From assembly GCA_035275265.1 (NCBI GenBank), contig DATENC010000017.1, positions 6,442 through 70,441 on the forward strand: 64,000 bases of DNA, read 5' to 3'. The stretch is from Burkholderiales bacterium (GTDB lineage: Bacteria > Pseudomonadota > Gammaproteobacteria > Burkholderiales > JACQAP01). The notes under the pieces are model-generated. The model did not search any database. It saw nothing but the letters and a program-made list of their open reading frames with translations, and had not been told where the DNA came from. The position numbers and the translations under genes were made by a program. Numbering within the stretch: the stretch's first letter is position 1; every line of letters starts with the position of its first letter. Below are positions 1-64,000 of this stretch, piece after piece.

Positions 1-1596
1 TGCGCGCCGCAGCTCGCCAAGCAGCGACAGTTGGCTTGGCCTACCCTGCTCGAAGCTCGGGTCGTAGTACGTGTAGCCGGTGTTGTTTCTCTTGGCGACG
101 TACATTGCGATGTCGGCGCGCCGCATCAGCACGATAGTATCGTCGCCATTTTCGGGAAAGCCGGCAATTCCAATGCTGATGCCAAGATCGATTGGCTGGC
201 CCTGCATAAGGATAGGTTCTTCCAGCGCCCTTTGAATACGTTCCGCCACAATGCCTACCCGTTCGGTGCCGCTGGTCGGCAATAGAACGGCGAACTCGTC
301 GCCGCCGAAACGTGCCACGGTGTCCGAATCACGCAGAAGTTTGCGCAGCCGTCGAGCCACTTCCTGCAACACCATGTCCCCGACCGGGTGACCGAGGCCT
401 TCGTTGATGAGTTTGAAACGATCGAGGTCCATGATCAGGACCGATACCGGTCCGCCGTTGCGTTGGGCGATCTTGATGGCCTGGTCGAGGCGGTCGCTGA
501 ACATGGCGCGGTTTGGCAGGCCGGTAAGCGTGTCCTCATATGCCAGGCGCAGGATTTTCGTTTCGCGCTCGAAGATGCGCTCGAGCATGTGATTGAAACT
601 CTCGGCCAGGTCTCCGATTTCGCCCTGTAACCCTCCTTCCGCTTTCTGGGAGTAGTCGCCGTCACGGATCTTGCGAGCGACCCCTGCCAGGCGGTTGATC
701 GGGCCGGCGATGCTGCGGGCGATCAGCACGCTCCCGATAATCGACAGCACGATGCTTGCCAAGGCGAGCCACAACAGCGTATTGCGAAGCTCAACGAACG
801 GCGCCAGTCCTTCTCTCAACGGGCGTTGCAGAACGGCGGCTATTTCGCTATCGCCGAGCTCGTTCAATAACAACAGAAGGGTCTCGAAGTCTTCGCCGCC
901 TAGCGGCAATGTTGCTGTACCACGCATGCTGCCCAGGCTGCCGCCGAGTTCGCTGCGAGACACGGGAGGCAGTGTCGAAGCGTGCACGACCCACGTGCCG
1001 CGGCCGGTGCGGGACAGAAAGGAAACCTGCAGTGCCGACAGCTCCTGCAGGTCGCGTGCTACAGCGTCGTCAACAACGAGGCCCGTCGCGACCCAGGCAA
1101 TCGGAAGCGGTGCCAGGGCCGGGACTACGACGAGCTGATAGGGGCGGCCGTCGATCAGTACTATGCTGGATGCCTTACCATCGCGCTGCGCAGTTTCGAT
1201 GAGTTCCGGGAAAGGAAAGCTCGCGTCCGCTGAAATTGCATTTAGCGTATCGGCAATCATCTTCTTGTCGAGATCCGCAAGCATCACGACGTTGGCGTGA
1301 ATGCGGCGGCCATGATTGGCGAGCGCCGAAGCAATGGTCGCCCGGTCGCGGGTGGCGATTGCATCGCGAAAAGCAAAATCAGCAGCGAGCACCGAGGCAG
1401 CCTGGGCCAGCTGCTGACTGTTCTGTTCGAGCAACCGCAGGAAGACGCGCTGGCCGACGGTGAGGTCTTCCGCGATCTGGGTTTTCGCAATTCGCTCGTT
1501 GGCTGCGCTGATAAGGACAAACGCCACGCCCTGCACCACGCATAGAAGCAGTACGAAAAAAACAACGATGCGGGTTTGCAGACTTCGCAGAAGCAA
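1..1596 (-). CDS. Membrane-bound c-di-GMP enzyme: TM-periplasmic sensor-TM-HAMP-GGDEF, probably followed by EAL; runs off the left edge
   Basis: Not in the ORF track (no stop in window). Read manually from TTG at 1596: MLLRSLQTRIVVFFVLLLCVVQGV...; HAMP-like IAGPINRLAGVARKIRDGDY; YEDTLTGLPNR; RDSDTVARFGGDEF at ~290-335 with intact RxxD I-site; ends SLLGELRRA, typical GGDEF-EAL junction. Confidence 0.9.
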   Translation of the reverse strand, partial: MLLRSLQTRIVVFFVLLLCVVQGVAFVLISAANERIAKTQIAEDLTVGQRVFLRLLEQNSQQLAQAASVLAADFAFRDAIATRDRATIASALANHGRRIHANVVMLADLDKKMIADTLNAISADASFPFPELIETAQRDGKASSIVLIDGRPYQLVVVPALAPLPIAWVATGLVVDDAVARDLQELSALQVSFLSRTGRGTWVVHASTLPPVSRSELGGSLGSMRGTATLPLGGEDFETLLLLLNELGDSEIAAVLQRPLREGLAPFVELRNTLLWLALASIVLSIIGSVLIARSIAGPINRLAGVARKIRDGDYSQKAEGGLQGEIGDLAESFNHMLERIFERETKILRLAYEDTLTGLPNRAMFSDRLDQAIKIAQRNGGPVSVLIMDLDRFKLINEGLGHPVGDMVLQEVARRLRKLLRDSDTVARFGGDEFAVLLPTSGTERVGIVAERIQRALEEPILMQGQPIDLGISIGIAGFPENGDDTIVLMRRADIAMYVAKRNNTGYTYYDPSFEQGRPSQLSLLGELRRA

Positions 1597-1602
1597 GGGA
1601 AC

Positions 1603-2229
1603 CTATTCTTTGGCGGGTGCGGACTGGGGGGGCGAAAGTTCGAGCTGGAACTCGGCATTTTCCGTCATACTCTCCGTGAGCTTGATGGCGCGCGGACGGA
1701 ACTCGGACTTGGAATGGGGATGCCAGATACGCAACTCGTACTCGCCCGCCGGAAGGCCGTCGAGCCTGGCCGTGCCGGTCTTGCCGGTCTTCACAAAGTA
1801 AGGCGTATCGAAGACGTATATGTATCCGACCATCCAGTCGTGAATGTTGCAGCCGAGCACGACCACACCGGGCTTGTCGAAAATAACCGGTTTGGACGGC
1901 GTGCCCGAATAGAGTTTCAACTGGAAAACCTTGGCCGGTGAAAACGAATAGACGTGATGCCTGATGTTGTCCTTGTTTGGAAAGCTTACCGCAGCACCGA
2001 GTTGAACCGGCACCACCAGCGGCAGGAACTCCTTGTTGGCCTGATCCATAACGCCGGGCCGTGGCGCTACCGCAGTATTCGCGCCCGTCGGCAGGAGGTA
2101 GACCACGGCCTCGAAGACCGGAGCACCGCCGGAATCGGCGACCGTTGCGATCACGCTTGCGGCGGCGGCGTCGCCGCAAGCGATCGCCAGCAGCACGCAA
2201 AGGTAATGAGGCGCCGAAGTCGTCCGCAT
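1603..2229 (-). CDS. Exported cupredoxin-like protein with carboxypeptidase-regulatory-like domain (often labelled 'methylamine utilization protein')
   Basis: Signal peptide; FPNKDNIRHHVYSFS and GCNIHDWM (His, Cys-x2-His-x2-Met type-1 Cu ligand pattern). Confidence 0.8.
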   Translation of the reverse strand: MRTTSAPHYLCVLLAIACGDAAAASVIATVADSGGAPVFEAVVYLLPTGANTAVAPRPGVMDQANKEFLPLVVPVQLGAAVSFPNKDNIRHHVYSFSPAKVFQLKLYSGTPSKPVIFDKPGVVVLGCNIHDWMVGYIYVFDTPYFVKTGKTGTARLDGLPAGEYELRIWHPHSKSEFRPRAIKLTESMTENAEFQLELSPPQSAPAKE

Positions 2230-2243
2230 TTGCCGATCGTGAT

Positions 2244-2672
2244 TTACTTGGTAACGATGTCGCGTTTCATCGGTGCAAGCAGTTTGAGCAGTTCATTCTT
2301 TTCCCGCAAGCCGACTCCGTTGGCATCGAGCGCTGCAATCAGGTTCTCGACGAGGCCATTGAACTCCGCGTCGGTGATGTCCAGTCCTGCGTGCACAACT
2401 TTCATGTCATCGCCCATGTATTTGCAAGGCCCACCTGCGATCGCACAGAACTGTTCGTTGAGCATTTCCTGAGTTCGCTTGACGTTGATTTTCTGGAACG
2501 ATCGTTTGGTGCGTGGATCCACCCGGTTGCGCTGAATCAACTCGTCGATCACCCGCGCAACGACCGGGGCGCCGCCCATGCGGTCATAGAGGCTTTCCGC
2601 CGCGACGACAGAAGGCGCCGACGTGGTGGCCGCTACGAAAACCAGAAACAGGCCTTGGAAAGTCCTGTTCAT
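2244..2672 (-). CDS. Group I truncated haemoglobin with N-terminal signal peptide
   Basis: MNRTFQGLFLVFVAATTSAPSVVAAE then SLYDRMGG, GGPCKYMG, MKVVHAGLDITDAEF (proximal His); start moved to ATG at 2672. Confidence 0.88.
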   Translation of the reverse strand: MNRTFQGLFLVFVAATTSAPSVVAAESLYDRMGGAPVVARVIDELIQRNRVDPRTKRSFQKINVKRTQEMLNEQFCAIAGGPCKYMGDDMKVVHAGLDITDAEFNGLVENLIAALDANGVGLREKNELLKLLAPMKRDIVTK

Positions 2673-2703
2673 CAGTGGGTATACTTCACGTAACGAGGGG
2701 CAG

Positions 2704-3594
2704 ATGGATCGAATGTTAAGCCTAATTGCGCCGGCCGGGACACATCTCGTTGTCATGCTTCTGCTGTTTGCCGGTGTGGCGCGGGCCGACTTTTTGCCAG
2801 AACCGGGGGGCAGACTGCTTGCAACCGGCGGCGTCACCCAGATCGAGGGTGCGGCCGGTGGCGGCCTGGTGCCCTGGGCGCTGATCGCCGGTTACGGCAC
2901 TCGCGACCAGGTCGGGCTTACTGTTTACTACACCGCTGCTGATCCGACGGACTTTCGTCTGCGTGCAGCCGGGTTGTCGATCGGAATACATGACCGGTTC
3001 GAGTTGTCCGTGGCACAGCAGCGTTTCGGCTTGGGCAGCACCGTGCCTGGTGAGTTCATCAACCAGGACCTGATCGGCCTGAAAGTCAGGCTCCTCGGTG
3101 ACGCAGTTTTCGATCAGGACCGCTGGTGGCCCCAGGTGGCGGCGGGCCTCATGTACAAACGCAATGGGGACATGTCGGTGCCGCGGCTCCTTGGTGCCAA
3201 ACGCGAATCCGACACGGATTTCTACATTGCCGCGACCAAACTGTATCTCGCCGGGCTGTTCGGCCGGAACGTACTGTTGAACCTGACGCTGCGTGGAACG
3301 CGAGCCAACCAACTCGGGCTGCTTGGCTTCGGCGGGGACAAGAACGACGACTATCAGGTAATGGGGGAGGTATCGGCGGGCGTATTCCTGCACGATCGGG
3401 TCCTGCTGGGGACGGAGTATCGGCAGAAGCCGGACAATCTCAGTGCATTTCGCGAGCAAGACTTCTACGACGTTTTTGTCGCCTTCCTGCCTACGAAACG
3501 CGCGTCGATCACGGCAGCCTACGTGCAACTCGGCCAGATCGCCGACAAACAAGACCAGGACGCGCTGTACCTGTCGCTCCAACTGAGTTTTTGA
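2704..3594 (+). CDS. DUF3034-family predicted outer-membrane beta-barrel protein
   Basis: GRLLATGGVTQIEGAAGGGLVPWALIAGYG motif; alternating beta-strand pattern; C-terminal LYLSLQLSF beta-signal; start 2704 or 2713. Confidence 0.8.
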   Translation: MDRMLSLIAPAGTHLVVMLLLFAGVARADFLPEPGGRLLATGGVTQIEGAAGGGLVPWALIAGYGTRDQVGLTVYYTAADPTDFRLRAAGLSIGIHDRFELSVAQQRFGLGSTVPGEFINQDLIGLKVRLLGDAVFDQDRWWPQVAAGLMYKRNGDMSVPRLLGAKRESDTDFYIAATKLYLAGLFGRNVLLNLTLRGTRANQLGLLGFGGDKNDDYQVMGEVSAGVFLHDRVLLGTEYRQKPDNLSAFREQDFYDVFVAFLPTKRASITAAYVQLGQIADKQDQDALYLSLQLSF

Positions 3595-3642
3595 AGACCT
3601 GTGCCCGTTACCTCACCCGTACCTCTGCGACAAGAAAAATTC

Positions 3643-4059
3643 TCAGTTTTCAGGCTGCTGAATTGCGAAGACACCTGAAACTCGGGCGATGCGGGCGTCA
3701 CCGACGTGGAGATAGGCGTTCGCGAAGGCCAACGTCCTGCCTATTTTCTGGATGTCCACACGTGCCTCGATCCAGTCGCCGAGTTTGGCGCTGCCCGCGA
3801 AGTCGGCAGACAGGTTCGACGTAATTGCGCTGATCGGCGGTTCCCGGGTTGTGGCCATGGCGTAGCCAAGGGCAATGTCCGCGAGCGTCATGAGTACGCC
3901 GCCGTGGACTAGCGCGCGTGCGTTCATATGGTGTTCGAGTGCACGCAGACCGACCACCATTCCGGCGCCTTTGCCTTTTGAGTAGAGCGGTCCGACCCGA
4001 TCCAGAAATGGACTGCTGCGAAACAGCGGGGCGAAACCCTCGGCGGGTCTTGTGCTCAT
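3643..4059 (-). CDS. PaaI-family hotdog thioesterase
   Basis: HMNARALVHGGVLMTLAD motif; GGAGG RBS before MSTRP start. Confidence 0.85.
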   Translation of the reverse strand: MSTRPAEGFAPLFRSSPFLDRVGPLYSKGKGAGMVVGLRALEHHMNARALVHGGVLMTLADIALGYAMATTREPPISAITSNLSADFAGSAKLGDWIEARVDIQKIGRTLAFANAYLHVGDARIARVSGVFAIQQPEN

Positions 4060-4185
4060 TTGAGCCTCCATGCGTGACCGGGGAAGATCGGACCGAAGTT
4101 TGGGGACAATTGCCGGCCGAAGCAATAAAATCGGAACGGTGTCGTTCGAAGCGGCGCTACGCCTGAGAGAGGTGCCGGGCAAGCC

Positions 4186-5142
4186 ATGCTTTCCGAGTTC
4201 GATCTCATCACCAGGTATTTCAATCGTCCTACGCGGCATACGGTGCTGGGGGTAGGTGATGACGCTGCGCTGCTTGCGTTGACGTCCGGTCACGAGCTCG
4301 CCGCTTCGACCGACACCATGGTCGAAGGCGTGCACTTTTTCCCCGACGTGGAGCCCGACTCGCTTGGGCACAAGGCGCTTGCGGTCAATTTGTCCGACCT
4401 GGCGGCAATGGGAGCGACGCCGAAGTGGGCGATGCTGGCACTGACGGTACCGAAGGTCGACGAAACCTGGCTCGAAAGTTTTGCGCGAGGGTTCTTTACG
4501 CTTGCGGCAGACCACAAGGTAGACCTGATCGGCGGCGATACCGCGCGCGGACCGTGCAACATCTGCGTTCAGGTCATGGGTGAAGTCCAGAACGGTCAAG
4601 CTCTACGTCGCGACGGCGCCAGAGTCGGCGACGATGTCTGGGTTTCGGGGCATCTCGGCGATGCCGCCGCTGCGGTGGCCCACCGCAAGGGCGACCTCAG
4701 GTTGCGCGGCTCGTTACTGGCGCACTGCATTGCGCGATTGGACAGGCCGATGCCACGCGTGGCATTAGGGCGGATGTTGGTCGGCATGGCCAACAGCGCA
4801 ATCGACATCTCCGATGGACTGGTTGCCGACTTGGGACACATCTGCGAACGCTCCGGTGTCGGTGCGGCGATCGAGTTCGCGGCAATACCGTGCTCGGCGG
4901 AACTGATGCCGTTGCGAGGCCAGGCGTTGGTGACGAAGGCGATCTTGTCCGGCGGTGACGACTACGAACTGTGCTTCACCGCGGTTGCGGGACGCAAGAC
5001 TGAAATCGAGGCGTTGTCGGGTCGTTTGGGATTGGCGTTGACCCGCATTGGCAAGATCGTGGCGGGCAACGGTGTCATCGTCAAAGACCAGGCCGGAAAG
5101 CGATTGAGCGCAAAGGATGGAGGCTTCGATCACTTCCGCTGA
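4186..5142 (+). CDS. thiL: Thiamine-phosphate kinase
   Basis: MLSEFDLITRYF, GVGDDAA, AVNLSDLAAMGA, AIDISDGL, GGDDYEL. Confidence 0.96.
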   Translation: MLSEFDLITRYFNRPTRHTVLGVGDDAALLALTSGHELAASTDTMVEGVHFFPDVEPDSLGHKALAVNLSDLAAMGATPKWAMLALTVPKVDETWLESFARGFFTLAADHKVDLIGGDTARGPCNICVQVMGEVQNGQALRRDGARVGDDVWVSGHLGDAAAAVAHRKGDLRLRGSLLAHCIARLDRPMPRVALGRMLVGMANSAIDISDGLVADLGHICERSGVGAAIEFAAIPCSAELMPLRGQALVTKAILSGGDDYELCFTAVAGRKTEIEALSGRLGLALTRIGKIVAGNGVIVKDQAGKRLSAKDGGFDHFR

Positions 5143-5629
5143 AGCTTACGGGCGGCCGTCGCTGCGATTCGTGGTTTCGCACCCGGCGCATTTCATCGCG
5201 TTCGGTTTCGGCGTCGGCCTGTCTCCGGTCGCGCCCGGTACCTTCGGCACTTTGCTGGCGATGCCGATGTACGCCTGGCTTGCGCCGCGCCTCGACAATC
5301 AGCAATACCTGCTGCTGCTTGCGGGAATGTTCATCGCCGGGGCGTGGGCCTGCGATGTCAGCGGCAAAAGACTGGGTGTGCACGATCACGGCGGCATGGT
5401 GTGGGACGAAGTCACCGCGTTTCTCGCAGTGCTGTTCTTTACGCCGGCGACGCTGTTATGGCAGATGTCCGCGTTCCTGTTGTTTCGCCTGTTCGATATT
5501 GCCAAACCGGTGCCGATACGCCAGTTCGACCGCAATGTTCGCAACGGACTGGGTGTGATGCTCGACGATATGCTGGCGGCCTTCTATGCGTTGCTGTGTC
5601 TGGCCGGGTGGAAGTTTCTTTTCGGGTAG
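5117..5629 (+). CDS. pgpA: Phosphatidylglycerophosphatase A
   Basis: GFGVGLSPVAPGTFGT, HDHGGMVWDE, FRLFDIAKPVPI, GVMLDD. Confidence 0.94.
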   Translation: MEASITSAEAYGRPSLRFVVSHPAHFIAFGFGVGLSPVAPGTFGTLLAMPMYAWLAPRLDNQQYLLLLAGMFIAGAWACDVSGKRLGVHDHGGMVWDEVTAFLAVLFFTPATLLWQMSAFLLFRLFDIAKPVPIRQFDRNVRNGLGVMLDDMLAAFYALLCLAGWKFLFG

Positions 5630-5632
5630 ACC

Positions 5633-6127
5633 ATGGACGCTGAGCTTTACGCACTGGCGGGCAAAGTCGGCGATGCACTGAAGGTGCGCAAGCTGATGCT
5701 GGCAACGGCGGAATCGTGCACCGGCGGCTGGATCGGTCAGGTTGTCACCATGGTGCCGGGCAGCTCGAACTGGTTCGACCGCGGTTTCGTCACTTATACC
5801 AACGACGCCAAGCGCGAGATGCTGGGCGTGCGTGCGGCGACATTGAAGAAGTTCGGAGCGGTTTCCGAGCAGACCGTGCGCGCGATGATCAAAGGCGCGC
5901 TGTCGCATAGCAAAGCTCACGTGGCGCTGGCGGTCAGCGGCATCGCCGGTCCGGACGGCGGCTCGCCCGGCAAGCCGGTTGGCACGGTATGCCTGGCTTG
6001 GGGCAAGAAAAAAGGAGCGCCACCGCACAGCGTGATGCGATATTACGCGGGAGACCGCGATGCAGTGCGCAGGCAGTCCGTTATCGACGCGCTGGAGGGT
6101 CTGCTTGCGCTGCTCGAAGCGCACTGA
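5633..6127 (+). CDS. pncC: CinA C-terminal / NMN amidohydrolase (PncC)
   Basis: [34 protein letters not shown]. Confidence 0.9.
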
Positions 6128-6224
6128 GTTACCGGCCCGGATGTCTGAAGGCCGGGAGATTTCCGCATTCGGACGGCCCAGTGCGTTATGCGATAATGGC
6201 CGCTTCAAAAAAGAGGTGAATCGC

Positions 6225-7247
<1,023 letters not shown>

Positions 7248-7256
7248 AGCGCCAAC

Positions 7257-7712
7257 TTGGCCAACGCTCCCAGTTTCAGCCTGCGTGCACGGGCACTGAA
7301 GACGCTGGGGCGGCGCGAACACTCGCGTCGGGAGTTGCAGGCCAAGCTCCAACCGTTTGCTGAAAACCCGGACGAACTCGACACACTGCTGGACGAACTG
7401 GAAAAGCGCGCCTGGCTATCGGAGGCGCGTTTCGTCGAGCAGTTGACGACCACGAGGCGGCGCAAGTTCGGTGCCGCACGCATCGTTCATGAACTGCGCG
7501 AGAAGGGGGTCTCGGACGACGCGATCTCCGCAGCGCAAGCGCAGTTGAAGGCGGGCGAAGTCGAAGCGGCGCGGGCGGTGTGGACGAAGAAGTTCGGCAA
7601 ACTGCCACGGTCGCTGCAGGAGCGTGGCAAGCAGGCGCGTTTTCTGGCCAGCCGGGGATTTTCCGCCGAAATTGTGCATCAGGTGCTCAAGGACGGCAAC
7701 GAACGGGAATGA
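7257..7712 (+). CDS. recX: Regulatory protein RecX
   Basis: LGRREHSRRELQAKL, RFLASRGF; directly after recA. Confidence 0.92.
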   Translation: MANAPSFSLRARALKTLGRREHSRRELQAKLQPFAENPDELDTLLDELEKRAWLSEARFVEQLTTTRRRKFGAARIVHELREKGVSDDAISAAQAQLKAGEVEAARAVWTKKFGKLPRSLQERGKQARFLASRGFSAEIVHQVLKDGNERE

Positions 7713-7805
7713 AGCAGCTACGGCATCCGTGAATGAAATAGAATCCAAACAGGAAATGTCCGGATTCATTCCGACGAATTTCGACATCCAACGGTTATGC
7801 GGTCC

Positions 7806-10424
7806 ATGACAAGCAACGAAATCCGCCGTCGCTTCCTCGACTATTTCCAACGTCAGGGCCACACGATCGTCCCCTCCAGCCCGCTGGTTCCTGCCAACGA
7901 TCCGACGCTGTTGTTCACGAATGCGGGCATGGTGCAGTTCAAGGACGTGTTCCTCGGCAGGGAAAAGAGGCCGTACGCACGCGCCACCACCTCGCAGCGC
8001 TGCGTTCGCGCAGGCGGCAAGCACAACGACCTGGAGAACGTCGGCTACACCGCCCGGCACCACACCTTCTTCGAGATGCTGGGCAATTTCAGCTTCGGGG
8101 ACTACTTCAAGCGCGACGCGCTGCGCTTTGCCTGGGAACTGCTGACGAAGGAATTCGGGCTCGATCCCGCCCGTCTGTGGGTCACGGTGTATCAGACCGA
8201 CGACGAGGCCTACGACCTCTGGGCCAAGGATATCAAAGTGCCGAAGGAGCGCATCGCACGCATCGGCGATGTGCCCGGCGGAAGCAAATTCCAGAGCGAC
8301 AACTTCTGGCAAATGGGTGATACCGGTCCTTGCGGTCCATGCACCGAAATTTTCTATGACCATGGTCCTGGAATTCCCGGTGGCCCGCCTGGTACGCCAG
8401 ATGCGGACGGCGACCGCTACATCGAGATCTGGAACCTGGTGTTCATGCAGTTCAATCGCGACGAATCGGGGACGATGCACCCACTTCCCAAACCCTCGGT
8501 GGATACCGGCATGGGACTGGAGCGCATCGCCGCGGTGCTGCAAGGCGTGCACAGCAACTACGAGATCGACCTGTTCCGGGATCTGATCGCCGCTGCGGCC
8601 AGGGTCACCGCTGCGAAGGATCCTACTTCCAGTTCGCTGAACGTAATCGCCGACCATATCCGCGCTTGCGCCTTTCTGATCACGGACGGCGTGATTCCTG
8701 GCAACGAAGGCCGCGGCTACGTGCTCCGCCGGATCATTCGCCGCGCTATCCGTCACGGCTACAAACTCGGCCAGACCAAGCCGTTTTTCCACAAACTCGT
8801 CGGCGACCTGTCGCTTGTCATGGGCGAGGCTTTTCCGGAATTGCCGGCCGCGCAGGAACGGGTGACCGATGTACTGAAACAGGAGGAAGAGCGCTTCGCC
8901 GAGACGCTGGAAAACGGAATGAAGGTGCTCGAGAACGCGCTGCATCGCGAGGACCGGATGTTGGATGGCGAGACGGTGTTTCAGCTTTACGACACGTTCG
9001 GCTTCCCGGTCGATCTCACAGCCGACATTGCCCGCGAACGCGGCCTGATGATCGATCACGCAGGTTTTGAGTCGGCGATGCAAAAGCAGCGTGAACGCGC
9101 CCGTGCCGCCTCCAGGTTCACAGTGCACGCGGGAATGGATTACAGCGGTCAGGGTACCGAGTTTCACGGCTACGACACGCTGAATCTGGATGGCAAGATC
9201 GTGGCGCTCTACAAGGGTGGCACGCCGGTGCAGAGGATCGAGGCCGGCGACGATGCGGTGGCGGTGCTCGACCGCACGCCGTTCTACGCCGAGTCCGGAG
9301 GGCAGGTCGGTGACCTGGGCGAGATCACTTCCAGCAATGGCAGTTTCGCGGTGAACGATACGCAGAAAATCCAGGCGGAGGTGTTCGGCCACAAGGGCGT
9401 ACTCAAGGCCGGCCGTTTCGCGGTCGGCGATGCGGTCACCGCGCAGGTCAACCCGGTGACGCGTGCGCACGCGGCATACAATCATTCGGCCACCCACCTG
9501 ATGCACGCGGCGTTGCGCAAGGTACTCGGTCCGCACGTCACGCAAAAGGGCTCGCTGGTGGACGCCAACCGCACCCGCTTCGACTTTTCCCACCACGCGC
9601 CGATGACGGCGGAGCAGATCGGCGAGGTCGAGGAACTGGTGAATCGCGAGATCCGGAGCAATCATGCGGTCGAAACCCGGCGCATGAAGTACGACGAAGC
9701 GATCAAGGCCGGCGCGATGGCGCTATTCGGGGAAAAATACGGAGACGAAGTGCGAGTTCTGCGCATGGGCGATTTTTCCACTGAATTGTGCGGCGGCACC
9801 CACGTGCGGCGCACCGGCGACATCGGGTTCTTCAAGATCGTCTCCGAATCCGGGGTCGCCGCAGGCATTCGTCGGGTGGAAGCAGTGACCGCGCAAGGTG
9901 CGCTTGCCTGGGTTAAAGAGCAGGAAGCCAGGCTCGGTGAAGCGGCGCAGGTGCTGAAAGCCCAACCGCAGGAAATCCTGCAAAAGCTTGCCCAAGTGCT
10001 CGACAACGTAAAATCGCTGGAGAAGGAACTGGCCCGGCTCAAATCCCGCCTCGCCAGTTCGCAAGGCGATGACTTGGCCGCCCAAGCGGTCGCGATCGGG
10101 AAGGTGCGGGTCCTGGCAGCGAAACTCGACGGGGCGGACGTCAGGACACTGCGAGAAGCGATGGACAAGCTCAAGGACAAACTCAAGTCGGCAGCCATCG
10201 TGCTCGGCTCGGTCGAGGGCGACAGGGTCACCCTGATTGCCGGCGTGACAGACGATCTGACCGCCACGGTCAAGGCGGGTGAACTCGTGAACTACGTGGC
10301 GCAGCAGGTCGGCGGCAAAGGCGGCGGCCGCGCGGACATGGCGCAAGCTGGTGGCACGCAACCGGCGAAACTTTCGGATGCGTTGGCAAGCGTCGCCGAT
10401 TGGGTCAAACAAAAAGTGGCGTAG
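7806..10424 (+). CDS. alaS: Alanine--tRNA ligase
   Basis: [63 protein letters not shown]. Confidence 0.99.
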
Positions 10425-10459
10425 GGCGCGGGCGGCGCCCGACCGATAAGGAGATGTTC

Positions 10460-11002
10460 ATGAGAAAAATTGCGACACTACTGATGGGCCTGGCTGCGGC
10501 GCTTTGGGCGGAAGGAGCCGCTGCGGATGCCAAGGATCTGGAGATCTTCCACAGCATCGCGATCGATGCGCCGGCCGACGAGGTGTGGGCCATGGCCGGC
10601 GACTTCGGCGGCATTCAGCGATGGTCTCCGGGAACCGAATCCAGCCGGCTTATTGTCCGTGATCGCAACGAGACCGGCGCTATCAGGCTGCTTCGCCGTC
10701 GCAGCGACGGCACCCAGGTCACGGAGAAATTGCTCGACTACGATCCGGCCAACCGTCGTATGGCCTACACTTACGTGGACGGCGTGGTAAGAGCCGCCGA
10801 CTATTTCTCCGAATTGCAGGTGAAAGATGCTGGTAACGGGCGGTCGCTCGTCGAGTGGCGCGGCCGCTTCAAGCGGTTGGCCTACTGGACCGACGATCCC
10901 CCCGCGGGCCAGGATGACAAGGCGGCGCTCGATTTTCTCAATGGCGCCTACAAGACCGGACTCGAGAATCTCAAGAAGGTCCTCGAAGCGAAGAACCGCT
11001 AG
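10460..11002 (+). CDS. Exported SRPBCC (polyketide cyclase 2) protein, MxaD-like
   Basis: Signal peptide; IAIDAPADEVWAMAGDFGGIQRW, EKLLDYD, VEWRGRFKR; AAGGAG RBS. Confidence 0.7.
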   Translation: MRKIATLLMGLAAALWAEGAAADAKDLEIFHSIAIDAPADEVWAMAGDFGGIQRWSPGTESSRLIVRDRNETGAIRLLRRRSDGTQVTEKLLDYDPANRRMAYTYVDGVVRAADYFSELQVKDAGNGRSLVEWRGRFKRLAYWTDDPPAGQDDKAALDFLNGAYKTGLENLKKVLEAKNR

Positions 11003-11014
11003 TACATCTGTGCG

Positions 11015-12391
11015 CTAGAAGGGGAGCTGGGCGGCGGGAGCGGCCTGGTGCAATACCCGCCGGAAGTCTGCCTGGATTCGTTCCAAGGCGGCCTTATCAT
11101 CGGCTTCGAAGCGCAGCACCACCACCGGGGTGGTATTGGAAGAGCGAGCCAGTCCGAAACCGTCCGCGTATTCCACTCGCAGCCCGTCAATTGTGATTAC
11201 TTCACGGGCATCCGGAAAACGCGCGGCCTTCTGCAACTTTTCGATGAGCGCGTAATTCTCGCCTTCCTTGAGCTTGATCTGCAGCTCCGGCGTGTTGACC
11301 GAGTCGGGCAGCTCGTCGAGCGTTGCGTTGATGTCGGGTACGCCGCTCAGGAATTCGAGCAGGCGCGCGCCGGCGTAGAGGCCGTCGTCGAAGCCGTACC
11401 AGCGCTCCTTGAAGAAGATGTGCCCGCTCATTTCACCGGCGAGTAGCGCGCCGGTTTCCTTCATCTTTGCTTTGATCAACGAGTGGCCGGTCTTCCACAT
11501 AGTAGCCCTGCCGCCGTGCTTGCGGATCCAGGGCGCGAGATTGCGGGTGCACTTCACGTCGAACAGGATTTCGGCACCAGGATTGCGCTTGAGCACGTCC
11601 GCGGCGAACAGCATCAGCTGTCGATCCGGGAAGATCACCTTGCCTGCCTTGGTGACTACACCGAGGCGATCGCCGTCGCCGTCGAAAGCCAGCCCGATCT
11701 CGGCGTCTCCTTCCTTGAGTGCCGCGATCAGATCTTTCAGATTCTCCGGCTGCGACGGATCAGGATGATGGTTAGGGAAGGTGCCGTCCACTTCGCAGAA
11801 AAGCTCTTCGACCTCGCAGCCGAGCTTGCCGTACAGCGAGGGCGCAAAGGCGCCGGGTATGCCATTGCCGCAGTCCACTGCGATGCGCATCCTGCGCTTC
11901 ATCTTGATATCGCCGGTCACACGCTCAAGATAGGCGAGGCCGACGTTTTCGCTGCGAATGCTTCCGGAGCCACGCTTCAAGTCTCCAGCTTCCAGCCGCC
12001 GGCGCAGTTTCTGGATGTCGTCGCCCGAAAGCGTGTCGCCCGCGAGCATCATTTTCAAACCGTTGTAATCCGGCGGGTTGTGGCTGCCGGTTACCATGAC
12101 ACCGCTACCCGTGGAGAGGTGGTGCGTCGCGAAGTAAAGAATTGGTGTGGTTACGCGGCCGATGTCGATTACGTCCGCGCCGCTTTTCTGCAGTCCGCGC
12201 GCGAGCGCCTGGGCCAGCGCCGGTCCCGAAATGCGGCCGTCGCGGCCGATGCAGACGGCGCGTTTGCCGCGTGCCTGCGCTTCCGAGCCGATCGCCTGGC
12301 CGATCGCCTCAACCGCCTCGACTGTGAGCGTACGATCGACGATGCCGCGGATGTCATAGGCTTTGAAGATCTCGGGCGCGGGGAGGTTCAT
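11015..12391 (-). CDS. algC: Phosphomannomutase/phosphoglucomutase (AlgC-like)
   Basis: FKAYDIRG, TGSHNP, FDGDGDR, GEMSGH, RSSNTTP. Confidence 0.93.
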   Translation of the reverse strand: MNLPAPEIFKAYDIRGIVDRTLTVEAVEAIGQAIGSEAQARGKRAVCIGRDGRISGPALAQALARGLQKSGADVIDIGRVTTPILYFATHHLSTGSGVMVTGSHNPPDYNGLKMMLAGDTLSGDDIQKLRRRLEAGDLKRGSGSIRSENVGLAYLERVTGDIKMKRRMRIAVDCGNGIPGAFAPSLYGKLGCEVEELFCEVDGTFPNHHPDPSQPENLKDLIAALKEGDAEIGLAFDGDGDRLGVVTKAGKVIFPDRQLMLFAADVLKRNPGAEILFDVKCTRNLAPWIRKHGGRATMWKTGHSLIKAKMKETGALLAGEMSGHIFFKERWYGFDDGLYAGARLLEFLSGVPDINATLDELPDSVNTPELQIKLKEGENYALIEKLQKAARFPDAREVITIDGLRVEYADGFGLARSSNTTPVVVLRFEADDKAALERIQADFRRVLHQAAPAAQLPF

Positions 12392-12436
12392 GCAGGCGAG
12401 AATAACAAAGGTCCGCCGCGAAAGCATCATGCACGG

Positions 12437-13429
12437 TCATCGCGTGCGCCTATCCCCTTCCTGATCGCGGCCAACGATATGTTGCTCAAAGAAGCGGATT
12501 ACACGCCGGGGCATCCACTCCAAGTTGCCCGGAAACGACCCCGACGCGAATCCGACGTGGCCTCCTCCGTCCGGAAACTCCAGGTGCAGGCTTGCCGATA
12601 CCTGCTGCGGCGACGGCAGAAAACGCCCTGGCAGGAACGGGTCATTGCGGGCGTGCACGATCAGCGTGGGCACGGAAATGTGCGCAAGATCGGGCATGCT
12701 GCTGGCGCGCGTCCAGTAATCGTCGGTGTCTCTGAAGCCGTGCAGCGGCGCGGTGACCAGATTGTCGAACTCGCGCAACGTGCGCGAGCGCTTTACGGCA
12801 TCCCTGTCGTACAGGCCGGGAAAGCGCGTCAACTTGGCGAGGCCTTTTTTCTTCAGCCGCGCCAGGAAATGACTGCCGTAGGCGCGTGACAAGCCGCTGC
12901 CCAAGCGATCGCCGGCGGTCATCAGGTCCATCGGTGCCGACACGGCGGCCGCCGCGTCCACGATTGCCGCCGCATCGGCGCGCTCGCGCCCGAGCCATTT
13001 AAGCAGCGCATTGCCGCCGAGCGAAACGCCGACGGGCAACAACGCAGTATGTTCCGGTAAAGCGCGCAGACGGCGCAAGACCCAGTCGATTTCGTCGGCA
13101 TCGCCGGAATGGTAGGCGCGGGGCAATCGGTTTGGCTCGCCGCCACAGCCCCGGAAGTGCACCACGACACCGCGCCAGCCGCGCATCGCCACCGCGCGCA
13201 TCAACGCCGTGGCGTAGTGGCTGGTCGAGCTTCCCTCGAGTCCATGGAAAAGCGCAACCAGCGGCGCCGGTCGTTGCACATCCACCCAATCTAGTTCGAT
13301 GAAATCGCCATCCGGCGTGTCCCAACGTTCGCGCCGGTAGGGCGGCGGGCGGTGCCTCAGAACAAAATAGGGGTAGACGGTCTGCAGATGCCCGCCGGGC
13401 AACCACCATGGCGCGCGGTAGTCCTTCAT
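12437..13429 (-). CDS. YheT-family alpha/beta hydrolase
   Basis: PWWLPGGHLQT, HGLEGSS, GVSLGG nucleophile elbow, GGHVGF. Confidence 0.88.
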   Translation of the reverse strand: MKDYRAPWWLPGGHLQTVYPYFVLRHRPPPYRRERWDTPDGDFIELDWVDVQRPAPLVALFHGLEGSSTSHYATALMRAVAMRGWRGVVVHFRGCGGEPNRLPRAYHSGDADEIDWVLRRLRALPEHTALLPVGVSLGGNALLKWLGRERADAAAIVDAAAAVSAPMDLMTAGDRLGSGLSRAYGSHFLARLKKKGLAKLTRFPGLYDRDAVKRSRTLREFDNLVTAPLHGFRDTDDYWTRASSMPDLAHISVPTLIVHARNDPFLPGRFLPSPQQVSASLHLEFPDGGGHVGFASGSFPGNLEWMPRRVIRFFEQHIVGRDQEGDRRTR

Positions 13430-13857
13430 CAGTGCAGCATGGAGGGCGGATTTTCCTGGGGTGCGGGCTCGCCTGCAAGCGGCGAACCGTGGTGCATCAA
13501 CATCCGCCAGCCCCGGTCTCCAAGCAGATAAATGTTGGTGGCGAGCACGGGGTTCGCCGGCCGCGGGTCTCCGGCCACCGTAACCTGTTCGTACACGCTG
13601 TGAATCGAAAGCATGCGCCCGGAGAACACGCGGCTGCCGGTGAGCCGAAAGCGCAGGCTTGGGCCCTGCGCAAAAATCTTCCGCCAGGATTCGCGCACCT
13701 CTACGACGCCGGTGAGACGCGCACCGCCCGGATGGACGCAGACAATATCGTCTTCCTCGGCCCACACGGCCATCATCGCGGCGAGGTCGGCGCGTTCGAA
13801 TGCCTGGTAAAAGGCCTGCTCGGCCTCCTGGGCCGTCGCGAAGGTCGCGGTGATCAC
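13429..13857 (-). CDS. SnoaL/NTF2-like (YybH-type) protein
   Basis: AEQAFYQAFERADL, CVHPGG, WRMLMHHGS. Confidence 0.82.
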   Translation of the reverse strand: MITATFATAQEAEQAFYQAFERADLAAMMAVWAEEDDIVCVHPGGARLTGVVEVRESWRKIFAQGPSLRFRLTGSRVFSGRMLSIHSVYEQVTVAGDPRPANPVLATNIYLLGDRGWRMLMHHGSPLAGEPAPQENPPSMLH

Positions 13858-14915
13858 GTCTGGAAATTACGGTGAATTTCGTCGAGTACGCGGCTCGGAG
13901 CGAGCTTGATCATACAATCGAAGTGCTTGAGCGGGCAGACGCGCTGGAAACACGGGCTGCAAGGAACCTCATGCTTTACCACGCGCGCCCGGTCGGAAAG
14001 CGGTGGGGTAAATGAGGGAGAACTCGAGCCGTACAGTGCGATCATCGGGCGATCGAGCGCCGCGGCGACATGCATCAGTCCGGAATCGTTGCTTACGACC
14101 AGGTCCGCGCACGACAACAACACCACGGCATCGTCGAGCGTAGTTCGGCCGCAAAGATTCACGGCATCGGGGGTGGTTGCCGAGATGGCGTTGCCGATGT
14201 CGTGCTCCTTCGCCGATCCCACCAGCCACACCATGTAGCCCTCGGCGCCCAGTCTTTGCGCCAATTCGCCGTAATACTGTGCCGGCCAGCGCTTTGACGG
14301 ACCGAACTCTGCGCCCGGACAAAAACACACGACCCGACCGGTGCCTCCCAGACCGAGGCGCTCGCGCAGGTGGGCGCGCTCTGCCTCGTTGACTCGCAGT
14401 TGTGGTCTGGGGACCGGTCGCGTCAGGGCGTCGTCCGCTGCATCTGCCAACCATGCGAAGCGCTCCACCATCAACGGCAGCGTCCGCACGTCGAGCGGGC
14501 GCGCTTCAGTAAGCAACCACTGCCGCAACTCTCCGATGAAACCGATGCGTTCGGGAATGCCGGCGAACATGGGTACGAGCGCTGACTTGAATGAGTTCGG
14601 GAGCACGAAGGCACGATCGTATTGGTTGGCGCGCAGGATACGAGCGAGGCGCCAGCGCTTGCCGAGTGCCAACTCACCGTGGCCAAACGGGCTTTCCAGG
14701 GTTTCGCCGACTTCAGGCATGCGGCGGAAGATCGGCAGCGCCCAGCCGGGAGCGAGGATGTCGATACGTGACCGCGGGTGCTGTTGCTTGAGGCGCGTGA
14801 GCAAAGGTTGGGACAATAGCGCGTCGCCGACCCACGAGGGCGCTACCACAAGGATTCTAAGACCAGCAGTCACCACAGATTTTGAACCGAACGAGAAATA
14901 CGAGGCGCGGAGCAC
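13854..14915 (-). CDS. waaF: LPS heptosyltransferase II (start uncertain)
   Basis: LVVAPSWVGDA, PNSFKSA, CPGAEFGPSKRWP, NDSGLMHVAAA, YGSSSP. Confidence 0.95.
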   Translation of the reverse strand: MLRASYFSFGSKSVVTAGLRILVVAPSWVGDALLSQPLLTRLKQQHPRSRIDILAPGWALPIFRRMPEVGETLESPFGHGELALGKRWRLARILRANQYDRAFVLPNSFKSALVPMFAGIPERIGFIGELRQWLLTEARPLDVRTLPLMVERFAWLADAADDALTRPVPRPQLRVNEAERAHLRERLGLGGTGRVVCFCPGAEFGPSKRWPAQYYGELAQRLGAEGYMVWLVGSAKEHDIGNAISATTPDAVNLCGRTTLDDAVVLLSCADLVVSNDSGLMHVAAALDRPMIALYGSSSPSFTPPLSDRARVVKHEVPCSPCFQRVCPLKHFDCMIKLAPSRVLDEIHRNFQT

Positions 14916-15038
14916 GCCAAGGAAAGTCAGTTTGCAAGGAGGCCGCCGGCAATTGGGTGCTCACTGTGGAACGAAAATATCCGCATTTCTGTTTCTGGAT
15001 TGGGTTGTTTTTCCTCCGAGTCCCTCTCGTTGAGCGTT

Positions 15039-15242
15039 TCAACGTGCTGGTTTGACTGATCCGTGAAGCGCGTAGCGCGTACCGCAGTAAGGGCACAATG
15101 CCTCGCCGGTTTTCTCGATCGCCAGGAATACGCGCGGGTGCGAATTCCAGAGCTTCTGCGACGGTAAAGGGCAGTGCAGCGGCAATTCGGCCGCCGTTAC
15201 CACGACCTCGTGTTCCTTGCTGGCGCTCTTGACCGGGTCCAT
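15039..15242 (-). CDS. zf-CHCC zinc-finger protein
   Basis: LHCP...WNSHPRVFL...CPYCGTRY. Confidence 0.88.
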   Translation of the reverse strand: MDPVKSASKEHEVVVTAAELPLHCPLPSQKLWNSHPRVFLAIEKTGEALCPYCGTRYALHGSVKPAR

Positions 15243-15261
15243 GTCTGCCTGGCGGTGGTGC

Positions 15262-16182
15262 TCAGACGAAATGCAGCCAGTGGCTGTATTTGTCCGACCG
15301 GCCGTTGACCACGTCGAAAAACATGGATTGGAGCTTCTCGGTCAGCGGACCGCGTTTTCCGGCGCCGACAGTGCGGCCGTCCACTTCACGGATTGGCGTG
15401 ACTTCGGCCGCGGTACCCGTAAAGAACACCTCATCGGCGATGTACAGGTCATCCCGGGTGATGCGCTTGGCATTGATCGCGTAGCCGAGGTCACCGGCGA
15501 GTTGGATCACCGATTCGCGGGTGATGCCTATGAGCGCGGAGTTCAGCTCCGGTTCGACGATCTTGTCGTTCTTGATCATGAACAGATTTTCGCCGGCACC
15601 TTCGGCCACGAATCCGTCCACATCAAGCAACAACCCCTCGTCATAACCGTGTTCGGTTGCCTCCATGTTGGCCAGGATGGAGTTGGCGTAGGTGCCGGAA
15701 TACTTGGCCCGGCACATCGACACATTGACATGGTGGCGCGCGTACGAAGAGGTTTTCACGCGAATGCCCTTTTCGAGACCCTCGCTGCCCAGGTAAGCGC
15801 CCCAGGGCCAGGCCGCAATTGCGACATGGACTTTCGCGCCCTTGGGAGACACGCCCATCTTTTCCGAACCATAGAAGGCGATCGGCCGCACATAACACGA
15901 ATCCAGCTTGTTGGCGCGCACCACTTCTTTTTGCGCCGCCATCAGCGTTTCCCTGTCGTAGGGAATTTTCATCATGTAGATGTGTGCGGAATTGAACAGA
16001 CGTTCGGTGTGCTCCTTCAGACGGAAGATGGCGGTGCCTTTGACAGTCTTGTAGGCGCGCAACCCCTCGAATACCGCGAGTCCGTAGTGCAGCGAATGGG
16101 TGAGCACGTGCGTCGTTGCCTCGCGCCAGGGCACCATTTTGCCGTCATACCAGATCAGACCGTCGCGGTCGGCCATCGACAT
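15262..16182 (-). CDS. ilvE: Branched-chain amino acid aminotransferase
   Basis: SLHYGLAVFEG, EGAGENLF, FFTGTAAEVTPI. Confidence 0.97.
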   Translation of the reverse strand: MSMADRDGLIWYDGKMVPWREATTHVLTHSLHYGLAVFEGLRAYKTVKGTAIFRLKEHTERLFNSAHIYMMKIPYDRETLMAAQKEVVRANKLDSCYVRPIAFYGSEKMGVSPKGAKVHVAIAAWPWGAYLGSEGLEKGIRVKTSSYARHHVNVSMCRAKYSGTYANSILANMEATEHGYDEGLLLDVDGFVAEGAGENLFMIKNDKIVEPELNSALIGITRESVIQLAGDLGYAINAKRITRDDLYIADEVFFTGTAAEVTPIREVDGRTVGAGKRGPLTEKLQSMFFDVVNGRSDKYSHWLHFV

Positions 16183-16349
16183 ATTGCTTACTCCCTTGAA
16201 AAGGCATTAATTCTAGCGCAGACGCCCGACTTTGAAGAGTGTATCCGGTTCGCCTTGCGGGAACGCGCTCGCATGCTTTACTCTTGGGCTTTTTCGAAGC
16301 GGCTGCCGCCAAGAAAAACAACCCAAACCGAAAAAACAGTATCGATTCC

Positions 16350-17639
16350 ATGGCCGAACCCGTCAAAACTGCCGTTATCGCCGGACGCGGGCTGATTTCG
16401 CGTTTGGGCAACGCGGCGATCGACGCGAACGACAGCGAGGAAACAAGGCTGCGCAAGACGCTGCTTATTTTCGCCAGCGGCCTGATGAACCTCGCTGCGA
16501 TTATCTGGCTGGCGATTTACTGGTGGATGGGGATGAAGCTCCCCACCTCGATTCCGCTGGGTTTCCAGGTGCTGTCGGCGCTGGTTGTGCTGATCTACCT
16601 GCGCACACGCAATTTCGATTTCTTCCGCGTCGCGCAATTGTCGCTGTTCCTGTTCTTTCCCTTCATCATCCAGTGGTCGATAGGCAGCTTCGTGAGCTCT
16701 TCGGGCATCGCGCTGCTGGCGATTCTCGCGCCGATCGGCGCCACGGTCTGCTACGGCCCACGCGAGTCGATCCCCTGGTTTTTCGCCTACGTGGTGCTGA
16801 CCATCCTCTCGGGCGTGTTCGATTTCTTCCTCGCCAGAGGCGAGGATTACGGCATCCCGATGAAGACCATAGCGGTTTTCTTCGTGCTGAACTTCACCAT
16901 CATTTCCACGATGGTGTACCTGTTGCTGCGCCATTTCATCCAGGAACGCAACCGCTATGAGAAACAGCTCGCCGAGCAGCACGAACTGGTGCGGATCGAA
17001 CGCGAAAAATCGGAGCGGCTGCTGGTCAGTATCCTTCCCACCCACATCGCGGAGCGTCTCAAGCTCCAGCCCGGCACAATAGCCGACGGCTTTGCCGACG
17101 TGTCGGTGATGTTCGCTGACGTGGTGGATTTCACCCGAATGGCTGAGGAGCTGACGCCCAATCAGGTGGTGTCCTTCCTCGACGAGGTGTTCACACGTTT
17201 CGACAAACTGACCGCGCAATACGGCCTAGACAAGATCAAGACCATCGGTGATGCCTACATGGTGGTGGGCGGATTGGCGGGAAACCGGCTGAACTATGTG
17301 GACCATGTCGCCGACATGGCCCTGGAGATAATGGAGCTGACCCGAAGTGATCCGCAGTTGCGGCGCCTGGCGGTGCAGCTTCATATCGGGATCGCGACCG
17401 GCCCGGCGATCGCAGGCGTGATCGGCGCCACGCGCTTCATCTACGACTTGTGGGGGGACACCGTCAATCTGTCCAGCCGGCTCACTGCCGAGGCGTCCGG
17501 GGGCATCATCCTGGTGGACAAGACCACCTATCGCCGGCTCGGCCAGCGTTATTCCTTTGACGAGCCGCGGACGATTGCGATCAAAGGCAAGGGCGAGACC
17601 ACGGTCTACCGACTTGCCGGGAAAGTCTCCTCGAGTTAG
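16350..17639 (+). CDS. Membrane-bound class III adenylate cyclase
   Basis: About 6 hydrophobic segments then VSVMFADVVDFT, KIKTIGDAYM, YDLWGDTVNLSSRL (Lys/Asp adenine-specifying pair, Asn/Arg present). Confidence 0.88.
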   Translation: MAEPVKTAVIAGRGLISRLGNAAIDANDSEETRLRKTLLIFASGLMNLAAIIWLAIYWWMGMKLPTSIPLGFQVLSALVVLIYLRTRNFDFFRVAQLSLFLFFPFIIQWSIGSFVSSSGIALLAILAPIGATVCYGPRESIPWFFAYVVLTILSGVFDFFLARGEDYGIPMKTIAVFFVLNFTIISTMVYLLLRHFIQERNRYEKQLAEQHELVRIEREKSERLLVSILPTHIAERLKLQPGTIADGFADVSVMFADVVDFTRMAEELTPNQVVSFLDEVFTRFDKLTAQYGLDKIKTIGDAYMVVGGLAGNRLNYVDHVADMALEIMELTRSDPQLRRLAVQLHIGIATGPAIAGVIGATRFIYDLWGDTVNLSSRLTAEASGGIILVDKTTYRRLGQRYSFDEPRTIAIKGKGETTVYRLAGKVSSS

Positions 17640-17658
17640 CGCCGTATTTCAAGCCGCG

Positions 17659-20355
17659 TTATCTCGAGAACACCCGTTCCCAAAGCCTGACCACGGCTTT
17701 CGTGTGTGCCGCCACGGTCGCTGGCTGCACGCGCGCGTAACGCTCGCCTTGCAGGCGTATCTGGTGCTGCAGTCGCCGGAACTCGCGATAGGCCGCATGG
17801 GCGGACGCAGCCATGTCTTCCGGTATCAATCCAAGTCCGGCCGCGAGTTTGAGCAAAGCCAGATTGCCGATGTTCCCGGTCAGTCCCACATGGCGATGCG
17901 CGTTGCCGAGCACCAGGTACTGGACGATAAACTCGACGTCGACGATGCCGCCGCGGTCGTGTTTCAGGTCAAAAAGCCCGGTGTCGTTAGGATGGCCCTG
18001 GCGCATCTTGTCGCGCATCGCGCTGATCTCCAGCCCGAGCGAGGTTTCATCGCGCTGCCTGCGCAGTATTTCTACGCGCATGGCCTCGAAGCGGGCGCCG
18101 ATTTGCGCATCTCCGGCGACCGCGCGTGCGCGCGTGAGGGCCTGGTGTTCCCAGATCCACGCATTCTTGAACTGGTAGTCCTGGAATGCGGCGATGTCGC
18201 TTACCAGCAAGCCGGACGCGCCGTTAGGCCGAAGCCGCAGGTCGGTCTCATAGAGCACGCCCGCGGAGGTGGTGCTGGTAAGCAGGGTATTGATGCGCTG
18301 CGCGAGCCTGGCGTAGGTCTCGGGCGCGATCTCGTGCGCGTCGTCGTACAGAAAGATGATGTCGAGGTCCGATTCGTAACCCAGTTCCTTGCCGCCGAGC
18401 TTGCCGTAGCCGACGACGGCAAAGCGCGGTTGGTCACGGTGGCGCACCCGCAAGCCGACCCAGGCCAGCCGCAGCACTTCCTCGAGCACCACGCACGCGA
18501 GGTCGCTGAGGTGGTCGGACAGCGTTTCCAGCGGCAGGTCTCCGGCAAGGTCGAGCGCAAGCAGTCGCAGCGTCTGTGTCTGCTTGAATTGGCGCAGGAT
18601 ATCCATCTGCCGCTCGGAATTGGCGGCGTGCTCGTCGAGACTGGAACGCAAGGCGGTGCGCAGTTGCGGCCATTCAGGCGCGTGTCTGCTTTGCGGCGTG
18701 ATCAGCTCGTCGAGCAGTATCGGGTGCTGTGCCATGTACGCGGCTGCCCAGGGGCTTGCGGAAGCCAGATGGGCGAGGCGCGCCAGCGCCGGCGGATACT
18801 CGAGCAGCAGCGCGAGGTAGGATTCGCGTCGGCCGATGCTTTCCACCACCTGCAGCACCCGCTCGAAAGTCGCGTCCGGACCAGAGAGAGTCGTGGCTAG
18901 CTTGAGCAATTTCGGCATCAACTGGTCCAGGCGTGCCTGGCCAGAGGCCGCCATGCGGCGATACGGGCCGCTGGAGCGGATGGCAGCGATCAGCCGGAAA
19001 ATGCGTGCCGCGTCGGCGTAACCCAGCGCGGCAATACGGGCCAGCGAATCTTTCTCTGGTAACTGTTGCTGCCAGAGGTCGGCGCAGGGATCTGCCGTCG
19101 CATCTTGGGGCTCTGCGGCAAAGATCGCTTCGAAATGTCGGGACACCACGCCGCGATGTATCCTCAGGTCTCGGTCCAGGTCGGCATAGTCGGAATAGCC
19201 CATCATTTCGGCAATTAACTTCCGGTCTTCCGAGCCCGCGGGGAGCATCTGTGTCTGCTGATCATCCAGGTATTGCAGACGGTGCTCTAGATTGCGCAGA
19301 AACACGTAGGCCTGATGCAATTCCCCGACTGCCGCCGCCGGCAGCAACTGCTTTTCTCCAAGCAGGCCAAGCGCTTTCAGCGTTGGTCGCAGGCGCAATT
19401 GCGGTTCGCGCCCCCCGCGAATAATCTGAAACACCTGTACCAGAAACTCGATCTCGCGGATTCCGCCGGGACCGATCTTGATGTTGTCCGCGATCTCGCG
19501 CCGCTGCACTTCCTGGCGGATCTGCGCATGCAGGTCGCGCAGGCTGGCCAGCGCGCTAAAGTCGAGGTGGCGCCGGTACACGAATGGGGCGACGATGGCC
19601 TCGAGCTGCGCGCCCCGGCCGCCGCTGATGGTCCGGCCCTTGACCCAGGCGTAGCGTTCCCATTCGCGGCCCTGCGTGGCGAGGTAATCCTCCAGCATGT
19701 CGAAACTCACCACCAGGGGCCCGCCGTCGCCGTACGGCCTGAGCCGCGTGTCGACCCGGAACACAAAGCCGTCCGCGGTCACTTCGCCGAGCGCAGCGAT
19801 CAGTTTGCGTGCCAGACGGGTGAAATATTCGCTGTTGGCGATCCGGCGCGGGCCGTCGGTCTCCCCGTCTTCGGGATACGCGAGGATGAGGTCGATGTCC
19901 GAGGACACGTTGAGTTCGGCGCCGCCGAGCTTGCCCATGCCGATCACGTGCAATTCCTGCACTTCCCCTGTTGCGACGCCGAGGGGTCTGCCGAAGTCGC
20001 GTGTAAGCCAGTGCACATGGCGTGCAGCCGCGGCGCGCACGGTTTCTTCCGCTAGCGCCGTGGCAGTCGCGACGACCTCGGCAAGGTCGGCGCGCCCGCC
20101 AAGGTCGCGGGTTATGAGCCGCACCATGACCGCCTGGCGCAGCCGGCGCAGGCCGGCCTTGAGCGCGTCCTCGTCGCCAAAGTCGGCGCCGGAAAGGCGC
20201 GCGCGCATCTCGTCGGGCGCAAACGGCGAATCCGCTGCAGCTTCGATGGCGAGCGCAGGATTTGCCGACAGCAGGTGACGCGCGTAGCGCGACAGGCGCG
20301 CGGCGCGCGTGATGCCTTCGGATGGTGTGCCGTTGGAAGGTACGGGAGAAGACAT
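17659..20355 (-). CDS. glnE: Bifunctional glutamine synthetase adenylyltransferase/adenylyl-removing enzyme
   Basis: GMGKLGGAELNVSSDIDL, RVDTRLRPYG, GYGKLGGKELGYESDLD, DLKHDRGGIVDVEF. Confidence 0.96.
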   Translation of the reverse strand: MSSPVPSNGTPSEGITRAARLSRYARHLLSANPALAIEAAADSPFAPDEMRARLSGADFGDEDALKAGLRRLRQAVMVRLITRDLGGRADLAEVVATATALAEETVRAAAARHVHWLTRDFGRPLGVATGEVQELHVIGMGKLGGAELNVSSDIDLILAYPEDGETDGPRRIANSEYFTRLARKLIAALGEVTADGFVFRVDTRLRPYGDGGPLVVSFDMLEDYLATQGREWERYAWVKGRTISGGRGAQLEAIVAPFVYRRHLDFSALASLRDLHAQIRQEVQRREIADNIKIGPGGIREIEFLVQVFQIIRGGREPQLRLRPTLKALGLLGEKQLLPAAAVGELHQAYVFLRNLEHRLQYLDDQQTQMLPAGSEDRKLIAEMMGYSDYADLDRDLRIHRGVVSRHFEAIFAAEPQDATADPCADLWQQQLPEKDSLARIAALGYADAARIFRLIAAIRSSGPYRRMAASGQARLDQLMPKLLKLATTLSGPDATFERVLQVVESIGRRESYLALLLEYPPALARLAHLASASPWAAAYMAQHPILLDELITPQSRHAPEWPQLRTALRSSLDEHAANSERQMDILRQFKQTQTLRLLALDLAGDLPLETLSDHLSDLACVVLEEVLRLAWVGLRVRHRDQPRFAVVGYGKLGGKELGYESDLDIIFLYDDAHEIAPETYARLAQRINTLLTSTTSAGVLYETDLRLRPNGASGLLVSDIAAFQDYQFKNAWIWEHQALTRARAVAGDAQIGARFEAMRVEILRRQRDETSLGLEISAMRDKMRQGHPNDTGLFDLKHDRGGIVDVEFIVQYLVLGNAHRHVGLTGNIGNLALLKLAAGLGLIPEDMAASAHAAYREFRRLQHQIRLQGERYARVQPATVAAHTKAVVRLWERVFSR

Positions 20356-20566
20356 GCCCCGGTAGTCTAGAATCCGGAAATCCTGAGAGCAGGATACCCG
20401 AATCGGCGTTCGCTCCCGACCGATGTCAACGCATTGGCGTCTCGCGCGTCAACGTGCGCTCGAACGGTTGGCAGAGAGCATGCAGAAGCAGCTGGACAAT
20501 CGGGGAATCTTATTGCCGACCGGGTATCCTAATTGTATCTTTCCCATGCCCTGACCTCGTCACACT

Positions 20567-23500
20567 GTGGTTCTCAAAAGCAGCCTCTTCATTCTCAAGC
20601 ACGGTTCGATCTGGACGTATCGCCTTGCAACTTACATGGTGCTGGCTGTCGGCATCATTTTCGTCGCTCTGGTGATGGGACTGCGTTATGTGGTCCTGCC
20701 GAACATCAACGACTATCGCGAACCGATAGGACAGGCAATCAGCCGCGCGGCCGGACAACGGGTGGTTATCGGAGCCATCACGGGCAGTTGGAAGGGCTAT
20801 CGTCCCGAACTGAGTTTTCGGGATGTGCGCATCTTCGATTCACGGAACGAGCAGGCGCTTAGTCTGGGCCGGGTAGAGACGGCGCTTTCCTGGCTGTCGC
20901 TGCTCGATGCCGAGGTGCGCTTCGACAGTATCGAGATCATCGAACCGGAGTTGGAAGTCAGACGCGATACCGCTGGCGTGCTGTGGGTCGCGGGCATCGC
21001 GGTCGGACGAGGCCGAGGGGGCGACGGTGGATTTGCGGACTGGCTGCTGACGCAACCTCAAGTGGTGGTGCGCAATGCGCAGGTTGTCTGGCGCGACGAA
21101 GCCCGCGCCGCACCGGATTTGATGCTAACCAAGGTGAATGTTCGTCTCGACGGCGACGGTGAAAGCCATCGCTTTGGATTGAGCGCATCGCCGCCCTCGA
21201 CGGTCGCTTCCGCGATCGTGGCTCGCGGCGACCTGTGGGGCAGTAGTTCGCACGATCTCCAGGCCTGGCGCGGCCGGCTGTACCTCGACATCGGTTCCGC
21301 CGATCTGACGCAGGCGCAGACCTGGATTGCGGTGCCGATTGATGTGGCGCGCGGACTCGGCTCGCTAAGTGTCTGGATGGATCTGGAGAACTCCGAGATA
21401 GCTGCGGCCACCGCTGACCTTCGTTTGGTCGATGTGCAGGCGCGGCTCTCACCGGACCTTCCCGAGCTTGCGCTTGCCAATCTTCGCGGGCGCCTTGGCT
21501 GGGAAAAGCGGGGGTCGCGCACGCAGATAACCGCGCAGTCGCTCGGATTCACGACCGCCGACGGATTGACGCTGGCGCCGATGCAATTGACTTTTAGCCG
21601 TACTGCGACCGACGATGGCCGCCGCCGTTCGGAACTCCGATTGGAAAAGCTCGACCTTGCGCCGGTCGTTGAACTGGCCGAATACCTTCCTCTTGACGCT
21701 TCGCTGCGCGGCCGGCTGGCACGCTCCTTACCTAGCGGCATGGTCGAGGAGGCCCAGTTTTCCTGGGAGGGCGAATGGAATGTCGACCGCGCGTACCTTG
21801 CCCACGCGCGCTTTTCCGGTCTTACGTTGCGGCCGGATGGAATTTTCCCCGGTTTTCGCGGCATCAGTGGCCAGTTCGACGCCAATGAGGCGGGCGGCGT
21901 CGTTTCACTCGGTGCCCGCGACGCTCATGTCGAATTGCCGCGTGTGTTCAGCGAAGAAGTGCCGCTGGACTTTCTGGCCGCGGAGGCGGATTGGAAGTTC
22001 CAGGAGGGGCACACCCTGGTTTCTCTCAAGAGCGTGACGTTTACCAACGATCATATGGCCGGCAATGTGTACGGCTGGTACCGCGCCGATCCCGAAGGAG
22101 GCCGCGGCAGCGCCGATCTTGCAGGGTCGCTTGTGCGCGCCGAGGCGCGCCAGGTATGGCGCTACATCCCGGTATTCGCGCCGGTAACGCAGGCGTGGAT
22201 CAAGCGCGCGTTGCTTGCGGGCGAGTCGCGCGAAACGCGATTCCGGCTGCGGGGTCCGCTCAAGGATTTTCCGTTTGAGGACGACAAGACCGGATTGTTC
22301 GAGGTGAGGACGCGCATGAAGGGGGTGACGCTCGATTATGCCGACGGCTGGCCGCCTCTGACGAACGCAGACGCCGAGGTGGTATTTCACGGCCGGCGCA
22401 TGGATGTGCAGCCCGAGGCCGGTTCGCTCCTGGGGCTGCAGCTTTCCGGCGTGGTCGCATCCATTCCAGTACTCGGCAAGAAGGACGAGCATCTTCTGGT
22501 GAAAGGCGGAGCCGAAGGGCCGACCGCGGAGTTCTTGCGCTTCGTCGAAACCAGCCCGGTGTCGCGCTACATCAACCATTTCACCGAGGACATGAAAGCG
22601 AGCGGCGACGGCCGGCTCGATCTCGACCTGGACTTGCCGTTGCGGCAGATAAGTGACTCCGCGATCTCCGGCGTATTGGTGTTGCGCGACAATCAGGTAA
22701 CTGTGGACCCGCGCTTGCCGCCGCTGGAGGGATTCGACGCGCGCATCGCCTTCACCAGAAAGAGCGTGAGCGTCACCGATGGTCGCGCCCGGCTGGCCGG
22801 CAATCCGCTTTCTTTCGAAGTGTCGAACCGGAAGGACGGCGGCCTGGTACTCAATGTCGCCGGCACGCTGGACGTGGCCCGGTTGCGCACCCTGACGAAC
22901 CACCCCGCGCTGCAGTTCGTGGAAGGGCAGACCGAATGGCGCGGCAACATCGGCATACGCGACAAAATGGCCAACCTCAAATTCGATTCGAATCTGGTAG
23001 GGATCGGCTCGACATTGCCCGCCCCGTTTGCAAAGGCACAAGGTGCCAGCCTGCCCCTGCGGGTGGAGTTGCGCGAACGCCCTGGACGCCAACGCATGCT
23101 CGCGGTCGATCTGGGCACGGTGGCCTCGGCGCGGTTGCTGCTGGATTCTGCTGATCCCGATGGCGTGAGGCGCGGCATGGTAAGTCTGGGCGCGGTTGCT
23201 TCGCTGCCGGCGGTTGACGGCTTGTGGGTGAACGGCAACATGGACGTGGTGGACGTGGATAGCTGGCGACCGATCTTTGCGGGCGATGGCGGCGGCACCG
23301 CCATGGATCTTGCCGGCGCCGATCTGAAGATCGCTATCCTCGATATCAATCGGAGACGGTTCCACGATCTCAGCGTGAATGCGACAAGGAAGGACTCGAT
23401 ATGGGACGCCGCGCTTTCGGGGCGCGAAATCGACGGTCAATTGTCATGGGCACCGGCAGATGAGGGCCATTTGTCCGCGTCCCTGTCGCGGTTCACTTTT

Positions 23501-24379
23501 CCGCCGCTGACCACCACCCTCGAGCCCGGTGCGCCGGACAGTTTTTCGGGCGAGCATTTGCCGTCGATCGATCTGGCCGTTGAGAATTTCAACTATGAGG
23601 GCAAAAACTTGGGCCGCCTTACCCTGCGCGCCGATCCCGATGCGTCCGGCTGGCGCCTGCAGCGCCTGGAGGTGACCAACCCGGATAGCAACTTGAGCAT
23701 CATCGGTCGGTGGGTGGTTGGCGAGGTGTCGCGCACCGACGTTGCGGTGCGGCTGGACGTGCACGACATCGGGAATTTTTTCTCGCGGCTAGGATGGGAA
23801 GGGGTCATGAAAGGCGGTTCGGCTCTGCTCGAAGGACCGGTCGCGTGGACCGGCGGTCCGCATCGGGTCGATATCGCCACGCTTTCCGGAAGGCTCACAC
23901 TGGAAGCCAAGGATGGCCGATTCCGCAAGATTGAGCCGGGTGTGGCAAAGTTGCTGGGCATTCTGAGCCTGCAGGCGCTGCCGCGCCGGATGTCGCTGGA
24001 TTTCGATGACGTGTTCAACAAAGGCTTCAGCTTCGATCGTATCAGCGCCAACCTGAGCATCGCCAACGGCGTGGCGCATACCGAAGACTTCATGATGGAT
24101 GGCTCGGCCGCGCGCGTGGGTATGCGGGGCCAAGTGGCCCTTGCGGCGGAAACCCAGAATCTCGTCTTACGCATAACACCCCTGCTGTCGGAAGGCATTG
24201 CGTTGGCCGGCGCGATCGTAAGCCCGGCGCTGGGGCTTGCGGCCTACCTCGCCCAGAAAGCTCTCAAGGATCCCTTGAGTCAGATCGCGTCTTTCGAGTA
24301 TTCGGTAACCGGCACATGGGCCGATCCGGTAGTGACACCGATGAACAAGCCTGACGAAACTCAATTTCCAAGGCGCTAG
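20567..24379 (+). CDS. yhdP: YhdP-family (AsmA-like) envelope lipid-bridge protein
   Basis: 1270 aa, N-terminal TM, LPNINDYRE, C-terminal LLGILSLQALPRR...GTWADPVV; precedes nit-tldD. Confidence 0.88.
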   Translation: MVLKSSLFILKHGSIWTYRLATYMVLAVGIIFVALVMGLRYVVLPNINDYREPIGQAISRAAGQRVVIGAITGSWKGYRPELSFRDVRIFDSRNEQALSLGRVETALSWLSLLDAEVRFDSIEIIEPELEVRRDTAGVLWVAGIAVGRGRGGDGGFADWLLTQPQVVVRNAQVVWRDEARAAPDLMLTKVNVRLDGDGESHRFGLSASPPSTVASAIVARGDLWGSSSHDLQAWRGRLYLDIGSADLTQAQTWIAVPIDVARGLGSLSVWMDLENSEIAAATADLRLVDVQARLSPDLPELALANLRGRLGWEKRGSRTQITAQSLGFTTADGLTLAPMQLTFSRTATDDGRRRSELRLEKLDLAPVVELAEYLPLDASLRGRLARSLPSGMVEEAQFSWEGEWNVDRAYLAHARFSGLTLRPDGIFPGFRGISGQFDANEAGGVVSLGARDAHVELPRVFSEEVPLDFLAAEADWKFQEGHTLVSLKSVTFTNDHMAGNVYGWYRADPEGGRGSADLAGSLVRAEARQVWRYIPVFAPVTQAWIKRALLAGESRETRFRLRGPLKDFPFEDDKTGLFEVRTRMKGVTLDYADGWPPLTNADAEVVFHGRRMDVQPEAGSLLGLQLSGVVASIPVLGKKDEHLLVKGGAEGPTAEFLRFVETSPVSRYINHFTEDMKASGDGRLDLDLDLPLRQISDSAISGVLVLRDNQVTVDPRLPPLEGFDARIAFTRKSVSVTDGRARLAGNPLSFEVSNRKDGGLVLNVAGTLDVARLRTLTNHPALQFVEGQTEWRGNIGIRDKMANLKFDSNLVGIGSTLPAPFAKAQGASLPLRVELRERPGRQRMLAVDLGTVASARLLLDSADPDGVRRGMVSLGAVASLPAVDGLWVNGNMDVVDVDSWRPIFAGDGGGTAMDLAGADLKIAILDINRRRFHDLSVNATRKDSIWDAALSGREIDGQLSWAPADEGHLSASLSRFTFPPLTTTLEPGAPDSFSGEHLPSIDLAVENFNYEGKNLGRLTLRADPDASGWRLQRLEVTNPDSNLSIIGRWVVGEVSRTDVAVRLDVHDIGNFFSRLGWEGVMKGGSALLEGPVAWTGGPHRVDIATLSGRLTLEAKDGRFRKIEPGVAKLLGILSLQALPRRMSLDFDDVFNKGFSFDRISANLSIANGVAHTEDFMMDGSAARVGMRGQVALAAETQNLVLRITPLLSEGIALAGAIVSPALGLAAYLAQKALKDPLSQIASFEYSVTGTWADPVVTPMNKPDETQFPRR

Positions 24380-24433
24380 GACCCGCTCGGAAGAGGGTTA
24401 CAATTCGCGCTCTTTTTAAGGTTCAGACCACAG

Positions 24434-25333
24434 ATGGCAACCATCACCAGATCGGGATTCGGCAGGGCTAAGGTGCGCGCAGCGCGCGAACACTCTTCCG
24501 CGAGTGGATCAAAAAACCAGCCGCACGGCTTCCGCATAGCCGGGGTTCAGATGGCCTCCGGGCCGAACGTGTCCGCCAACCTCAATGAGGCCGGGCGGTT
24601 GATCGAGATGGCGGTAGCAGAAGGCGCGAAGCTGGTTGCGCTGCCGGAGTACTTCGCCATCATGGGTATGCGTCCAACGGACAAAGTAAAGGCGCGCGAG
24701 AAAGACGGCGATGGACCGATCCAGGCATTTCTCGCGGAGACCGCGGCCAGGCTTGAAATCTGGCTGGTGGGCTGCTCAGTGCCCCTGGAAACCGCAGTCG
24801 AGGGCAAGATCTACAATTCCTGTCAGGTCTACGACGACACCGGAAAAATGGTGGCGCGCTACGACAAGATCCACTTGTTCAGCCTCGACCTTGGCAAGGA
24901 GAAGTTCGCGGAGCAGGGCACCATCGAACCGGGCAAGCACGTCAAGGTGGTGGATTCACCGTTTGGGCGCATCGGCCTTTCGGTATGCTACGACCTGCGT
25001 TTTCCGGAGCTATATCGAGCGATGAAGGATGTGGACATCATCGTGGTCCCGTCCGCATTCACCGAGACCACCGGGCGCGCCCACTGGGAAGCGCTGGTGA
25101 GGGCGCGCGCGATCGAGAACCTGGCATACGTATTGGCGCCGGCGCAGGGGGGCTATCACCTTAGCGGGCGCGAAACGCACGGCGATTCGATGATCGTGGA
25201 CCCGTGGGGAACCGTGCTGGACCGCCTCCCGCGCGGTTCGGGTATTGTCAGTGCCTGGGTCAATCCGGCGTATCAGGCCAGCTTGCGCAAGAGTCTGCCG
25301 GCGCTTACGCATCGGGCGATACACAGGATCTAA
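24434..25333 (+). CDS. Carbon-nitrogen hydrolase (Nit1/deaminated glutathione amidase-like)
   Basis: LPEYF, YDKIHLF, VCYDLRFPE (Glu-Lys-Cys triad), RARAIEN. Confidence 0.9.
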   Translation: MATITRSGFGRAKVRAAREHSSASGSKNQPHGFRIAGVQMASGPNVSANLNEAGRLIEMAVAEGAKLVALPEYFAIMGMRPTDKVKAREKDGDGPIQAFLAETAARLEIWLVGCSVPLETAVEGKIYNSCQVYDDTGKMVARYDKIHLFSLDLGKEKFAEQGTIEPGKHVKVVDSPFGRIGLSVCYDLRFPELYRAMKDVDIIVVPSAFTETTGRAHWEALVRARAIENLAYVLAPAQGGYHLSGRETHGDSMIVDPWGTVLDRLPRGSGIVSAWVNPAYQASLRKSLPALTHRAIHRI

Positions 25334-25337
25334 AGCC

Positions 25338-25450
25338 GGGGGCGAGGGGCAGGGTTTGAATTCTCGGGTAAGAGTCCCGACTTGAGATAAGGCACGAACC
25401 AACGACATTTCCGGACTTCTAACGTTCTTTCCCTCGCTCCTCGTCCCTGA
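25338..25450. repeat. Imperfect inverted repeat made of GGGGCGA/GGGACGA-type heptamers
   Basis: GGGGGCGAGGGGCAGGG (25338-25354) vs CCCTCGCTCCTCGTCCCTGA (25431-25450). Confidence 0.5.
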
Positions 25451-25456
25451 ATCTCC

Positions 25457-26917
25457 ATGCCAAACGATCCGAACAACAACCACGAACTTCTGTTTGCCAC
25501 GGCTGATAGCACGCTGCTTGCTCCCTATGGTCTCGACGCCGGCGGACTGGCGCGCGTGTTTGGCCAGATCATGAGCCACAAGGTGGACTACGCCGACCTG
25601 TACTTCCAGTATTCGCGTTCCGAGGGCTGGAGCCTGGAGGAAGGCATGGTCAAGTCCGGCAGTTTCAACATCGACCAGGGCGTGGGCGTGCGTGCGGTGA
25701 GCGGCGAAAAGACCGCATTCGCCTATTCGGATGACATAAGTGTGCCGGCGCTCGAATCGGCCGCTTACGCCACACGCGCCATCGCGCGCCAGGGCGGCGC
25801 GGGCACGACCCAGGTGGCGAAGCGAACCCAGGGCCGCGAGTTGTATTTGCCGAAGGATCCGCTCGGAAGCCTCCCGGACGAGCGGAAGGTGAAGCTCCTG
25901 GAACAGTTGGAGCGCTACGCACGCGCCCTCGATAACAGGGTGGTACAGGTGATGGCCACGCTGGCCGGAGAATACGAGGTAATCCTGGTAGCGCGCTCCG
26001 ACGGCGTTCTTGCCGCCGATGTGCGGCCGCTGACCCGTCTGTCGCTGCAGGTGATCGTCGAGGAAAACGGCCGGCGCGAGCAGGGCAGTGCCGGCGGCGG
26101 CGGGCGGTTCGACTATGCCTATTTCAGCGACGACATCCTCAGGGACTACGCGGCCAAGGCGGTGCACCAGGCGGCGATCAACCTGTCGGCGCAGCCTGCG
26201 CCGGCGGGCACCATGACCGTCGTGCTCGGACCGGGTTGGCCCGGTGTCCTGCTGCACGAGGCGATCGGCCACGGCCTCGAAGGGGATTTCAATCGCAAGG
26301 GTAGCTCGGCGTTTACCGGGCGCATCGGAGAGCGCGTGGCCGCGGCTGGTGTCACGGTGGTCGATGATGGCACGATCACCAGACGACGCGGATCACTGGC
26401 CGTGGATGACGAGGGCAATCCGACGCAACGCACCGTGCTGATCGAGGATGGGATCCTCAAGGGATATATGCAGGACACCCTCAATGCGCGGCTGATGGGC
26501 GCGTCCCCGACCGGAAACGGCCGCCGCGAATCGTACGCGCATATCACCATGCCGCGCATGACCAACACCTACATGCTCAACGGCGACAAGGATCCGCAAG
26601 AGATAATCGCCTCGGTTAAGCACGGCTTGTACGCCGTCAACTTCGGCGGCGGACAAGTGGACATCGTTAGCGGAAAATTCGTGTTCTCTGCCTCCGAGGC
26701 CTACATGATCGAGGACGGGAAAGTCGCTTACCCGGTCAAAGGTGCCACGTTGATCGGAAACGGCCCGGACGTGTTGACACGCGTGTCGATGATCGGCAAT
26801 GACATGAGCCTTGATTCCGGTATCGGTACCTGCGGCAAGGAAGGGCAGAGCGTGCCGGTGGGCGTGGGGCAGCCGACCCTGCGCATCGACGGACTGACTG
26901 TCGGCGGTACGGCGTAG
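25457..26917 (+). CDS. tldD: Metalloprotease TldD
   Basis: [50 protein letters not shown]. Confidence 0.97.
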
Positions 26918-26930
26918 GTGAGGGATTGGG

Positions 26931-27088
26931 GAGAGGGACGAGGGGCGAGGGAAGAGGGTCGACGGACAAGGGGCTAGAGATCCGCAGCTTTCACGCCTTC
27001 ACCCTTCACACCTTCACCCATTGACCTTTCACACCTTCCTCCCACGCTGCTTCCGCCTCGCCCTCTTCCCTCGCCCCTCGTCCCTCTC
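26931..27088. repeat. Perfect 28-bp inverted repeat enclosing CCTTCAC-type tandem heptamers
   Basis: GAGAGGGACGAGGGGCGAGGGAAGAGGG (26931-26958) is the exact reverse complement of 27061-27088; interior has about 6 C(C/T)TTCAC-like units. Confidence 0.85.
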
Positions 27089-27096
27089 GGCACACA

Positions 27097-28227
27097 ATGA
27101 TCCTCATCCTCAGCGACAGCGCCGATCCGCAAAGCCCGGAATACGCGCAATTGATGCAGTCGCTTGCGCGATTGCCGAACATCAAGACGCGGATACACCG
27201 AATCCAGGGTACCGAGCGTTCGGTCACCGAGGTCTATCTGCTCGGCGACACCAAGGCACTTGCCGTCGAAGACATGCGGAGCCTGCCCTGCGTCGAACGG
27301 GTGATCCGGGTGTCGGAGGAGTACCGCGTACTCGGACGCCATCCCGGCGACACGCGGCCCACCCATTTCGACTATCAGGGGCTGCGTTTCGGCCAGGATA
27401 CGTTGCACGTGTTCGCCGGGCTATGCGCGGTGGATACTCGCGAACACGTCGAAATCATGATGCGCACGCTGAAGGATAACGGCCAGCAGTGCACCCGCAT
27501 GGGCGCCTACAAGCCGCGCACCAGTCCATATGCGTTTCAGGGCCACGGCAAGGCCTGCCTGCCTTATGTGTTTGAGCTCGCCGGCACGTACGGCATCAAG
27601 GTAATCGCGATGGAGGTCACCCACGAATCGCAGGTGGAGGAGATCCGGCAGGCGTTGCACGATACCGGCAATCCGACCGGGGTGATGCTGCAGATCGGCA
27701 CGCGCAATACCCAGAACTTCGAGCTGTTGAAGATCGTTGGGCGCCAGAAGGAATTTCCGGTGCTGATCAAGCGCGGTTTCGGTATCACGCTAGACGAGTC
27801 TCTGAACGCGGCCGAATACCTTGCCAGCGAGGGCAATCACAAAGTGGTGTTCGGTCTGCGCGGCATGAAGACCAACCTTGGCGACCCGCACCGCAATTTC
27901 GTCGATTTCTCCCATGTGCCGGCTGTAAAGAGGCTGACCCGCATGCCGGTGTGCGTAGACCCCAGCCACTCGGTGGGCTCGCGCACGGCCGGACCCGACG
28001 GCATCCTCGACGTCATGCACGTCACTGCGCAAGGCGTGCTGGCGGGTGCGAACATGGTGCTGGTGGATTTTCATCCCAACCCGGCGAAGGCGCTGGTGGA
28101 TGGACCGCAGGCTTTGCGGCTGGACGAACTGCCTCACTTCCTCGCCGATGTCGCGATTGCCCGCGAGGCCTGCGTCAAGCGTGCCGAACTGGCGCGGCAT
28201 TACCATGACATGTCGGGCTCCTTCTGA
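27097..28227 (+). CDS. aroF: DAHP synthase type I-beta with N-terminal regulatory domain
   Basis: AYKPRTSPYAFQG, QIGTRNTQNF, KRGFG, VDPSHSVG, DFHP...DGPQAL. Confidence 0.85.
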   Translation: MILILSDSADPQSPEYAQLMQSLARLPNIKTRIHRIQGTERSVTEVYLLGDTKALAVEDMRSLPCVERVIRVSEEYRVLGRHPGDTRPTHFDYQGLRFGQDTLHVFAGLCAVDTREHVEIMMRTLKDNGQQCTRMGAYKPRTSPYAFQGHGKACLPYVFELAGTYGIKVIAMEVTHESQVEEIRQALHDTGNPTGVMLQIGTRNTQNFELLKIVGRQKEFPVLIKRGFGITLDESLNAAEYLASEGNHKVVFGLRGMKTNLGDPHRNFVDFSHVPAVKRLTRMPVCVDPSHSVGSRTAGPDGILDVMHVTAQGVLAGANMVLVDFHPNPAKALVDGPQALRLDELPHFLADVAIAREACVKRAELARHYHDMSGSF

Positions 28228-28354
28228 ACCAAACCTGAGGCGACACCGGATCGGGCTTTACCGGCTGCGGCCGCTCACGCATAATGGATCGGACACTTTC
28301 CGGCCGAGGGAATTTCGGCAATGCCCGAGCGAAGGACTCCGATCCCGCTTTCCA

Positions 28355-28894
28355 ATGAATGTGGCTGATACCGACCTCCAGGAGCCGCAGAACATGCTTC
28401 TGAATACTCTTGAACACCTGGGAGAGGGAACCGCGCTCGCGCAGCAGATCTTCGACATGATTGGCCACTCGAAATTCTTTGCGGATTTCACCCGCGAGGA
28501 CGTCGAGAGGCTTACCGCATTCATGCAGATCTATCGTGGCGAGTCCGCGCAGATGATCATCCGAGAGGGCGACGTCGACGATTTCATGCTGCTGATCATT
28601 CAGGGTCGGGTGGAAATCGTAAAGACCGATTCGCATGGCAATCTTCAGCCGATGACAACGGTCGGGCCTGGCGCCACGCTCGGTGAGATGTCGATGATCG
28701 ACGGCGAACCGCGTTTTGCCACTTGCATGGCGCTGGAAACCACCACATTCGCCGCGTTGTCGCGCGACAGTATGGTGCAGATCATCCTTGAAGAGCCAAG
28801 CCTGGGGGCCAAAGTTCTGGTCAAGTTGGTGACCCTGCTGTCGCAGCGCCTGCGCCAGACCAGCTCCAACCTGCTCCACTACATGGAGCGCTGA
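28355..28894 (+). CDS. Stand-alone cyclic-nucleotide-binding domain protein
   Basis: IIREGDVDDFMLLIIQGRVEI, GEMSMIDGEPRFATC; no HTH extension. Confidence 0.85.
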   Translation: MNVADTDLQEPQNMLLNTLEHLGEGTALAQQIFDMIGHSKFFADFTREDVERLTAFMQIYRGESAQMIIREGDVDDFMLLIIQGRVEIVKTDSHGNLQPMTTVGPGATLGEMSMIDGEPRFATCMALETTTFAALSRDSMVQIILEEPSLGAKVLVKLVTLLSQRLRQTSSNLLHYMER

Positions 28895-28909
28895 GCTCTT
28901 GCGCTGCCA

Positions 28910-29830
28910 ATGCGGCGCCTTTCCTTTTTCGCAAGTCTCGTTATCCAGTTTTTCGCATTGACGGCTCCGGCGGCCGTCGAGGTCATCGACGATCGCGGGG
29001 TCGTCCTGCGCCGCGATTCACCCGCACAGCGGGTCGTTGCGCTCGCGCCGCATCTGACCGAGCTGGTCTTCGCCGCCGGCGCCGGCAATCGTCTGGTCGG
29101 AAAGGTGCGAGGCAGCGATTTTCCGCACGGGGCGCTCACCCTTGCAGAAGTCGGCGACGCCGCGGGACTCGACTTCGAGCGCATCCTGGCATTGCAACCT
29201 GACCTGGTGCTGGCGTGGGGCAGCGGCAATCGCATGGTGGATGTGGAACGTCTGGAGAGGCTCGGGTTGGCTGTGCTGGTACTGGAGCCGCGTCGTCTAG
29301 AGGACATCCCGCGGCATTTGCGAATGCTCGGCATGTTGCTGGGGGACGGCGGGCGCGGACATGCTGCGGCGCTGGCCTTTGCCTTGCGCACAGACCGGCT
29401 GCGCGAGCGCTACGGTGGAAAACCTGCTGTGAGCGTGCTGTTCGAGGCGTGGCATCAACCGCTGATTACCGTCAACGGCGAGCATCTGATCAGCGACGTA
29501 CTGCGGCTCTGCGGTGCGCGCAATGCCTTTGCCGATCTGACGCAACTGGCCGCCGCCGTGTCGCCGGAACAGGTGCTGGCCAGGGACCCGGATGCCATCA
29601 TTATCGGATCCGAAGCCGATGACGCCGGGTCACAAGGCTGGAGGCGTTATCCCTATCTCAAGTCGGTGCGGGCGGAGGCAATATTCTCGGTCTCCGCCGA
29701 TCTCATCACGCGGCAAACGCCGCGCGTTCTCGATGCCGCGGAAAAGATCTGCGCGGATCTCGATACCGTCAGAAGCAGAAGCCCACCTCTCCCCGTCCCT
29801 CTCCCCCAAAGGGCGGAGAGGGTGAAGTAG
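28910..29830 (+). CDS. btuF: Cobalamin-type periplasmic binding protein (BtuF-like)
   Basis: AQRVVALAPHLTELVFAAGAG, DFERILALQPDLV, ADLITRQTPR. Confidence 0.75.
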   Translation: MRRLSFFASLVIQFFALTAPAAVEVIDDRGVVLRRDSPAQRVVALAPHLTELVFAAGAGNRLVGKVRGSDFPHGALTLAEVGDAAGLDFERILALQPDLVLAWGSGNRMVDVERLERLGLAVLVLEPRRLEDIPRHLRMLGMLLGDGGRGHAAALAFALRTDRLRERYGGKPAVSVLFEAWHQPLITVNGEHLISDVLRLCGARNAFADLTQLAAAVSPEQVLARDPDAIIIGSEADDAGSQGWRRYPYLKSVRAEAIFSVSADLITRQTPRVLDAAEKICADLDTVRSRSPPLPVPLPQRAERVK

Positions 29831-29898
29831 CAAAGCGCACAGCAGTCAAACATGTTCTCGGCGCCCTCTCCACGCTAGTGGAGAGGGCGGGGGTGAGG
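29786..29898. repeat. Inverted pair of REP-like CCCTCTCC...GGAGAGGG hairpin elements between convergent genes
   Basis: Hairpin 1: 29797-29804/29815-29822. Hairpin 2: CCCTCTCCAC-GCTA-GTGGAGAGGG 29864-29887, followed by CGGGGGTGAGG. Confidence 0.75.
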
Positions 29899-30615
29899 TC
29901 AGGTTTCCACCAACGGGCCGGCGAACAGCACCGGGCCGCTAGGTAACCCGGTGGGTGAGCCGCCTGCGGGCTCCACGCTCATCGCCAAGCCCTCGGCCTG
30001 GTCCAGTTTTGCCGCCAGCGGCGCGGGCAGGATCAAACTCTGAATGCCGTGAGTGGTGATCAGGCCCAGCGATACTGGCTTTTGGTCTTCACCCGGCAGC
30101 ATCCAAAGCTCCCATGCGGTGCCAGGGGCCATTTCGGCGTGGACGATGACGCGGATGCGCACGACACGTTTTCCGGATTTTCCGGGTTGCCAGGACACCG
30201 TCATCGCCGGATTCCTGGTCTTCAGGTCGTTCATGACCACAACCATCCTGTTGGCATCGACCGGAACCTGATCCAGACGCGGACCCGCGACCATGATCAG
30301 CAACGCCAGCGCCACAAGCCCGCTGGCGATGGACGAGAAACGCCAGAACCACAGGCTTCCCCAGAATCCCGGCCTGGCCTGACTGACAGGGCGGATTCTG
30401 GACTCGATGGCCTGCCATACGCGTGACGGCGGCTCAAGGTCCGGCAACGCCAACGCCAACGGTGTCAGACGTTTTTCCCAGTCGGCCACCGCACGCCGCA
30501 GCGCCGGGTTCTCCCTCAGGTTGATTTCGAACCGGCGGCGGGCGTGCGCGGACATGGTGCCGAGCACATACTCGGCGGCCAGTTTGTTGCGCAGCTCTTC
30601 GTTTGCGAATTTCAT
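29899..30615 (-). CDS. Anti-sigma factor, RskA-like
   Basis: LAAEYVLGTM, single TM, WELWML, LAMSVEPAGGSPTGLPSGPV. Confidence 0.88.
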   Translation of the reverse strand: MKFANEELRNKLAAEYVLGTMSAHARRRFEINLRENPALRRAVADWEKRLTPLALALPDLEPPSRVWQAIESRIRPVSQARPGFWGSLWFWRFSSIASGLVALALLIMVAGPRLDQVPVDANRMVVVMNDLKTRNPAMTVSWQPGKSGKRVVRIRVIVHAEMAPGTAWELWMLPGEDQKPVSLGLITTHGIQSLILPAPLAAKLDQAEGLAMSVEPAGGSPTGLPSGPVLFAGPLVET

Positions 30616-30645
30616 TTTCGCGATCCGGGTTTCAGCAGGTATCCG

Positions 30646-31212
30646 TCAAATGTCCCGTGCATCGAGGCAGCCTTTAAGGCGTTCCAGCCCGCGGCGAATC
30701 CAGGTCTTCACGGTGCCGAGCGGTTTCTGCATCTGGCGCGCAAGTTCGCCGTGCGAAAGACCGTTGAAGAAAGCCAAAGCAATGCTCTTCTGCTGCTCCC
30801 CGGTCAACTGCTTCATGCATTCCACCAGCGCGCCGGCCTCCATGGACTGCTTGAGCAGTTCCTCCGGACCGGGGGACTCATCCGGAATCGATGCCATCAG
30901 GTCTTCGTGGTCCTCGCCGATTTCGACTTCCCGCGGCCGGCGCAGGAGATCCAGGGCCCGGTTGCGCACAACGGCGGTCATCCATGTCATCGGTGCGCTT
31001 TTCGCCGTGTTGTAACCAGCGGCATTGTTCCAGATATTGATGAAACTCTCCTGCAGCACTTCTTCGGCCCAGTCCCTTCTGCGGGTTATGCGTACCGCAA
31101 CGGCAAACAATTTTGCCGAGCAGTGCTGATACAGCGTCTTGAATGCCTGCTGGTCGCGAAGGGCGCAGCGGGACAGCAAGACGGAGAGTTCATCCGCATC
31201 CATGGCTTTCAC
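30646..31212 (-). CDS. ECF sigma factor (SigK-like)
   Basis: AEEVLQESFINIW, WMTAVVRNRALD, PLGTVKTWIRRGL. Confidence 0.92.
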   Translation of the reverse strand: MKAMDADELSVLLSRCALRDQQAFKTLYQHCSAKLFAVAVRITRRRDWAEEVLQESFINIWNNAAGYNTAKSAPMTWMTAVVRNRALDLLRRPREVEIGEDHEDLMASIPDESPGPEELLKQSMEAGALVECMKQLTGEQQKSIALAFFNGLSHGELARQMQKPLGTVKTWIRRGLERLKGCLDARDI

Positions 31213-31772
31213 GCAGGGTCACCGCGGTTCTTGCCTTTTTGCCAATATACGTCGGTGACGCCGGCGTCACGGTTGAGCACCCGGCAGAGTACAAAAAGCA
31301 GGTCGGAGAGCCGGTTGAGATAGCGCTGCAAAGCCGGGGACAACGGCTCCGCGGCGACAAGGCCGACCACCCGGCGTTCAGCCCGGCGGCAAACGGTGCG
31401 TGCCACATGGCACAGCGCGGCTGCGCGCGAGCCGCCCGGGAGGATGAATTCCTTGAGCGCGGGGAGATCGGCGTTGAACCCGTCAAGCACGCCTTCCAGT
31501 CGCGCGACATGCGAATCCTCGATGCTGGTGTAACCCGGGATGCTGAGTTCACCGCCCAGGTCGAACAAGTCGTGCTGCACGTCGAGCAGGCAGCGGTGCA
31601 CTGCTTCTGCCAATGTTTCGGCGAGCAGCACGCCGATGGCACTGTTCAGTTCGTCCACTGCACCGATGGCCTCGATGCGCAGACTATTTTTGGATACGCG
31701 CAAACCGTCGCCGAGTCCGGTGGTGCCGGCGTCGCCGGTGCGGGTGTAGATCTTGGTCAGGCGGTGACCCAT
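31209..31772 (-). CDS. ATP:cob(I)alamin adenosyltransferase, PduO type
   Basis: KIYTRTGDAGTTGL, GAVDELNS, ARTVCRRAERR, YLNRLSDLLF. Confidence 0.95.
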   Translation of the reverse strand: MGHRLTKIYTRTGDAGTTGLGDGLRVSKNSLRIEAIGAVDELNSAIGVLLAETLAEAVHRCLLDVQHDLFDLGGELSIPGYTSIEDSHVARLEGVLDGFNADLPALKEFILPGGSRAAALCHVARTVCRRAERRVVGLVAAEPLSPALQRYLNRLSDLLFVLCRVLNRDAGVTDVYWQKGKNRGDPA

Positions 31773-31859
31773 ATGCTGTTCGAGCGAAAGCGGCTTTGCG
31801 CCGGATTATAGAGGATCGATACGTTGCGGCAGGCAATCCGGATTCAAAATCCAGTGAAT

Positions 31860-32849
31860 TCAGCGTTGCGGTAGCGCAGTCGAGCGGGGATCGCCGCCCA
31901 GTTCCTCGATCTCGAGTTGCAGGTATCTATGCAGCGCGTTTTGCCGGTGGGTCGTCGCATACATGGCCCAGGCGGCGTAGGCAGGCAGTGCGGCATTGTC
32001 CACCGATTCGAGCAGGCTCGAGCTTCTGGCGTACAGCGCCTTGATCTTCTGATCGAGGTCGCGCAGATAGTCCGCAGTGGAACGGATCGCTTCCGGGCCG
32101 GACACCGGGCCGTGCCCGGGGACCACTCGCTTCACCGGCAGGTTTCGCAGCATGTCGAGTGCCCGTGTCCAGCCTTCGAAATCACAGTCGCGGATCTCGG
32201 GAATACGGTTCAGCGCCACCATGCCGCCGCCAAACAACGTGCCGGTCGCGCGGTCGAACACCGCGAGGTCACCCGGCGTACTTGCCCAGCCCAGGTAAAT
32301 CAGCTCGAGCATCCGGCCGCCCGCCTCGATCGCCGAGCTTCCGGTCACCTGCCGCTGGGGCAGTACCAGCCGGGTGCCCTCGAGCTCATTGCCGAGAACC
32401 GGGCGCAGGTTTTCAAGGCAGTGTGCGCAGCGCGCTTTCATCAACGCCGTGGTTTCGCTGTGCGCGACGATTGAAACGCCGCGTTCCTCGAATGCGGCGT
32501 TACCGAACAGGAATTCCTGCACCGCGTGAGTGATTACCACCAACTCGACCGGCTTGGCCGTCACGCGCCCGACCGCTGCCAGCATCCGCCGGCCGTGGCG
32601 ATACGAGATGCCGGTATCGATTACCACCACACCCGTGGGACCGACGATGAAGCCGCTGTTGCCCACGTCGCCGCGATTTGCTGCAGAGATCTCGCCGGTG
32701 TCGGCGACGAATGCGTATACGCCGTCGGCAACCATTTGCGGTCTGAGTTCGTCTGCGGCCCGGGCCGGGCAGGCGACTAATAGCGAAAGCGCAAGCAGGT
32801 GAAGCGCAACCTTGGCGATTCGCGCCGCGATGCTCCGAACGGAAATCAT
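31860..32849 (-). CDS. Exported SoxH-like MBL-fold protein with degenerate metal ligands
   Basis: GNSGFIVGPTGVVVIDTG and VPGHG present; HxHxDH replaced by THAVQEF; contains RCAHCL. Confidence 0.75.
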   Translation of the reverse strand: MISVRSIAARIAKVALHLLALSLLVACPARAADELRPQMVADGVYAFVADTGEISAANRGDVGNSGFIVGPTGVVVIDTGISYRHGRRMLAAVGRVTAKPVELVVITHAVQEFLFGNAAFEERGVSIVAHSETTALMKARCAHCLENLRPVLGNELEGTRLVLPQRQVTGSSAIEAGGRMLELIYLGWASTPGDLAVFDRATGTLFGGGMVALNRIPEIRDCDFEGWTRALDMLRNLPVKRVVPGHGPVSGPEAIRSTADYLRDLDQKIKALYARSSSLLESVDNAALPAYAAWAMYATTHRQNALHRYLQLEIEELGGDPRSTALPQR

Positions 32850-32955
32850 GTGCAAGCAAATCCCGACCAAAGCACTTACCGTAATCGACTCCTGCAGCGC
32901 GGGCAAGGGCAAAAAGATTCTGTTCTAATGGCCCGGTGCACAGCCGAGGAAAGGC

Positions 32956-33900
32956 ATGAATCGGATCAAGGGTACGACCTCCATGCTGGTCACGGTGGTG
33001 GTCGCAATCGCGCGGACGTCGATCGCGGCGGAGCCTGCGCAGATCGGGAATTTCGAGGTGACTGAGGTTGCCCCCGGGAACTATGTGCACTATGGCACCT
33101 TCGCTGAACGTTCGCCGGGGAACCTGGGCGACAACGCCAACATCGGTTTCATCGTCGGGCAGCGCTGCGTGCTGGTAGTGGACGCGGGGGGATCGCTTTC
33201 AGTCGGCCGGGCGCTGAAAACGGCGATCAGAAGGGTTACGCAAACCCCGATATGTCACGTGGTGCTGACACACGTGCATCCGGATCATTTTTTCGGTGCT
33301 GCCGCTTTCCTCGATGACGGAGCGCAATTCGTCGCGCACCGGAACTATCCGCGCCAAATCGCCGCCCGAGCGCGGTCTTACCTCAATTATTTGCGGCGCG
33401 ATCTGGGCGCATTTGCTGATGGCAGCGAAATTGTGCAGCCGACGCTGCTGGTCACGGACAGGCTCGAACTCGACCTCGGCGGCAGAACCGTGGTGGTGCA
33501 GGGGTGGCCGCCGGCGCATACCGACGACGATCTCACGGTCTTCGACCGGGCGACGCGCACCTTCTGGCTGGCAGACCTCTTGTTCGTGGACCATACGCCG
33601 GTTATCGACGGCACCATTACCGGCTTTCTTGCGGTGATGGACGATCTGCGCAAGGTCGATGCCGTGCACTACGTTGCCGGTCACGGGTACTCCCGGACAC
33701 CGTGGCCGCAGGTTCTGGAAGCGCAGCGGCGTTATTTCAGCGTGATCCTCGAGGAAACACGCACAGCCATCAGGGACAGAAAAACAATCCAGCAGGCCAC
33801 CGACGAGGTCGGTCTTTCGGAGGCGAAAAACTGGGCTGCCTTCGACACCTTCCACCGCCGCAATGTAACCACCGCCTATACAGAGCTCGAGTGGGAATGA
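32956..33900 (+). CDS. Quinoprotein-relay-system zinc metallohydrolase (SoxH-like, type 2)
   Basis: GDNANIGFIVG, THVHPDH, AHTDDDL, VAGHG, C-terminal AYTELEWE. Confidence 0.8.
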   Translation: MNRIKGTTSMLVTVVVAIARTSIAAEPAQIGNFEVTEVAPGNYVHYGTFAERSPGNLGDNANIGFIVGQRCVLVVDAGGSLSVGRALKTAIRRVTQTPICHVVLTHVHPDHFFGAAAFLDDGAQFVAHRNYPRQIAARARSYLNYLRRDLGAFADGSEIVQPTLLVTDRLELDLGGRTVVVQGWPPAHTDDDLTVFDRATRTFWLADLLFVDHTPVIDGTITGFLAVMDDLRKVDAVHYVAGHGYSRTPWPQVLEAQRRYFSVILEETRTAIRDRKTIQQATDEVGLSEAKNWAAFDTFHRRNVTTAYTELEWE

Positions 33901-33973
33901 GTGGCTCGATGCCGTGAAGCGTTGGGGTATACTTCCCACGGACTTGTCAGAAAGAATTCGAGGGAGAGCGCGG

Positions 33974-34810
33974 ATGAAAAGCGCGAAGAATGGGGTCGCC
34001 GCGTTGTTGTCGGCGTTGGTGTTCGTGCTACCCGCGCTCGCGAACGAAAAAGCCGAGCCGGATCCGGCCCAGAGTCCCTACTGGGAGCCGATCAGGATAT
34101 TGATATTCGGCGACCGGGTGATCAACCCCGATAACCGGGACGTGATCCGCGTCTATCTCAACCGGCGAGCCGACGATGCGACGACCGTTCCCGTGGCTGT
34201 GAAGTCGCAGATCGATCAAACCGACAAGGACTACATCAAGTCGATCTACCTGATTGTCGAACGCAACCCGTCTCCGACGGCTGGTGTATTTCACTTCACC
34301 CCCTCCAGTGGCCGCGCCCAGGTCGAGACCCGTCTGCGCTTCGAGGACTTCAGCTTCGTTCGTGCGGTCGCGGAAATGAATGACGGAAAGCTTTACATGT
34401 CGCAACGCTGGGTGAAGGCGGCCGGGGGTTGTTCAGCGCCCAATGCGAAGAACTTCGTGCCGGAGGCGTTGCTCGGGAAAATGAAGGTGCGTTTCGATGA
34501 CGATTCCGTCACCTACGGCAAACCCAATCTGGTGCAACTGATGATCCGCCATCCGAACGAATCAGCGTTGGCGGCGGACTTCGATGGGGAGAAGGTGCCG
34601 CAGTTCGTGCGCAGCGTGAAAGTTTCTTTCGATGGCAGGCCGGTGATGGATGCGGAGGTGGATTTCTCCATATCGGACAATCCCAACTTCCGTTTCTTCT
34701 TTAGTCCGCTGGACAGGGGCGAGTTGAAAATCGAAGTGGAAGACACCCACGACCGCAAATTCATCCATTCGCTGCCGATCAGCGAGGGCGCTTCGCTTCC
34801 CGGGGGTTGA
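33974..34810 (+). CDS. Quinoprotein dehydrogenase-associated fused SoxYZ-like carrier
   Basis: Signal peptide; SoxY-like IVERNPSPTAGVF...VKAAGGCSAP; SoxZ-like MIRHPN, SISDNPNFRF. Confidence 0.82.
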   Translation: MKSAKNGVAALLSALVFVLPALANEKAEPDPAQSPYWEPIRILIFGDRVINPDNRDVIRVYLNRRADDATTVPVAVKSQIDQTDKDYIKSIYLIVERNPSPTAGVFHFTPSSGRAQVETRLRFEDFSFVRAVAEMNDGKLYMSQRWVKAAGGCSAPNAKNFVPEALLGKMKVRFDDDSVTYGKPNLVQLMIRHPNESALAADFDGEKVPQFVRSVKVSFDGRPVMDAEVDFSISDNPNFRFFFSPLDRGELKIEVEDTHDRKFIHSLPISEGASLPGG

Positions 34811-34907
34811 GTTTGTACTTCCCGCCACGCATGATCGTTGACCGGCATATCCGCTTCGGCTAGAGTTGCGCGGTTTTTTGTTCCGAGATTCAGGAAAACG
34901 CCACGTC

Positions 34908-35240
34908 ATGAAATTCCGCATCCTCGCCATGGCTGGTCTTGTCGCCGCATTGGCGTCGGTAGCGGCACCGTTGCTCGCTGAAGGCGATCCCACGGCAGGC
35001 AAGAACAAAACCACCATGTGTGCCGGTTGCCACGGCATTGCCGGGTTCCGCGCCGCGTATCCCGAGACCTACCAGGTTCCAAAGCTTGGTGGACAGAACC
35101 CCGCGTACATCGTCGCCGCGCTGAAGGCCTACAAGGCCGGTGAGCGCAATCATGCGACCATGAAAGCAATCGCCTTCAGCCTCACTGAACGGGACATGGC
35201 TGATCTCGCCGCGTACTACGCTGGAACCGGCAAGAACTAA
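34908..35240 (+). CDS. Monohaem class I cytochrome c (c4/c553-like)
   Basis: Signal peptide, CAGCH, PKLGGQNPAY, distal Met (ATMKAIA). Confidence 0.92.
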   Translation: MKFRILAMAGLVAALASVAAPLLAEGDPTAGKNKTTMCAGCHGIAGFRAAYPETYQVPKLGGQNPAYIVAALKAYKAGERNHATMKAIAFSLTERDMADLAAYYAGTGKN

Positions 35241-35268
35241 GCCCGCACAAGACGCGAAACAGAAAAAC

Positions 35269-35595
35269 ATGAACCGCTTGTTGATTGCGATCATTGTCCT
35301 CACGGCTCTTGCGCTCAGTGGGGGCACCCTTGCCGCGGATGCGGCGGCAGGGAAGGAAAAATCCCAGTTGTGTGCGGGCTGCCATGGCCCAGACGGAAAT
35401 ACGCCGATGATGCCGGAGTATCCCAAGCTGGCGGGACAACCCGCCGATTACCTGGAAAAGGTATTGCGTGACTACAAGAAGGGTGCGCGCAAGAACCCGA
35501 TGATGATGCCCATGGCGCAGGGGCTTTCCAAACGGGACATCAAGGACCTGGCTGCCTACTATTCGAGCCTGAAAGGCGATCTGAAGGTCAAGTAA
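35269..35595 (+). CDS. Monohaem class I cytochrome c (c4/c553-like)
   Basis: Signal peptide, CAGCH, PKLAGQPADY, NPMMMPMA. Confidence 0.92.
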   Translation: MNRLLIAIIVLTALALSGGTLAADAAAGKEKSQLCAGCHGPDGNTPMMPEYPKLAGQPADYLEKVLRDYKKGARKNPMMMPMAQGLSKRDIKDLAAYYSSLKGDLKVK

Positions 35596-35678
35596 AGGTA
35601 ATTGCGGGCACGCATCCAAGAAACAGAGGCGCCGTCGGCCACTTTTCTTGTCTGAATCAGAATCGATAGACTGTATTG

Positions 35679-36107
35679 CTATCCAAGCTTGCGGCGAATG
35701 CAGTCGAGATACGCCACTTCATCCGGCGCAGCGTGATCGCGCTGCGCTTGCCATATCGTTTCTCCCAGACATTCCAGCAGCACGTGCAGCGCGTCGTGCT
35801 CGAGTTGCGCGTGAGTCAGAAGCTGCGCATACAGCCCGCGAATTCCGCGCGGCTGGTCGATCGAGATCTGCTCGGCGAGTGCAAGATGCAGCGATAGATG
35901 AAGGAATGGATTGAGCTCGCTGCCTTCGGGACCAAAATCGCGGCCGATACTGTGGTCTTCGCTATCAAGCAAAGTCTGGTATTCCGGGTGCAGCAGTACC
36001 ACTTCGAGCGCGGTTTTTTCCAATCCTTCCAGCGGCGCCTGCATGCGGTACTTGCGCCAGCTTTCGAAGAAGAAACGGCGCACGTCTTCGCGCGACGGAT
36101 TGAACAT
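35679..36107 (-). CDS. DUF1841 family protein
   Basis: MFNPSREDVRRFF, LHPEY, NPFLHLSLHLAL.EQ.SIDQP. Confidence 0.88.
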   Translation of the reverse strand: MFNPSREDVRRFFFESWRKYRMQAPLEGLEKTALEVVLLHPEYQTLLDSEDHSIGRDFGPEGSELNPFLHLSLHLALAEQISIDQPRGIRGLYAQLLTHAQLEHDALHVLLECLGETIWQAQRDHAAPDEVAYLDCIRRKLG

Positions 36108-36115
36108 GAGGGCAA

Positions 36116-36143
36116 GTATGAAGGATGAAGCATGAAGGCGGAA
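36116..36143. repeat. Degenerate heptamer tandem repeat (G(G/C/T)ATGAA x3-4)
   Basis: GTATGAA GGATGAA GCATGAA GGCGGAA. Confidence 0.55.
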
Positions 36144-36460
36144 GCCAGGGCGTTCCACGGGCAGATGCAGTAGGCAACGGAGATGGTGAGTGCCATCGCG
36201 AGCGTCCTTTTTTCAGCCAGATTAAGTTGAACGCCCCGATCCATTCTCAATCGGCATAACGCGCAGGGAATACCGGTCAATTCTCCGGATGGCGGCAACG
36301 GCCTGTTGGGACATGGTCCATTCGGACTACCTCGATTCTGTCGGCAATACACAAATTGCGCTCATCGTGGGCGTCCAACCGCGAGCAAAGTTGCTTGATT
36401 GGTCTGAACTTCAGACCACTGTTTATGGACGCGTCGTAATGAATTGCAAATAGGGAAAGA

Positions 36461-37228
36461 ATGGACCTCATGAATCGACACATGTCCGTGAAGTTGGTGG
36501 TCAAGGCGGCAAATGTCAGCGCCCACCAGGTACTGTACAAGCCCGCGGAATGGATGGTCCGCCGCTTTTCATCGGTCGGGGAGCATTCGTTCTTCAATCC
36601 ATCAGAGCTTGATTGGATTCCACGGGTCGAAGCGGGCTGGACCGCGATTCGAGACGAATTGCGTGAGGTGCTGCGCGAACGCGACCGGATCCCGAACTTC
36701 CAGGAGGTCTCTTCGGAACAGACGAGGATTACGCAGGATAACAAGTGGAAGACCTACTGGTTGTATGCCTACGGGCGAAAAATGGCGGACAACTGCCGCT
36801 CTTGTCCCGAGACCACGCGACTAATCGAAGCGATTCCCGCGATAAAAACCGCGTTCTTCTCCATCCTTGCGCCGCGGAAACATATCCCCGAACATCGAGG
36901 TCCCTATGCTGGCGTGCTTCGATACCACTTGGGGCTCATCGTGCCTCGCCATAAGGAGGCCTGCCGTATCCGGGTAGGCTCCGAGATGGCCCACTGGGAG
37001 GAGGGAAAGAGCCTTGTATTTGATGATACGTACCTGCATGAAGTCTGGAATGATACGGATGAAGAGCGCGTGGTGTTGTTCGTCGATTTCGCGCGCCCAT
37101 TGCCGTTTCCGGTGTCCCTGCTGAATGAAGCGATGATTCGGATATTGAGTCGATCGGGATACGTCCAGGAAATCGTCGAAAACGTCCGCGATTGGAATCG
37201 TCAAGCCGGTACTGCGACGACGGTCTAG
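36461..37228 (+). CDS. Aspartyl/asparaginyl beta-hydroxylase-family Fe(II)/2OG oxygenase
   Basis: CPETTRLI, AFFSIL.P.KHIPEHRGPYAGVLRYHLGL, WEEGKSLVFDDTYLHEVWN, RVVLFVD. Confidence 0.87.
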   Translation: MDLMNRHMSVKLVVKAANVSAHQVLYKPAEWMVRRFSSVGEHSFFNPSELDWIPRVEAGWTAIRDELREVLRERDRIPNFQEVSSEQTRITQDNKWKTYWLYAYGRKMADNCRSCPETTRLIEAIPAIKTAFFSILAPRKHIPEHRGPYAGVLRYHLGLIVPRHKEACRIRVGSEMAHWEEGKSLVFDDTYLHEVWNDTDEERVVLFVDFARPLPFPVSLLNEAMIRILSRSGYVQEIVENVRDWNRQAGTATTV

Positions 37229-37294
37229 CCGTCTGAAGTGATAGCTGCAAGTGTGCTTGGCAGGCATTGGCGAGACATCCCTCGCCCCTGGGTC

Positions 37295-37930
37295 TCACCC
37301 CTTGGTTTTCGCTCTGAATTCGCAAAGATCGCGGATCAAACAGGTCGGACACGCCGGCTTCCGCGCAATGCACACGTAGCGCCCGTGCAGGATCAGCCAA
37401 TGGTGGGCATCCTTGCGGAACTCCTCCGGGACGAATTTCATCAGCTTGTTCTCGACTTCGACGACGTCTTTGCCGGGAGCGATCCCGGTCCGGTTGGCCA
37501 CGCGGAAGATATGGGTGTCCACCGCGATGGTCGGTTCGCCGAACGCGGTATTGAGGATCACGTTCGCGGTTTTCCGGCCCACTCCCGGCAGGCTCTCCAG
37601 GTTCTCGCGCCGCCGCGGCACTTCGCCGCCGAACCGTTCCAAAAGGTTGGCGCAAGCGGCGAGAATGTTCCTCGCCTTGGTCCGGTACAACCCGATGCTA
37701 CGAATGAAAGGCGTGAGCCCGGATTCGCCGAGCGCCAGGATCGCCTGCGGCGTGTTCGCGACCGGAAAAAGTCTGGCGGTGGCGAGGTTCACGCTTTTGT
37801 CGGTGGCTTGGGCGGAGAGCACGACCGAAACCAGCAGTTCGAACGGCGTCTGATATGCGAGTTCGGTGGTCGGCGCGGGATTGGCCTGCCGCAGCCTGCG
37901 GAAGATTTCTGCTCTTTTCGTGGGATTCAT
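37295..37930 (-). CDS. nth: Endonuclease III
   Basis: LSAQATD, LPGVGRKTANV, VDTH, C-x6-C-x2-C-x5-C. Confidence 0.97.
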   Translation of the reverse strand: MNPTKRAEIFRRLRQANPAPTTELAYQTPFELLVSVVLSAQATDKSVNLATARLFPVANTPQAILALGESGLTPFIRSIGLYRTKARNILAACANLLERFGGEVPRRRENLESLPGVGRKTANVILNTAFGEPTIAVDTHIFRVANRTGIAPGKDVVEVENKLMKFVPEEFRKDAHHWLILHGRYVCIARKPACPTCLIRDLCEFRAKTKG

Positions 37931-37995
37931 ACTGAAGACAATTTGCCCGAGGAACTGGCGCACACAGTGAATTTCATTTCACATGCGTCTTGTCC

Positions 37996-38670
37996 TTAGC
38001 CTCGGCCGGCGAGGCGCGCGCGGGCGCGTTCAATGGCGGCGCGCACCGCAGCTTTCTTGCGATCCAGATCATGGCCGGCCGTCAGCAGTTCCAGGCGCGC
38101 AAGGTTGGCCCCGGCTTTCCGTGCCCGCTTGTGCTCGCGCTCGTTCGCCTGGGTTTCGAGTCGAAGCTGATGAAATTGGTAACGCTTCCGGGCAATGGTC
38201 GCAGTGTCCTCGACGCTCCGGCCGGCCAGCGCGGCTGCGTGCCGATTGCCGCGCCCGGCGAGCGCCCCCAGCCCGACAATCTCGATGCAGTCGACCGGGC
38301 AGGGTGGAACGCACAAATCGCAACCGGTGCAGAACTCGGTCAGCACGGTGTGCATTTGCTTGGAACTGCCGACGATCGCGTCCACGGGACAGGCGTGGAT
38401 GCAAAGCGTGCAACCGATGCAGCGCGATTCGTCTATCAGCGCCGCCATACGCGGTTGCTCGATTCCGTACGCGGGATTGAGCTCTTTCTGTTCGCGTCCG
38501 AGCAAATGCGCAAGCTTGCGTATGCCCACGGACCCGCCAGGAGGACACTGGTTGATCTCGGCGTCGCCTTGCGCAATCGCCTCGGCGTAGGGGCGGCAAC
38601 CCTGATAGCCGCACTTTGTGCACTGGGTCTGCGGAAGCTGCGCGTCGATCGCGTCGGCGAGACTGGCCAT
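37996..38670 (-). CDS. rnfB: Stand-alone RnfB/RsxB-like polyferredoxin (no rnf partners in window)
   Basis: [14 protein letters not shown]...[40 protein letters not shown]. Confidence 0.8.
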
Positions 38671-38691
38671 GGTGCCCAATGCTATACCCGG

Positions 38692-41600
38692 TTAGCGCGT
38701 CGGCCGGCGGCCAAGGTGAACCAGGCAGCGGTCGATCCAGTGGGCGGAGAGCTTTTCCTGCACGGAGTTCTGGGCGAGCCGTGCTGACAGTCCCGGAAAA
38801 TCCACCTTGTCGAGCGGCTGATCCTGGTTGAAGCAGGAGAACACGTAAGTACGCTCGCCGCTGGCCGGATCCACATGCGGCTGCAGGCACTGGGCGCAGA
38901 TCTCCTTCATCATGCACTGCATCGGCGAATTGACCGAACCGATCGCGAAGTGGTGAGGATCGAGATGCGCCGCAAGCACGTCGTGCCGCGCTGCAGCCAC
39001 TGCCGCCATCATCCGGTCGGACCCGATGGCGATGATGCGATTCGCAGCTTGAAACGCGATCGCCTGCGAGCCGAGATCACCTTGCGCATATGCAGCCATC
39101 GCCTGCACGATGTTGCCCACGAAGGTGCGGTCGTCCGCCCGATTCGGCCGAAATCCCGGCGCTTCGTCGCAGCACCACACCACCACGTCGGAGGCCGCTT
39201 CAATGTCCGCGATCTTGTAGCGATCGATCAATTTCTTGTAACCCGCAAAGTACAGAACCCTTGACCCGGCTGCGCGCAATGCCTGGCCGATCGAGAACAG
39301 CACGGCATTGCCGAGACCACCGCCGACAAGCACCACGGTTTCGTCCGCATGAATTTCGGTTGGTGAGCCGGTCGGCCCCATCAGGATCACCGGCTCGCCG
39401 GGCTTGAGAAGAGCGCACAGATCGGACGAGCCGCCCATCTCCAGGACGATGGTGGATACCAACCCCCTGTCGCGATCCACCCAGGCGCCGGTGAGCGCCA
39501 GGCCTTCCATTGCCAGACGGGTGCCATCCACATGCTGCGCCAGGGTTTCGAAATTCTGCAGGCGATAGAACTGGCCAGGCCGGAATTTCTTCGCGGCCAT
39601 CGGCGCGCGCACCACCACTTCGACGATGGTGGGCGTAAGCCGGATCACCTCGTGCACCGACGCGCGCAAATCGCTGTTGAGCGCAGCGAGGAAATCAGCG
39701 TCGGTTCCGGCAAAGGCTGGACGCACTTTTTCCAGAACGCGGCTGACCACCGGGTAGCCCTGCTTGGCGCCGCCCATGGCTTTGACCACGTTGCCGAAGA
39801 AGGAAGGGTGCAGGTCGCCGAAGAAGCTGACGAACCGGCCATCCGGACGCTTCGACAGCAGCACCTGCGGGGAATCCGGCTTGGCGCTTTTCTCGGGATG
39901 CACCTGCATGCCGTTCTCGTCGCAAGCCTGAAAGTAACGGCCGTCGAGATGGAAGTTGTGCGCGTCCTCGCGTGCCAGCACCGTGTTCGGCTGCGTGCCC
40001 GCCGCAACCAGCACCGTGCGCGCCGGCAGCGTTAGCGTCGCGGTTTCGGTGCCGCCGTTCGCGAGCACGCGCTTGCTGGTGACGGTAAGCCCCATGGCAT
40101 AGCCGAGTTCGTCCACTTCGACTGCAACGGGTGTCAGGTTTTCCGCGAAGCGGATGCCTTCCTCGAGCGCTTTCTCGACTTCCTCGTGGTTGAGAACATA
40201 CGAAGGGCTGTCGATCAGACGCTTGCGATAGGCGATGGTGACCCCGCCCCAGGATTGGAGCAATTCAAGCACATGCGGCTCGCGGCCTTGCGCTGCGGCC
40301 TCCGTGCGTTCGCCGCGAATTGCGCGTGCGTGTGTCAGATACTCTTCGGCGACGCTGCGCTCCGCGGCAGTCCATGAAGCGCGAACCTTTTCCTCGCCTC
40401 GTTCGGCGCACAGCGTCTCGAAGCGGCGCAGGAATTTCTCCACCTGCAACGGATAATAAGCAGCCGATTCGGTCGCCGTGTCGATCGCAGTGAGGCCGCC
40501 GCCGATCACCACCACCGGCAAACGCAGCTGCATGTTGGCGATCGAATTCTGCTTGGCTGCCCCGGTGAGTTGCAGCGCCATGAGGAAGTCGGAAGCTGTG
40601 CGCACCCCCGGCGCCAGGCCGTTGGGGATGTCGAGCACGGTGGGGCGCCCCGCACCTGCGGCCAGCACCACGTGATCGAACCCGAAATCAAAGGCGTCGT
40701 CGACCGAAAGTGTGCCGCCAAAACGCACTCCCCCGAACAACGCGAATTCCCGCCGCCGTTGCAGCAAAAGCCGGATGAGCTTGAGGAAATTCTTGTCCCA
40801 ACGCACCGTGATGCCATATTCGGCCACGCCTCCGAAACCGGCCATGACGCGATCGTCCAGCGATTCGAACAGCGATTCGGAATCGTAAATCGGTTCGAAC
40901 GCGACCCGTGCCCCCGAGCGATCCACCCCGCACTGTTGCGCAGGCAGTGGCTCGATCTTAAGACCATCAATGCCGACCACGCTGTGACCATCGTTCATCA
41001 GGTGGTGTGCCACGGTGAATCCGGCCGGCCCCATGCCGGCGACCAGCACGCGACGGCCGCTTGCGGGCCGGGGCAACGGTCGGCGCAAATCGAGAGGATT
41101 CCAGCGCGTGAGCAGGCTGTAGATTTCGAATCCCCAGGGTAGTTCCAGCACGTCCTTCAGCGTGCGAGTCTCCGCCTGCGGAATGTTGACCGGCTCCTGC
41201 TTCTGGTAGATGCAGGATTTCATGCAGTCGTTGCAGATGCGGTGCCCCGTGGCGGCGACCATCGGGTTGTCCACCGTTATCATTGCCAGCGCGCCGACCG
41301 CGATGCCTTGGGTCTTGAGCATCTGAAACTCGGAGATGCGCTCTTCCAACGGACAGCCTGCCAGAGGCACGCCGAAAACGGTTTTCTTGAACGGCGCAGC
41401 ACCGCCGTCCGCCGGAGCCTTCTCCTTCAGCCCGTGCGAACAGGAGTCGCGCGCCTGCTCGTGGCACCAGATGCAATAGTTGGTCTGATCGAGCGCACCG
41501 ACAAGATCGGTGCCGGAATCGGTGAGCGCGAAACCGTGGCGGCGGCGCAGGTGGGAAAGCGTGTGAACCGTGACGCCGTTTACTTCACGCGTCTCGAGCG

Positions 41601-42225
41601 GTACCAGATTCTGAAAGTCGAGTTTTTTTGGCGCCTTGAACAGCACCCCGGCCTGGTGTTTCCTTTGTCCCGCAGGCGTATGCGCCGCCCATGCGGCGTA
41701 GCGCATAGCGGTATCGAGTTTCCCGGTGTTGGCGGCCTCGTCTTTCTGCCATTCGGCAACGTACCGGGAGAATGCCAGCTCGCTGAACGCTTCGCCGAAC
41801 AATAGCGTTAGCTTCCGCGCAAGTTCATCGCCGTCGAACCCGGCGGCGATGTCGGATCTGTATGTGTTCATCGATTTGCGCTGGACGAACAGGCGCTTGC
41901 AGGAGAACAGCGGCGCAAGTTCGTGGTGACGAGCGGAAAGCGCCCGCACCTCGGCCTCGATGCTGAACAGTTGCGCAACGAAATCGTCCAGATGTTCGGC
42001 CACCGCTATCAGCAAATCCGATTCGTCCTTGCGCGCGAGAAGCTCCGGGTCGACCCGGGCGGATTCAAGACGAGCCCGCAGTGCGGCGTCCGCGTTCCCA
42101 AGGAAAACGAGGAAAGCGGCATCGAGCCGCTGCAATCCGGCGAGATCGTAGAGATCTTCGAAACGGCTACCGAAGCCGAGCTTCAGTTCAGGCTGGGTGA
42201 AAACTGCGTCTACGCTGATATTCAT
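38692..42225 (-). CDS. Fused Fe-S flavoprotein: GltD/NfnB-like N-terminal part plus PyrK/NfnA-like FNR C-terminal part
   Basis: CIWCH...SC...GCPL, GHRICNDCMKSC, GMGPAG, GGGLTAIDTA; then MGPTG, GGGLG, SPMQCMMKEICAQC...FSCF. Confidence 0.8.
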   Translation of the reverse strand: MNISVDAVFTQPELKLGFGSRFEDLYDLAGLQRLDAAFLVFLGNADAALRARLESARVDPELLARKDESDLLIAVAEHLDDFVAQLFSIEAEVRALSARHHELAPLFSCKRLFVQRKSMNTYRSDIAAGFDGDELARKLTLLFGEAFSELAFSRYVAEWQKDEAANTGKLDTAMRYAAWAAHTPAGQRKHQAGVLFKAPKKLDFQNLVPLETREVNGVTVHTLSHLRRRHGFALTDSGTDLVGALDQTNYCIWCHEQARDSCSHGLKEKAPADGGAAPFKKTVFGVPLAGCPLEERISEFQMLKTQGIAVGALAMITVDNPMVAATGHRICNDCMKSCIYQKQEPVNIPQAETRTLKDVLELPWGFEIYSLLTRWNPLDLRRPLPRPASGRRVLVAGMGPAGFTVAHHLMNDGHSVVGIDGLKIEPLPAQQCGVDRSGARVAFEPIYDSESLFESLDDRVMAGFGGVAEYGITVRWDKNFLKLIRLLLQRRREFALFGGVRFGGTLSVDDAFDFGFDHVVLAAGAGRPTVLDIPNGLAPGVRTASDFLMALQLTGAAKQNSIANMQLRLPVVVIGGGLTAIDTATESAAYYPLQVEKFLRRFETLCAERGEEKVRASWTAAERSVAEEYLTHARAIRGERTEAAAQGREPHVLELLQSWGGVTIAYRKRLIDSPSYVLNHEEVEKALEEGIRFAENLTPVAVEVDELGYAMGLTVTSKRVLANGGTETATLTLPARTVLVAAGTQPNTVLAREDAHNFHLDGRYFQACDENGMQVHPEKSAKPDSPQVLLSKRPDGRFVSFFGDLHPSFFGNVVKAMGGAKQGYPVVSRVLEKVRPAFAGTDADFLAALNSDLRASVHEVIRLTPTIVEVVVRAPMAAKKFRPGQFYRLQNFETLAQHVDGTRLAMEGLALTGAWVDRDRGLVSTIVLEMGGSSDLCALLKPGEPVILMGPTGSPTEIHADETVVLVGGGLGNAVLFSIGQALRAAGSRVLYFAGYKKLIDRYKIADIEAASDVVVWCCDEAPGFRPNRADDRTFVGNIVQAMAAYAQGDLGSQAIAFQAANRIIAIGSDRMMAAVAAARHDVLAAHLDPHHFAIGSVNSPMQCMMKEICAQCLQPHVDPASGERTYVFSCFNQDQPLDKVDFPGLSARLAQNSVQEKLSAHWIDRCLVHLGRRPTR

Positions 42226-42314
42226 TCAGAGATTCTGGGGACCTGGAGCGGCACCGATAAAAGCGCGCATTATAACGCCGGCGGTTCGAAATCTTATTCG
42301 AACTGACGCTGAAG

Positions 42315-43346
42315 TTATAACGGATTCATGGCCTTAAGCGCGAGATCCGCGACGATCCTGCGCGCCAATCCCGGGCCTTCGTAGATCAGGCCACTGTAGA
42401 GCTGGAGCAGGCTGGCGCCGGCGTTGAGTTTTTCGCGGGCGTCGGTTGCGGAAAACACGCCGCCCGCCGCGATGATCGGGATGCGGTCGTCCAATGATCT
42501 TGCCAGTTCGCGCAAGACTGCGGTCGAGCGAGCTTTCAGCGGCGCGCCGCTCAATCCACCCGCCTGCTCGCTGTTCGCCATGCCTTCGACGCCATCGCGG
42601 GAGAGGGTAGTGTTGGTGGCGATCACCGCGTCCACCCCGTGCCTGACAAACGTGGTGCACATGTGTCCAATTTCCTCGGCTGTCAGGTCGGGTGCCATTT
42701 TGACTGCGAGCGGAACCGTCTTGCCGTGCCGGGCCGCGAGTTTGCGGTTCTCCTCGGTCAGGATGCCCAGCAACCGTTCGAGTTGTTCGGACTGTTGCAG
42801 CTGGCGCAGGTTGACGGTATTTGGCGAGGAGATATTGATCGCGACATAGCTTGCGGCCACATGCACTTTGCGCAGGCAGTACAGGTAATCCTCTGCAGCG
42901 CGCTCGATGGGCGTGTCGAAATTCTTGCCGATGTTGATCCCGAGAATGCCGCGATAGCGCGCCCGTGCGACGTTGTCGAGCAGCCGTTCGACGCCATCGT
43001 TATTGAACCCCATGCGGTTGACGATGGCACGAGCCTCAGGGATGCGGAACAGGCGCGGAGCCGGGTTGCCGGGTTGCGGGCGCGGGGTCACGGTTCCGAC
43101 CTCGATGAATCCGAAACCGAGCGCCGCCAGCGAGTCGATGTGTTCGCCGTTCTTGTCCAGTCCTGCCGCCAGTCCCACGGGATTTGGAAACTCAAGCCCC
43201 ATAACGCGGCGCGGAGACTGAACCGTGGCGCCGGTCGCGCGCGTGAATCCTAAGCGGTGGGCAAGATCGAGGAATCGCAGCGCGCCTTGGTGCGAACGCT
43301 CGGGTTCGAGTTGGAACAGGAACGGGCGCGCCAGGCGATAGAGCAT
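42315..43346 (-). CDS. pyrD: Quinone-dependent dihydroorotate dehydrogenase (class 2)
   Basis: NPVGLAAGLDKN, GTVTPRPQPGN, NRMGFNN, NISSPNT, GGLSG. Confidence 0.97.
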   Translation of the reverse strand: MLYRLARPFLFQLEPERSHQGALRFLDLAHRLGFTRATGATVQSPRRVMGLEFPNPVGLAAGLDKNGEHIDSLAALGFGFIEVGTVTPRPQPGNPAPRLFRIPEARAIVNRMGFNNDGVERLLDNVARARYRGILGINIGKNFDTPIERAAEDYLYCLRKVHVAASYVAINISSPNTVNLRQLQQSEQLERLLGILTEENRKLAARHGKTVPLAVKMAPDLTAEEIGHMCTTFVRHGVDAVIATNTTLSRDGVEGMANSEQAGGLSGAPLKARSTAVLRELARSLDDRIPIIAAGGVFSATDAREKLNAGASLLQLYSGLIYEGPGLARRIVADLALKAMNPL

Positions 43347-43397
43347 GTCAGAGGGCGGCGGCAATTTCGCCGCCGTCCATGACCTGGCGTGCCGGGA

Positions 43398-44147
43398 TCA
43401 CACGGCCTCGGGAGAGGACGCGTCGCGCGGCAGTCGCCGCCATTGGCCGTCGATCAGTCCCTCCAGCGGCTGAAAGTTGATCTTGTAGGCCATCTTGCGG
43501 CTTTGCGCTATCCAGTAGCCCAGATATAGATAGGGAAGTCCCAGCCGCCGGCACAACTCCACCTGCCAAACCACGTTGAAAGTGCCAAGGCTGGCGCCAG
43601 CGACTTCGGGTTCGAAAAATGTGTACACCGAAGACAGGCCGTCTTCGAGCCGATCGACAATGCTGACCATGCGCAGGCGCCCGTCCTCGCGAAACTCCAC
43701 AAGGCTCGAGCGGACGTTGCTCTGCAGGAGGAAATGGCGGTACTGCTCGCGACTGTCGTGATCCATGCCGCCACCGCTATGACGGTGCGACTGGTAACGC
43801 AGGTACAGCGCATAGTGCTCGGGGTGATACTTGAGTTCCAGCATGCGCGCTTCCAGCGCGTTGTGACGGGAGTGGGCTCGACGGTGCGAGCGGCTGGGCT
43901 CGAAACCGGCGGTAACGATGCGCACCGGCACGCAGGCGCGGCAGTGATCACAATAAGGCCGATAGGTGAACGCGCCGCTGCGACGGAAGCCGACTTTCAC
44001 CAACTCGCTGTAGACCTGGTTGTCGATTGCATGGCTGGGTGTGGCCACCTGCGAGCGGGCCAGCTTGTCGGGTAGGTAGCTGCACGGGTAGGGCGCAGTT
44101 GCGTAGAACTGCAGCACCGAAAAGGGCAGGTCGTTGAGCTGTGTCAT
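43398..44147 (-). CDS. bpt: Bacterial protein transferase Bpt (Asp/Glu leucyltransferase; ATE-like)
   Basis: [45 protein letters not shown]. Confidence 0.9.
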
Positions 44148-44842
44148 CGCGCGATCGTGGGTTCCAGGCGCCAAGGTGCCGGAACCGGGTCATAGTGTAC
44201 CAATTCCCGCAGCCTGCGCGTGAACTCGGCGCGCGGGATTTCCCGGGCGCCGAAAGAAGCGAGGTGGGCGGTGTTCATCTGGCAGTCGACGACGCCGAAT
44301 CCCCAGCGCTCCAGTTGCCGGGCCAATGCCACAAGCGCGACTTTCGAGGCGTCGCTGACACGGGTGAACATGGACTCGCCGAAGAACGCGCGGCCGAGCG
44401 CCACGCCGTACAGGCCGCCCACGAGTTCGCCGTCGCGCCAGGTTTCCACCGAATGCGCGTACCCCGCGCGATGAAGGGCGCTGTAGGCGTCGGCCATCTC
44501 TTCCGTGATCCAAGTGCCGGATTCCTCGCGCCGGGGCTGACGGCACCCTTCGATCACTTCGCCGAAAGCGGTATCGGCCCGCACTTCGAAGCGCATGTTG
44601 CGCATTGCGCGTGCCAGCGAGCGCGAAACCTTCAACTCGGCGGGGAACAGGACCATGCGTGGATCGGGGCTCCACCAGAGGATCGGCTGCTCACGGGAGA
44701 ACCAGGGGAAGATGCCGTTACGGTAGGCTTCAAGGAGCCTGGGTAGCGACAGATCGGCGCCTGCAGCGAGCAGACCGTTCGGTTCCGCGAGTGCGCGCTC
44801 AACGTCGGGAAAGTGATCGCCGGAGCCCAGCCAGGGAATCAA
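44144..44842 (-). CDS. aat: Leucyl/phenylalanyl-tRNA--protein transferase
   Basis: [41 protein letters not shown]. Confidence 0.96.
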
Positions 44843-44860
44843 GGTGCGATGGACGCACGC

Positions 44861-45403
44861 TCAGAAAACTTTGTCGGGGTTCTTGCTGATGAGTCCACAG
44901 GCCACGCGAGCACCGGAGTTACCGGCCGGTTGGGATTTCAAATCGTCGGGCCCCCCATGAACAATCACGGCGCGACCGATGATACTTTTGGAGTCGGTGC
45001 CCAGCGTAATCCCGCTCACCTGGATCGAGGCCTGCGCAAAACCGTTGGCGTCGGCGCGAAGGTTGCCGAGATCCCCACCGTGACGAATTGCGCCGACCTG
45101 GCCACCGTGCTTGCCGCCGGACGGATTGAAATGTGCGCCGGCGCCGGCAGCATCGGGAGCACCACAGTTGCCTTTCTCGTGAATATGGAAGCCGTGTGTG
45201 CCGTTGGCCGAGAGCCCGCTGATCTTGGCTTCCACCAGCACTACTTCGCCTTTCTGGGTGAAGTTGACGGTGCCGCTCACCGAATTGCCTTTGGTCGGTG
45301 CCAACACTGCAGTGGCGGAGGGATTCTTGGTGAACATCTTGCTCATGGTGCTGCAAGCCGGCAGCAGCACGCATACGCCGATCAATGCCCACTGGGTTTT
45401 CAT
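44861..45403 (-). CDS. sodC: Cu/Zn superoxide dismutase (lipoprotein)
   Basis: Lipobox LPAC; HGFHIH, HFNP, HGGDLGNL, IVHGGPDD, GARVACG. Confidence 0.95.
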   Translation of the reverse strand: MKTQWALIGVCVLLPACSTMSKMFTKNPSATAVLAPTKGNSVSGTVNFTQKGEVVLVEAKISGLSANGTHGFHIHEKGNCGAPDAAGAGAHFNPSGGKHGGQVGAIRHGGDLGNLRADANGFAQASIQVSGITLGTDSKSIIGRAVIVHGGPDDLKSQPAGNSGARVACGLISKNPDKVF

Positions 45404-45566
45404 TTTGCTCTCCGCGAAAAGTCTTTTCGGGTTTAAAGGGCCACCGCAACGGACGTTTTTAGCACCGGCGCCGGGGAGGTGTCAAATCAGCTTGTGCGCC
45501 CGCGTCGCGCGGAAAAGGCGAGCGATACGCGGCGGGCGGGCGTCATGGAAAGCTGTAGCATTGTGA

Positions 45567-46154
45567 ATGTTCCCGCATCCCGGTTGCATCCAACGGTTGG
45601 ATAACGAACACGCACTGCAGTCGCCCTCCGAATGGGTGCAACGCTGGGCCTGCTTGATCGCCGCCGACGGCGAAGTGCTCGATCTCGCCTGCGGTAGTGG
45701 CCGCCACAGCCGCTATCTCGCTTCCGCGGGCTATCACGTCTGCGCGGTCGATCGCGACGCCCATGCGCTTGCGGCACTGACCGGCGTCACCGGCGTCAGC
45801 GTTCAGGTCGCCGATCTGGAACGCGCGCCATGGCCGCTCGAAGGCAGGCGCTTTGCGGGCATCGTCGTTTGCAATTACCTGTATCGGCCGCTGTTCCCGC
45901 ATGTCCTGGACGCCCTGGAGCGAGACGGTGCGCTGATATATGAAACGTTCGCGCTAGGCAATGAACGTTTCGGCAAGCCGTCCAATCCCGATTTTCTGCT
46001 CCGACCCGGTGAACTGCTCGAACTGGTTCGCGGGAAATTACGCGTACTGGCCTACGAAGACCTGCAGGTGAGCCTGCCCAAGCCGGCGATGGTGCAGCGA
46101 ATCTGTGCAGTAGGCGCGGCCTGGAACGCGCCGGCTGCGCAAAGAATCGGTTAA
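45567..46154 (+). CDS. Class I SAM-dependent methyltransferase
   Basis: VLDLACGSGRH, VDRD, ADLE, NYLYRPL. Confidence 0.85.
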   Translation: MFPHPGCIQRLDNEHALQSPSEWVQRWACLIAADGEVLDLACGSGRHSRYLASAGYHVCAVDRDAHALAALTGVTGVSVQVADLERAPWPLEGRRFAGIVVCNYLYRPLFPHVLDALERDGALIYETFALGNERFGKPSNPDFLLRPGELLELVRGKLRVLAYEDLQVSLPKPAMVQRICAVGAAWNAPAAQRIG

Positions 46155-46184
46155 AATCGCGCTTTCAATCGAATGGGGGCCGCC

Positions 46185-47093
46185 ATGCTGAAAGGAAGCC
46201 TCGTCGCCATCCTCACGCCGATGTTGGAGGATGGCAGCCTCGATCTCGAACGGCTGCGCCGGTTGATAGATTTCCACATCCGCGACGGGAGCAACGGCAT
46301 TGTCGTCGTCGGGACCACCGGCGAATCGCCGACAGTGGATTTCGAAGAGCATTGCCTTCTGATCCGCACCACCATCGAGCACGCCGCCGGCCGTATTCCG
46401 GTTATTGCCGGTACGGGCGCCAATTCGACGCGCGAGGCCATCGCGCTTGCGGCGTACGCCAAGTCCGTGGGCGCCGACATGAGCCTGTCGGTGGTCCCCT
46501 ATTACAACAAGCCCACCCAGGAAGGTTTGTACCGCCACTTTCGCGCCATTGCCGAGACGGTGGACCTTCCCCAGATTCTGTACAACGTGCCAGGCCGCAC
46601 GGTTGCTGACATGCAGAACGACACGGTGCTGCGCTTGGCGCAGGTACCGAACATAGTCGGCCTGAAGGATGCGACCGCCAACATGGAGCGCGGCGCGGAG
46701 CTGCTTCGACGCGCGCCAAAAGGTTTTGCGATCTATAGCGGAGATGATGGCACTGCATTGCCATTGATGATGTTGGGTGCGCATGGCGTAATCTCGGTGA
46801 CCGCGAATGCGGCACCCCGGTTGATGCAGGAGATGTGCGCGGCCGTTTTCGCCGGCGATCTTCCCAAGGCCCGCTCACACAATAACAAGCTGCTCGGGCT
46901 GCACCGACACCTGTTCGTCGAGGCCAACCCGATACCGGTGAAGTGGGTGCTGCAACAGATGGGACTGATCGACGGCGGTATCCGGCTGCCGCTGACACCG
47001 CTGTCTTCGTCCTTCCATGACCTGTTGCGCGGCGCAATGGAGCAGGCCGATATTGCAGGCACTGCGGTGGCGCAGGCTTCAATGGCCAAATGA
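46185..47093 (+). CDS. dapA: 4-hydroxy-tetrahydrodipicolinate synthase
   Basis: [32 protein letters not shown]. Confidence 0.97.
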
Positions 47094-48226
47094 ACCCATC
47101 GATCGCAACGAAGTTTATTGCTGCGGCTATCACGTCGGTCGTCGCACTCTCGGGTTGTTCCAGCAAACTCATTGAAGGCAAGAAGATCGACTACAAGTCG
47201 GCGGGCAAGGTAAACCCGCTCGCGGTGCCGCCTGATCTGAGCGCACCGCCGACCAGCGATCGATACACCATCCCCGAAACCGCGGCCGGTTCGGCGACCT
47301 ACTCGGAGTATTCCGAAGAACAGGGCGCTCGCCAAACGGGGACGACCGCCGCCGCAGTCCTGCCTGCTGCATCGGAAGGAATGCATATTGAACGCGGCGG
47401 CAGCCAGCGCTGGCTGGTGGTGGAAGCGGATGCGGAGACCTTGTGGCCGACGATCAGAGAGTTCTGGCAGGACACTGGATTCCTGATCGACAGGGAACTA
47501 CCCGACATCGGCATCATGGAGACGGGATGGGCCGAAAACCGCGCCAAAATACCCCAAGGTGGCCTGCGCAAGTTGCTCAGCAAGGTGATTGACCAGGCCT
47601 ATTCGTACCCCGAGCGGGACAAATTCCGCACGCGCCTGGAGCGTGGCGAGGAATCCGGCACGACCGAAATCTACATCAGCCATCGCGGCGCGTACCAGGT
47701 CCTAACCGGTGACGTACACAAGGGCGAGCAGGTGAAATGGCAGATGCGCCCCACCGACCCCGAGCTCGAGGCGGAGATGTTGTCGCGGCTGATGCGCAGG
47801 CTGGGTGCAAAGGAAGAGCAGGTCCAGGCGCAAGCGCCGGTCGAGGCACCAAAGGCGCAGTTGATGAAGAATGGCGAGTTTCCCGAGACCCTCATGCTGC
47901 CCGACAGTTTCGATCGCGCCTGGCGACGCGTGGGTTTGGCGCTCGACCGCGTTGGCTTTACGGTCGAGGATCGCGACCGCTCGAAAGGCCTCTATTATGT
48001 GCGTTACCTGGATCCGGACATCGACGGCAAGGGCAAATCCGGAAGCGGTTGGTCCCGGCTGGCGTTCTGGCGTAGCGACGACAGCAAGAAGGATGAGCAG
48101 TACCGGATCAGCGTGGCCAATGCGGACGATGGCAGCGAGGTAACGGTGCAGAGCGCCGAAGGCGCGAGTACGAAATCCCCCACCGCGGGGCGCATTCTTG
48201 CGCTGCTGCAGAACGAACTGAAGTGA
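47090..48226 (+). CDS. bamC: Outer-membrane assembly lipoprotein BamC (NlpB/DapX)
   Basis: Lipobox LSGC; [31 protein letters not shown]; follows dapA. Confidence 0.88.
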
Positions 48227-48256
48227 ATCCGACGCGATGACATTGGCGACGCCGAC

Positions 48257-49036
48257 GTGAGCGGCGCGATGCGCTTCGCGTTGCTGGGCAGCGGCAGTCG
48301 GGGCAATGCCCTGGTCGTCGAGGCCGGTTCTACGCGGATCTTGCTCGACTGTGGATTTGGGCTGGGTGAAACGAGCGCCCGTCTAGGCCGACTTGGGCTT
48401 ACTCCCGAAGATCTGTCCGCCGTCGTCGTCACCCACGAGCACGACGACCATATCGGCGGTGTCGCGCGTCTGGCGCGCCGGCATTCGATTCCTGTATGGC
48501 TAACCCACGGCACGCTGACCGGCTTCGACGCGCTCTTTGCCGGCGTCGATGACCTTCACGTCATCGACAACTACGGTAGCTTTTCGGTCGGGGATCTTCA
48601 GGTCGAACCGTTCCCGGTGCCGCACGATGCGCGCGAACCGGCGCAGTACGTATTTGGCGATGGCTCACGCAGGCTCGGCGTGCTCACGGACACCGGTTGT
48701 TCTACGCTGCACATCGAGGCCATGCTGTCGGGCTGCGATGCCCTGGTACTGGAATGCAATCACGATCCCGGAATGCTGCAGGTAAGCAGCTATCCGCAGA
48801 AGTTGCGTGAACGTATTGCCGGGCGCTACGGCCACCTCGACAACGGGGCGGCGGCGGGCCTGCTGGCGCGCTTGGACACGGGCCGCCTTAAACATCTGGT
48901 GGCTGCACACTTGAGTCAGGAGAATAACCGGCCGGAACTGGCGCGCGCCGCGCTCGCGGGCGCAATTGGCTGCGATCCGGGATGGGTCGAAGTCGCTGAT
49001 CAGGACACGGGGTTGGGGTGGCGCGCGATCAGTTGA
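48257..49036 (+). CDS. MBL-fold metallohydrolase, YycJ/WalJ-like
   Basis: LGSGSRGN, VTHEHDDH, PHDAREP, TDTG, LECNH, HLSQENN. Confidence 0.88.
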   Translation: MSGAMRFALLGSGSRGNALVVEAGSTRILLDCGFGLGETSARLGRLGLTPEDLSAVVVTHEHDDHIGGVARLARRHSIPVWLTHGTLTGFDALFAGVDDLHVIDNYGSFSVGDLQVEPFPVPHDAREPAQYVFGDGSRRLGVLTDTGCSTLHIEAMLSGCDALVLECNHDPGMLQVSSYPQKLRERIAGRYGHLDNGAAAGLLARLDTGRLKHLVAAHLSQENNRPELARAALAGAIGCDPGWVEVADQDTGLGWRAIS

Positions 49037-49067
49037 CGCTGCTAGAAGACTCTGCCGCTAACAAAAC

Positions 49068-49097
49068 AAAAAAGCCGGTCGCAGACCGGCTTTTCTT
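49068..49097. terminator. Bidirectional intrinsic terminator
   Basis: AAAAGCCGGTC-GCA-GACCGGCTTTT between convergent genes. Confidence 0.8.
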
Positions 49098-49173
49098 CAC
49101 TGCGGCGGGCGAGACTACGTGTCATGCATAGGCTCGCCGGATGGCCGACAGATTCAAACTACAGATGGCGTAC

Positions 49174-49665
49174 TCAAAGGCCGATTGTGGTCGGGGGGGC
49201 CGTCGGGAAAGATGCTTCCCAGATTTCTTCGAAGCGCTCCGCAAGCACGTGGGTCCCTATCGGGTCATCCAGCGCGAGCAATCCGCGCATCTCGTCGAAG
49301 TGAAAGCGGTGCACGAAGCAGTGGTCGTCCACGACCGTAAAGGGGTCGTAGACCGCTTTTGCGTTGGGGTGGGTTTCATGGATGCTGATTACGTCGCTGT
49401 GCAGGCGCAATAGATTCAGGATACGAGGACAATTGCGGTCGATCGTCTGTGGTTCGTGCACCACGATCTGGAGCCGGTTGCGCCGGCTGGCGCGCAGAAA
49501 CCGGCGCAGCAGATCGAAACGTTGTGGCGAATTGTATCCCCGACCGAGCGTGTGCTCGAAGATGCGGATGGCGCGCTGCGCCTTCGCCAGCACGGTATCC
49601 AGGGCGGCTTCGTGTTCGGCATTACCGAGCAGGGAAGTGTGTTGCGGCGTGGCGTTGTCGGCCAT
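49174..49665 (-). CDS. Conserved hypothetical protein (PLD-like/DUF7931-type)
   Basis: AQRAIRIFEHTL, LQIVVH, FTVVDDHCFVHRFH, FEEIWEAS. Confidence 0.65.
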   Translation of the reverse strand: MADNATPQHTSLLGNAEHEAALDTVLAKAQRAIRIFEHTLGRGYNSPQRFDLLRRFLRASRRNRLQIVVHEPQTIDRNCPRILNLLRLHSDVISIHETHPNAKAVYDPFTVVDDHCFVHRFHFDEMRGLLALDDPIGTHVLAERFEEIWEASFPTAPPTTIGL

Positions 49666-49673
49666 GTGCATGC

Positions 49674-50813
49674 TCAAATTGCGGTCGCGTGGGTCGCCAT
49701 CAAAATATAACCGCTGCGATACCACCGGTAAAGTACTTCCGCGGTCGCGCCCGATCGCGGAACCTTGCGGCCGCTCAGCAGGCGTGTATCCGCGAGCGCT
49801 CGCAACGGCCGCGCCTGTCTGGCGTCGATCGCAAGCGACTCTCCATTGATGAATAGCCTGGACCCGGTGTAGAGCATCTGCGTGGGCAACGCCAGTTCCA
49901 GCCCACGGCTGCGCGCACCACGCAGGAACGCTTTCAGCGCAAGCGGACTGCGCGGCGGCGAGAACAGGACGTGCGGCTTTGGCTCGGTCAGGTAGGTGCC
50001 AAGAAAATCGACGACATCGCCACGGTCCCAGCGAATGCTTCCGAGCGTGCGCTGTACCTGCGCGACCATCGATGCACCGATTCGCGCGGGATTAGCTTGC
50101 GTTGCCAGGCCGGGGTCCCGATAGCGACCGGATGGATTCAGGTGTTCTTCCAGGAAAATCAGGAATTGCGACACCAGTTCCTGATGAGACGGCGCGCGAA
50201 ACCCGATCGAATATGTGAAGCAGGTATCGACCGCAACGCCCTGATGGGCAAATCCGGGTGGCAGATAGAGCATATCTCCCGGTCCGAGCACGCTCTCGCC
50301 CTGCGGCACAAAGCGCTTGAGGATTTTCAGCGGCGCATCGTCCAGCAGCATCAAGTCGTCCTGCCGGCCAACCTTCCAGAGTCGTTGCCCCGAACCTTGC
50401 AGCAGGAAAACGTCGTAAGAGTCGAAATGCGGCCCTACCCCGCCGCCGGGCGGCGCGTAACTCACCATCAGATCGTCCAGGCGGATATGAGGAATGAAAT
50501 CGAAGCGGGACAGGAGTTTCCGTGCGGCGGGGAGCACGAGATTCACTCCCTGGACCAGAAGTGTCCAGTTGCGCCGTGGCAGGCTGGAAAGGTACCTGCG
50601 GGCGAACGGGCCGTGTTCGACGGTCCAGCGCCGGCCTGCACGCAACACCAGCCGTGTTTCGCAATCGTCGCGACCGGCGAGTTCGACTAGATCGCGCCAA
50701 TCGACCACGCCCTCGAATCCCGGAATCGCGTTACGTACCAGCAACGGATTCTTCTGCCAATGGCGGCGCAGGAAGGACGAGGCAGACATGCCGCCGAGTA
50801 GTGGGATTTTCAC
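49674..50813 (-). CDS. roxA: JmjC/cupin 2OG oxygenase, RoxA/YcfD-like
   Basis: FLRRHWQKNPL, RLDDLMVSYA..GGVGPHFDSYDVFLLQ, DMLYLPP, SIGFRAP. Confidence 0.88.
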   Translation of the reverse strand: MKIPLLGGMSASSFLRRHWQKNPLLVRNAIPGFEGVVDWRDLVELAGRDDCETRLVLRAGRRWTVEHGPFARRYLSSLPRRNWTLLVQGVNLVLPAARKLLSRFDFIPHIRLDDLMVSYAPPGGGVGPHFDSYDVFLLQGSGQRLWKVGRQDDLMLLDDAPLKILKRFVPQGESVLGPGDMLYLPPGFAHQGVAVDTCFTYSIGFRAPSHQELVSQFLIFLEEHLNPSGRYRDPGLATQANPARIGASMVAQVQRTLGSIRWDRGDVVDFLGTYLTEPKPHVLFSPPRSPLALKAFLRGARSRGLELALPTQMLYTGSRLFINGESLAIDARQARPLRALADTRLLSGRKVPRSGATAEVLYRWYRSGYILMATHATAI

Positions 50814-50913
50814 GACGAGGATTCTATCTTTGTCGGTGAATCATCGTCGCGGCATTGACAATCGTATTTTTGAAATCGGTTAAAATCCGCCTTGTGCCTT
50901 ACCGGAGTTGCTT

Positions 50914-51378
50914 ATGCTGAAAGTCGGTCAATCCGCACCCACCTTCGATCTGCCCGACGCCGATTTGAACGTGGTGAGCCTCGATGGCTACAAGGGCACA
51001 AACGTGGTTCTGTATTTCTACCCGAAGGACGACACGCCGGGCTGCACCATCGAAGCCATAGATTTCAGCGAACTGCAGGATGCGTTCCTGGGTGTCGATA
51101 CCGTGGTGCTGGGGATTAGCATGGACGATTGCATGAGCCACGGTTCTTTTCGCGACAAGCACGGGCTGGCAGTCCAATTGCTGGCGGATGCCGAGGGCGA
51201 AGTCTGCGCGAAGTACGGCGTGCTGCACGATAAAGACGTGAACGGCAAGGGCAAAAAGCGCTGCATTGTCCGCTCCACCTTCGTGATCGACAAAAAGGGT
51301 TTCGTGCGCCATGCCCTCTATGGCGTCAACGCCCGCGGCCACGCTGCTGAAGTCCTGAACCTCGTCAAGGAGCTATAG
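50914..51378 (+). CDS. bcp: Peroxiredoxin BCP/PrxQ
   Basis: LYFYPKDDTPGCTIEA, RSTFVID. Confidence 0.92.
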   Translation: MLKVGQSAPTFDLPDADLNVVSLDGYKGTNVVLYFYPKDDTPGCTIEAIDFSELQDAFLGVDTVVLGISMDDCMSHGSFRDKHGLAVQLLADAEGEVCAKYGVLHDKDVNGKGKKRCIVRSTFVIDKKGFVRHALYGVNARGHAAEVLNLVKEL

Positions 51379-51383
51379 CAAGC

Positions 51384-51863
51384 ATGCAGATTGGCAAGGA
51401 CACTGTGGTGTCCCTCAACTATGAACTATTCGATACCGCGGGTACGATCGTCGAAAAAACTCAGGCCCCGATTACTTATCTACACGGGGGCTACGACGGC
51501 ATTTTCCCGATGGTGGAAAGCGCGCTGCATGGCAAGGGCGTTGGCGATACCTGCGAGGTCCGCCTCGAGCCGGATGAGGCGTTTGGCGAGTATGACGCGG
51601 GTATGGTTCGCGTCGAACCGCGCAAACTGTTCCCGGAAAACATCACGGTGGGTATGCAGTTCGAAGGCGCCGTGGAAGACTCCGACCGGTACAAGCTCTA
51701 TACGGTTACCGAGATAGCCGACGACAAAGTGGTGGTAGACGGCAACCATCCGCTGGCAGGGCAGACGCTGGTATTTTCCTGCACCGTGACCGAAGTACGC
51801 GCCGCGACCGACGAAGAACTGCACCACGGCCACGTACATGGTCCCGAGGGGCACCACCATTAG
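51384..51863 (+). CDS. slyD: FKBP-type PPIase SlyD
   Basis: YLHGG, VDGNHPLAG, His-rich C-terminus. Confidence 0.92.
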   Translation: MQIGKDTVVSLNYELFDTAGTIVEKTQAPITYLHGGYDGIFPMVESALHGKGVGDTCEVRLEPDEAFGEYDAGMVRVEPRKLFPENITVGMQFEGAVEDSDRYKLYTVTEIADDKVVVDGNHPLAGQTLVFSCTVTEVRAATDEELHHGHVHGPEGHHH

Positions 51864-51883
51864 CCAATCAAAAATGCTTGCTG

Positions 51884-52693
51884 TTAGTTCCCGCGCTTGC
51901 CGGTGAGGATGTGGATCATCGGCTCGTAAGCGCTCTCCTGTGAGAAACGCCAACTGGCGACGATCAGTGCTGCCAGGGTAAAACCGGCGAGCACTGCAAG
52001 ATCCATCGCAAGCGGGAAATCCGCCCCCATGCCGGATGACAGAACGCCGAGCGTGGCGTGCTTCAGCAGGTCGACGCCGTAAGTGTAGGGGTTGGCCAAT
52101 GCCACCACCTTGAGCAGCGCCGGCAACTGGTTCACCGGGTAGAGCGAGCCGGACAGGAAAAACACCGGGAAGATCACGAAATTCATTATTGCTGCGAAGT
52201 TGTCGAGTGTCCTGGTGAACGCGGCCACCAGCATTCCGATTCCCGCGCACGCCAGCGACGTTGCTATCAACCCGATCGCCAGGATGCCGAACCGCGTTTC
52301 CTGTCCCACGTATCCAAGCAAAGCGAGCACGACCAGCAGCAGCAGCGCTTGGAGGATCGCCGCCAGCGCCGCAGCCAGCATTTTGCCGATGACGATCCAG
52401 TAGTGTGCAAACGGCGCGACGATCAACATGCGCATCACGCCGGATTCTTTGTCGTACACGACCGTTAGCGCCGCCAGCATCGCGCCGAACAACATGGTCA
52501 TGCCCAGCACGCCCGGAACCAGGAACTGCTGGTAACTCAGACCGCTCGCCTGGCCGAGCACGGCACCAAACCCGGCTCCGATCACGAACAGCCAGATCAG
52601 CGGCCGTACCATTGCTGCAACCAGTCTGGTGCGCTGGCGGAACATGCGCACCACTTCGCGCTCCAGCACCGCATAGACAGGCCTCCAGGGCAT
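51884..52693 (-). CDS. ABC-2 type permease, PedC-like
   Basis: LEREVVRMFRQRTRLVAAMVRPLIWLF, FLVPGVLGM, FFLSGSLYP, NPYTYGVD. Confidence 0.82.
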   Translation of the reverse strand: MPWRPVYAVLEREVVRMFRQRTRLVAAMVRPLIWLFVIGAGFGAVLGQASGLSYQQFLVPGVLGMTMLFGAMLAALTVVYDKESGVMRMLIVAPFAHYWIVIGKMLAAALAAILQALLLLVVLALLGYVGQETRFGILAIGLIATSLACAGIGMLVAAFTRTLDNFAAIMNFVIFPVFFLSGSLYPVNQLPALLKVVALANPYTYGVDLLKHATLGVLSSGMGADFPLAMDLAVLAGFTLAALIVASWRFSQESAYEPMIHILTGKRGN

Positions 52694-52695
52694 CT

Positions 52696-53628
52696 TCAGA
52701 TCTTCCCTTCTGCGATCCACAGAAACACATCGTTCAGGTTCGGCCGGCGCCAGCGCAGCGCCTTGATTTGCGCGCCCAGTTCTCCCTGCAGCCGTGCCAG
52801 GGGCGTCACATCCTCTTCCGGGTATCGAAACTGTGCGACTTCGCCATCTCTGAGACAAGGGCCCAACTTCGAGGCAAGCCGTTTGGAAAGCGCGTCGATG
52901 TCCCGGCCTTCGATCTCCACGATATGCCTACCCAGGCTTTCGACCAGTTGCTGCGGCGGACCGGATTGCACGAGCTTGCCGCTCTTGATGAATGCCACGC
53001 GATCGCAACTATCGGCTTCCTCAAGATAGTGCGTGGTAAGCAAGACGGTCATTCCGGTGCGGGCGCGCAGCCTGTCGATGAAACGCCAGATGTTGCGCCG
53101 GTTGGGCAGGTCGAGGCCGATGGTGGGTTCGTCGAGGAACAGGATGCTGGGGTGGTGGATCATTCCGCGCAAGATGTCGAGCGCACGGCGCATGCCGCCC
53201 GAGAGGGACCCCACGGGCCGATTGCTCTTGTCGGCTAGGCCGAACAATTCGAGCAACTCCGCGGAACGCTCGCGGATGACCGCTGGCGTCAGGTTGTAGA
53301 GAAGGCCGGCAAATCGCAGATTTTCCGCAATGGTGAGCGAGCGATCCAGCGCCGAGTCCTGGAAGACCAGTCCGATTGCGGCGCGGACCTTCACTGCCTG
53401 CTCAACCACATCATGGCCGGCGACGCGGGCCGTTCCGCTGCTGGGGCGGATCAGCGTCGCCAGCATATGGATGGTGGAAGTCTTGCCCGAGCCGTTTGGA
53501 CCGAGCAATCCGAAGAACTGGCCTGAGGGAATGTCGAGATCGAGACCGTCGACCGCGACCAGCTGGCCGTAGCGCTTCACGAGCCCGCTGGCGCGCACGG
53601 CGAGCAGCGAGTCAGCCGCCTGATTCAT
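52696..53628 (-). CDS. ABC transporter ATP-binding protein, PedB-like
   Basis: GPNGSGKT, LSGGMRR, ILFLDEPT, LTTHY. Confidence 0.88.
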   Translation of the reverse strand: MNQAADSLLAVRASGLVKRYGQLVAVDGLDLDIPSGQFFGLLGPNGSGKTSTIHMLATLIRPSSGTARVAGHDVVEQAVKVRAAIGLVFQDSALDRSLTIAENLRFAGLLYNLTPAVIRERSAELLELFGLADKSNRPVGSLSGGMRRALDILRGMIHHPSILFLDEPTIGLDLPNRRNIWRFIDRLRARTGMTVLLTTHYLEEADSCDRVAFIKSGKLVQSGPPQQLVESLGRHIVEIEGRDIDALSKRLASKLGPCLRDGEVAQFRYPEEDVTPLARLQGELGAQIKALRWRRPNLNDVFLWIAEGKI

Positions 53629-53644
53629 GAAACAGAAGTTTCTA

Positions 53645-54790
53645 TCAGGCCGGCGTTTTACTCAAGGCACGCGAATTCTTGTCGTCGCGGAACAGGATCG
53701 GCTTCACCTCGACCGCTGGCGCCGGTTTCTGCGCCTTGTCCACTGCGTCGGTCACCAGGTGATGATGAGGGGACAGGTCGCATACCGGATCGGCATTGGT
53801 GGCATCGCCGGTGAGCATGTAGGCCTGGCAGCGGCAGCCGCCAAAATCCTTGGCCTTTTCCGGACAGGTTCGACACGGCTCCTTCATCCACGCATCGCCA
53901 CGGAAGGCATTGAAGCCGGGGGAGTCGTACCAGATCGAGCGCAGGTCGTGGTCGCGCACGCTGGGGAAGGTCAGGCCCGGTAGCTGGCGTGCTTCGTGAC
54001 AAGGCAGCGCGAGCCCATCGGCGGTGATGGTGAGGAAAACCGAGCCCCAGCCGTTCATGCACGCTTTCGGGCGGTTTTCGTAGTAATCCGGAACCACGAA
54101 GAAAATCCGCATCTTGTTGCCGACGCGTTCGCGAAATTTGTTCGTGACTTCCTCGGCCCGCTGCAATTGTTCGCGGGTCGGGAGCAGTTGATTCCGGTTC
54201 ACGTAAGCCCACCCATAGTACTGGGTGTTGGCGAGCTCCACGTACTCCGCCTCCATCGCCTCCGCCATCTCCAGGATCTGTTGCACATGGTCGATGTTGT
54301 GCCGGTGAAGCACGCAGTTCAGCACCATGGGGTAGTCGTGTTTCTTGATCAGCTTTGCCACTTTCTGCTTGAGATCGAAAGTGCGCGTGCTCGACAGAAA
54401 ATCGTTCAGTTCCTTGGTCGAGTCCTGGAAGGAGAGCTGGATGTGATCCAGGCCACCCTCCTTGAAAGCGCTGATGCGTTTTTCGTTGAGCCCAACGCCG
54501 GAAGTGATCAGGTTGGAGTAGTAGCCGAGCTTGCGTGCTTCCGCGACCATGATCTCGAGGTCATCGCGCACGAGCGGCTCGCCGCCGGAAAAGCCCAGTT
54601 GCGTTGCGCCGATTTCACGGCCTTGGCGCAGCACTCGCAACCAGTCTTCCGTCGAGAGCTCCTGGCCGTAAGACGTGTAGTCCACCGGGTTGTAGCAGAA
54701 CACGCAGTGCAAAGGGCACTTGTACGTGATCTCCGCCAGCAGCCAGAGCGGGCTACCCGGTTTGTTTGGGGCGGATCCAGCCTTTTCCAT
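53645..54790 (-). CDS. pqqE: PQQ biosynthesis radical SAM enzyme
   Basis: EITYKCPLHCVFCYNP, SGGEP, YVELANTQYYGWA, CMNGWG, DFGGCRCQA. Confidence 0.98.
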   Translation of the reverse strand: MEKAGSAPNKPGSPLWLLAEITYKCPLHCVFCYNPVDYTSYGQELSTEDWLRVLRQGREIGATQLGFSGGEPLVRDDLEIMVAEARKLGYYSNLITSGVGLNEKRISAFKEGGLDHIQLSFQDSTKELNDFLSSTRTFDLKQKVAKLIKKHDYPMVLNCVLHRHNIDHVQQILEMAEAMEAEYVELANTQYYGWAYVNRNQLLPTREQLQRAEEVTNKFRERVGNKMRIFFVVPDYYENRPKACMNGWGSVFLTITADGLALPCHEARQLPGLTFPSVRDHDLRSIWYDSPGFNAFRGDAWMKEPCRTCPEKAKDFGGCRCQAYMLTGDATNADPVCDLSPHHHLVTDAVDKAQKPAPAVEVKPILFRDDKNSRALSKTPA

Positions 54791-55046
54791 GTACGTGCTC
54801 CAGAAAACCGATGACGTCCCCTCTCAGGTCCGTACCGGGAAATGCGTTATGCAAATCTTCGACGATTGCGCGCACGCTGGATTTGCCGTCGATTCGCTTC
54901 ATGATTTCTCCGGCGCTGCCCGGCAACTTGACCATGCCTTCCGGATAGAGCAGGACGAAACCCTGTTGTGCCGGCTCCCATTGGAAACGGAAATGGCGCT
55001 GAAGTTCGAAAACAGTATCGTCCGTGAATGTCGCGGCATCAGACAT
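54753..55046 (-). CDS. pqqD: PQQ peptide chaperone
   Basis: [22 protein letters not shown]. Confidence 0.95.
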
Positions 55047-55758
55047 ATCGGGTCTCGCCGATCCCGTAGTTGATCTGCATCGAGTCGAGCATGCTCCACA
55101 GCACGTCGAGCTTGAACTGCAAGATACCCAGTGCACGTTCCTGTTCTTCGCGGGTCTTGAAATAGTCGAGCGTCACCTTGAGTCCGTGCTCGACGTCGCG
55201 GCGCGCTTCCGACAGGCGCTTGCGGAAATAGGCATAGCCCTCGGGCTCGATCCAGGGATAGTGCTGCGGCCAGTTCTCAAGGCGCTTCTTGTGGATCTCG
55301 GGCGCAAACAATTCCGTCAGCGACGAACACGCGGCCTCCTGCCATGGCGCGCGCCGGGCGAAGTTGACGTAGGCGTCCACCGCGAAGCGCACGCCGGGCA
55401 GCACGTGCCTGAGCGAAGTAATCTCTTCGCGTTTTAGCCCGCATGCCTCGCCCAGGCGCAGCCATGCTTCGATGCCACCTTCCTGTCCCTCGACGCCGTC
55501 GTGATCGATGATGCGCTGAATCCACTTGCGGCGTTGTTCGCGGTCCGTCATGTTGGAGAGCACCGCTGCATCCTTGATCGGGATGCTGATCTGGTAGTAG
55601 AAGCGGTTATAAACCCAGCCCTGCACCTGCTCCCGGGTGAACTTGCCGCTGTTCATCGCGATGTGGAACGGGTGATGAATGTGGTAGCGGTTGCCCTTGG
55701 CGCGCAATTGCCTTTCGAACTCGTCTTTGCTCCACGGCAGATTTTCGGCTGCGCCCAT
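55039..55758 (-). CDS. pqqC: Pyrroloquinoline-quinone synthase
   Basis: [45 protein letters not shown]. Confidence 0.98.
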
Positions 55759-55770
55759 GCAGGCTCCAGT

Positions 55771-56685
55771 TCAGAGTGTGACGTCCATTCCGTCGTACGC
55801 CACCTCGATCCGGCGGGAGTCCAGTTCCTTACGCTCCTTTGAGTCTTCGTCGAGGATGGGGTTGGTGTTGTTGATATGGATCAGTATTTTGCGTGACGCC
55901 TTGAGCGGTTCAAGTACTTCCATCATGCCCCCGGCACCCGACTGCGGCAGATGGCCGATGTCGCGTGCATGTTTTTTCGAGATACCGAGTTTGATCATCT
56001 CGTCGTCGGTCCAGAATGTCCCGTCCACCATCAGGCAATCCGCCTCCTCGAGTAGCGGCCGCAAGTGCGGCTCACTGGCGCCAAGTCCGGGAGCATAAAA
56101 AAGCACCTTGCCGGAGCGCTTGTCCCTGATGCGCATGCCGATGTTATCCCCCTCGTGCGGGTTGTCACGGTGCGGCGAATAGGGCGGTGCTTTGCTGCTC
56201 AGGGGTACGGCCGTAAAAGTGAGTTGTTCCGCACCTATTACCGGGAACTCGTTGCCGGGACTGGTGGGTACTTGGTGCCAGTGTACGCCGCAATAGTGTT
56301 CGAGGATGTTGAACAGCGGATTGCCGGTGGTCAGGTCCTCGCGTGCCATGCCGGTACAGTAGATTTCCAGCGGCTTGCCTTCGCGTAGCATCAGCAATCC
56401 GGTGGTGTGGTCGATCTGCGCATCCATCAGCACTATCGATCGGATCGCTGTGTCGCGAATCGCCCGTGCTGGCTGCAATTCCGGAAACGCCTTCAATTGC
56501 GCCAACAGGTCGGGCGAAGCGTTGAACAGCACCCAGTTGATATTGTCGGCACTGACGGCGATTGAGGACTGGGTCCGAGCTTTTGCCCGAACAGTGCCCT
56601 TGCGCACGCCGTCGCACATACGGCAGTTGCAGTTCCACTGCGGAAAGCCTCCGCCCGCCGCGGCCCCAAGAACCTTTATTCGCAT
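55771..56685 (-). CDS. pqqB: PQQ biosynthesis protein B
   Basis: [45 protein letters not shown]. Confidence 0.98.
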
Positions 56686-56718
56686 TGTCCGTCAAAATTA
56701 TCGTGTTATGGCCGGCAC

Positions 56719-56750
56719 AAAAAACGAAAGCCCCGCGAAGGGGCTTTCGT
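56719..56750 (-). terminator. Intrinsic terminator/attenuator between pqqA and pqqB
   Basis: 11-bp stem ACGAAAGCCCC/GGGGCTTTCGT, 5-nt loop, followed on the minus strand by a T run. Confidence 0.8.
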
Positions 56751-56767
56751 CCAAGCCCAACCCGGAA

Positions 56768-56839
56768 TTAGCGGTTGGCAATGTACATCGTGACTTCAAA
56801 GCCGAAACGCATTTCGGTGTACTCAGGCTTGCTCCACAT
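56768..56839 (-). CDS. pqqA: PQQ precursor peptide, copy 1 ([23 protein letters not shown])
   Basis: 23 aa, E-x3-Y core, GGAGA RBS, upstream of pqqB. Confidence 0.97.
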
Positions 56840-57006
56840 AGTCTTCTCCAAGTTTGAGGTTGAATTTCGCGGGAAAGGCCCGCTCTTTGCCGAATCATCC
56901 GACACTGGCCGCGCCCAGAACGCTGCGCAAAACCGGTATCCGACGAGTCCGCAGGCATTGTGCGCGTAGGCGGTACGAATCCGCACACGAAAATCAGCAT
57001 TTGACT

Positions 57007-57023
57007 CTCATGATTATCATGAG
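57007..57023. promoter_or_regulatory. Candidate operator: perfect palindrome CTCATGAT-N-ATCATGAG
   Basis: 8-1-8 inverted repeat in the AT-rich pqqA/tonB divergent gap; 15/17 copy at 61506-61522. Confidence 0.6.
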
Positions 57024-57073
57024 TTTTACAATGAATCTTTACTTGGCTCAAGGCCTTGCACTACGCTCTAAGC

Positions 57074-58027
57074 ATGTCTGACACCGCACTCGACAGAGGG
57101 TTTTATTTTGCTTTGCCAATGACCGATTGGTACCGCGATCGGCCCTTCAGGGTGGCCTTCGTGGCGTCGCTGCTTATACATGCGGCCCTTATCGCGCTGA
57201 TTCCTGGTTTTCGTGCGGTGGTGTTCGAGCCCTCCAAGGTTCTTGACGTCGAAATCATTGTTCCTGAGCCACCGCCGGCGCCGACGACGACGGAGAGAAG
57301 CCTGCCACCTCCGCAGCGAATAGTCGAAGAAACTCCATTGCAACCGGAACCGAAAGTCGAGCCGCCCCCGGAGCCACTATTGCGGCAGCCGGAACCCGAG
57401 CCTCCACCGATTCCGCGAGCGGAGATCGCGCCGCCGCCCGCACCAGTGGTAGTGCCAAAGGCGGAACCGCGGATCGAGCCGAAAAGCGAAATCACGCCAG
57501 AGCCCAAAATCGAGCCGCGACCTGAACCGCCGCCGGTTGCGCGCGTGGAACCGTTGCCCGAACCCCGCACGGAAATACTGCCCGACCAGCAACCTGTTCC
57601 CCGAGTGGAGCCGCCTCCGCCCGTCGAGCAGGCAACGGTTCCACCTGCACCGGTCGTTGCCACCCCGGTGCCTCCCCCCGCACCCCCGCAGCCGGTGGCG
57701 CGGAAGAAAGAGCCCGATAGGGCCGTGGAGCCCCGACTGCTGCTGACGTACGGCCTGTCGATCTCAAATGAAATCAAGCGTTATCAGAAATATCCGCCGA
57801 TGGCGCAACGCAAGGGCTGGGAGGGCACTGCGGAGGTGCTTCTGCAGATTGACGCGGATGGTAAAGTCACCAGAATTACACTGGGCAAGAGCAGCGGACG
57901 ATCGGTTCTCGACGAAGAAGCGCTCAACATGGTGCGCAAGGCTTCGCCACTGCCGCCGGCGCCGCAAGACCTGCGTGGCCGCGAACTTACCGTGACCGTG
58001 CCGATCGTCTTCAAATTGCAATCCTGA
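57074..58027 (+). CDS. tonB: Energy transducer TonB (start 57074 or 57119)
   Basis: TM anchor SLLIHAAL, long Pro/Glu-rich linker, YPPMAQRKGWEG...SSGRSVLDEEAL...VPIVFKL. Confidence 0.9.
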   Translation: MSDTALDRGFYFALPMTDWYRDRPFRVAFVASLLIHAALIALIPGFRAVVFEPSKVLDVEIIVPEPPPAPTTTERSLPPPQRIVEETPLQPEPKVEPPPEPLLRQPEPEPPPIPRAEIAPPPAPVVVPKAEPRIEPKSEITPEPKIEPRPEPPPVARVEPLPEPRTEILPDQQPVPRVEPPPPVEQATVPPAPVVATPVPPPAPPQPVARKKEPDRAVEPRLLLTYGLSISNEIKRYQKYPPMAQRKGWEGTAEVLLQIDADGKVTRITLGKSSGRSVLDEEALNMVRKASPLPPAPQDLRGRELTVTVPIVFKLQS

Positions 58028-58046
58028 ATCTCTTCGCTCGCCCGGC

Positions 58047-59030
58047 ATGGTCGTGGATCAGAACCAAGCCAGCGGCGAAGCCCTTTTTCCTCGTATTGAA
58101 CCCTACCGAAAAGATTGGCTTGATGTCGGTGGCGATCATCGCGTCTATTTCGAGGAAAGCGGCAATCCCGCGGGATTCCCCGTGTTGTTCGTCCACGGCG
58201 GCCCGGGAAGCCGGTCGCGCCCGGCGCATCGCCGTTTTTTCGACCCCTCCTTTTACCGCATCGTGTTGTTCGATCAGCGTGGATGCGGACAGAGCACGCC
58301 TTCCGGTTCAATTGTAGAAAACACCACCTCGCATCTGGTGGCCGACATCGAGCGATTGCGCCACTATCTGGGCGTGGATCGATGGCTGCTGTTCGGAGGC
58401 TCCTGGGGCAGTACACTGAGCCTGGCCTATGCAATTGCTCATGCGGACCGGGTTGCAGGGATGGTGTTGCGCGGCGTGTTTCTTGGCAGCGCCACGGAAA
58501 TCGAGTGGTACGTTTCCGGAATTCGGCGTTTTGTACCCGAGGCTTGGACGGAGTTTGCCCGCGATGCGGGCGAGTCCATCATCGAATACTATCGGCAACT
58601 AATCGATCACCCCGATGTGTCGATTGCGCTGGTGGCGGCCCGGCGCTGGTACGACTATGAAGCCAGGATCATGGCGATCGGGGAGGTCCCGAATGGCGGT
58701 GATGGCAGCGGCAATGTCGCGACGGCCGAGGAATTGCTGGCGAGTGCCAGAATCCAGCTCCATTTTCTGGCTCATCAGTGTTTTCTGCAGCCGAACCAGT
58801 TGCTTGATGATCTCTGGCGGATCGGCGAAAAACCGATAGCCCTGGTGCAAGGCAGAATGGATATGGTGTGCCCACCAATCAGTGCATTTGAGGTGTCGCG
58901 GCGGCTTGCCGGCGCGGAACTGCGTCTGGTAGCCAATGGCGGCCACTCCGCACTGCAGCCGGCGATCGCCGCGGAATTGTGCGCGGCGACCACACGCATG
59001 CGCGATCTTCTGGGCGGGTTCCGCCGATGA
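58047..59030 (+). CDS. pip: Proline iminopeptidase (S33)
   Basis: HGGPG, DQRGCG.STP, FGGSWGSTL, VQGRMDMVCP, GGHS. Confidence 0.92.
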   Translation: MVVDQNQASGEALFPRIEPYRKDWLDVGGDHRVYFEESGNPAGFPVLFVHGGPGSRSRPAHRRFFDPSFYRIVLFDQRGCGQSTPSGSIVENTTSHLVADIERLRHYLGVDRWLLFGGSWGSTLSLAYAIAHADRVAGMVLRGVFLGSATEIEWYVSGIRRFVPEAWTEFARDAGESIIEYYRQLIDHPDVSIALVAARRWYDYEARIMAIGEVPNGGDGSGNVATAEELLASARIQLHFLAHQCFLQPNQLLDDLWRIGEKPIALVQGRMDMVCPPISAFEVSRRLAGAELRLVANGGHSALQPAIAAELCAATTRMRDLLGGFRR

Positions 59031-60793
59031 AGAAATTCGGCCTGCGCTTTCGCATCAATTTCGTGATTACGCTGGTCATTGTGCTTTTCGCGTTTGCCGC
59101 CTCCGACGTTCTGATCGAGGAAACGCGCCGTTCCATCCGGGAAGAGGTCGAGGCGGGCACCAAGGTTACCGTGCAACTGATGGAAACCGTCATCGTCAAC
59201 ACCCGGGCCAATGCACAAAGCGGTCCGTACAACCAGGCGTTGCTGTCGTTCCTGCGCCACCTCGGTCGAGTACGTGCCAACGAAATCAAGATGTATGACG
59301 AGAATGACCAGTTGATCTACACTTCGCCGCCATCCCAGTACAAACACGGCAAGTGGGCGCCGGACTGGTTCACCCGTCTGGCGGAGCCGAAGATCGGCGA
59401 GTTCCGGTTGAATCTTCCGAACGGCGCGGTTGTGATCACGCCGGACGCTTCGAGGTCGATCCTCGATGCCTGGGACGATCTCAAGAGTTTCTTCTGGTTA
59501 GTGCTTGGATTTTTCGTGCTGGTCAATGTGTTGGTGTTCTGGCTTCTGGGTCGGTCTCTGCGGCCCATCGGAAAAATTCTGGGCGGCTTGTCCGAAATGG
59601 AGAAGGGCCGCTTTGGCACGCGGTTGGCGAGATTTGACCTTCCCGAATTTGACGCGATCAGCCACACCTTCAACCGCATGGCGGAGAATCTCGAACGGAG
59701 CCTTGCTGAAAATCAGCGCCTTGCGCTGGTCGCAAAGCAATCCAGCGATGCCATCATCATCCATGACCTCGAAGCGCGCATTTCGTTCTGGAACCCGGCC
59801 GCGGGCCGCATGTTCGGCTATCGTGACGATGAAATCGTGGGCCGTTCTGCTAGTCTGCTCGCCCCGCCGGAACGCCAAGCCGAAATCCAGGACAACCTCG
59901 ATACGGTCATGCGGCGTCAACTGGTCGAAAGGGTGGAGACCCAACGCCTGACCAAGGATGGCCGGATGGTCGATGTCGCGCTATCGGCGGCGCCCCTGGT
60001 GGATCCGGCGAGCGACCAAGTGATCGGTGAAATTTGCAGCATGCGCGACATCACCGAACATAAACTGGTGCGCCTTACCGAACGCGAGCTCGAGCAGAAT
60101 CGAAAACTCACCCAGTTGATCCAGATCAGGCTGGAGGAAGAGCGCCGCTCGATCGCGCGCGAACTTCACGATGAACTCGGGCAATGCGTAACGGCGATCA
60201 AGACCATCGGTACGGCGATTTCCAACCGCACTCGCGAAAACGCACCTGAGATCCATGGCAATGCGCAGACGATCGTTTCCGTGGCCACGCACATTTACGA
60301 TGTGGTGCACGGGATCATTCGCCAGTTGCGGCCCACGGCGCTGGACCACCTAGGCCTGAGCGCGACGCTGAAGGAGACTGTGGCGGCATGGCGGGAGAGG
60401 CACAAAGGGATCGACTGCGAACTCAGGCTTCAGGGCGAACTGGAGGGACTGGGCGAAACGCTCAATATCACCATTTACCGCATCGTCCAGGAATGCCTGA
60501 CCAACGTCATTCGCCATTCCGCCGCGACGCGCGCGGACATAGTGGTTGCGCGTGAAGGCGACGTCGGCCTTGGCGACGTGGTCAGGGTGACGGTGCGCGA
60601 CAACGGTAAAGGCATCGCCCAGCGCAATGAGCGTGACGCTACCAGATTCGGCCTGATGGGGATGCGCGAGCGCGTTCAGGCACTCGACGGGATATTTCAG
60701 ATCGACAACCGGCCGGGCGAGGGCGTGACGGTGACCGCTGTGATCCCGGCAAAGGCGACCCCCGTTGCGACCGGCGGGGTGGAAGCCGCATAG
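59027..60793 (+). CDS. Sensor histidine kinase (periplasmic sensor-HAMP-PAS-HisKA_3), MoxY/MxcQ-like
   Basis: Two TMs, HAMP, WNPAAGRMFGY PAS, ERRSIARELHDELGQ, QECLTNVIRH, DNGKG, GLMGMRER. Confidence 0.9.
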   Translation: MKKFGLRFRINFVITLVIVLFAFAASDVLIEETRRSIREEVEAGTKVTVQLMETVIVNTRANAQSGPYNQALLSFLRHLGRVRANEIKMYDENDQLIYTSPPSQYKHGKWAPDWFTRLAEPKIGEFRLNLPNGAVVITPDASRSILDAWDDLKSFFWLVLGFFVLVNVLVFWLLGRSLRPIGKILGGLSEMEKGRFGTRLARFDLPEFDAISHTFNRMAENLERSLAENQRLALVAKQSSDAIIIHDLEARISFWNPAAGRMFGYRDDEIVGRSASLLAPPERQAEIQDNLDTVMRRQLVERVETQRLTKDGRMVDVALSAAPLVDPASDQVIGEICSMRDITEHKLVRLTERELEQNRKLTQLIQIRLEEERRSIARELHDELGQCVTAIKTIGTAISNRTRENAPEIHGNAQTIVSVATHIYDVVHGIIRQLRPTALDHLGLSATLKETVAAWRERHKGIDCELRLQGELEGLGETLNITIYRIVQECLTNVIRHSAATRADIVVAREGDVGLGDVVRVTVRDNGKGIAQRNERDATRFGLMGMRERVQALDGIFQIDNRPGEGVTVTAVIPAKATPVATGGVEAA

Positions 60794-60807
60794 CTGGAGG
60801 AGTCGGG

Positions 60808-61464
60808 TTGAACAGCAAAGCAGCGGGCGGTGGAATCGGCGTCATGTTGGTGGATGATCATGCGGTCGTGCGCATGGGATTCAGGCTTTTGCTGGAAGGA
60901 TCGGCCGACATCAAAGTGGTTGCCGAAGCCGAAAGCGGCGAGGACGCGTGTCGCAAGTTTCCGGAAATCAGACCGGATGTCGTGGTCATGGACATCTCGA
61001 TGCCGGGGATCGGAGGCCTGGAGGCGATTGACCGCATCCTGGCGCGTGAGCCGACGGCGCGCATCCTGGTGTTGTCCGCGCATGAGGATGCGATGCATGC
61101 GCGACGCGTTCTGAAAGCCGGTGCTGCCGGATACCTTACCAAACGCAGTGCGGCGGAAGCCTTGATGCAGGCGATCCGGCAGGTTCACCAGGGCAAGACT
61201 TTCCTGGAACCGGAAATCGCCCAGCAGATGGCGGTGCAGCAGGTCAACGGCGAACGCAATCCGCTCGACATGCTGAGCGAAAAGGAATTCAAGGTATTTC
61301 TGGCGCTCGCGAAGGGACAGTCGGTGGCCGATATTGCCGGCGTCATGTCGTTGAGCCCTCGCACAATCGGCACCCATCTATACAACATCAAGCAGAAGTT
61401 GGGGGCATCGAACTCTGCCGAATTGGCCATCATTGCGATTCGCGCAGGCCTTATAGAACCTTGA
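60808..61464 (+). CDS. NarL/LuxR-family response regulator
   Basis: MLVDDHAVVRMG, DVVVMDISMPG, GYLTK, LSPRTIGTHLYNIKQKL. Confidence 0.93.
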   Translation: MNSKAAGGGIGVMLVDDHAVVRMGFRLLLEGSADIKVVAEAESGEDACRKFPEIRPDVVVMDISMPGIGGLEAIDRILAREPTARILVLSAHEDAMHARRVLKAGAAGYLTKRSAAEALMQAIRQVHQGKTFLEPEIAQQMAVQQVNGERNPLDMLSEKEFKVFLALAKGQSVADIAGVMSLSPRTIGTHLYNIKQKLGASNSAELAIIAIRAGLIEP

Positions 61465-61505
61465 TTATTAAAGAAAATTCTGCCGCCAGACTGGGTTGGG
61501 CAATT

Positions 61506-61544
61506 CTAATGAAAATCATGAGCCGGATTTCAGTGTTTTCTTGT
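61506..61544 (+). promoter_or_regulatory. Second copy of candidate operator upstream of pqqA copy 2
   Basis: CTAATGAA-A-ATCATGAG, then 13 nt, then TTTTCTTGT; same layout as upstream of pqqA copy 1. Confidence 0.55.
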
Positions 61545-61643
61545 AGGGTCTGGCACTGGGCTCCAACAGAATACGTTCCAAGGTCGTGAGGAAGCGGCCG
61601 TGAACACCGATGAAGTGGATTAACTCTCTAAAGGAGCTTCACC

Positions 61644-61715
61644 ATGTGGACCAAACCCGAATACACCGAAATGCGCTTTGGCTTTGAAGTCACGATGTAC
61701 GTCTTCAATCGCTAA
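61644..61715 (+). CDS. pqqA: PQQ precursor peptide, copy 2 ([23 protein letters not shown])
   Basis: Read manually, below ORF-track cutoff; AAGGAG RBS, E-x3-Y core, downstream terminator. Confidence 0.96.
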   Translation: MWTKPEYTEMRFGFEVTMYVFNR

Positions 61716-61736
61716 ATAGCACTGCAAGTCCCGAAG

Positions 61737-61763
61737 GGCTGCTTTCGAGCAGCCTTTTTTTTT
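61737..61763 (+). terminator. Intrinsic terminator after pqqA copy 2
   Basis: GGCTGCT-TTCG-AGCAGCC followed by a long T run. Confidence 0.88.
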
Positions 61764-62088
61764 GCATCACGGTGGCGCGAGGGTGGCCCCAAAAAAAATG
61801 AAATGAATAACGTGGGAGCTATTGCTCCCTTTCTTGTTAGAGCGTTCTCAGTCCCTCGGCTGCCGAAGTAGCAGCGTGCCTGTGCACGCAGTGAACCGGC
61901 TCCTCCGCATTGCAGAGTTACAATTGTGAAAATCAATCCTGGTCATTTTTCGGCAAGTGCTGGAGAAACACCTGCGGGGCAATCGATCGAAGCCCGTTCT
62001 TTGACGGGCATAGAGGAGCGGTAGTGACAACAGAATGTTCGCTGGCGCCGCGGCTGTGGATTTCGCACGCTCCGATACGGACGCCTCC

Positions 62089-63489
62089 ATGAATCGCACG
62101 CTGGTACTCGACGTGGTGGGCCTGACGCCCGCACTGCTCGCGAATGCGCCGAATCTGGGTGCGCTAGCCAAGCGGGGCGGCATGCGGGCGCTCGAGACAG
62201 TGGTGCCGGCGGTGACCACGGCGGTGCAATCCACTTTCGTCACTGGCGCGTTGCCGCGCGAACACGGTATCGTTGGCAACGGCTGGTATTTCCGCGACCT
62301 GTCCGAGATCTGGCTATGGCGCCAGTCCAACCGCCTCGTGGGCGGCGAGAAATTGTGGGACGCGGCCCGGACCCGTGACGCGGCGTTCACCTGCGCCAAG
62401 CTGTTCTGGTGGTACAACATGTATTCGAGCGCGGACTTCGCGGTCACACCCAGGCCGATGTATCCCGCGGACGGTCGCAAGCTTCCCGACATCCATTCCT
62501 ACCCGGCCGAATTGCGCGATGAACTGCAAGGCACGCTCGGCCAGTTTCCTTTATTCCGCTTCTGGGGCCCGGCCGCGGACATCATCTCGACGCAATGGAT
62601 CGGCAAGTCGGCGCTACACGTGTTCGACAAGTACAAGCCGACGCTGACGCTGGTGTACCTGCCGCACCTCGACTACAGCCTTCAGCGCCTCGGTCCGAAT
62701 CATCCTGCTATCGCGCACGAGGTCGCACAAGTAGACGAGGTCTGCGGCGAGCTGATCGATGCGGCGCAGCGGGCCGGCGCTCACGTAGTTGCGCTGTCCG
62801 AGTACGGCATCACGGAAGTGTCCAGGCCGGTGCACATCAACCGCGCACTGCGCCAGGCCGGCTGGCTGCGTGTGCGCGATGAACTCGGGCGCGACCAACT
62901 GGATGCCGGTGCTTCCGAAGCGTTTGCGGTGGCGGATCACCAGATTGCACATGTCTACGTGGCGCGCCCGGAACTGGTAGACAAAGTCGCCAATCTATTG
63001 CGTGGCTTGCCGGGTGTGGAACGTGTCCTGGACGAAGCGGGCAAGCGCGAGATGGGTGTGGATCATGCGCGCTCCGGGGAACTGGTGGCGATTGCTCGTC
63101 CGGACAGCTGGTTCACTTATTTCCATTTTCTGGACGATGCGCGCGCACCGGATTACGCGCGCACTGTGGACATTCACCGCAAACCCGGTTACGACCCGGT
63201 GGAGTTGTTCATCGATCCCGCGCTGTCGCTCCCCAAGCTGCGCATCGCGCTGCGGCTGGCGCAGAAGAAGCTCGGCATGCGCTATCTCATGGATGTAATT
63301 TCGCTCGACGCGACATTGATCAAGGGGTCGCACGGCCGTCCGACCGATCACGCGGAAGAGGGGCCGCTGTTCATCAGTTCGGCGCCGGAACTCTTCGGCG
63401 AAGGATCGGTGGCCGCCACCGCCGTGAAAAGCCTGCTGCTCGATCACGTGTTTGCAAGCAAGGCAGCGTCGGTGAGGCGTGCGGCATGA
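62089..63489 (+). CDS. eboF: Nucleotide pyrophosphatase/alkaline phosphatase superfamily protein, EboF-like
   Basis: TLVLDVVGLT, PAVTTAVQST, WRQSNRLV, LFWWYNM, YLPHLDY, VDIHRKPGYDPVELF, KGSHG. Confidence 0.85.
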   Translation: MNRTLVLDVVGLTPALLANAPNLGALAKRGGMRALETVVPAVTTAVQSTFVTGALPREHGIVGNGWYFRDLSEIWLWRQSNRLVGGEKLWDAARTRDAAFTCAKLFWWYNMYSSADFAVTPRPMYPADGRKLPDIHSYPAELRDELQGTLGQFPLFRFWGPAADIISTQWIGKSALHVFDKYKPTLTLVYLPHLDYSLQRLGPNHPAIAHEVAQVDEVCGELIDAAQRAGAHVVALSEYGITEVSRPVHINRALRQAGWLRVRDELGRDQLDAGASEAFAVADHQIAHVYVARPELVDKVANLLRGLPGVERVLDEAGKREMGVDHARSGELVAIARPDSWFTYFHFLDDARAPDYARTVDIHRKPGYDPVELFIDPALSLPKLRIALRLAQKKLGMRYLMDVISLDATLIKGSHGRPTDHAEEGPLFISSAPELFGEGSVAATAVKSLLLDHVFASKAASVRRAA

Positions 63490-63499
63490 GCGGCGGCAC

Positions 63500-64000
63500 A
63501 TGATTCCAGCGCAGGTACTTGAGCAATGGCTGATCGCCCGGCTGTCCGGCGATGCGGCGGCATGGCTGAAGAATGGGGCACAGCGACTGCGTGGCGGCGG
63601 CACCGACAAGGACCTGTACATGTCGGTGAGCCTGGTGCCGCGCAAGATCGGCAAGGCGGACCTGGAGCTGAACGCTGCAGAACTCGGCCAAGCCACTTCG
63701 GCCCGGCCCGGCTGGGACCCTCGTGAATGGAGCTTGGACCAGGCTGCGCGCGTGCTTCTCCTGCTCGCCTCCGAAAGCGATGGAGCCACCTTCTCGCGGC
63801 GGCTGGACCAGTTGTGCGCAACCGCGGATGTCGGTGAACTCGTCGCCTTTTATCGCGGTCTACCTTTGTATCCCGACCCGACGCGACACGTGCTGCGCGC
63901 CGCCGAGGGCGTACGCACCAACATGAAAGCGGTGTTCCAGGCGGTGGCGCACCGCAATCCGTATCCGTTCGAGCAACTGGCGGAGCCGGCCTGGAACCAG
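63500..64000 (+). CDS. eboA: EboA-domain protein, runs off the right edge
   Basis: Read manually (no stop in window): MIPAQVLEQWL...WSLDQAARVLLLL...ELVAFYRGLPLYP...AAEGVRTNMKAVFQAVAHRNPYP...AWNQ. Confidence 0.85.
   Translation, partial: MIPAQVLEQWLIARLSGDAAAWLKNGAQRLRGGGTDKDLYMSVSLVPRKIGKADLELNAAELGQATSARPGWDPREWSLDQAARVLLLLASESDGATFSRRLDQLCATADVGELVAFYRGLPLYPDPTRHVLRAAEGVRTNMKAVFQAVAHRNPYPFEQLAEPAWNQ

Follow-up and report, generated by a model that had tools for sequence, protein, structure and literature searches.

Several described systems resemble, each in part, the locus analysed here. YfiBNR (TpbB; Pseudomonas aeruginosa, E. coli) has the same three layers, an outer-membrane part, a soluble periplasmic regulator and an inner-membrane HAMP c-di-GMP enzyme, and the enzyme is likewise controlled through its periplasmic domain. 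H-NOX and NosP are, as here, stand-alone haem proteins encoded beside a c-di-GMP enzyme or kinase gene, with interchangeable outputs. In NspS-MbaA and LuxP-LuxQ, the ligand is actually bound by a periplasmic partner, whose gene lies directly upstream as in the present case, on behalf of a membrane receptor whose periplasmic domain is of PAS/Cache type; MbaA also shares the GGDEF-EAL output. Finally, Cyc2 of Acidithiobacillus (Fe(II) oxidation) carries an N-terminal haem domain fused to a 16-stranded outer-membrane barrel and works with a periplasmic cupredoxin, rusticyanin.

The locus lies at the left edge of a 64,000-nucleotide stretch of DNA (the window) from an uncultured soil/rhizosphere bacterium known as a MAG. 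It comprises three co-oriented genes (globin, cupredoxin, receptor) and a divergent gene for a DUF3034 barrel (Table 1). All four were found where a previous, sequence-only reading had placed them, and the gaps it gave, 14 nt between globin and cupredoxin genes and 6 nt between cupredoxin and receptor genes, were read again directly off the sequence. The start codons of the globin and barrel genes are divergent and 31 nt apart (2673-2703). Upstream from the barrel gene are a Shine-Dalgarno-like GAGGGG and a sigma-70-like match (TGGAAA-18-TATACT, 2656-2685), the latter not above chance (2 found versus 1.2 expected).

Table 1. Features of the locus (window positions unless otherwise stated).
Feature	Position	Strand	Residues	Basis or remark
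Receptor/enzyme gene	1..1596	(-)		Pfam; TTG start; gene open at window edge
TM1			about aa 9-31
Periplasmic dCache_3	997-1479		aa 40-200	Pfam, E 2e-13
TM2			about aa 273-295
HAMP	574-726		aa 291-341	Pfam
GGDEF domain			aa 352-505	Pfam, E 3e-48
RxxD motif (RDSD)	322-333		422-425	intact; five residues upstream of GGDEF
GGDEF motif	292-306		431-435	intact
EAL domain	outside window (G000:C17:5659-6441)		aa 528-761	PF00563, E 2e-73
Cupredoxin-like protein, 208 aa	1603..2229	(-)		fold and ligand conservation
Cu ligand	1957-1959		His91
Cu ligand	1849-1851		Cys127
Cu ligand	1840-1842		His130
Cu ligand	1831-1833		Met133
Truncated haemoglobin, 142 aa	2244..2672	(-)		PF01152, E 2e-13
Globin proximal His (F8)	2391-2393		His94
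Other key globin residues			Phe59 (CD1), Ile46 (B10), Leu71 (E11), Cys76 (E16), Cys83	Ile for Tyr at B10; Leu for Gln at E11
Divergent control region	2656..2703	(+)		promoter-like match and Shine-Dalgarno-like site
DUF3034 outer-membrane protein, 296 aa	2704..3594	(+)		PF11231, E 2.5e-105

Linkage of the four families

The sequence-only reading had stated that the four families co-occur across Proteobacteria without an established function, and had pointed to the gene neighbourhood of DUF3034 as the place to look. DUF3034 was counted in 401 Pseudomonadota genomes drawn evenly as a neutral sample, and 42 of them, from 31 genera, carry it. Leaving the window's own genome aside, the truncated globin adjoins it or is fused to it in 41 of 41, and the pairing recurs in the window. 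For 35 of these 41 copies the cupredoxin lies within 8 kb, and for 30 the sensor does; 29 have the whole four-gene set side by side. Of the 42 DUF3034 genomes, 41 contain a member of the cupredoxin family, versus 13 of the 359 without DUF3034 (Fisher p = 2e-43, uncorrected for phylogeny, that is, ignoring shared ancestry). All four genes are also present in 65 of the 80 loci nearest to the query; many of the remaining 15 lie at contig ends, and some are genuine pair-only or trio loci. Gene order and strand are rearranged among loci with linkage kept, and no fifth conserved neighbour gene recurs around them. The four-gene linkage is far beyond chance, and the stated co-occurrence is both strong and recurrent. 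As to function, the literature searched yielded only incidental mentions of DUF3034 and nothing on the four-gene set, which is widely conserved yet apparently unstudied.

The cupredoxin gene lies directly upstream from the receptor gene. This pair stands alone, without globin and barrel, in 13 DUF3034-negative genomes and is unlinked in some DUF3034-positive ones. The barrel-globin pair, on the other hand, is almost never found in a genome lacking the cupredoxin. The gene distribution thus depicts the module as two pairs, barrel with globin and cupredoxin with receptor, not as a linear four-part chain. Of the relay previously envisaged between an outer-membrane partner and a c-di-GMP enzyme, the linkage of the four components is borne out but the linear arrangement is not.

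The module most likely allows the cell to sense oxygen or redox conditions outside the cytoplasm. In the best explanation, to which we assign about an even chance, it would consist of a core, made of a blue-copper co-sensor and its receptor, and a globin-barrel add-on responding to O2 or redox conditions. The periplasmic blue-copper protein would act as co-sensor of the dCache_3-HAMP receptor, which, having no redox or metal site of its own, would read by protein-protein contact which state, most likely Cu(I) or Cu(II), the cupredoxin is in and relay this through HAMP to the cytoplasmic output, here GGDEF-EAL. The exported globin would act at the periplasmic face of the DUF3034 barrel, docked on a conserved N-terminal motif that probably plugs the barrel; its haem would react with O2 or another small oxidant or reductant and swap electrons with the cupredoxin. 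The result would be a turnover of c-di-GMP, a biofilm signal, that depends on O2 or redox conditions in the envelope. In this scheme we infer the identity of the signal, the protein contacts, the loading with haem and copper, and electron transfer with its direction. Type-1 copper potentials are usually well above those of globin haem, so that Cu(I) would reduce ferric haem poorly, leaving it uncertain which way electrons would flow.

The receptor-free loci bear on a different reading, in which globin, cupredoxin and barrel together make up a small redox enzyme or electron-transfer chain of the periplasm, for example a scavenger of peroxide or other oxidants, and the c-di-GMP gene is merely co-regulated. 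Adjacent trios or pairs without a receptor do occur (L070, L089, L093, L110, L112, L114, L117), and the peroxide reactivity of a related globin (see below) would suit such a role. However, five genomes in which the receptor is not adjacent were examined (G253, G285, G321, G275, G301), and all five have a cupredoxin-receptor pair at another site; moreover, the cupredoxin gene is coupled to receptor genes of several output types and no enzyme or electron donor recurs in the neighbourhood. We regard this reading as very unlikely.

The cupredoxin and its receptor

Pfam gave no cupredoxin match in the 208-aa protein, only a C-terminal CarboxypepD_reg part below the cut-off. Structure prediction (AF2, run on the cupredoxin and the barrel as monomers) yielded a model (pLDDT 93.6) of a CarboxypepD_reg-like beta-sandwich with a cupredoxin domain (about aa 60-140) as an insert. 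Foldseek matches to this model include amicyanin, pseudoazurin, plastocyanin, the C-terminal cupredoxin of NirK and Nmar_1307; the last is also the closest PDB match by sequence (5fc9; phmmer E 3e-4). The four ligands (His, Cys, His, Met) do not vary among 66 orthologues, the Cu site is the most conserved feature of the protein, and the motif GCNIHDWM has the amicyanin-type C-x2-H-x2-M spacing. N-terminal signal sequences, assigned by eye without a predictor, were seen in this protein (...LLAIACGDAAAA, then S) and in the globin, as the sequence-only reading had claimed. Predicted fold and ligand conservation confirm the assignment as an exported type-1 copper (blue-copper) cupredoxin. Orthologues are named "methylamine utilization protein" (NCBI) or "plastocyanin" in databases; presumably, the protein is related to the MauL-type "methylamine utilization protein".

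The receptor gene is cut by the edge of the window, which holds the N-terminal 532 of 792 aa. The full gene (G000:C17:5659-8037, locus L003) encodes a dCache_3-HAMP-GGDEF-EAL protein by Pfam. The EAL domain is complete (motifs EAL, EITE and DDFGTG) and the product is therefore a GGDEF-EAL protein; the "sensor-HAMP-GGDEF" enzyme of the earlier reading stands as to its sensor, HAMP and GGDEF domains, and the GGDEF and RxxD motifs are intact as claimed, but the EAL domain lay beyond the edge. About 80 of about 88 GGDEF-EAL orthologues retain the EAL motifs, whereas only 47 have an intact GGDEF; EAL phosphodiesterase is the activity conserved across receptor orthologues. Conserved Cys, His or Met residues were looked for in the periplasmic domain and none was found among orthologues, and one and the same dCache_3-HAMP input, partnered by the cupredoxin, is found with class III cyclase or Ser/Thr kinase outputs as well as with GGDEF-EAL. 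Both observations fit the sensory role originally proposed. The outputs probably also include, with less certainty, a hybrid histidine kinase: at L141 and L142, the cupredoxin gene lies 0.4-1 kb from a putative histidine-kinase receptor that matched the custom sensor profile only (E 2e-18 and 6e-9), Pfam finding dCache_3 in neither and HAMP in L141 only.

Copper itself might be the signal, apo and Cu-loaded cupredoxin binding dCache_3 differently so that c-di-GMP tracks periplasmic Cu, with the globin-barrel pair as a secondary modulator. The 13 genomes with the cupredoxin-sensor pair alone, the lack of metal ligands in the sensor and the prominence of the Cu site all accord with this. Nonetheless, a complete type-1 site with amicyanin spacing is a signature of electron transfer and of very tight copper binding, ill-suited to a graded sensor; no copper-resistance or copper-homeostasis gene recurs beside the module, and this reading would not account for the haem protein that accompanies it in 41 of 42 DUF3034-positive genomes. 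Copper sensing thus appears quite unlikely.

The exported globin and the DUF3034 barrel

The globin begins with a Sec-type signal sequence (aa 1-25; MNRTFQGLFLVFVAATTSAPSVVAA, then ES) in which no twin-arginine motif was seen by eye. In an alignment with 77 orthologues, the proximal His is kept in at least 95% of the 78 sequences and positions B10 and E11 are hydrophobic, placing the protein in the TrHbN-2 clade; it is, by these residues, a group-N truncated haemoglobin of TrHbN-2 type. With a hydrophobic distal pocket, low O2 affinity is expected, as it is for the clade as a whole (PMC11904497). The one studied member does not bind O2 reversibly and reacts with peroxides; the same paper is silent on export, membrane location and gene neighbours (PMC11904497). 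The best PDB match by sequence, Shewanella benthica HbN (8tls/7tt9/8ugz; E 6e-17), shares the hydrophobic B10/E11, the Cys at E16 and the proximal His, and its crystallised chain (116 aa) begins to align at residue 26 of the window globin, past the signal peptide. The window globin is exported, and it differs in having Phe instead of Tyr at CD1 and a second Cys (C-x6-C). A Sec-exported globin would need to acquire haem b in the periplasm, which counts against the best explanation.

Some group-N truncated globins are NO dioxygenases, as has been established for M. tuberculosis HbN, which is among the PDB matches. The globin could thus bind NO, or be an NO dioxygenase re-reduced by the cupredoxin, with the receptor tuning c-di-GMP. 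Haem-NO control is a theme already established for GGDEF-EAL enzymes, the cupredoxin's closest PDB sequence match, Nmar_1307, reportedly oxidises NO, and the system would parallel the H-NOX and NosP systems driving biofilm dispersal. Yet the window globin lacks both TyrB10 and GlnE11, two residues that support the NO dioxygenase reaction of HbN. Of the nitrite reductases, NirK is found in 3 of 42 module genomes versus 61 of 401 overall and cd1 NirS in 7 of 42 versus 54 of 401, and neither was found in the window's own genome. As these enzymes are not enriched in module genomes, NO from the cell's own denitrification is unlikely as a general signal; NO of external origin might still act as one. 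On balance, we consider NO sensing or detoxification unlikely.

The DUF3034 protein has a signal peptide, likewise assigned by eye (aa 1-28; ...LLLFAGVARA, then D), and ends in ...LQLSF, with the C-terminal Phe noted earlier. A Gly-rich, very conserved N-terminal motif (aa 37-69; RLLATGGVTQIEGAAGGGLVPWALIAGYGTRDQ) precedes a predicted 12-stranded beta-barrel (aa 70-296; AF2 pLDDT 81). The motif is disordered in the model (pLDDT 46-68), making its plug or docking role a guess. Conservation reaches 0.86 in this motif and 0.7-0.9 at lumen-facing residues, against about 0.5 at lipid-facing ones. In Oxalobacteraceae (Duganella, Pseudoduganella, Janthinobacterium, Rugamonas), about 80 clusters are single-protein fusions of about 415-450 aa with PF01152 and PF11231, ordered signal peptide, globin, linker and DUF3034, and no second signal peptide was found within them. 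This recurrent natural fusion backs a putative physical link between barrel and globin. Among the remaining lineages, about half have a globin with a lipobox, the +2 residue never being Asp.

The fusion layout, an N-terminal domain followed by a 12-stranded barrel, fits surface display too. DUF3034 would then be a translocator of the autotransporter, FapF or RcsF-OMP type, exposing or threading a fused, lipidated or free globin through which the exterior is sensed. The order of a passenger-like domain, linker and barrel after the signal peptide, the frequency of lipoproteins among orthologous globins, and the conservation peaks at the lumen and N-terminal segment are all in line with this, as are the top Foldseek matches, FapF and the autotransporter barrels EstA and NalP (COG4313 channel, NanC and OmpG also matched). 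These matches have modest TM-scores (0.4-0.5) at about 10% identity, however, and so point no further than to a generic 12-stranded barrel. A haem-b globin would need to pass across in unfolded form and then pick up its haem outside the cell, its partners, the cupredoxin and the dCache_3 domain, sit in the periplasm, and the window globin has neither lipid anchor nor fusion. Surface display therefore seems improbable.

Comparison with known systems

The window HAMP-GGDEF part has DgcN/YfiN as its best NCBIfam match (190 bits versus a 325-bit cut-off), and beyond HAMP-GGDEF no component is homologous between YfiBNR and the module. YfiB is no barrel but an OmpA/Pal-like lipoprotein; YfiR works without a cofactor, and YfiN lacks EAL and dCache_3. 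The module, in contrast, has two periplasmic proteins and two metal cofactors. H-NOX and NosP sensors are cytoplasmic, of another fold, and act directly on the enzyme, whereas the haem protein here is a truncated globin that is exported and linked to an outer-membrane barrel, with a cupredoxin between it and the receptor. NspS and LuxP are solute-binding proteins for small molecules; the corresponding partner here is a type-1 copper electron-transfer protein. It has the fold and His-Cys-His-Met ligands of amicyanin and pseudoazurin, and the loop of amicyanin. Unlike these proteins and MauL, however, it sits inside a CarboxypepD_reg-like sandwich, and the gene that accompanies its own encodes a signalling receptor instead of a dehydrogenase or reductase. 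Lastly, Cyc2 recalls both the Oxalobacteraceae fusions, in its haem-barrel layout, and the scheme proposed here, in its cupredoxin partner, as an analogy only: Cyc2 has a covalent c-type haem and feeds the respiratory chain, whereas the module has a b-type globin, a 12-stranded barrel and a signalling output.

Genomic setting and recurrence of the four genes

The four genes lie where the sequence-only reading had placed them, and the 14-nt and 6-nt intergenic gaps that it described are read directly from the sequence. Pfam models match the sensor (dCache_3, HAMP and GGDEF), the globin (Bac_globin) and the barrel protein (DUF3034, E 2.5e-105). Housekeeping genes flank the locus, with nrdR, rib genes, nusB and panB on one side and a hotdog thioesterase, thiL, pgpA, cinA, recA, recX and alaS on the other, and GC content is uniform over the region. 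Mechanical calling gives the hotdog-fold thioesterase as a 318-aa ORF overlapping thiL (3643-4599, minus strand); since the match (4HBT, E 2e-13) is limited to the C-terminal 164 or so residues (3643-4137), the short gene is probably the real one. An Rfam scan of the locus returned no element, hence no riboswitch, and promoter and terminator counts did not exceed those of shuffled sequence. The source organism is a rhizosphere MAG; sequencing runs containing the locus are of metagenomic DNA only, the best being a rhizosphere sample.

Coordinates of the module genes in the window, and of the window in contig C17 of the source genome (G000)
Feature	Position	Strand	Remark
Sensor gene	1-1596	-	TTG start; continues past window edge
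Cupredoxin-like gene	1603-2229	-	
Globin gene	2244-2672	-	
DUF3034 gene	2704-3594	+	
Window in genome	G000:C17:6442-70441		

A pattern scan of species-representative genomes identified at least 578 DUF3034 loci, and 65 of the 80 nearest among them carry all four genes in the window arrangement. Many of the remaining 15 lie at the end of a contig, but real loci with just a pair or a trio also occur among them. To avoid the bias of nearest loci, 401 evenly drawn Pseudomonadota genomes were searched. DUF3034 occurs in 42 of them (31 of 234 genera), nearly always in one copy and in every case as a strong match. At all 41 copies outside the source genome a globin adjoins DUF3034 or is fused to it; a cupredoxin lies within 8 kb of 35 copies, a sensor within 8 kb of 30, and 29 have all four genes together. 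A cupredoxin profile (E <= 1e-30) matched 54 of the same 401 genomes, namely 41 of the 42 with DUF3034 versus 13 of the 359 others (Fisher p = 2e-43, a value that ignores phylogeny). The recurrent co-occurrence of the four families, stated previously, is borne out by DUF3034 neighbourhoods, and chance adjacency is rejected by the constant presence of the globin and by the cupredoxin distribution. The commonest order elsewhere (cupredoxin, sensor, DUF3034, globin, on one strand) differs from that in the window, so the linkage has outlasted rearrangement. Clustering of all neighbours in 121 loci yielded no fifth conserved gene; the clusters were limited to antisense shadow ORFs and sporadic LysR genes. 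Methylotrophs, Thiobacillus, Herbaspirillum, Duganella and Janthinobacterium are among the named carriers of the loci retrieved.

The module consists of two pairs, barrel-globin and cupredoxin-receptor. In the genomes examined, a cupredoxin unlinked to DUF3034 adjoins a dCache_3-GGDEF-EAL gene of its own elsewhere, and the cupredoxin-receptor pair is also found in genomes without DUF3034. The barrel-globin pair occurs without a genomic cupredoxin in only 1 of 42 genomes. Cupredoxin copies from genomes lacking barrel and globin are interspersed in the cupredoxin tree rather than forming one clade (9 changes for 13 rows), indicating that the barrel-globin pair was gained or lost repeatedly.

The source genome carries a paralogous system without a globin (locus L143, G000:C11:39912-52328; genes at 5821-6477, 6481-8181 and 8178-9428 of the locus). 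A gap of 3 nt separates the gene of its cupredoxin/CarboxypepD_reg protein (HNVFS ... CEIHKHM) from the next one, which encodes a periplasmic-sensor-HAMP-class III cyclase; after this comes an overlapping gene for a 416-aa exported protein ending in ...VIVRF. The latter matches no Pfam family and has no homology to DUF3034 by hhalign. A cupredoxin, a HAMP receptor and an outer-membrane-type protein may together be a recurring design. Another arrangement is seen in L106 (G055:C4:161798-180389, from a comparison genome), where DUF3034-globin is present as a tandem duplicate (7881-9373, 9684-11126), followed by one cupredoxin, with a second cupredoxin-sensor pair 5 kb upstream.

The predicted copper protein and the linked receptor

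The only Pfam match of the copper protein is a sub-threshold one to CarboxypepD_reg. Its AF2 model (pLDDT 93.6) places a cupredoxin domain within a CarboxypepD_reg-like sandwich, and Foldseek retrieves amicyanin, pseudoazurin and plastocyanin (E 1e-5 to 1e-4; target-normalised TM-score 0.55-0.78); the central domain also resembles the C-terminal cupredoxin of a NirK, and Nmar_1307. All 66 sequences compared share the predicted copper ligands His91, Cys127, His130 and Met133 (GCNIHDxM), which align with the ligand positions of 5fc9. Model and alignment together identify a protein of predicted Greek-key cupredoxin fold with a predicted type-1 (blue) copper ligand set. Sensing of copper itself by the module stands as a rival to a redox role. 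Databases name the orthologues "methylamine utilization protein" or "plastocyanin", and the literature on MauL offered nothing usable. A purely metabolic role of the module is a further rival.

A lipoprotein status of the window cupredoxin (LLAIAC) was considered and rejected, its closest orthologue having a Trp at that position. A distinct cupredoxin subclade, family f2 (L110, L112, L114, L117 and L130), matches the profile at E about 1e-38. At least some of its mechanically called frames extend to greater length, about 340-440 aa in L110 and L112. The f2 gene adjoins DUF3034-globin without a receptor gene in L110, L112, L114 and L117, and comes from a genome without DUF3034 in L130. The one f2 genome examined, G301, has a regular cupredoxin-receptor pair elsewhere.

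The sequence-only reading had described the receptor as a GGDEF enzyme. The GGDEF motif (residues 431-435) is indeed intact, as is the RxxD I-site (RDSD, 422-425) five residues upstream, but the protein is not GGDEF only: the 6.4 kb upstream of the window extend it to 792 aa and supply a complete EAL domain (PF00563, E 2e-73) behind the GGDEF domain (PF00990, E 9e-48). The EAL, EITE and DDFGTG motifs, all outside the window, are intact, so that the window sensor has both GGDEF and EAL motifs. Among about 88 GGDEF-EAL orthologues, GGDEF is intact in only 47 whereas the EAL motifs are nearly always retained, a pattern that points to c-di-GMP hydrolysis as the conserved output. An alignment of orthologues shows no conserved Cys, His or Met in the periplasmic domain, despite other conserved motifs.

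The input domain is joined to GGDEF-EAL in most cases. Elsewhere it is joined to a class III nucleotidyl cyclase (loci L012, L059, L063 and L140) or a Ser/Thr kinase (L133). A hybrid histidine kinase output (L141, L142) is less certain: the distance to the cupredoxin gene is 0.4-1 kb, Pfam finds dCache_3 in neither receptor, and HAMP is matched in L141 alone. Sensory modules typically combine one input with many outputs, and the interchangeable outputs on this input domain argue for reading the receptor in that way. In L052 and L055, from Hydrogenophilales/Thiobacillus MAGs, a second sensor gene lies just downstream of DUF3034 (8789-10498 and 8816-10537, respectively). It has the same periplasmic sensor type and an intact GGDEF without EAL, so in these genomes one input may serve both a cyclase and a phosphodiesterase.

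The globin and the DUF3034 barrel

The globin matches PF01152 (E 2e-13) and is assigned to group-N truncated haemoglobins by 24 PDB TrHbN matches, Shewanella benthica HbN being the closest solved relative (E 6e-17). Among 77 orthologues, at least 95% retain the Gly-Gly hinge and the proximal His (His94) and at least 80% retain Phe CD1; the conserved GG, the His of M...H and the GGP motif fit the 2-on-2 globin signature. The conserved proximal His and the pocket residues suggest binding of haem b. Nearly all orthologues have Cys76 (E16), and about 80% have Cys83. They carry Ile, Leu, Val or Met instead of Tyr at B10, and Leu instead of Gln at E11; when aligned with HbN and SbHbN, the window globin has Ile46 and Leu71 at these positions. 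Hydrophobic B10 and E11 define TrHbN subgroup 2, Tyr and Gln subgroup 1 (PMC11904497), so the window globin has the TrHbN-2 pattern. Low O2 affinity is expected of this subgroup, and reversible O2 binding is absent in the sole member studied (PMC11904497).

Export of the window globin, claimed previously, agrees with its Sec-type signal peptide. A lipobox takes its place in about half of the orthologues, and the +2 residue there is never Asp. In class-level relatives of families f51, f53 and f67 (L097, L103, L107, L118, L120, L121 and L122) the exported globin has a conserved N-terminal extension (…PGEE-VDPY--S-ANAGA-P…) ahead of the globin core, absent from the window globin.

The DUF3034 protein, single-copy in the source genome, matches PF11231 over all model positions (1-255 of 255) with 352 bits against a 25-bit cut-off. 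AF2 predicts a 12-stranded barrel (pLDDT about 90 in the barrel), and Foldseek relates it with probability 1.0 to 12- and 14-stranded outer-membrane barrels, namely FapF, the EstA and NalP autotransporter barrels, the COG4313 channel, NanC and OmpG; the likeness to solved barrels is generic only (TM-score 0.4-0.5, about 10% identity). A PDB sequence search with the DUF3034 profile gave no real match. The predicted strands and the C-terminal Phe agree with the earlier assignment, and a signal peptide was judged present by eye; the protein is thus a predicted outer-membrane beta-barrel. Conservation alternates along the strands, lumen-facing residues being far more conserved than lipid-facing ones, which suggests an occupied or plugged lumen. 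The most conserved part is a Gly-rich N-terminal stretch, the N-motif (residues 37-69, mean conservation 0.86), disordered in the model.

In G253 (locus L104), signal peptide, globin, a Gly/Pro linker of 16 residues, N-motif and barrel follow one another in a single frame, and the barrel part lacks a signal peptide of its own. In a database search, such fusions of 415-450 aa with both Pfam domains made up about 80 clusters; their sources are Duganella, Pseudoduganella, Janthinobacterium and Rugamonas, at identities as low as 56%, and a few others are more distant. Globin and barrel are thus separate proteins in the source genome, while other genomes have a lipid-anchored form and Oxalobacteraceae the fusion. 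From these fusions and the lipoprotein globins we argue that the globin acts at the barrel, attached to or near the N-motif. Surface display of the globin is a rival account. The fusions have the passenger-barrel domain order of type Va autotransporters, while the window barrel has no passenger, no sequence match to autotransporter families in the Pfam search and no helix predicted by AF2 in the N-motif.

A proposed signalling role and its relation to known systems

The reading we favour takes the redox state of the cupredoxin as the signal, with the globin adding O2 or redox input; contacts, cofactor loading and signal are all what we infer. The cupredoxin would be a co-sensor of the receptor, the outer-membrane-anchored globin would exchange electrons with the copper centre, and GGDEF-EAL activity would be the output in the window system. 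A bolder version, which we consider rather improbable, makes the globin-barrel a trans-outer-membrane redox antenna that sets the oxidation state of the periplasmic blue-copper protein. Across the barrel or at it, the antenna would trade electrons or a small ligand with the exterior, and receptors whose output is c-di-GMP, cAMP/cGMP or a kinase would read the copper state.

As a general cue, NO from endogenous denitrification is unlikely, since nitrite reductases are not enriched in module genomes: NirK is found in 3 of 42 and cd1 NirS in 7 of 42, versus 61 and 54 of the 401 genomes overall, and the source genome has neither. Its sole NirK-model match (G000:C26:585507-586367, in a 540-aa frame) falls below the cut-off (196 versus 296 bits) and is probably another multicopper protein. 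Sensing of exogenous NO stands as a separate rival.

About one tenth of the sampled Pseudomonadota genomes carry the module, and no function is known for DUF3034. If the favoured reading is correct, the system would be a new input route to c-di-GMP, hence to biofilm and motility decisions, in which O2 or redox is sensed in the periplasm rather than the cytoplasm and a blue-copper electron carrier serves as receptor co-sensor. The TrHbN-2 clade, and exported globins, would likewise acquire their first physiological role. The antenna version, if true, would provide the first cupredoxin acting as a signalling ligand and the first globin at the outer membrane. Interchangeable outputs and the natural globin-barrel fusion are ready experimental handles.

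Our literature search found no study of the four-gene module, only incidental mentions of DUF3034 and, for exported truncated haemoglobins, only cable-bacteria cytochrome-globin fusions and general genomics. Among known systems, YfiBNR is alike in logic at most. Membership was rejected, as the DgcN/YfiN model scores 190 bits on the window sensor against a 325-bit cut-off, covering HAMP-GGDEF only, and the neighbours are globin, cupredoxin and DUF3034 rather than YfiB and YfiR. NspS-MbaA, LuxPQ and H-NOX systems follow a similar logic with no accessory component in common with the module. The Oxalobacteraceae globin-barrel fusion can be likened to the Cyc2 cytochrome-porin.

What the first reader, a model, noticed from the sequence alone, without database searches (positions are those of the whole stretch)
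32956..34810. Periplasmic 'quinoprotein relay' (SoxH-like hydrolase plus fused SoxYZ carrier) without Sox catalytic genes
Seen: an intact MBL gene followed by a SoxY-SoxZ fusion with an internal GGCSAP swinging-arm Cys; no soxA/X/B/C/D in the window. Established: SoxYZ tethers sulfur substrates on that Cys, and these variant families are known by association with PQQ dehydrogenases but are biochemically uncharacterised to my knowledge. Inference: the carrier tethers a dehydrogenase product or intermediate (e.g. an aldehyde thiohemiacetal or acyl thioester) that the MBL releases, or it helps form the vicinal disulfide of the dehydrogenase.
Basis: partly seen in the sequence, partly recalled or inferred. 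Interest (0 to 1): 0.6.

Follow-up and report, generated by a model that had tools for sequence, protein, structure and literature searches.

The report
Relocated XoxF-linked cysteine carrier and hydrolase
These genes encode an exported one-cysteine carrier protein and a zinc hydrolase that accompany rare-earth-dependent methanol dehydrogenases in many bacteria; the pair is already catalogued, and what the cysteine carries has never been measured.

Summary
32956-33900 encodes an intact MBL-fold hydrolase (TIGR04559, 365 bits, cut-off 280). 33974-34810 encodes a fused SoxY-SoxZ carrier (TIGR04557, 212 bits, cut-off 140) whose GGCSAP cysteine aligns with the SoxY arm cysteine.

A third member lies divergently at 31860-32849. 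It is an MBL paralogue that has lost HxHxDH, as have all 28 homologues examined. The two cytochromes c downstream are housekeeping neighbours, not part of the set.

This is a relocated copy of the catalogued "quinoprotein relay" set (P. putida PP_2677/PP_2678), which papers already discuss with the same untested ideas. This scan has met it in at least 15 other genomes.

The host is an uncultured soil Burkholderiales methylotroph. Elsewhere it has xoxFGJ with a second carrier paralogue but no hydrolase, so the hydrolase pair here probably serves both carriers.

Among 151 genomes of the order, all 29 with a XoxF/MxaF-type methanol dehydrogenase homologue carry both the carrier and the hydrolase.

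The chemistry is unknown. I favour, weakly, a sulfur adduct on the cysteine that the hydrolase removes. A one-carbon or aldehyde adduct is the main rival.

Verdict: an ordinary new member of a known, biochemically untested kind. Interest is low to moderate.

The parts
31860..32849 (-). Degenerate MBL-fold paralogue (non-catalytic partner, 'hydrolase 1'-like), exported
   Evidence: It scores 218.6 bits against TIGR04558 (cut-off 300) and 224.5 bits against TIGR04559 (cut-off 280), below both. THAVQEF replaces HxHxDH and WASTPGD replaces AHTDxD, while GHG is kept. All 28 homologues aligned lack HxHxDH, and so do 7 further loci from four other families. The signal peptide was read by eye.
32850..32955 (.). 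106-nt divergent intergenic region between the two MBL genes (presumed promoters)
   Evidence: The sigma-70 consensus scan found no match here. No operator was identified.
32956..33900 (+). Intact periplasmic di-metal MBL-fold hydrolase (TIGR04559, quinoprotein relay zinc metallohydrolase 2; SoxH-like)
   Evidence: 365.4 bits against a cut-off of 280. Metal ligands H106 H108 D110 H111 H188 D207 H243 are invariant, as are C71, C100 and the C-terminal E310/E312-W313-E314 (…ELEWE). The AF2 model has pLDDT 91.5. The best fold matches are 8D2Z, chlorothalonil dehalogenase, CphA and alkylsulfatase SdsA1.
33974..34810 (+). Fused SoxY-SoxZ-like single-cysteine carrier (TIGR04557); the ORF is also open from the GTG at 33914
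   Evidence: 212.3 bits against a cut-off of 140, with Pfam SoxY and SoxZ. A Shine-Dalgarno GGGAG lies 7 nt before the ATG at 33974. The AF2 model has pLDDT 85.8 and shows two beta-sandwich halves. The halves match SoxY and SoxZ chains with TMt 0.76-0.86.
34430..34432 (+). Codon of the invariant carrier cysteine (GGCSAP)
   Evidence: It aligns with the arm Cys of SoxY 4uwq_B. It is invariant in the 36-row alignment, and the GGCSA[PA] motif is present in 75 of 77 carriers. It sits in a loop whose 10-residue block has mean pLDDT 58.

Best explanation
The two genes, together with the divergent degenerate MBL gene at 31860-32849, are a relocated copy of the catalogued 'quinoprotein relay' accessory set of lanthanide-type PQQ alcohol/methanol dehydrogenases (XoxF). 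All three proteins appear to be exported.

Proposed mechanism:
- The carrier presents one invariant cysteine on a flexible loop between its SoxY-like and SoxZ-like halves.
- A small group becomes covalently bound to that cysteine.
- The intact di-zinc hydrolase removes it by hydrolysis and regenerates the thiol.
- The paralogue that has lost its metal ligands acts as a non-catalytic partner.
- This genome has two carriers (one here, one at the end of the xoxFGJ cassette on another contig) but only this one hydrolase pair, so the hydrolase serves both carriers in trans.

My favoured cargo, held weakly, is a sulfur species (persulfide or S-sulfonate). That would make this a truncated Sox-like cycle that keeps reactive sulfur off, or removes it from, the PQQ/vicinal-disulfide site of XoxF.

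Shown: gene identity, motifs, predicted folds, distribution and co-occurrence. Inferred: periplasmic location (signal peptides read by eye), the existence of a covalent adduct, hydrolytic release, the role of the degenerate paralogue, and the cargo.
For: Identity:
- HMM scores are over the curated cut-offs.
- The Cys aligns with the SoxY arm Cys.
- The Cys is invariant in a 36-row alignment and GGCSA[PA] is present in 75 of 77 carriers.
- The Cys loop is flexible in a confident model.
- The hydrolase has intact, invariant metal ligands.

Link to XoxF:
- The dehydrogenase next to the paralogous carrier scores 964 bits to XoxF 6DAM and has WDFDG and a vicinal Cys-Cys.
- In 151 genomes of the order that are at least 90% complete, 29 have a XoxF/MxaF-type homologue (46-86% identical; 25 at 63% or more). 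All 29 have a fused carrier and a TIGR04559 hydrolase over cut-off.
- The carrier lies within 10 kb of xoxF in at least 13 of them.

One hydrolase pair for two carriers. The same split layout occurs in G057.

Sulfur cargo:
- Homology to SoxYZ and SoxH.
- A bona fide SoxC (570 bits, cut-off 420) plus a cytochrome follow directly behind hydrolase-carrier in one genus.
- A rhodanese-domain protein (PP_2666) is named with the pair in P. putida, and thiosulfate inhibits methanol growth of H. denitrificans (PMC12997753).
- MBL-fold alkylsulfatases are among the better fold matches, and no glyoxalase II appears among the 50 rows listed.
Against: - No experiment bears on the cargo.
- The genus with the SoxCD operon also has a canonical soxY-A-B cluster elsewhere, so SoxCD may serve that one instead.
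- The conserved neighbours elsewhere are one-carbon genes: xoxFGJ, NAD-formate dehydrogenase in Methylococcales, and fhcC/fhcD in other Burkholderiales (PMC11237559).
- That paper notes the fused clades include bacteria that cannot oxidise thiosulfate or do so only with other substrates, and argues for a carbon role.
- RB-TnSeq in P. putida showed minimal phenotypes, though without lanthanides (PMC12997753).
- Fold similarity to sulfatases is generic MBL similarity.
- This copy has no dehydrogenase, rhodanese or SoxCD beside it.
Confidence: 0.4

Rival explanations
1. One-carbon or aldehyde cargo. The carrier thiol adds to formaldehyde (or another aldehyde) made by XoxF in the periplasm. The thiohemiacetal is oxidised by the lanthanide PQQ enzyme to a thioester, and the MBL hydrolase releases formate or the acid. 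This would be a periplasmic, protein-thiol analogue of glutathione-dependent formaldehyde oxidation.
For: - Strict co-occurrence with XoxF/MxaF-type homologues.
- The hydrolase-carrier pair lies beside NAD-formate dehydrogenase in about 9 of 30 Methylococcales loci, and beside fhcC/fhcD in 4 Burkholderiales loci.
- The same association is published as SoxYZ-S4 with fdhAB and xoxF (PMC11237559).
- In Rhodobacter sphaeroides and a Roseobacter, soxH sits between adhI (glutathione-dependent formaldehyde dehydrogenase) and xoxF5 (PMC5934484).
- The MBL superfamily includes thioesterases (glyoxalase II; established knowledge).
Against: - The hydrolase scores 23 bits to GloB (cut-off 200.8), and no glyoxalase II is among the 50 Foldseek rows listed.
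- A protein loop would have to reach the buried PQQ site.
- No partner specific to thioester chemistry recurs.
- Neighbourhood with C1 genes shows which pathway the set serves, not what it carries.
Confidence: 0.2
2. Maturation or repair factor. The carrier cysteine forms a mixed disulfide with XoxF/PedH-type enzymes to make or restore their strained vicinal Cys-Cys disulfide, or to stabilise or repair PQQ, without any turnover cargo.
For: - The XoxF here and at least six other PQQ dehydrogenases of the genome have adjacent cysteines.
- The idea is in the literature, together with a thioredoxin-like gene in the M. extorquens operon (PMC12997753).
- The set is restricted to genomes with such enzymes.
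Against: - It gives no role to a hydrolase whose di-metal site is invariant.
- P. aeruginosa ExaA has the disulfide but lacks the set (PMC12997753).
- A single-cysteine protein cannot by itself oxidise a dithiol.
Confidence: 0.15
3. SoxB surrogate. In this genome, which has soxX-Y-Z-A but no detectable soxB, the SoxH-like hydrolase releases sulfate from the canonical SoxYZ, so the module belongs to thiosulfate oxidation proper.
For: - SoxB was not found in a 98.95%-complete genome, while soxXYZA is present.
- 15 of 37 genomes of the genus lack a SoxB match, while 34 of 37 have SoxA.
- A SoxB-replacing role for SoxH was proposed for Sulfurimonas CVO, as cited in PMC11237559.
Against: - The hydrolase is equally present in congeners that have SoxB. 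For example, G020, G015 and G051 have both.
- Across the order the hydrolase tracks XoxF, not Sox.
- It is encoded next to the fused carrier, not next to soxYZ.
Confidence: 0.1

Closest known systems
'Quinoprotein relay' set of NCBIfam: TIGR04557 SoxYZ-like carrier with TIGR04559/TIGR04558 zinc metallohydrolases (e.g. P. putida KT2440 PP_2677/PP_2678 beside pedH; M. extorquens AM1 META1p1703-1705 near xoxFGJ; PMC12997753)
   Same: - Both proteins pass the curated cut-offs.
- The hydrolase and carrier genes are adjacent and co-oriented.
- The carrier has the family's GGCSAP cysteine.
- The genome has a lanthanide-type PQQ dehydrogenase.
- The function is untested, as in every other member.
   Different: - There is no PQQ dehydrogenase, XoxG/PedF cytochrome or MoxJ-like binding protein beside this copy.
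- The set is split: xoxFGJ-protease-carrier 1 lies on another contig, and the hydrolase pair plus carrier 2 lie here.
- The carrier belongs to a divergent clade on a long stem.
- The second MBL is below both family cut-offs and lacks the metal ligands.
Fused SoxYZ clades S2 and S4 of Ca. Thiodiazotropha and methanotroph symbionts (PMC11237559)
   Same: - The SoxY-SoxZ fusion.
- A neighbouring soxH-like gene.
- Association with PQQ alcohol dehydrogenase, or with xoxF and fdhAB.
- A proposed role in carbon rather than sulfur energy metabolism.
   Different: - I did not place this carrier in their tree, so which clade it belongs to is untested.
- The host is a soil betaproteobacterial lineage.
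Canonical SoxYZ with SoxB/SoxAX/SoxCD (Paracoccus pantotrophus, Thermus thermophilus; PDB 2ox5, 4uwq)
   Same: - The same two folds.
- The cysteine is at the homologous position after Gly-Gly.
- A hydrolase is encoded as a partner.
   Different: - The two chains are fused, so the cysteine lies in an internal loop rather than on a free C-terminal GGCGG arm.
- Scores are below the SoxY and SoxZ cut-offs (64.6 against 125; 52.3 against 76).
- The partner hydrolase is an MBL, not the SoxB 5'-nucleotidase-type enzyme.
- There is no SoxAX beside it.
SoxH of sox clusters (Paracoccus pantotrophus; periplasmic MBL of unknown role; my own knowledge and PMC11237559)
   Same: - An exported MBL-fold protein encoded with a SoxY-type carrier.
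- Its function is unknown.
   Different: - It belongs to a separate family model (TIGR04559).
- It tracks XoxF rather than SoxAXB.

Membership tests
[quoted passage not shown] | Whole-protein HMM score over the curated cut-off | tested here: met
   212.3 bits against a cut-off of 140.
[quoted passage not shown] | SoxY and SoxZ halves in one chain, with the conserved internal Gly-Gly-Cys | tested here: met
   Pfam SoxY covers residues 65-173 and SoxZ covers 199-285. GGCSA[PA] is present in 75 of 77 carriers, and the Cys is invariant in the 36-row alignment.
[quoted passage not shown] | Encoded beside a PQQ-dependent dehydrogenase | tested here: not met
   There is no PQQ dehydrogenase within about 110 kb on the contig. 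The paralogous carrier on C25 does sit in an xoxFGJ cassette.
Quinoprotein relay system zinc metallohydrolase 2 (TIGR04559) | HMM score over the cut-off and a complete di-metal ligand set | tested here: met
   365.4 bits against a cut-off of 280. HxHxDH, H188, D207 and H243 are invariant.
Quinoprotein relay system zinc metallohydrolase 1 (TIGR04558), for the gene at 31860-32849 | HMM score over the cut-off; zinc ligands | tested here: not met
   218.6 bits against a cut-off of 300. HxHxDH is replaced by HAVQEF, and H196-type and D221-type ligands are lost. I did not test whether true TIGR04558 members are intact.
Canonical thiosulfate-oxidation carrier SoxY/SoxZ (TIGR04488/TIGR04490) | Scores over the cut-offs; free C-terminal GGCGG arm; separate chains | tested here: not met
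   64.6 against 125 and 52.3 against 76. The Cys is internal and the chains are fused.
Sox multienzyme system | soxAX, soxB (and soxCD) encoded with the carrier | tested here: not met
   None lies beside it. soxXYZA is on contig C26. [quoted passage not shown] No close SoxC was found.
Glyoxalase II / hydroxyacylglutathione hydrolase (TIGR03413) | HMM score over the cut-off | tested here: not met
   23 bits against a cut-off of 200.8. None appears among the 50 Foldseek rows listed.
Quinoprotein relay set | Export to the periplasm | not testable with these tools
   N-terminal signal-peptide-like segments with Ala-x-Ala sites were read by eye in all three proteins. No predictor was available.

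The most novel reading that the evidence does not exclude
The carrier is the thiol of a periplasmic, glutathione-independent formaldehyde/aldehyde oxidation cycle. XoxF oxidises the carrier-bound thiohemiacetal to a thioester and the MBL hydrolase releases formate. This would explain why lanthanide-type enzymes can take methanol through to formate, and why the set tracks XoxF, formate dehydrogenase and fhc genes.
Probability: 0.15. Interest if true: 0.85.

Novelty: new member of a known kind. Interest (0 to 1): 0.3.

Why it matters
What the invariant cysteine of this widespread XoxF companion carries is a real open question in methylotrophy and lanthanide biochemistry.

This locus does not make the question more testable than the homologues in tractable hosts such as P. 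putida and M. extorquens. It does add three points:
- Strict genome-level co-occurrence with XoxF/MxaF-type homologues in one order (29 of 29).
- A recurring split layout in which one hydrolase pair must serve two carriers in trans.
- Evidence that the second MBL of the set is a conserved pseudo-enzyme.

Tried and rejected
1. I first read the two cytochromes c downstream (34908-35595) as part of an operon that gives the module its own electron outlet. I rejected this.
   - The cyt-cyt-DUF1841 trio stands on its own in at least 10 genomes that have no module at that site.
   - DUF1841 is present in 134 of 151 genomes.
   - The pair resembles a split cytochrome c4.

2. I took the conserved synteny with BtuF, the ECF sigma factor, its anti-sigma factor and PduO as possible regulation. 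It is lineage synteny only. It is lost in G161 (L098) and partly lost in L042.

3. I took SoxCD behind the carrier in genus g8 as proof of sulfur cargo. I weakened this, because those genomes also have a canonical soxY-A-B cluster.

4. Foldseek on the whole carrier model returned mostly spurious two-domain beta-sandwich matches such as transglutaminase. Only the single-domain SoxY and SoxZ matches are meaningful.

5. Promoter and terminator scans gave nothing above chance.

6. No model coordinates were available to the scripts, so I could not inspect the active-site pocket.

7. I did not use the search for homologous proteins, the search of protein representatives or the protein atlas, because the families were already identified.
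Full report
**What is there**

The window is contig C17:6442-70441 of a 4.38-Mb, 98.95%-complete genome. Its nearest relatives are uncultured soil Burkholderiales MAGs.

The ORF at 32956-33900 (+) encodes a 314-aa MBL-fold protein.
- It scores 365.4 bits against TIGR04559, "quinoprotein relay system zinc metallohydrolase 2", cut-off 280.
- Its HxHxDH motif and the later His, Asp and His ligands are intact, and they are invariant in 30 homologues.
- Two cysteines (C71, C100) and the C-terminal residues E310, E312-W313-E314 (…ELEWE) are also invariant.

The next ORF encodes a SoxY-SoxZ fusion.
- It scores 212.3 bits against TIGR04557, cut-off 140.
- The likely start is the ATG at 33974, behind a GGGAG, rather than the GTG at 33914.
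- The GGCSAP cysteine (codon 34430-34432) aligns with the arm cysteine of SoxY in 4uwq.
- GGCSA[PA] is present in 75 of 77 carriers from Burkholderiales and Methylococcales, with two outliers reading GACSAP and GACAAP. The cysteine is invariant in the 36-row alignment.
- The AlphaFold model is confident (pLDDT 85.8). The block around the cysteine drops to 58, which suggests a mobile loop.
- The two halves match solved SoxY and SoxZ chains.

A third member lies divergently at 31860-32849. It is an MBL paralogue that falls below the cut-offs of both relay hydrolase families.
- THAVQEF stands in place of HxHxDH, and WASTPGD in place of AHTDxD.
- All 28 homologues aligned lack HxHxDH, including those in complete xoxF cassettes. 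So do seven further loci from four other families.
- The degenerate motifs are themselves conserved, so this looks like a conserved pseudo-enzyme and not a decaying gene.

**What does not belong**

I first counted the two small cytochromes c at 34908-35240 and 35269-35595 as part of the operon. They follow the carrier in about 25 related MAG species.

- The gene after them, DUF1841, is present in 134 of 151 genomes of the order.
- The cyt-cyt-DUF1841 trio stands alone in at least 10 genomes where no carrier or hydrolase is at that site.
- The cytochromes resemble the two halves of cytochrome c4.

They are neighbours, not members. The upstream genes (PduO, ECF sigma factor, anti-sigma factor, BtuF) are likewise lineage synteny, and are lost in G161.

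**Context in the genome**

- The genome has about ten PQQ dehydrogenases.
- The best of them, on contig C25, is a XoxF. It scores 964 bits to 6DAM and has the WDFDG aspartate and a vicinal Cys-Cys.
- It heads a cassette of sigma-54 regulator, xoxF, cytochrome, MoxJ-like protein and trypsin-like protease, ending in a second fused carrier that is 49% identical to the window's.
- That cassette has no MBL. The only relay-type MBLs in the genome are the two in the window.
- fhcD lies 25 kb from xoxF.
- pqqB, pqqC and pqqE lie about 19 kb downstream of the finding in the window.
- The same split layout recurs in G057 of another family.
- Module-only loci of the window type also occur in G027 and G161.
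- In the carrier tree the window's type forms a clade with full support, on a long stem, nested among Burkholderiales carriers.
- In 24 other genomes sampled from the genus, 22 have the family, mostly as two fused copies.

The simplest reading is that the hydrolase pair moved away from xoxF together with a duplicated carrier, and now serves both carriers in trans.

**Distribution**

I sampled 151 genomes of the order, all at least 90% complete.

| Feature | Genomes |
|---|---|
| Fused carrier | 42 |
| TIGR04559 hydrolase over cut-off | 37 (36 of these also have a carrier) |
| XoxF/MxaF-type homologue (E ≤ 1e-150; 46-86% identical, 25 of them ≥ 63%) | 29 (all 29 have both carrier and hydrolase) |

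- The 29 homologue-positive genomes span 14 families.
- One genome, G049, is unpublished. Without it the counts are 41, 36 and 28.
- Related genomes are not independent, so these are counts and not a test.
- The carrier lies within 10 kb of xoxF in at least 13 genomes.
- Six carriers without a cut-off-passing hydrolase still have a weaker MBL hit beside them.

Other contexts:
- NAD-formate dehydrogenase lies beside the pair in about 9 of 30 Methylococcales loci.
- fhcC/fhcD lies beside a hydrolase-carrier-carrier unit in 4 Burkholderiales loci.
- DUF3280 recurs in xoxF cassettes.
- In one genus a bona fide SoxC plus a cytochrome follow directly behind the carrier. That genus also has a canonical soxY-A-B cluster elsewhere.

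**Literature**

- The same families are PP_2677 and PP_2678 in the P. putida ped cluster, next to the lanthanide enzyme PedH.
- A 2026 review calls them uncharacterised. It names a rhodanese-domain protein (PP_2666) with them and reports minimal RB-TnSeq phenotypes without lanthanides. It offers disulfide formation, cofactor stabilisation or protection of PQQ from sulfur nucleophiles as ideas (PMC12997753).
- Fused SoxYZ clades next to PQQ-ADH plus soxH, or next to fdhAB plus xoxF, were described in 2024 with a proposed carbon role (PMC11237559).
- H. denitrificans has the fusion and SoxH in a PQQ enzyme cluster (PMC11582611).
- soxH sits between adhI and xoxF5 in R. sphaeroides (PMC5934484).
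- This scan has met the set in at least 15 other genomes.

**Mechanism**

What the sequences support is a covalent carrier with an obligatory hydrolytic partner, tied to lanthanide-type PQQ dehydrogenases. The cargo is not determined.

| Reading | Weight | Main grounds |
|---|---|---|
| Sulfur adduct | ~0.4 | Homology; SoxCD and rhodanese partners; a fold nearer to alkylsulfatases than to glyoxalase II |
| One-carbon/aldehyde adduct | ~0.2 | The C1 neighbourhoods |
| Maturation or repair of the XoxF disulfide or PQQ | ~0.15 | Leaves the hydrolase unexplained |
| SoxB surrogate for the genome's SoxB-less soxXYZA | ~0.1 | But the hydrolase is equally present in congeners that have SoxB |

**Verdict**

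This is a new member of a known but biochemically untested kind. Its own features are the relocation away from xoxF, a duplicated carrier and a pseudo-enzyme partner. Interest is 0.3.

Noticed in passing
window 34908-36158: Two monohaem cytochromes c (each like one half of cytochrome c4) lie convergent with a DUF1841 gene. This trio is conserved across the order, independently of the carrier module. DUF1841 is in 134 of 151 genomes.
   Followed up: yes
G000:C26:746-748 kb (L017 9032-11324): soxX-soxY-soxZ-soxA is present with no soxB anywhere in a 98.95%-complete genome. In the genus, SoxA is found in 34 of 37 genomes and SoxB in only 22 of 37, so a subclade appears to run a SoxB-less Sox set. 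Unpublished genome G182 is among those counted.
   Followed up: partly
G000:C12:77-81 kb (L016 7368-11224): A second carrier-MBL pairing exists in the same genome: a SoxY-related 'AACIE arm' protein, a SoxZ and an AiiA-like MBL-fold lactonase homologue, directly after a molybdopterin (xanthine-dehydrogenase-family) oxidoreductase.
   Followed up: no
L094 359-4068 and L101 (genus g8): An operon of relay hydrolase, fused carrier, bona fide SoxC (570 bits) and a c-type cytochrome occurs in XoxF methylotrophs. Their canonical soxY-A-B cluster, on another contig, showed no SoxC among the matches I saw.
   Followed up: partly
window 32956-33900: The hydrolase has two invariant cysteines (C71, C100) and invariant C-terminal residues E310, E312-W313-E314 (…ELEWE) across Burkholderiales and Methylococcales. 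Neither feature is explained.
   Followed up: no
window 28910-31772: BtuF-like binding protein, RskA-type anti-sigma factor, ECF sigma factor and PduO-type cobalamin adenosyltransferase lie upstream. They are syntenic with the module within the clade but not in G161, so they are probably unrelated.
   Followed up: partly
L015 7361-7837, L093, L100, L102, L049, L050: A DUF3280 (DUF2380) protein of about 176 aa recurs next to carriers in xoxF cassettes of several families, including this genome's C25 cassette. No database names it as a member of the set.
   Followed up: partly
G000:C19:6259-8511: One PQQ dehydrogenase of the genome is followed directly by c4-like cytochrome domains. These are the closest paralogues (58% and 46% identical) of the window's two cytochromes.
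   Followed up: no

Follow-up and report, generated by a model that had tools for sequence, protein, structure and literature searches.

The locus analysed here lies in a 64,000-nucleotide stretch of DNA from a Burkholderiales bacterium, which we call the window, and centres on a minus-strand open reading frame (38692-42225) whose translation gives 1177 amino acids without stops. Read along the minus strand, the gene order is ate, pyrD, the 1177-aa frame, the gene of an RnfB-like ferredoxin, and nth. The genes, and the domains of the central protein, are the following:

37295-37963, minus strand: endonuclease III, nth (TIGR01083, 282 bits)
37996-38679, minus strand: soluble RnfB-like polyferredoxin with an FeS domain, two [4Fe-4S] and a basic C-terminal tail rich in Ala, Arg and Lys (PF04060, Fer4_21, TIGR01944, NF005415)
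38692-42225, minus strand: flavoprotein of the RP005/PRK06567 family with fused NfnB-like and NfnA-like modules, 1177 aa (open reading frame, NF005128, AF2 model, Foldseek)
38695-39663, minus strand: its PyrK/NfnA-like FAD/NAD module, where C1104, C1110, C1113 and C1131 make up a four-Cys [2Fe-2S] site (phmmer, Foldseek, invariant Cys)
39721-41073, minus strand: its Rossmann domains for FAD and NADPH, spanning residues about 385-835 and interrupted by a helical insertion at 578-660 (Pyr_redox_2, E 4.9e-15; alignments to 5jca_L and 5vj7_A)
41146-41493, minus strand: its two-[4Fe-4S] domain, with C251, C254, C262 and C291, and C331, C334 and C338 plus E352 (weak Fer4_20 match; invariant ligands)
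41506-42198, minus strand: its helical RP005_N domain, residues about 10-240 (PF27156 on close homologues; Atlas search name)
42315-43364, minus strand: quinone-dependent dihydroorotate dehydrogenase, pyrD (NF003646, 517.5 bits)
43398-44174, minus strand: arginyl/leucyl-tRNA protein transferase, ate (NF002341, 395.8 bits)

The gaps given in the initial annotation were the same when recomputed: the flavoprotein frame ends 21 nt before the ATG at 38670, which is the probable start of the RnfB-like gene (12 nt if the TTG at 38679 is taken), and begins 89 nt after the stop of pyrD (42315), the latter being of the class 2, quinone-dependent type (517.5 bits, with a cut-off of 457 for NF003646). No terminator-like sites were found on the minus strand between pyrD and nth, and a promoter scan of the gap between pyrD and the frame found no sigma-70-like site. 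The same gap holds a palindrome, GTTCGAA-N6-TTCGAAC, ahead of a TATAAT. It is missing in all 118 loci that were fetched, including that of an 89%-identical relative, and is therefore not a conserved operator.

The motifs that had been read from the sequence, CIWCH...C...GCPL, GHRICNDCMKSC and CMMKEICAQC...C, are all present in the translation, as are two Rossmann motifs (VLVAGMGPAG and VVVIGGGLTA), and a third dinucleotide fold, VVLVGGGLGNA, lies in the C-terminal module. Across 29 homologues, down to 33% identity, all eleven Cys and E352 are invariant, and the Cys motifs are thus not a product of chance; R475 and Y666/R667 are likewise invariant in these sequences. The AF2 model of the 1177-aa protein has a pLDDT of 89.8 and a pTM of 0.90, and shows RP005_N as a set of helices with a single beta-hairpin. 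This domain is known from PF27156, precomputed on homologues at 72-98% identity. No clear solved fold was found for RP005_N alone, the best match being 66 residues of sigma-factor region 4 at a Z of 5.7, which is under the noise level stated by the tool for helical models.

For both halves of the chain, Nfn subunits are the best match in sequence as well as in fold, in keeping with the earlier description of a single-chain flavoprotein with NfnB-like and NfnA-like parts. They provide the top PDB sequence matches (4ylf_A, E 1.8e-13; 5vj7_A, 1.2e-11; 5jca_S, 7.2e-11; and 5jca_L), and the Foldseek matches include NfnI-L, Xfn, Thermotoga NfnB, NfnI-S and NfnA, with TM scores of 0.81 for 5jfc_L, 0.79 for 5vj7_A, 0.78 for 4ylf_B, 0.87 for 5jca_S (rmsd 3.3) and 0.82 for 4ylf_A. 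The Foldseek score for GltD, 0.72, lies under these Nfn values of 0.78-0.87, and GltD models give the protein only 45-86 bits against cut-offs of 448-483 (48.5 bits for TIGR01317 and 45.3 for TIGR01318, whose cut-offs are 447.7 and 483), which places it outside GltD and confirms that a glutamate synthase label is wrong.

The flavoprotein has both module types of NfnAB and the same cofactor set of two FAD, two [4Fe-4S] and one [2Fe-2S], and conserves the flavin-N5 Arg, the Gx2ER Glu and an NADPH site of the YRR type. Its [4Fe-4S] stretch aligns with RVC...QC...C...ER of P. furiosus NfnI-L and Xfn, R475 falls opposite the Arg of the IPEFRLP segment in P. furiosus NfnI-L (equated by numbering offsets with Arg187 of T. 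maritima NfnB) and is the counterpart of the flavin-N5 Arg of Nfn, and Y666-R667-x-R669 corresponds to the YRR site for the 2'-phosphate of NADPH. The same flavin-N5 Arg is found in DPD, which does not bifurcate, and is therefore necessary but not sufficient for bifurcation. In the comparison with the T. maritima and P. furiosus enzymes that the initial annotation had proposed, the protein agrees with Nfn at R475 and departs from it at the Fe-S sites. Whereas the canonical [2Fe-2S] cluster has Asp(Cys)3 ligation in the motif DGTGMCGxCRx10CV (PMC6405883), the flavoprotein has QC1104MMKEIC1110AQC1113...C1131, with an invariant Cys, not Asp, as the first ligand. Similarly, the canonical motifs RCx2Cx4Cx3CPV and GRVCPQExQCx3Cx13Gx2ER (PMC6405883), with spacings Cx2Cx4Cx3CP and Cx5Cx3C, contrast with Cx2Cx7Cx28CP and GHRICx2Cx3Cx13E-T-R here, where the PQE segment is altered and the number of ligands unchanged. 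The protein further differs from NfnAB in being one chain in B-then-A order, in its additional 240-aa RP005_N domain and 80-aa helical insert, in a sequence identity of only about 19-23%, and in its mostly aerobic hosts. Judged by its sequence, it is not a canonical Nfn. A fused B-then-A order is known as 'Pattern C' in a review of Nfn homologues (PRK12779/PRK12775; Actinobacteria, Alpha- and Gammaproteobacteria; PMC6405883). The present protein has this fusion, with the PyrK-like part C-terminal, but scores 76-84 bits against the PRK12779/PRK12775 cut-offs of 1519-1895, and therefore represents a separate, more divergent family with an N-domain of its own.

This family is already catalogued (PF27156 RP005_N, NF005128). 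NF005128 is the best NCBIfam match, at 770.2 bits against a cut-off of 1072 and in three stretches, the best of which covers residues 14-721, and on its sequence we class the flavoprotein as a homologue of the NF005128 family and not an equivalog. It has the family's order of RP005_N, GltD-like and PyrK-like parts in one chain, and shares with the Rickettsiales form the full-length architecture including RP005_N, but exceeds the 1031-position model by about 145 aa in length and is 33-37% identical. The copy in a 1.1-Mb genome, of Rickettsia size (L015), has every invariant ligand in a full-length alignment. The family is very large, extending over Rickettsiales, Nitrosomonas, Gallionella, Acidobacteriota and Planctomycetota with 61-75% identity between phyla, and nearly all Rickettsiales retain it (PMC3641634). 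The literature searched contained no biochemical data or assay for any member and no paper dealing with the RP005 protein, PRK06567 being mentioned at the annotation level only; the Rickettsiales form is uncharacterised too (PMC3641634, PMC4251998). The label 'glutamate synthase/2-polyprenylphenol hydroxylase', from which glutamine metabolism has already been inferred in Ehrlichia (PMC4251998), is misleading and is corrected here.

The neighbouring ferredoxin has the core of RnfB/RsxB of the Rnf complex, an FeS domain and two [4Fe-4S], and its position beside nth resembles that in the E. coli rsx-nth operon. It differs from RnfB/RsxB in its added basic C-terminal tail, in having no membrane anchor and in belonging to a genome without rnfD. 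The match to TIGR01944 (rnfB; 207.4 bits, cut-off 68.7) covers profile positions 34-163 only, and since positions 1-33 are unmatched the N-terminal membrane anchor is missing; the match to NF005415 reaches 280.8 bits with a cut-off of 281. A search of the 98.95%-complete genome for rnfD, alone among the rnf genes, found none, and the soluble ferredoxin is, as far as this partner goes, the orphan it had been taken for. Of 41 relatives, 38 carry the RnfB-like gene, nine of them without the flavoprotein. It directly follows the flavoprotein gene in at least 21 of the genus's 24 genomes and in two other families. Relatives without the flavoprotein gene show the order ate-pyrD-rnfB-nth, with pyrD adjoining the rnfB-like gene, from which it follows that the flavoprotein gene was inserted into this block, in one clade. 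Among the 12 loci examined in relatives, 8 have nth beside the RnfB-like gene, and in L107 nth lies about 5.8 kb downstream; nth is the RnfB-like gene's ancestral partner, and pyrD is a neighbour of the flavoprotein by synteny only. The pyrD and RnfB flanks hence make no ancestral functional unit with the flavoprotein, the block existing without it, and no evidence was found of a tie to Nth, which had been suggested as a client. We also rejected, as a trait of the family, a conserved operon shared with any of RnfB, pyrD or nth: of the 100 homology-fetched loci only four (L021, L026, L028 and L083) show it, together with L116 and L117, and all are of one clade. Being of single origin, the RnfB pairing may therefore be neutral synteny.

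Most of these 100 loci have no conserved neighbour, and a ferredoxin or cys gene is adjacent in only about one fifth. On the tree, ferredoxin genes came to lie beside family members at least three independent times, once as rnfB-like and twice as fdxA (directly upstream and on the same strand in five other loci), which makes a ferredoxin partner plausible. Against the RnfB-like protein as this partner stand the single clade of pairing and the nine relatives with the RnfB-like gene and no flavoprotein. One could also suppose that the neighbours are accidental and the enzyme a soluble transhydrogenase (NADH/NADPH) or diaphorase that has no ferredoxin as its physiological partner. Its two dinucleotide sites and two flavins, Fe-S linked, would suit such a role, as would the many loci without a conserved neighbour and the pyridine-nucleotide theme of Nitrosomonadaceae, where pntAA-pntAB-pntB follow the gene. 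We nevertheless regard this as unlikely, in view of the repeated arrival of ferredoxin genes and of the two [4Fe-4S] clusters, both invariant to 33% identity, which form the way out from the flavin to a partner in Nfn, GltD and DPD.

Nor did the 100 loci reveal a conserved catalytic neighbour, which argues against a GltD/PreT-like reductase component serving a catalytic partner encoded elsewhere (glutamate synthase, dihydropyrimidine dehydrogenase or a selenate/sulfide-type enzyme). The GltD superfamily commonly supplies electron-input subunits, and the protein weakly matches models of the YgfK, AegA and PreT types, but these matches reach 18-86 bits against cut-offs of 343-1003. The pairing of GltD-like with PyrK-like parts is found only in Nfn-type enzymes, and a search for longer homologues gave no informative fusion: one probable gene-call merge, no Rosetta-stone fusions, and no additional Pfam domain in the longer family representatives. 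We consider a reductase component of this kind very improbable.

A second recurrent setting is the sulfate assimilation cluster (cys genes). In 11 of the 100 loci, from at least two separate clades, cysH-cysD-cysN precede the family gene on the same strand, with gaps of -1 to 3 nt in the alphaproteobacterial clade. As in the Fpr2-CysX-CysI system of Corynebacterium glutamicum (fpr2-cysIXHDNYZ, PMC1266029) and with E. coli CysJ, a flavoprotein gene lying within a cysIHDN operon presumably feeds a siroheme sulfite reductase, and in these 11 loci the family gene is placed analogously; the flavoprotein families are, however, unrelated, and the link to CysI comes from gene order only. Fitness screens for the electron supply of CysI gave only small accessory proteins, DUF2849 and DUF934 (bioRxiv 10.1101/072470).

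The present genome has the order cysI(NirA-like)-cysH-cysD-cysN-fdxA-cobA, on another contig than the flavoprotein gene; fdxA here fills the slot taken elsewhere by the flavoprotein gene. It lacks cysJ, the best genome-wide match to TIGR01931 scoring 88.8 bits where the cut-off is 668, at another locus on another contig, and no stand-alone Fpr-type FNR was found in it. FNR-type modules (PF00175) are absent in 6 of 33 carriers of the family and in about 30 of 268 non-carriers, counts that show no clear anticorrelation between the modules and the gene. The exchange of slots might suggest a direct, CysJ-like reductase that docks, perhaps via RP005_N, on the siroheme sulfite reductase and hands over electrons from its own [4Fe-4S] pair with no need of a free ferredoxin, as GltD serves GltB. 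The N-terminal Fe-S pairs of GltD, DPD and NfnB are internal wires to a partner, and the Nitrosomonadaceae and alphaproteobacterial cys loci, where the gene comes after cysN, gave no match to fdxA. In this genome, however, the gene lies far from the cys operon, which has its own FdxA; at least two carriers (G023 and G208) have no NIR_SIR protein at all; and nearly all Rickettsiales, which are not known to assimilate sulfate, keep the family. Direct docking therefore seems doubtful to us. A strict replacement of CysJ was rejected on the same two carriers and on G183, which has true cysJI in addition to the flavoprotein.

The best reading is a ferredoxin-reducing enzyme, which upholds the interpretation of the initial annotation in part: we give about even credence to the flavoprotein being a self-contained, soluble NAD(P)H:ferredoxin oxidoreductase on the NfnAB plan. 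Electrons from NADPH would enter the central flavin and reach, by way of both [4Fe-4S] clusters, a small ferredoxin, which could be the RnfB-like protein in this clade and would be FdxA generally. The PyrK-like arm would join the same central flavin to NAD(H), and may be the high-potential branch of a bifurcation or merely a second entry point; the bifurcating version would run as 2 NADPH + NAD+ + 2 Fd-ox -> 2 NADP+ + NADH + 2 Fd-red. In bacteria without CysJ, the family possibly fills the electron supply of sulfite reduction, and a major client there is likely the NirA-like, ferredoxin-type assimilatory sulfite reductase, which would make the family a concrete candidate for the electron donor of CysI in many proteobacteria. 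Because it persists in genomes without any sulfite reductase, the family is more probably a general supplier of low-potential electrons.

Flavin-based bifurcation of the Nfn kind counts as an anaerobic trait. An enzyme of the Nfn design is here conserved in aerobic bacteria of soil and water, in oxidisers of ammonia and of iron and in nearly all Rickettsiales, and would carry this chemistry, or a derivative of it that does not bifurcate, into the metabolism of aerobes. As a long shot, one could speculate that aerobes without Rnf, Fix, CysJ and Fpr have in the RP005 family their missing NAD(P)H-linked source of low-potential electrons, the enzyme bifurcating electrons from NADPH to NAD+ (high) and an FdxA- or RnfB-type ferredoxin (low) and so feeding ferredoxin-dependent sulfite reductase and other Fe-S or radical enzymes. 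In a cycle with PntAB, the proton-driven transhydrogenase of the genes that directly follow in Nitrosomonadaceae, the proton gradient would then drive the reduction of ferredoxin by NADH, and the pair, if this is true, would be a soluble functional stand-in for reverse Rnf.

The minus strand carries every gene of the region from ate to nth, and the spacing is as the initial annotation gave it, with 89 nt between pyrD and the flavoprotein ORF and 21 nt between that ORF and the ATG of the ferredoxin gene.

Genes of the region
43398-44174, minus strand: ate
42315-43364, minus strand: pyrD, quinone-dependent
38692-42225, minus strand: 1177-aa flavoprotein ORF
37996-38679, minus strand: RnfB-like ferredoxin, probable ATG start at 38670
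37295-37963, minus strand: nth

No terminator-like sites were found on the minus strand from pyrD to nth. The 89-nt gap contains a perfect inverted repeat, GTTCGAA-N6-TTCGAAC (42284-42303, minus strand), followed after 9 nt by the hexamer TATAAT (42269-42274, minus strand). None of the 118 fetched loci contains this repeat, which makes a conserved operator unlikely.

Pfam reports Pyr_redox_2 and a weak Fer4_20 on the 1177-aa protein, and its top NCBIfam model is NF005128 (PRK06567), at 770 bits under a cut-off of 1072; the GltD, NfnB-type gltA, PreT, AegA and YgfK models all score well under their cut-offs. Using a 29-sequence alignment, with identities down to 33%, we found C251, C254, C262 and C291, C331, C334, C338 and E352, R475, Y666 and R667, and C1104, C1110, C1113 and C1131 to be invariant. 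In HMMER alignments to solved structures, R475 matches the Arg of IPEFRLP, Y666-R667 matches the YRR site, and C331/C334/C338 with E352 match the segment RVC...QC...C...ER in NfnI-L and Xfn from P. furiosus. T. maritima NfnA (E 1.8e-13) and NfnI-S match the C-terminal 320 residues. The whole-chain AlphaFold2 model is confident (pLDDT 89.8, pTM 0.90), and a Foldseek search with it, with TM-scores normalised to the target, returned NfnI-L (5jfc_L, TM 0.81), Xfn (5vj7_A, 0.79) and T. maritima NfnB (4ylf_B, 0.78), as well as NfnI-S (5jca_S, 0.87, rmsd 3.3) and T. maritima NfnA (4ylf_A, 0.82), with GltD at 0.72 (6s6s_E). Nfn subunits being the best matches, in agreement with the sequence alignments, the original description as a single-chain NfnB-NfnA-like flavoprotein is therefore correct. 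Residues 1-240 constitute Pfam domain PF27156, designated RP005_N in the Atlas search after Rickettsia prowazekii RP005; folded alone this domain is helical, and structure comparison found no convincing solved relative for it (best Z 5.7).

The expected cofactor set is 2 FAD, 2 [4Fe-4S] and 1 [2Fe-2S]; Nfn-like distances from FAD are about 14 A to the [2Fe-2S] and under 10 A to the [4Fe-4S] cluster. Like Nfn, the flavoprotein keeps the N5 Arg and Glu. This Arg is no proof of bifurcation, because it is also present in the non-bifurcating DPD. Canonical NfnA ligates its [2Fe-2S] cluster by Asp(Cys)3 in the motif DGTGMCGxCR, giving +80 mV (PMC6405883, section 8), whereas the first ligand in the flavoprotein is an invariant Cys; one hallmark of canonical Nfn is missing. 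The Fe-S spacings differ as well, being Cx2Cx7Cx28CP and Cx2Cx3C compared to RCx2Cx4Cx3CPV and GRVCPQExQCx3C in canonical NfnB (PMC6405883). Xfn has the Nfn architecture, yet is without NAD+-dependent activity (PMC6405883), and with the Arg shared with DPD, bifurcation by the flavoprotein, which had been proposed as possible, is therefore unproven.

The gene is an additional member of an already catalogued family, and it is the RP005/PRK06567 family itself, rather than this locus, that is of interest. The family is very large, with 8000 or more word-sharing matches and 1275 clusters at 50% identity (E < 1e-30), most of them full length. Of the 301 Pseudomonadota genomes sampled, 33 have the gene, and named carriers include Nitrosomonas, Nitrosovibrio tenuis, Gallionella, Casimicrobiaceae, Rhodocyclaceae, Stellaceae, Reyranella, Rickettsiales, Bryobacteraceae/Terriglobia, Paludisphaera and Nevskia, with 61-75% identity across their phyla. 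The published mentions of PRK06567 that we found are at the level of annotation only: a "GltD-UbiB chimera" in nearly every Rickettsiales genome (PMC3641634), and, for Ehrlichia, an enzyme that forms glutamate (PMC4251998). In the Nfn review, fusion in the order B then A is "Pattern C", but the flavoprotein scores only 76-84 bits against the corresponding models PRK12779 and PRK12775.

Clustering all flanking ORFs of the 100 homology-fetched loci revealed no universal neighbour. In 11 of the 100, cysH, cysD and cysN (or cysNC) lie upstream on the same strand, with a NIR_SIR sulfite reductase further upstream in eight of these; the cys-linked loci belong to at least two separate clades, Nitrosomonadaceae and an alphaproteobacterial group including a Rickettsiales MAG; in this second group cysNC and the flavoprotein gene are -1 to 3 nt apart. 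In 5 of 100 loci the gene immediately upstream, in the same orientation, encodes a proteobacterial FdxA ferredoxin, an arrangement with two origins on the tree. The Nitrosomonadaceae order is cysI-cysH-cysD-cysN-flavoprotein-pntAA-AB-B, the last three genes, pntAA (AlaDh_PNT), pntAB (PNTB_4TM) and pntB (PNTB), being on the same strand (L039:9600-12600, L096:8323-11183; also L043 and L040), which hints at a link between this proton-driven transhydrogenase and the NADPH/NAD(H) flavoprotein. Another pyridine-nucleotide neighbour, a glutamine-dependent NAD synthase (CN_hydrolase + NAD_synthase), overlaps the flavoprotein gene by 11 nt at its downstream side in one alphaproteobacterial MAG (L085:6820-8439). 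A fused ABC exporter (ABC_membrane + ABC_tran, ~580 aa) is found 2-4 genes away in 16 of 100 loci (L005, L017, L034, L035, L045 and 11 more).

All three adjacencies, cysN-flavoprotein, cysN-fdxA and fdxA-flavoprotein, thus occur, consistent with a chain in which electrons would pass from NAD(P)H through the flavoprotein and a ferredoxin to sulfite reductase, and a ferredoxin is a plausible partner. The genome of the window has its sulfate operon on a separate contig (C20:142068-150528; locus L105:2068-10528), in the order tauE, NirA-like cysI, cysH, cysD, cysN, fdxA, cobA/SUMT, sulfate-binding protein; a LysR (CysB-like) regulator is divergent from it. Ferredoxin-type NirA models are the nearest to this CysI, at 215.8 bits compared with 116 for the NADPH-CysI model, and the FdxA (7Fe ferredoxin) is above its equivalog cut-off. 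No true cysJ was found anywhere in this genome, and its only two FNR-type modules are both in three-domain oxygenase-reductase-like proteins. The CysI electron donor in CysJ-less bacteria is not settled (Price et al., bioRxiv 10.1101/072470). Two carriers lack any NIR_SIR (genomes G023 and G208, the latter of 1.1 Mb), one has cysJI too, and FNR-type modules show no anticorrelation with the flavoprotein gene, so the function extends beyond sulfite reduction. Most likely, we predict, the protein works as an NAD(P)H:ferredoxin oxidoreductase built on the Nfn plan, serving ferredoxin-dependent enzymes including sulfite reductase.

The initial interpretation is upheld in part: it was right on the architecture of Nfn type and on a soluble RnfB that is an orphan, but its suggestion on Nth has no support. 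The RnfB-like protein matches only positions 34-163 of the RnfB profile and hence lacks the membrane anchor, and rnfD was not found in the window's genome (98.95% complete). In the genus, at least 21 of 24 genomes have the flavoprotein and RnfB-like genes side by side, and so do two other families (genomes G327, G333); four further carriers belonging to the order do not. Among the 100 homology-fetched loci the pairing occurs in four, all closest relatives (L021, L026, L028, L083), and the RnfB-linked flavoproteins form one clade with 99% support (FastTree, 97 family members). Of 41 relatives, 38 have the RnfB-like gene, nine of these without the flavoprotein; ate-pyrD-rnfB-nth is found in the flavoprotein-less loci L108, L109 and L110 and partially in L111 and L112, while rnfB and nth are adjacent also in L106, L114 and L115 and ~5.8 kb apart in L107. 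The gene order of the window is a clade-specific insertion, the simplest reading being that the flavoprotein gene entered once, downstream of pyrD and upstream of an rnfB-nth pair that is older. Although the PyrK-like module makes it suggestive, the flank with pyrD is synteny only, as the block exists without the flavoprotein, and nothing connects the flavoprotein to Nth, its suggested client.

The ate-pyrD-rnfB-like-nth block is conserved in the taxonomic order to which the window's genome belongs (relatives L106-L115), including genomes that have no Rnf-like context; in L115, L106 and L114, fdxA is a direct or close neighbour of the RnfB-like gene. The RnfB-like protein ends in a tail of 90 residues rich in Arg, Lys and Ala (window 37996-38270, residues ~136-227), which is matched within the genus; the matches of several more distant relatives end near residue 140. 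A role of this tail in nucleic-acid or protein docking is conceivable, as the pairing with endonuclease III is conserved.

What the first reader, a model, noticed from the sequence alone, without database searches (positions are those of the whole stretch)
51884..53628. PedB/PedC-like ABC pair co-transcribed with pqqE, with no binding protein: candidate PQQ exporter
Seen: the ATPase starts 16 nt after the pqqE stop and the permease 2 nt after that. The permease is ABC-2 (exporter) type, and no substrate-binding or YVTN gene is in the operon. Established: PQQ is made in the cytoplasm but used in the periplasm, and I know of no clearly defined exporter. The similar PedBC of P. putida was linked to lanthanide-dependent growth together with PedA proteins. 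Inference: direct operon fusion to pqqABCDE points to PQQ export.
Basis: partly seen in the sequence, partly recalled or inferred. Interest (0 to 1): 0.58.

Follow-up and report, generated by a model that had tools for sequence, protein, structure and literature searches.

The report
ABC exporter welded to PQQ operon
A two-gene ATP-driven export pump sits at the end of the operon that makes the redox cofactor PQQ, and this pump family occurs only in PQQ-making bacteria of at least two phyla, so it is the best (still untested) genomic candidate for the unknown step that moves PQQ out of the cytoplasm.

Summary
On the minus strand lie pqqA, a hairpin, pqqB, pqqC, pqqD and pqqE. A 16-nt gap precedes an intact ABC ATPase, and a 2-nt gap precedes an ABC-2 permease. 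A convergent slyD closes the unit. No binding-protein or beta-propeller gene is present in the operon, and none scores above cut-off in the genome.

The pair is not PedB/PedC. It falls below the TIGR03864 and TIGR03861 cut-offs and forms a separate clade with no curated family model.

In 300 genomes of the same order, every assembly-resolvable copy (38) sits directly after pqqE. In 400 genomes of the class, all 19 carriers have pqq genes against a 15% base rate, even where the pair has moved elsewhere. Deeper lineages, including Gemmatimonadales, show the same fusion in 52 of 59 metagenome loci. True PedC, by contrast, also occurs in genomes that have PQQ enzymes but lack pqq genes.

The permease model has the type V exporter fold. 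The best reading is a product exporter for PQQ, at about 0.45. No substrate evidence exists. One relative has lost the pair, and pqq genes alone suffice in E. coli.

This scan has found the same arrangement before on other DNA, in at least 20 genomes.

The parts
56768..56839 (-). pqqA precursor peptide gene (23 aa, E-x3-Y motif FEVTMY)
   Evidence: Sequence read; translation; conserved upstream of pqqB in related loci
56716..56752 (-). 13-bp GC-rich hairpin plus U6 directly after pqqA: terminator-like attenuator
   Evidence: Fold: -31.6 kcal/mol, z = -2.9. The attenuator role is inferred from what is known of other pqq operons (own knowledge)
55771..56685 (-). pqqB
   Evidence: TIGR02108, 427 bits, cut-off 245
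55039..55758 (-). pqqC
   Evidence: TIGR02111, 363 bits, cut-off 240
54753..55040 (-). pqqD. The start is approximate. The listed ORF runs to 55136, but the family match begins near residue 37. The 3' end overlaps the pqqE start
   Evidence: NF002535, 106 bits, cut-off 101; TIGR03859, 96 bits
53645..54790 (-). pqqE radical SAM/SPASM enzyme
   Evidence: TIGR02109, 532 bits, cut-off 381
52696..53628 (-). ABC ATPase, 310 aa. Walker A GPNGSGKT, signature LSGGMRR, Walker B ILFLDEPT and H-loop are intact. A C-terminal domain of about 75 aa is present, DrrA/ABCA-like
   Evidence: Nearest solved sequences are ABCA NBDs and 4yer. TIGR01188 drrA 299 bits (cut-off 312); TIGR03864 199 bits (cut-off 302)
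51884..52693 (-). ABC-2 permease, 269 aa, six TM helices, type V exporter fold. Start lies 2 nt after the ATPase stop
   Evidence: PF01061 at 2.3e-34. TIGR03861 163 bits (cut-off 241); drrB 158 bits (cut-off 223). AF2 model pLDDT 85.8. Foldseek hits KpsM, ABCH, ABCG5/8, NosY, Wzm
51384..51863 (+). Convergent slyD-type FKBP peptidyl-prolyl isomerase: the downstream boundary of the operon, not part of the system
   Evidence: NF008008, 121 bits, below cut-off 174. Syntenic only in closer relatives

Best explanation
The ATPase and permease form a homodimeric (ATPase)2(permease)2 type V ABC exporter. It is transcribed with pqqBCDE and translationally coupled within the pair. It belongs to an unnamed ABC-2 family whose evolutionary history is bound to PQQ biosynthesis. 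The most likely job is to pump the finished cytoplasmic product PQQ, a 330-Da tricarboxylate, across the inner membrane to the periplasmic quinoproteins, of which this genome has about ten. Shown: the anatomy, the family placement, the fold, the operon fusion and the phyletic coupling. Inferred: co-transcription, the direction of transport and the substrate.
For: (1) Anatomy. Gaps are 16 nt and 2 nt, there is no terminator, and all ATPase motifs are intact.
(2) Order sample of 300 genomes. pqqE was found in 81. This permease lineage (45% identity or more) was found in 47. In all 38 cases where both genes lie on one contig the order is pqqE-ATPase-permease. The rest are split at contig ends. 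The fusion persists where the slyD/JmjC flank is lost.
(3) Class sample of 400 genomes. The pqqE base rate is 15%. All 19 carriers of the lineage have pqq genes: 18 have pqqE, and G548 has pqqC at a contig end. In the 11 of 15 loci fetched with +-8 kb flanks the pair has moved next to a sigma-54 two-component pair; all 10 of those genomes tested for pqqE have it elsewhere.
(4) Trees. The lineage is separate from PedC. Linked members occupy most deep branches. One subclade became unlinked.
(5) Deeper lineages. A metagenome scan with 38-46%-identical relatives gave 52 linked and 7 unlinked loci out of 59 determinable. The linked set includes a Gemmatimonadales group and a third Burkholderiales lineage, f5.
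(6) Contrast with PedC. PedC-type genes occur in genomes that have PQQ dehydrogenases but lack pqqC and pqqE, and they sit next to the dehydrogenase (G197, G590). This lineage does not.
(7) Exporter logic. No SBP is in the operon and none reaches the cut-off in the genome. The fold matches exporters only, including carriers of small anions (ABCG2, ABCG25) and the periplasmic cofactor-assembly transporter NosFY.
(8) The gap is real. I found no defined inner-membrane PQQ exporter in the papers searched. The only proposal is an unrelated fused ABC transporter in M. extorquens.
Against: There is no direct evidence on the substrate. G137 has pqqABCDE followed directly by slyD, has no pair, and has no permease match, yet carries nine PQQ-dehydrogenase genes. 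About 31 of 81 pqqE-positive genomes in the order sample carry neither this lineage, nor the f5 lineage, nor PedC. K. pneumoniae pqqABCDEF alone gives active periplasm-facing glucose dehydrogenase in E. coli W (PMC12076931). A dedicated pump is therefore not generally required. This lineage and PedC never co-occurred in the 400-genome sample (0 observed, about 6-7 expected among pqq-positive genomes). That pattern could mean they do the same job, and PedBC is linked to lanthanides. Many invariant residues are shared with PedC. All the genomes involved appear to have lanthanide-type (D-x-D) dehydrogenases.
Confidence: 0.45

Rival explanations
1. The pair is a functional counterpart of PedBC/LutEF. 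It would handle lanthanides, or a lanthanide chelate, needed by lanthanide-dependent PQQ dehydrogenases, rather than PQQ itself.
For: PedC is the closest named family, and the two share most invariant residues. This lineage and PedC are mutually exclusive in the class sample. This genome has seven or more D-x-D (lanthanide-type) dehydrogenases but no PedA1A2BC above cut-off. The 1.5-Mb genome G304 has the fusion and a single XoxF-like enzyme. PedA1A2BC is needed for La-dependent but not Ca-dependent growth (PMC6839425).
Against: The lanthanide role of PedBC is read as import and rests on the binding protein PedA1. No such protein is in the operon here, and none reaches the cut-off in the genome. 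The lineage tracks pqq biosynthesis genes, not dehydrogenases. PedC is found in PQQ non-producers and this lineage is not. The fusion is to the biosynthesis operon in more than 100 loci.
Confidence: 0.17
2. The pump removes something else made by the pathway: PqqA-derived peptide debris, a reactive intermediate, or excess PQQ as self-protection. This is the DrrAB or LanFEG logic.
For: The ATPase scores best on DrrA (299 bits). ABC-2 pairs in other biosynthetic clusters serve producer immunity (own knowledge). The phyletic coupling to pqq genes fits this reading as well as it fits PQQ export.
Against: No toxicity of PQQ intermediates is known to me. Peptide exporters of RiPP clusters are usually of the type IV fold (own knowledge). 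PQQ is the only pathway product that is known to need to leave the cytoplasm.
Confidence: 0.15
3. This is a generic efflux pair that merely hitch-hikes behind pqqE, with no functional connection.
For: Databases give only generic names. One relative lost it cleanly.
Against: The fusion is kept across permease identities from 97% down to about 35%, in two phyla, and with changing flanks. There were 19 of 19 carriers with pqq genes against a 15% base rate, including unlinked copies.
Confidence: 0.05

Closest known systems
PedB/PedC of PedA1A2BC (Pseudomonas putida; NCBIfam TIGR03864/TIGR03861) and the homologous LutE/LutF of Methylorubrum extorquens
   Same: ABC-2 permease plus ATPase. It is the nearest named family, with many shared invariant residues. 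It is statistically associated with PQQ systems and sometimes lies beside the pqq operon (L168, L169, L186).
   Different: The pair scores far below both cut-offs (199/302 and 163/241 bits), while genuine members score 356-414 bits. It forms a separate clade. Its ATPase has an extra C-terminal domain, 310 aa against about 240-260 aa. It has no PedA1 binding protein and no PedA2 beta-propeller. It sits in the biosynthesis operon, not with the dehydrogenases. It was never seen in a genome without pqq genes, whereas PedC is.
DrrAB daunorubicin-resistance exporter family (TIGR01188/TIGR01247)
   Same: The best ATPase score is here (299 bits, just under the cut-off of 312), with the same long C-terminal domain. 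It is an SBP-less ABC-2 exporter encoded in a biosynthetic cluster that expels the cluster's product.
   Different: The permease scores only 158 bits against a cut-off of 223. The host is a Gram-negative proteobacterium. The predicted cargo is a cofactor, not an antibiotic.
Type V ABC exporters with solved structures (KpsMT, Wzm-Wzt, ABCG2/ABCG25, NosDFY) and CcmAB
   Same: The predicted permease fold matches, with TM-scores 0.6-0.73. There is a weak CcmB Pfam hit. NosFY and CcmAB are precedents for ABC-2 systems that serve cofactor supply to periplasmic enzymes (own knowledge).
   Different: Sequence identity is only 12-23%. There are no accessory partners such as KpsE, NosD or CcmCDE.
META1p2359 of M. 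extorquens AM1, the only published PQQ-exporter proposal I found (PMC7391723)
   Same: It is an SBP-less ABC exporter proposed, without transport data, to carry PQQ to the periplasm. It is essential for methanol growth.
   Different: It is a fused ATPase-transmembrane protein, not a two-gene ABC-2 pair, and the paper does not describe it as part of the pqq operon. I did not compare its sequence here.

Membership tests
PedBC (TIGR03861 PedC permease / TIGR03864 PQQ_ABC_ATP) | Score above the curated NCBIfam cut-offs | tested here: not met
   Permease 163.4 bits against 241.35. ATPase 198.7 bits against 302.25. Genuine PedC sequences from other genomes score 356-414 bits.
PedBC (TIGR03861 PedC permease / TIGR03864 PQQ_ABC_ATP) | Partnered with the PedA1 binding protein (TIGR03863) and the PedA2 beta-propeller (TIGR03866) | tested here: not met
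   Neither is in the operon. The best genome-wide scores are 43.5 bits against 413.6 and 112.5 bits against 287.3.
PedBC (TIGR03861 PedC permease / TIGR03864 PQQ_ABC_ATP) | Falls inside the PedC clade in a phylogeny | tested here: not met
   There is a separate clade in each tree, with SH-aLRT 86 and 93. The PedC clade has 97 and 90. These are quick searches without bootstrap.
DrrAB (TIGR01188 / TIGR01247) | Score above the curated subfamily cut-offs | tested here: not met
   ATPase 299.3 bits against 312.45, a near miss. Permease 157.6 bits against 223.05.
ABC-2 / type V ABC exporter | ABC2_membrane domain, six-TM type V fold, intact NBD motifs, no binding protein | tested here: met
   PF01061 at 119 bits and PF00005 at 106 bits. 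Motifs read. AF2 model with Foldseek hits to KpsM, Wzm, ABCG and NosY. No SBP found.
pqq biosynthesis operon (pqqABCDE) | PqqB, C, D and E above the equivalog cut-offs, and a PqqA peptide with the E-x3-Y motif | tested here: met
   for the scores; for pqqA.
PQQ exporter (functional class; no family defined) | ATP-dependent translocation of PQQ | not testable with these tools
   Only genomic association is available.

The most novel reading that the evidence does not exclude
This unnamed ABC-2 family is the long-missing inner-membrane PQQ exporter. On this reading it was already fused to pqqE before the lineages sampled here diverged, in Pseudomonadota and Gemmatimonadota. The lanthanide-associated PedBC/LutEF transporters would then be a later offshoot that gained a binding protein and moved to the dehydrogenase clusters.
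Probability: 0.35. Interest if true: 0.75.

Novelty: new member of a known kind. Interest (0 to 1): 0.6.

Why it matters
PQQ is made in the cytoplasm and used in the periplasm, and many producers also release it as a public good. The step across the inner membrane has no assigned protein in the papers I could search. A defined exporter would complete the pathway. It would give a handle for engineering PQQ overproduction and PQQ-dependent biocatalysis. It would also clarify how the PedBC/LutEF lanthanide transporters relate to PQQ biology. The family has no curated model and only generic names, and it sits mostly in uncultured soil and marine bacteria, which may explain why it has been overlooked. 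One cultured carrier of the fused operon, Thiohalorhabdus methylotrophus, makes the idea directly testable.

Tried and rejected
1. PedBC membership was rejected on scores, partners and tree.
2. Chance or purely syntenic adjacency was rejected. The fusion outlives the flanking synteny and spans two phyla.
3. A phylum-level sample of 380 genomes gave no member at E<=1e-45. The family is patchy and was not seen in the mostly well-known families drawn there.
4. I tried to separate the PQQ and lanthanide hypotheses by the D-x-D motif of the dehydrogenases. This was uninformative, because carriers examined, including the minimal genome G304, have lanthanide-type enzymes.
5. Tier-specific conserved residues (R19, Y205, H212, C149, D225, R249, against variable/H/F/L/gap/G in PedC) are leads only. 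No dimer or ligand model was made.
6. Literature searches for a defined PQQ exporter found only the META1p2359 proposal. Nothing was held on Thiohalorhabdus methylotrophus.
The contexts of the distant representatives were therefore obtained through the single metagenome scan instead.
8. Fisher and hypergeometric figures are given only as descriptions. Related genomes are not independent.

Full report
**1. What is in the window**

All genes below are on the minus strand.
- pqqA lies at 56839..56768 and encodes [23 protein letters not shown].
- A 13-bp GC-rich hairpin with a U6 tail follows (-31.6 kcal/mol, z = -2.9).
- pqqB lies at 56685..55771, pqqC at 55758..55039, pqqD at about 55040..54753, and pqqE at 54790..53645.
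- After a 16-nt gap comes a 310-aa ABC ATPase (53628..52696).
- After a 2-nt gap comes a 269-aa ABC-2 permease (52693..51884).
- A convergent SlyD-type isomerase gene ends 20 nt away.

PqqB, C, D and E all exceed their NCBIfam equivalog cut-offs. The ATPase has intact Walker A, Q-loop, signature, Walker B and H-loop motifs, plus a C-terminal domain of about 75 residues. The consensus scan finds no terminator-like site between pqqE and the pair.

**2. Which family the pair belongs to**

The ATPase scores best on DrrA (TIGR01188, 299 bits, cut-off 312). It scores only 199 bits on the Ped ATPase model (cut-off 302). The permease scores 163 bits on PedC (cut-off 241) and 158 bits on DrrB (cut-off 223).

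Genuine PedC proteins taken from other genomes score 356-414 bits on the same model. The pair is therefore related to PedBC but is not a member. No curated family covers it, and public sources name it only "ABC-2 type transport system permease" or "ABC transporter permease".

The genome has a single copy. The next paralogue is 26% identical. Nothing in the genome reaches the PedC, PedA1 or PedA2 cut-offs. About ten PQQ-dependent dehydrogenase genes are present.

An AlphaFold model of the permease has pLDDT 85.8. It has the six-helix type V exporter fold. The nearest solved chains are KpsM, ABCH, ABCG5/8, NosY, Wzm, ABCG2 and ABCG25, at TM-scores 0.6-0.73. The ATPase is closest in sequence to ABCA nucleotide-binding domains and to 4yer.

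**3. Linkage among relatives in the same order**

Eighty genome loci with permease identity from 97% down to 58% were fetched. All are uncultured Burkholderiales-type MAGs; a few carry other labels and are probably mis-binned. They show pqqBCDE-ATPase-permease wherever enough upstream DNA exists. This holds even where the downstream slyD/JmjC synteny is lost.

In an even sample of 300 genomes of the order:
- pqqE was found in 81 genomes.
- This permease lineage (45% identity or more) was found in 47.
- In all 38 genomes where both genes lie on one contig, they are 1.0-1.9 kb apart in the same order.
- In 7 genomes the two genes are split at contig ends.
- G265 carries a frameshifted pqq operon next to the pair.
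- G017, 85% complete, has the permease at a contig edge.

These counts include the unpublished genome G026.

**4. The pair is not indispensable**

About 31 pqqE-positive genomes in the order sample carry neither this lineage, nor the f5 lineage (section 6), nor PedC. G137 has pqqABCDE followed directly by slyD, with no pair, yet carries nine PQQ-dehydrogenase genes.

**5. Coupling beyond the order**

In 400 genomes of the class, pqqE occurs in 61 (15%). A clearly separated tier of permease matches (50-62% identity, E <= 1e-79) occurs in 19 genomes of 11 families.
- Eighteen of these have pqqE.
- The nineteenth (G548, fragmented) has pqqC at a contig end.
- Four of these genomes were not fetched with flanks. 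Three are unpublished (G339, G441, G607); their tallies rest on that data. The fourth is G548, whose contig is short.
- Fifteen were fetched with +-8 kb flanks.
  - Three have pqqBCDE-ATPase-permease. One of these is Thiohalorhabdus methylotrophus, by the NCBI name of P0202.
  - One has ATPase-permease-pqqBCDE.
  - Eleven have the pair elsewhere. Most of these sit beside a divergent histidine kinase plus sigma-54 response regulator. All ten of the eleven that I tested keep pqqE at another locus.

The family therefore tracks PQQ biosynthesis even after physical separation.

A second tier of matches (37-43% identity) is genuine PedC.
- 22 of 27 carriers have pqqE.
- G197 and G590 lack both pqqC and pqqE, yet have PQQ dehydrogenases adjacent to the PedC gene.
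- No genome in this sample had both tiers. About 6-7 were expected among pqq-positive genomes (descriptive only).

A phylum-level sample of 380 genomes contained no member.

**6. Phylogeny and deeper lineages**

A first tree (IQ-TREE quick search, SH-aLRT only) places the lineage (support 86) apart from PedC (97). A third Burkholderiales lineage, f5, is also separate. It too sits as pqqABCDE-ATPase-permease, but with a short ATPase.

Within the lineage:
- The Burkholderiales clade is linked, and so are two further deep branches.
- In the remaining clade the basal member is linked, and the unlinked genomes form the rest.
- The simplest reading is an ancestral fusion followed by translocation.

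A profile search of 1.84 billion representatives showed a graded series of more distant relatives. It also showed fused ATPase-permease forms.

A metagenome scan with an alignment of relatives 38-46% identical to the lineage (by BLAST to my labelled set) returned 80 loci. Fifty-nine were determinable; of these, 52 have pqqE immediately upstream of the ATPase and 7 do not.

One linked group has about 70% G+C, permease about 42% identical, PqqB about 41% identical, and a short ATPase. Public records name it as Gemmatimonadales.

In a second tree these deeper linked lineages form a clade (support 89). It is separate both from PedC (90) and from the clade that holds this window's lineage together with f5 (93). 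The fusion to pqqE thus recurs across very deep divergence and in at least two phyla.

**7. Interpretation**

The pattern has five elements:
- The pair sits last in a biosynthetic operon.
- It has no binding protein.
- It has an exporter-only fold.
- It is present only in producers.
- It is retained together with the pathway after unlinking.

This is the pattern expected of a product exporter, and PQQ is the pathway product that must leave the cytoplasm. I found no defined inner-membrane PQQ exporter in the papers searched. The one proposal is an unrelated fused ABC protein of M. extorquens, and it has no transport data. I put PQQ export at about 0.45.

**8. What speaks against it, and the rivals**

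- Nothing here identifies the substrate.
- The pair can be lost, as in G137.
- Many PQQ producers lack it.
- K. pneumoniae pqqABCDEF alone suffices for holo-glucose dehydrogenase in E. coli W (PMC12076931). At most it is a lineage-specific, efficiency-raising route.
- Its mutual exclusivity with PedC, and the many invariant residues shared with PedC, allow a Ped-like role. PedA1A2BC is required for lanthanide-dependent but not calcium-dependent growth, and it is read as an importer because of its binding protein (PMC6839425; PMC12997753).
- The carriers I examined have lanthanide-type D-x-D dehydrogenases, so that test did not discriminate.
- Against the lanthanide reading stand two points: the absence of any binding protein, and the fact that PedC, unlike this family, occurs in PQQ non-producers.
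- Export of pathway by-products or self-protection remains possible.

**9. Status**

The scan has reported the same arrangement on other DNA at least 20 times.

Verdict: the feature is real and strongly conserved. It is a new, unnamed member of the ABC-2 exporter kind. Its function is plausible and testable but unproven.

Noticed in passing
L185 (G137:C4:164000-180000), about 7265-11165: A relative in the same order has pqqABCDE followed directly by convergent slyD, with no ABC pair. No permease match was found anywhere in that 99%-complete genome, yet it has nine PQQ-dehydrogenase genes. This looks like a clean natural loss of the pair.
   Followed up: partly
L182:4708-5514 (-) and L184:8490-9059 (+): Some lineages have an extra gene inserted between the ATPase and the permease. 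One is a secreted two-cupin protein (268 aa, signal peptide, Cupin_2). Another is a 4HBT hotdog thioesterase (189 aa).
   Followed up: partly
L153-L163, e.g. L153:10356-13249: In gammaproteobacterial genomes where the pair is not next to pqq genes, it is usually transcribed divergently from a HAMP histidine kinase plus an NtrC-type sigma-54 response regulator. These may regulate it.
   Followed up: partly
L174/L175 (G203, G004; family f5): A third, long-branched ABC-2 lineage also sits directly after pqqE. Its ATPase is short (256 aa) and scores best on TIGR03864, but below the cut-off. In L175 a convergent PQQ dehydrogenase gene follows.
   Followed up: partly
L168, L169, L186: Genuine PedC-type permease genes (TIGR03861, 366-387 bits) lie convergent to, and about 1 kb from, the end of pqqE in three unrelated gammaproteobacterial genomes. 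In several others they lie within 3-30 kb of pqqE.
   Followed up: partly
P0211, P0292, P0207 (representatives): Relatives exist as single-chain ATPase-permease fusions (646-669 aa, ABCG-like order). One exists as a tandem double permease (610 aa).
   Followed up: partly
L172 (G265:C46:84000-98000): The pqqB and pqqE reading frames next to an intact ABC pair are broken into several frames. This is either assembly error or a decaying pqq operon in a 65%-complete MAG.
   Followed up: no
window 56716-56752 (-): A strong terminator-like hairpin with a U6 tail lies directly after pqqA. This implies that pqqB-E and the ABC pair are expressed by read-through or from an internal promoter.
   Followed up: partly
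G000 loci L087-L094: Seven of the eight PQQ-dehydrogenase paralogues of this genome that I aligned carry the D-x-D motif typical of lanthanide-dependent enzymes. The eighth could not be read in the alignment. The genome has no PedA1A2BC/Lut-type transporter above the family cut-offs.
   Followed up: partly
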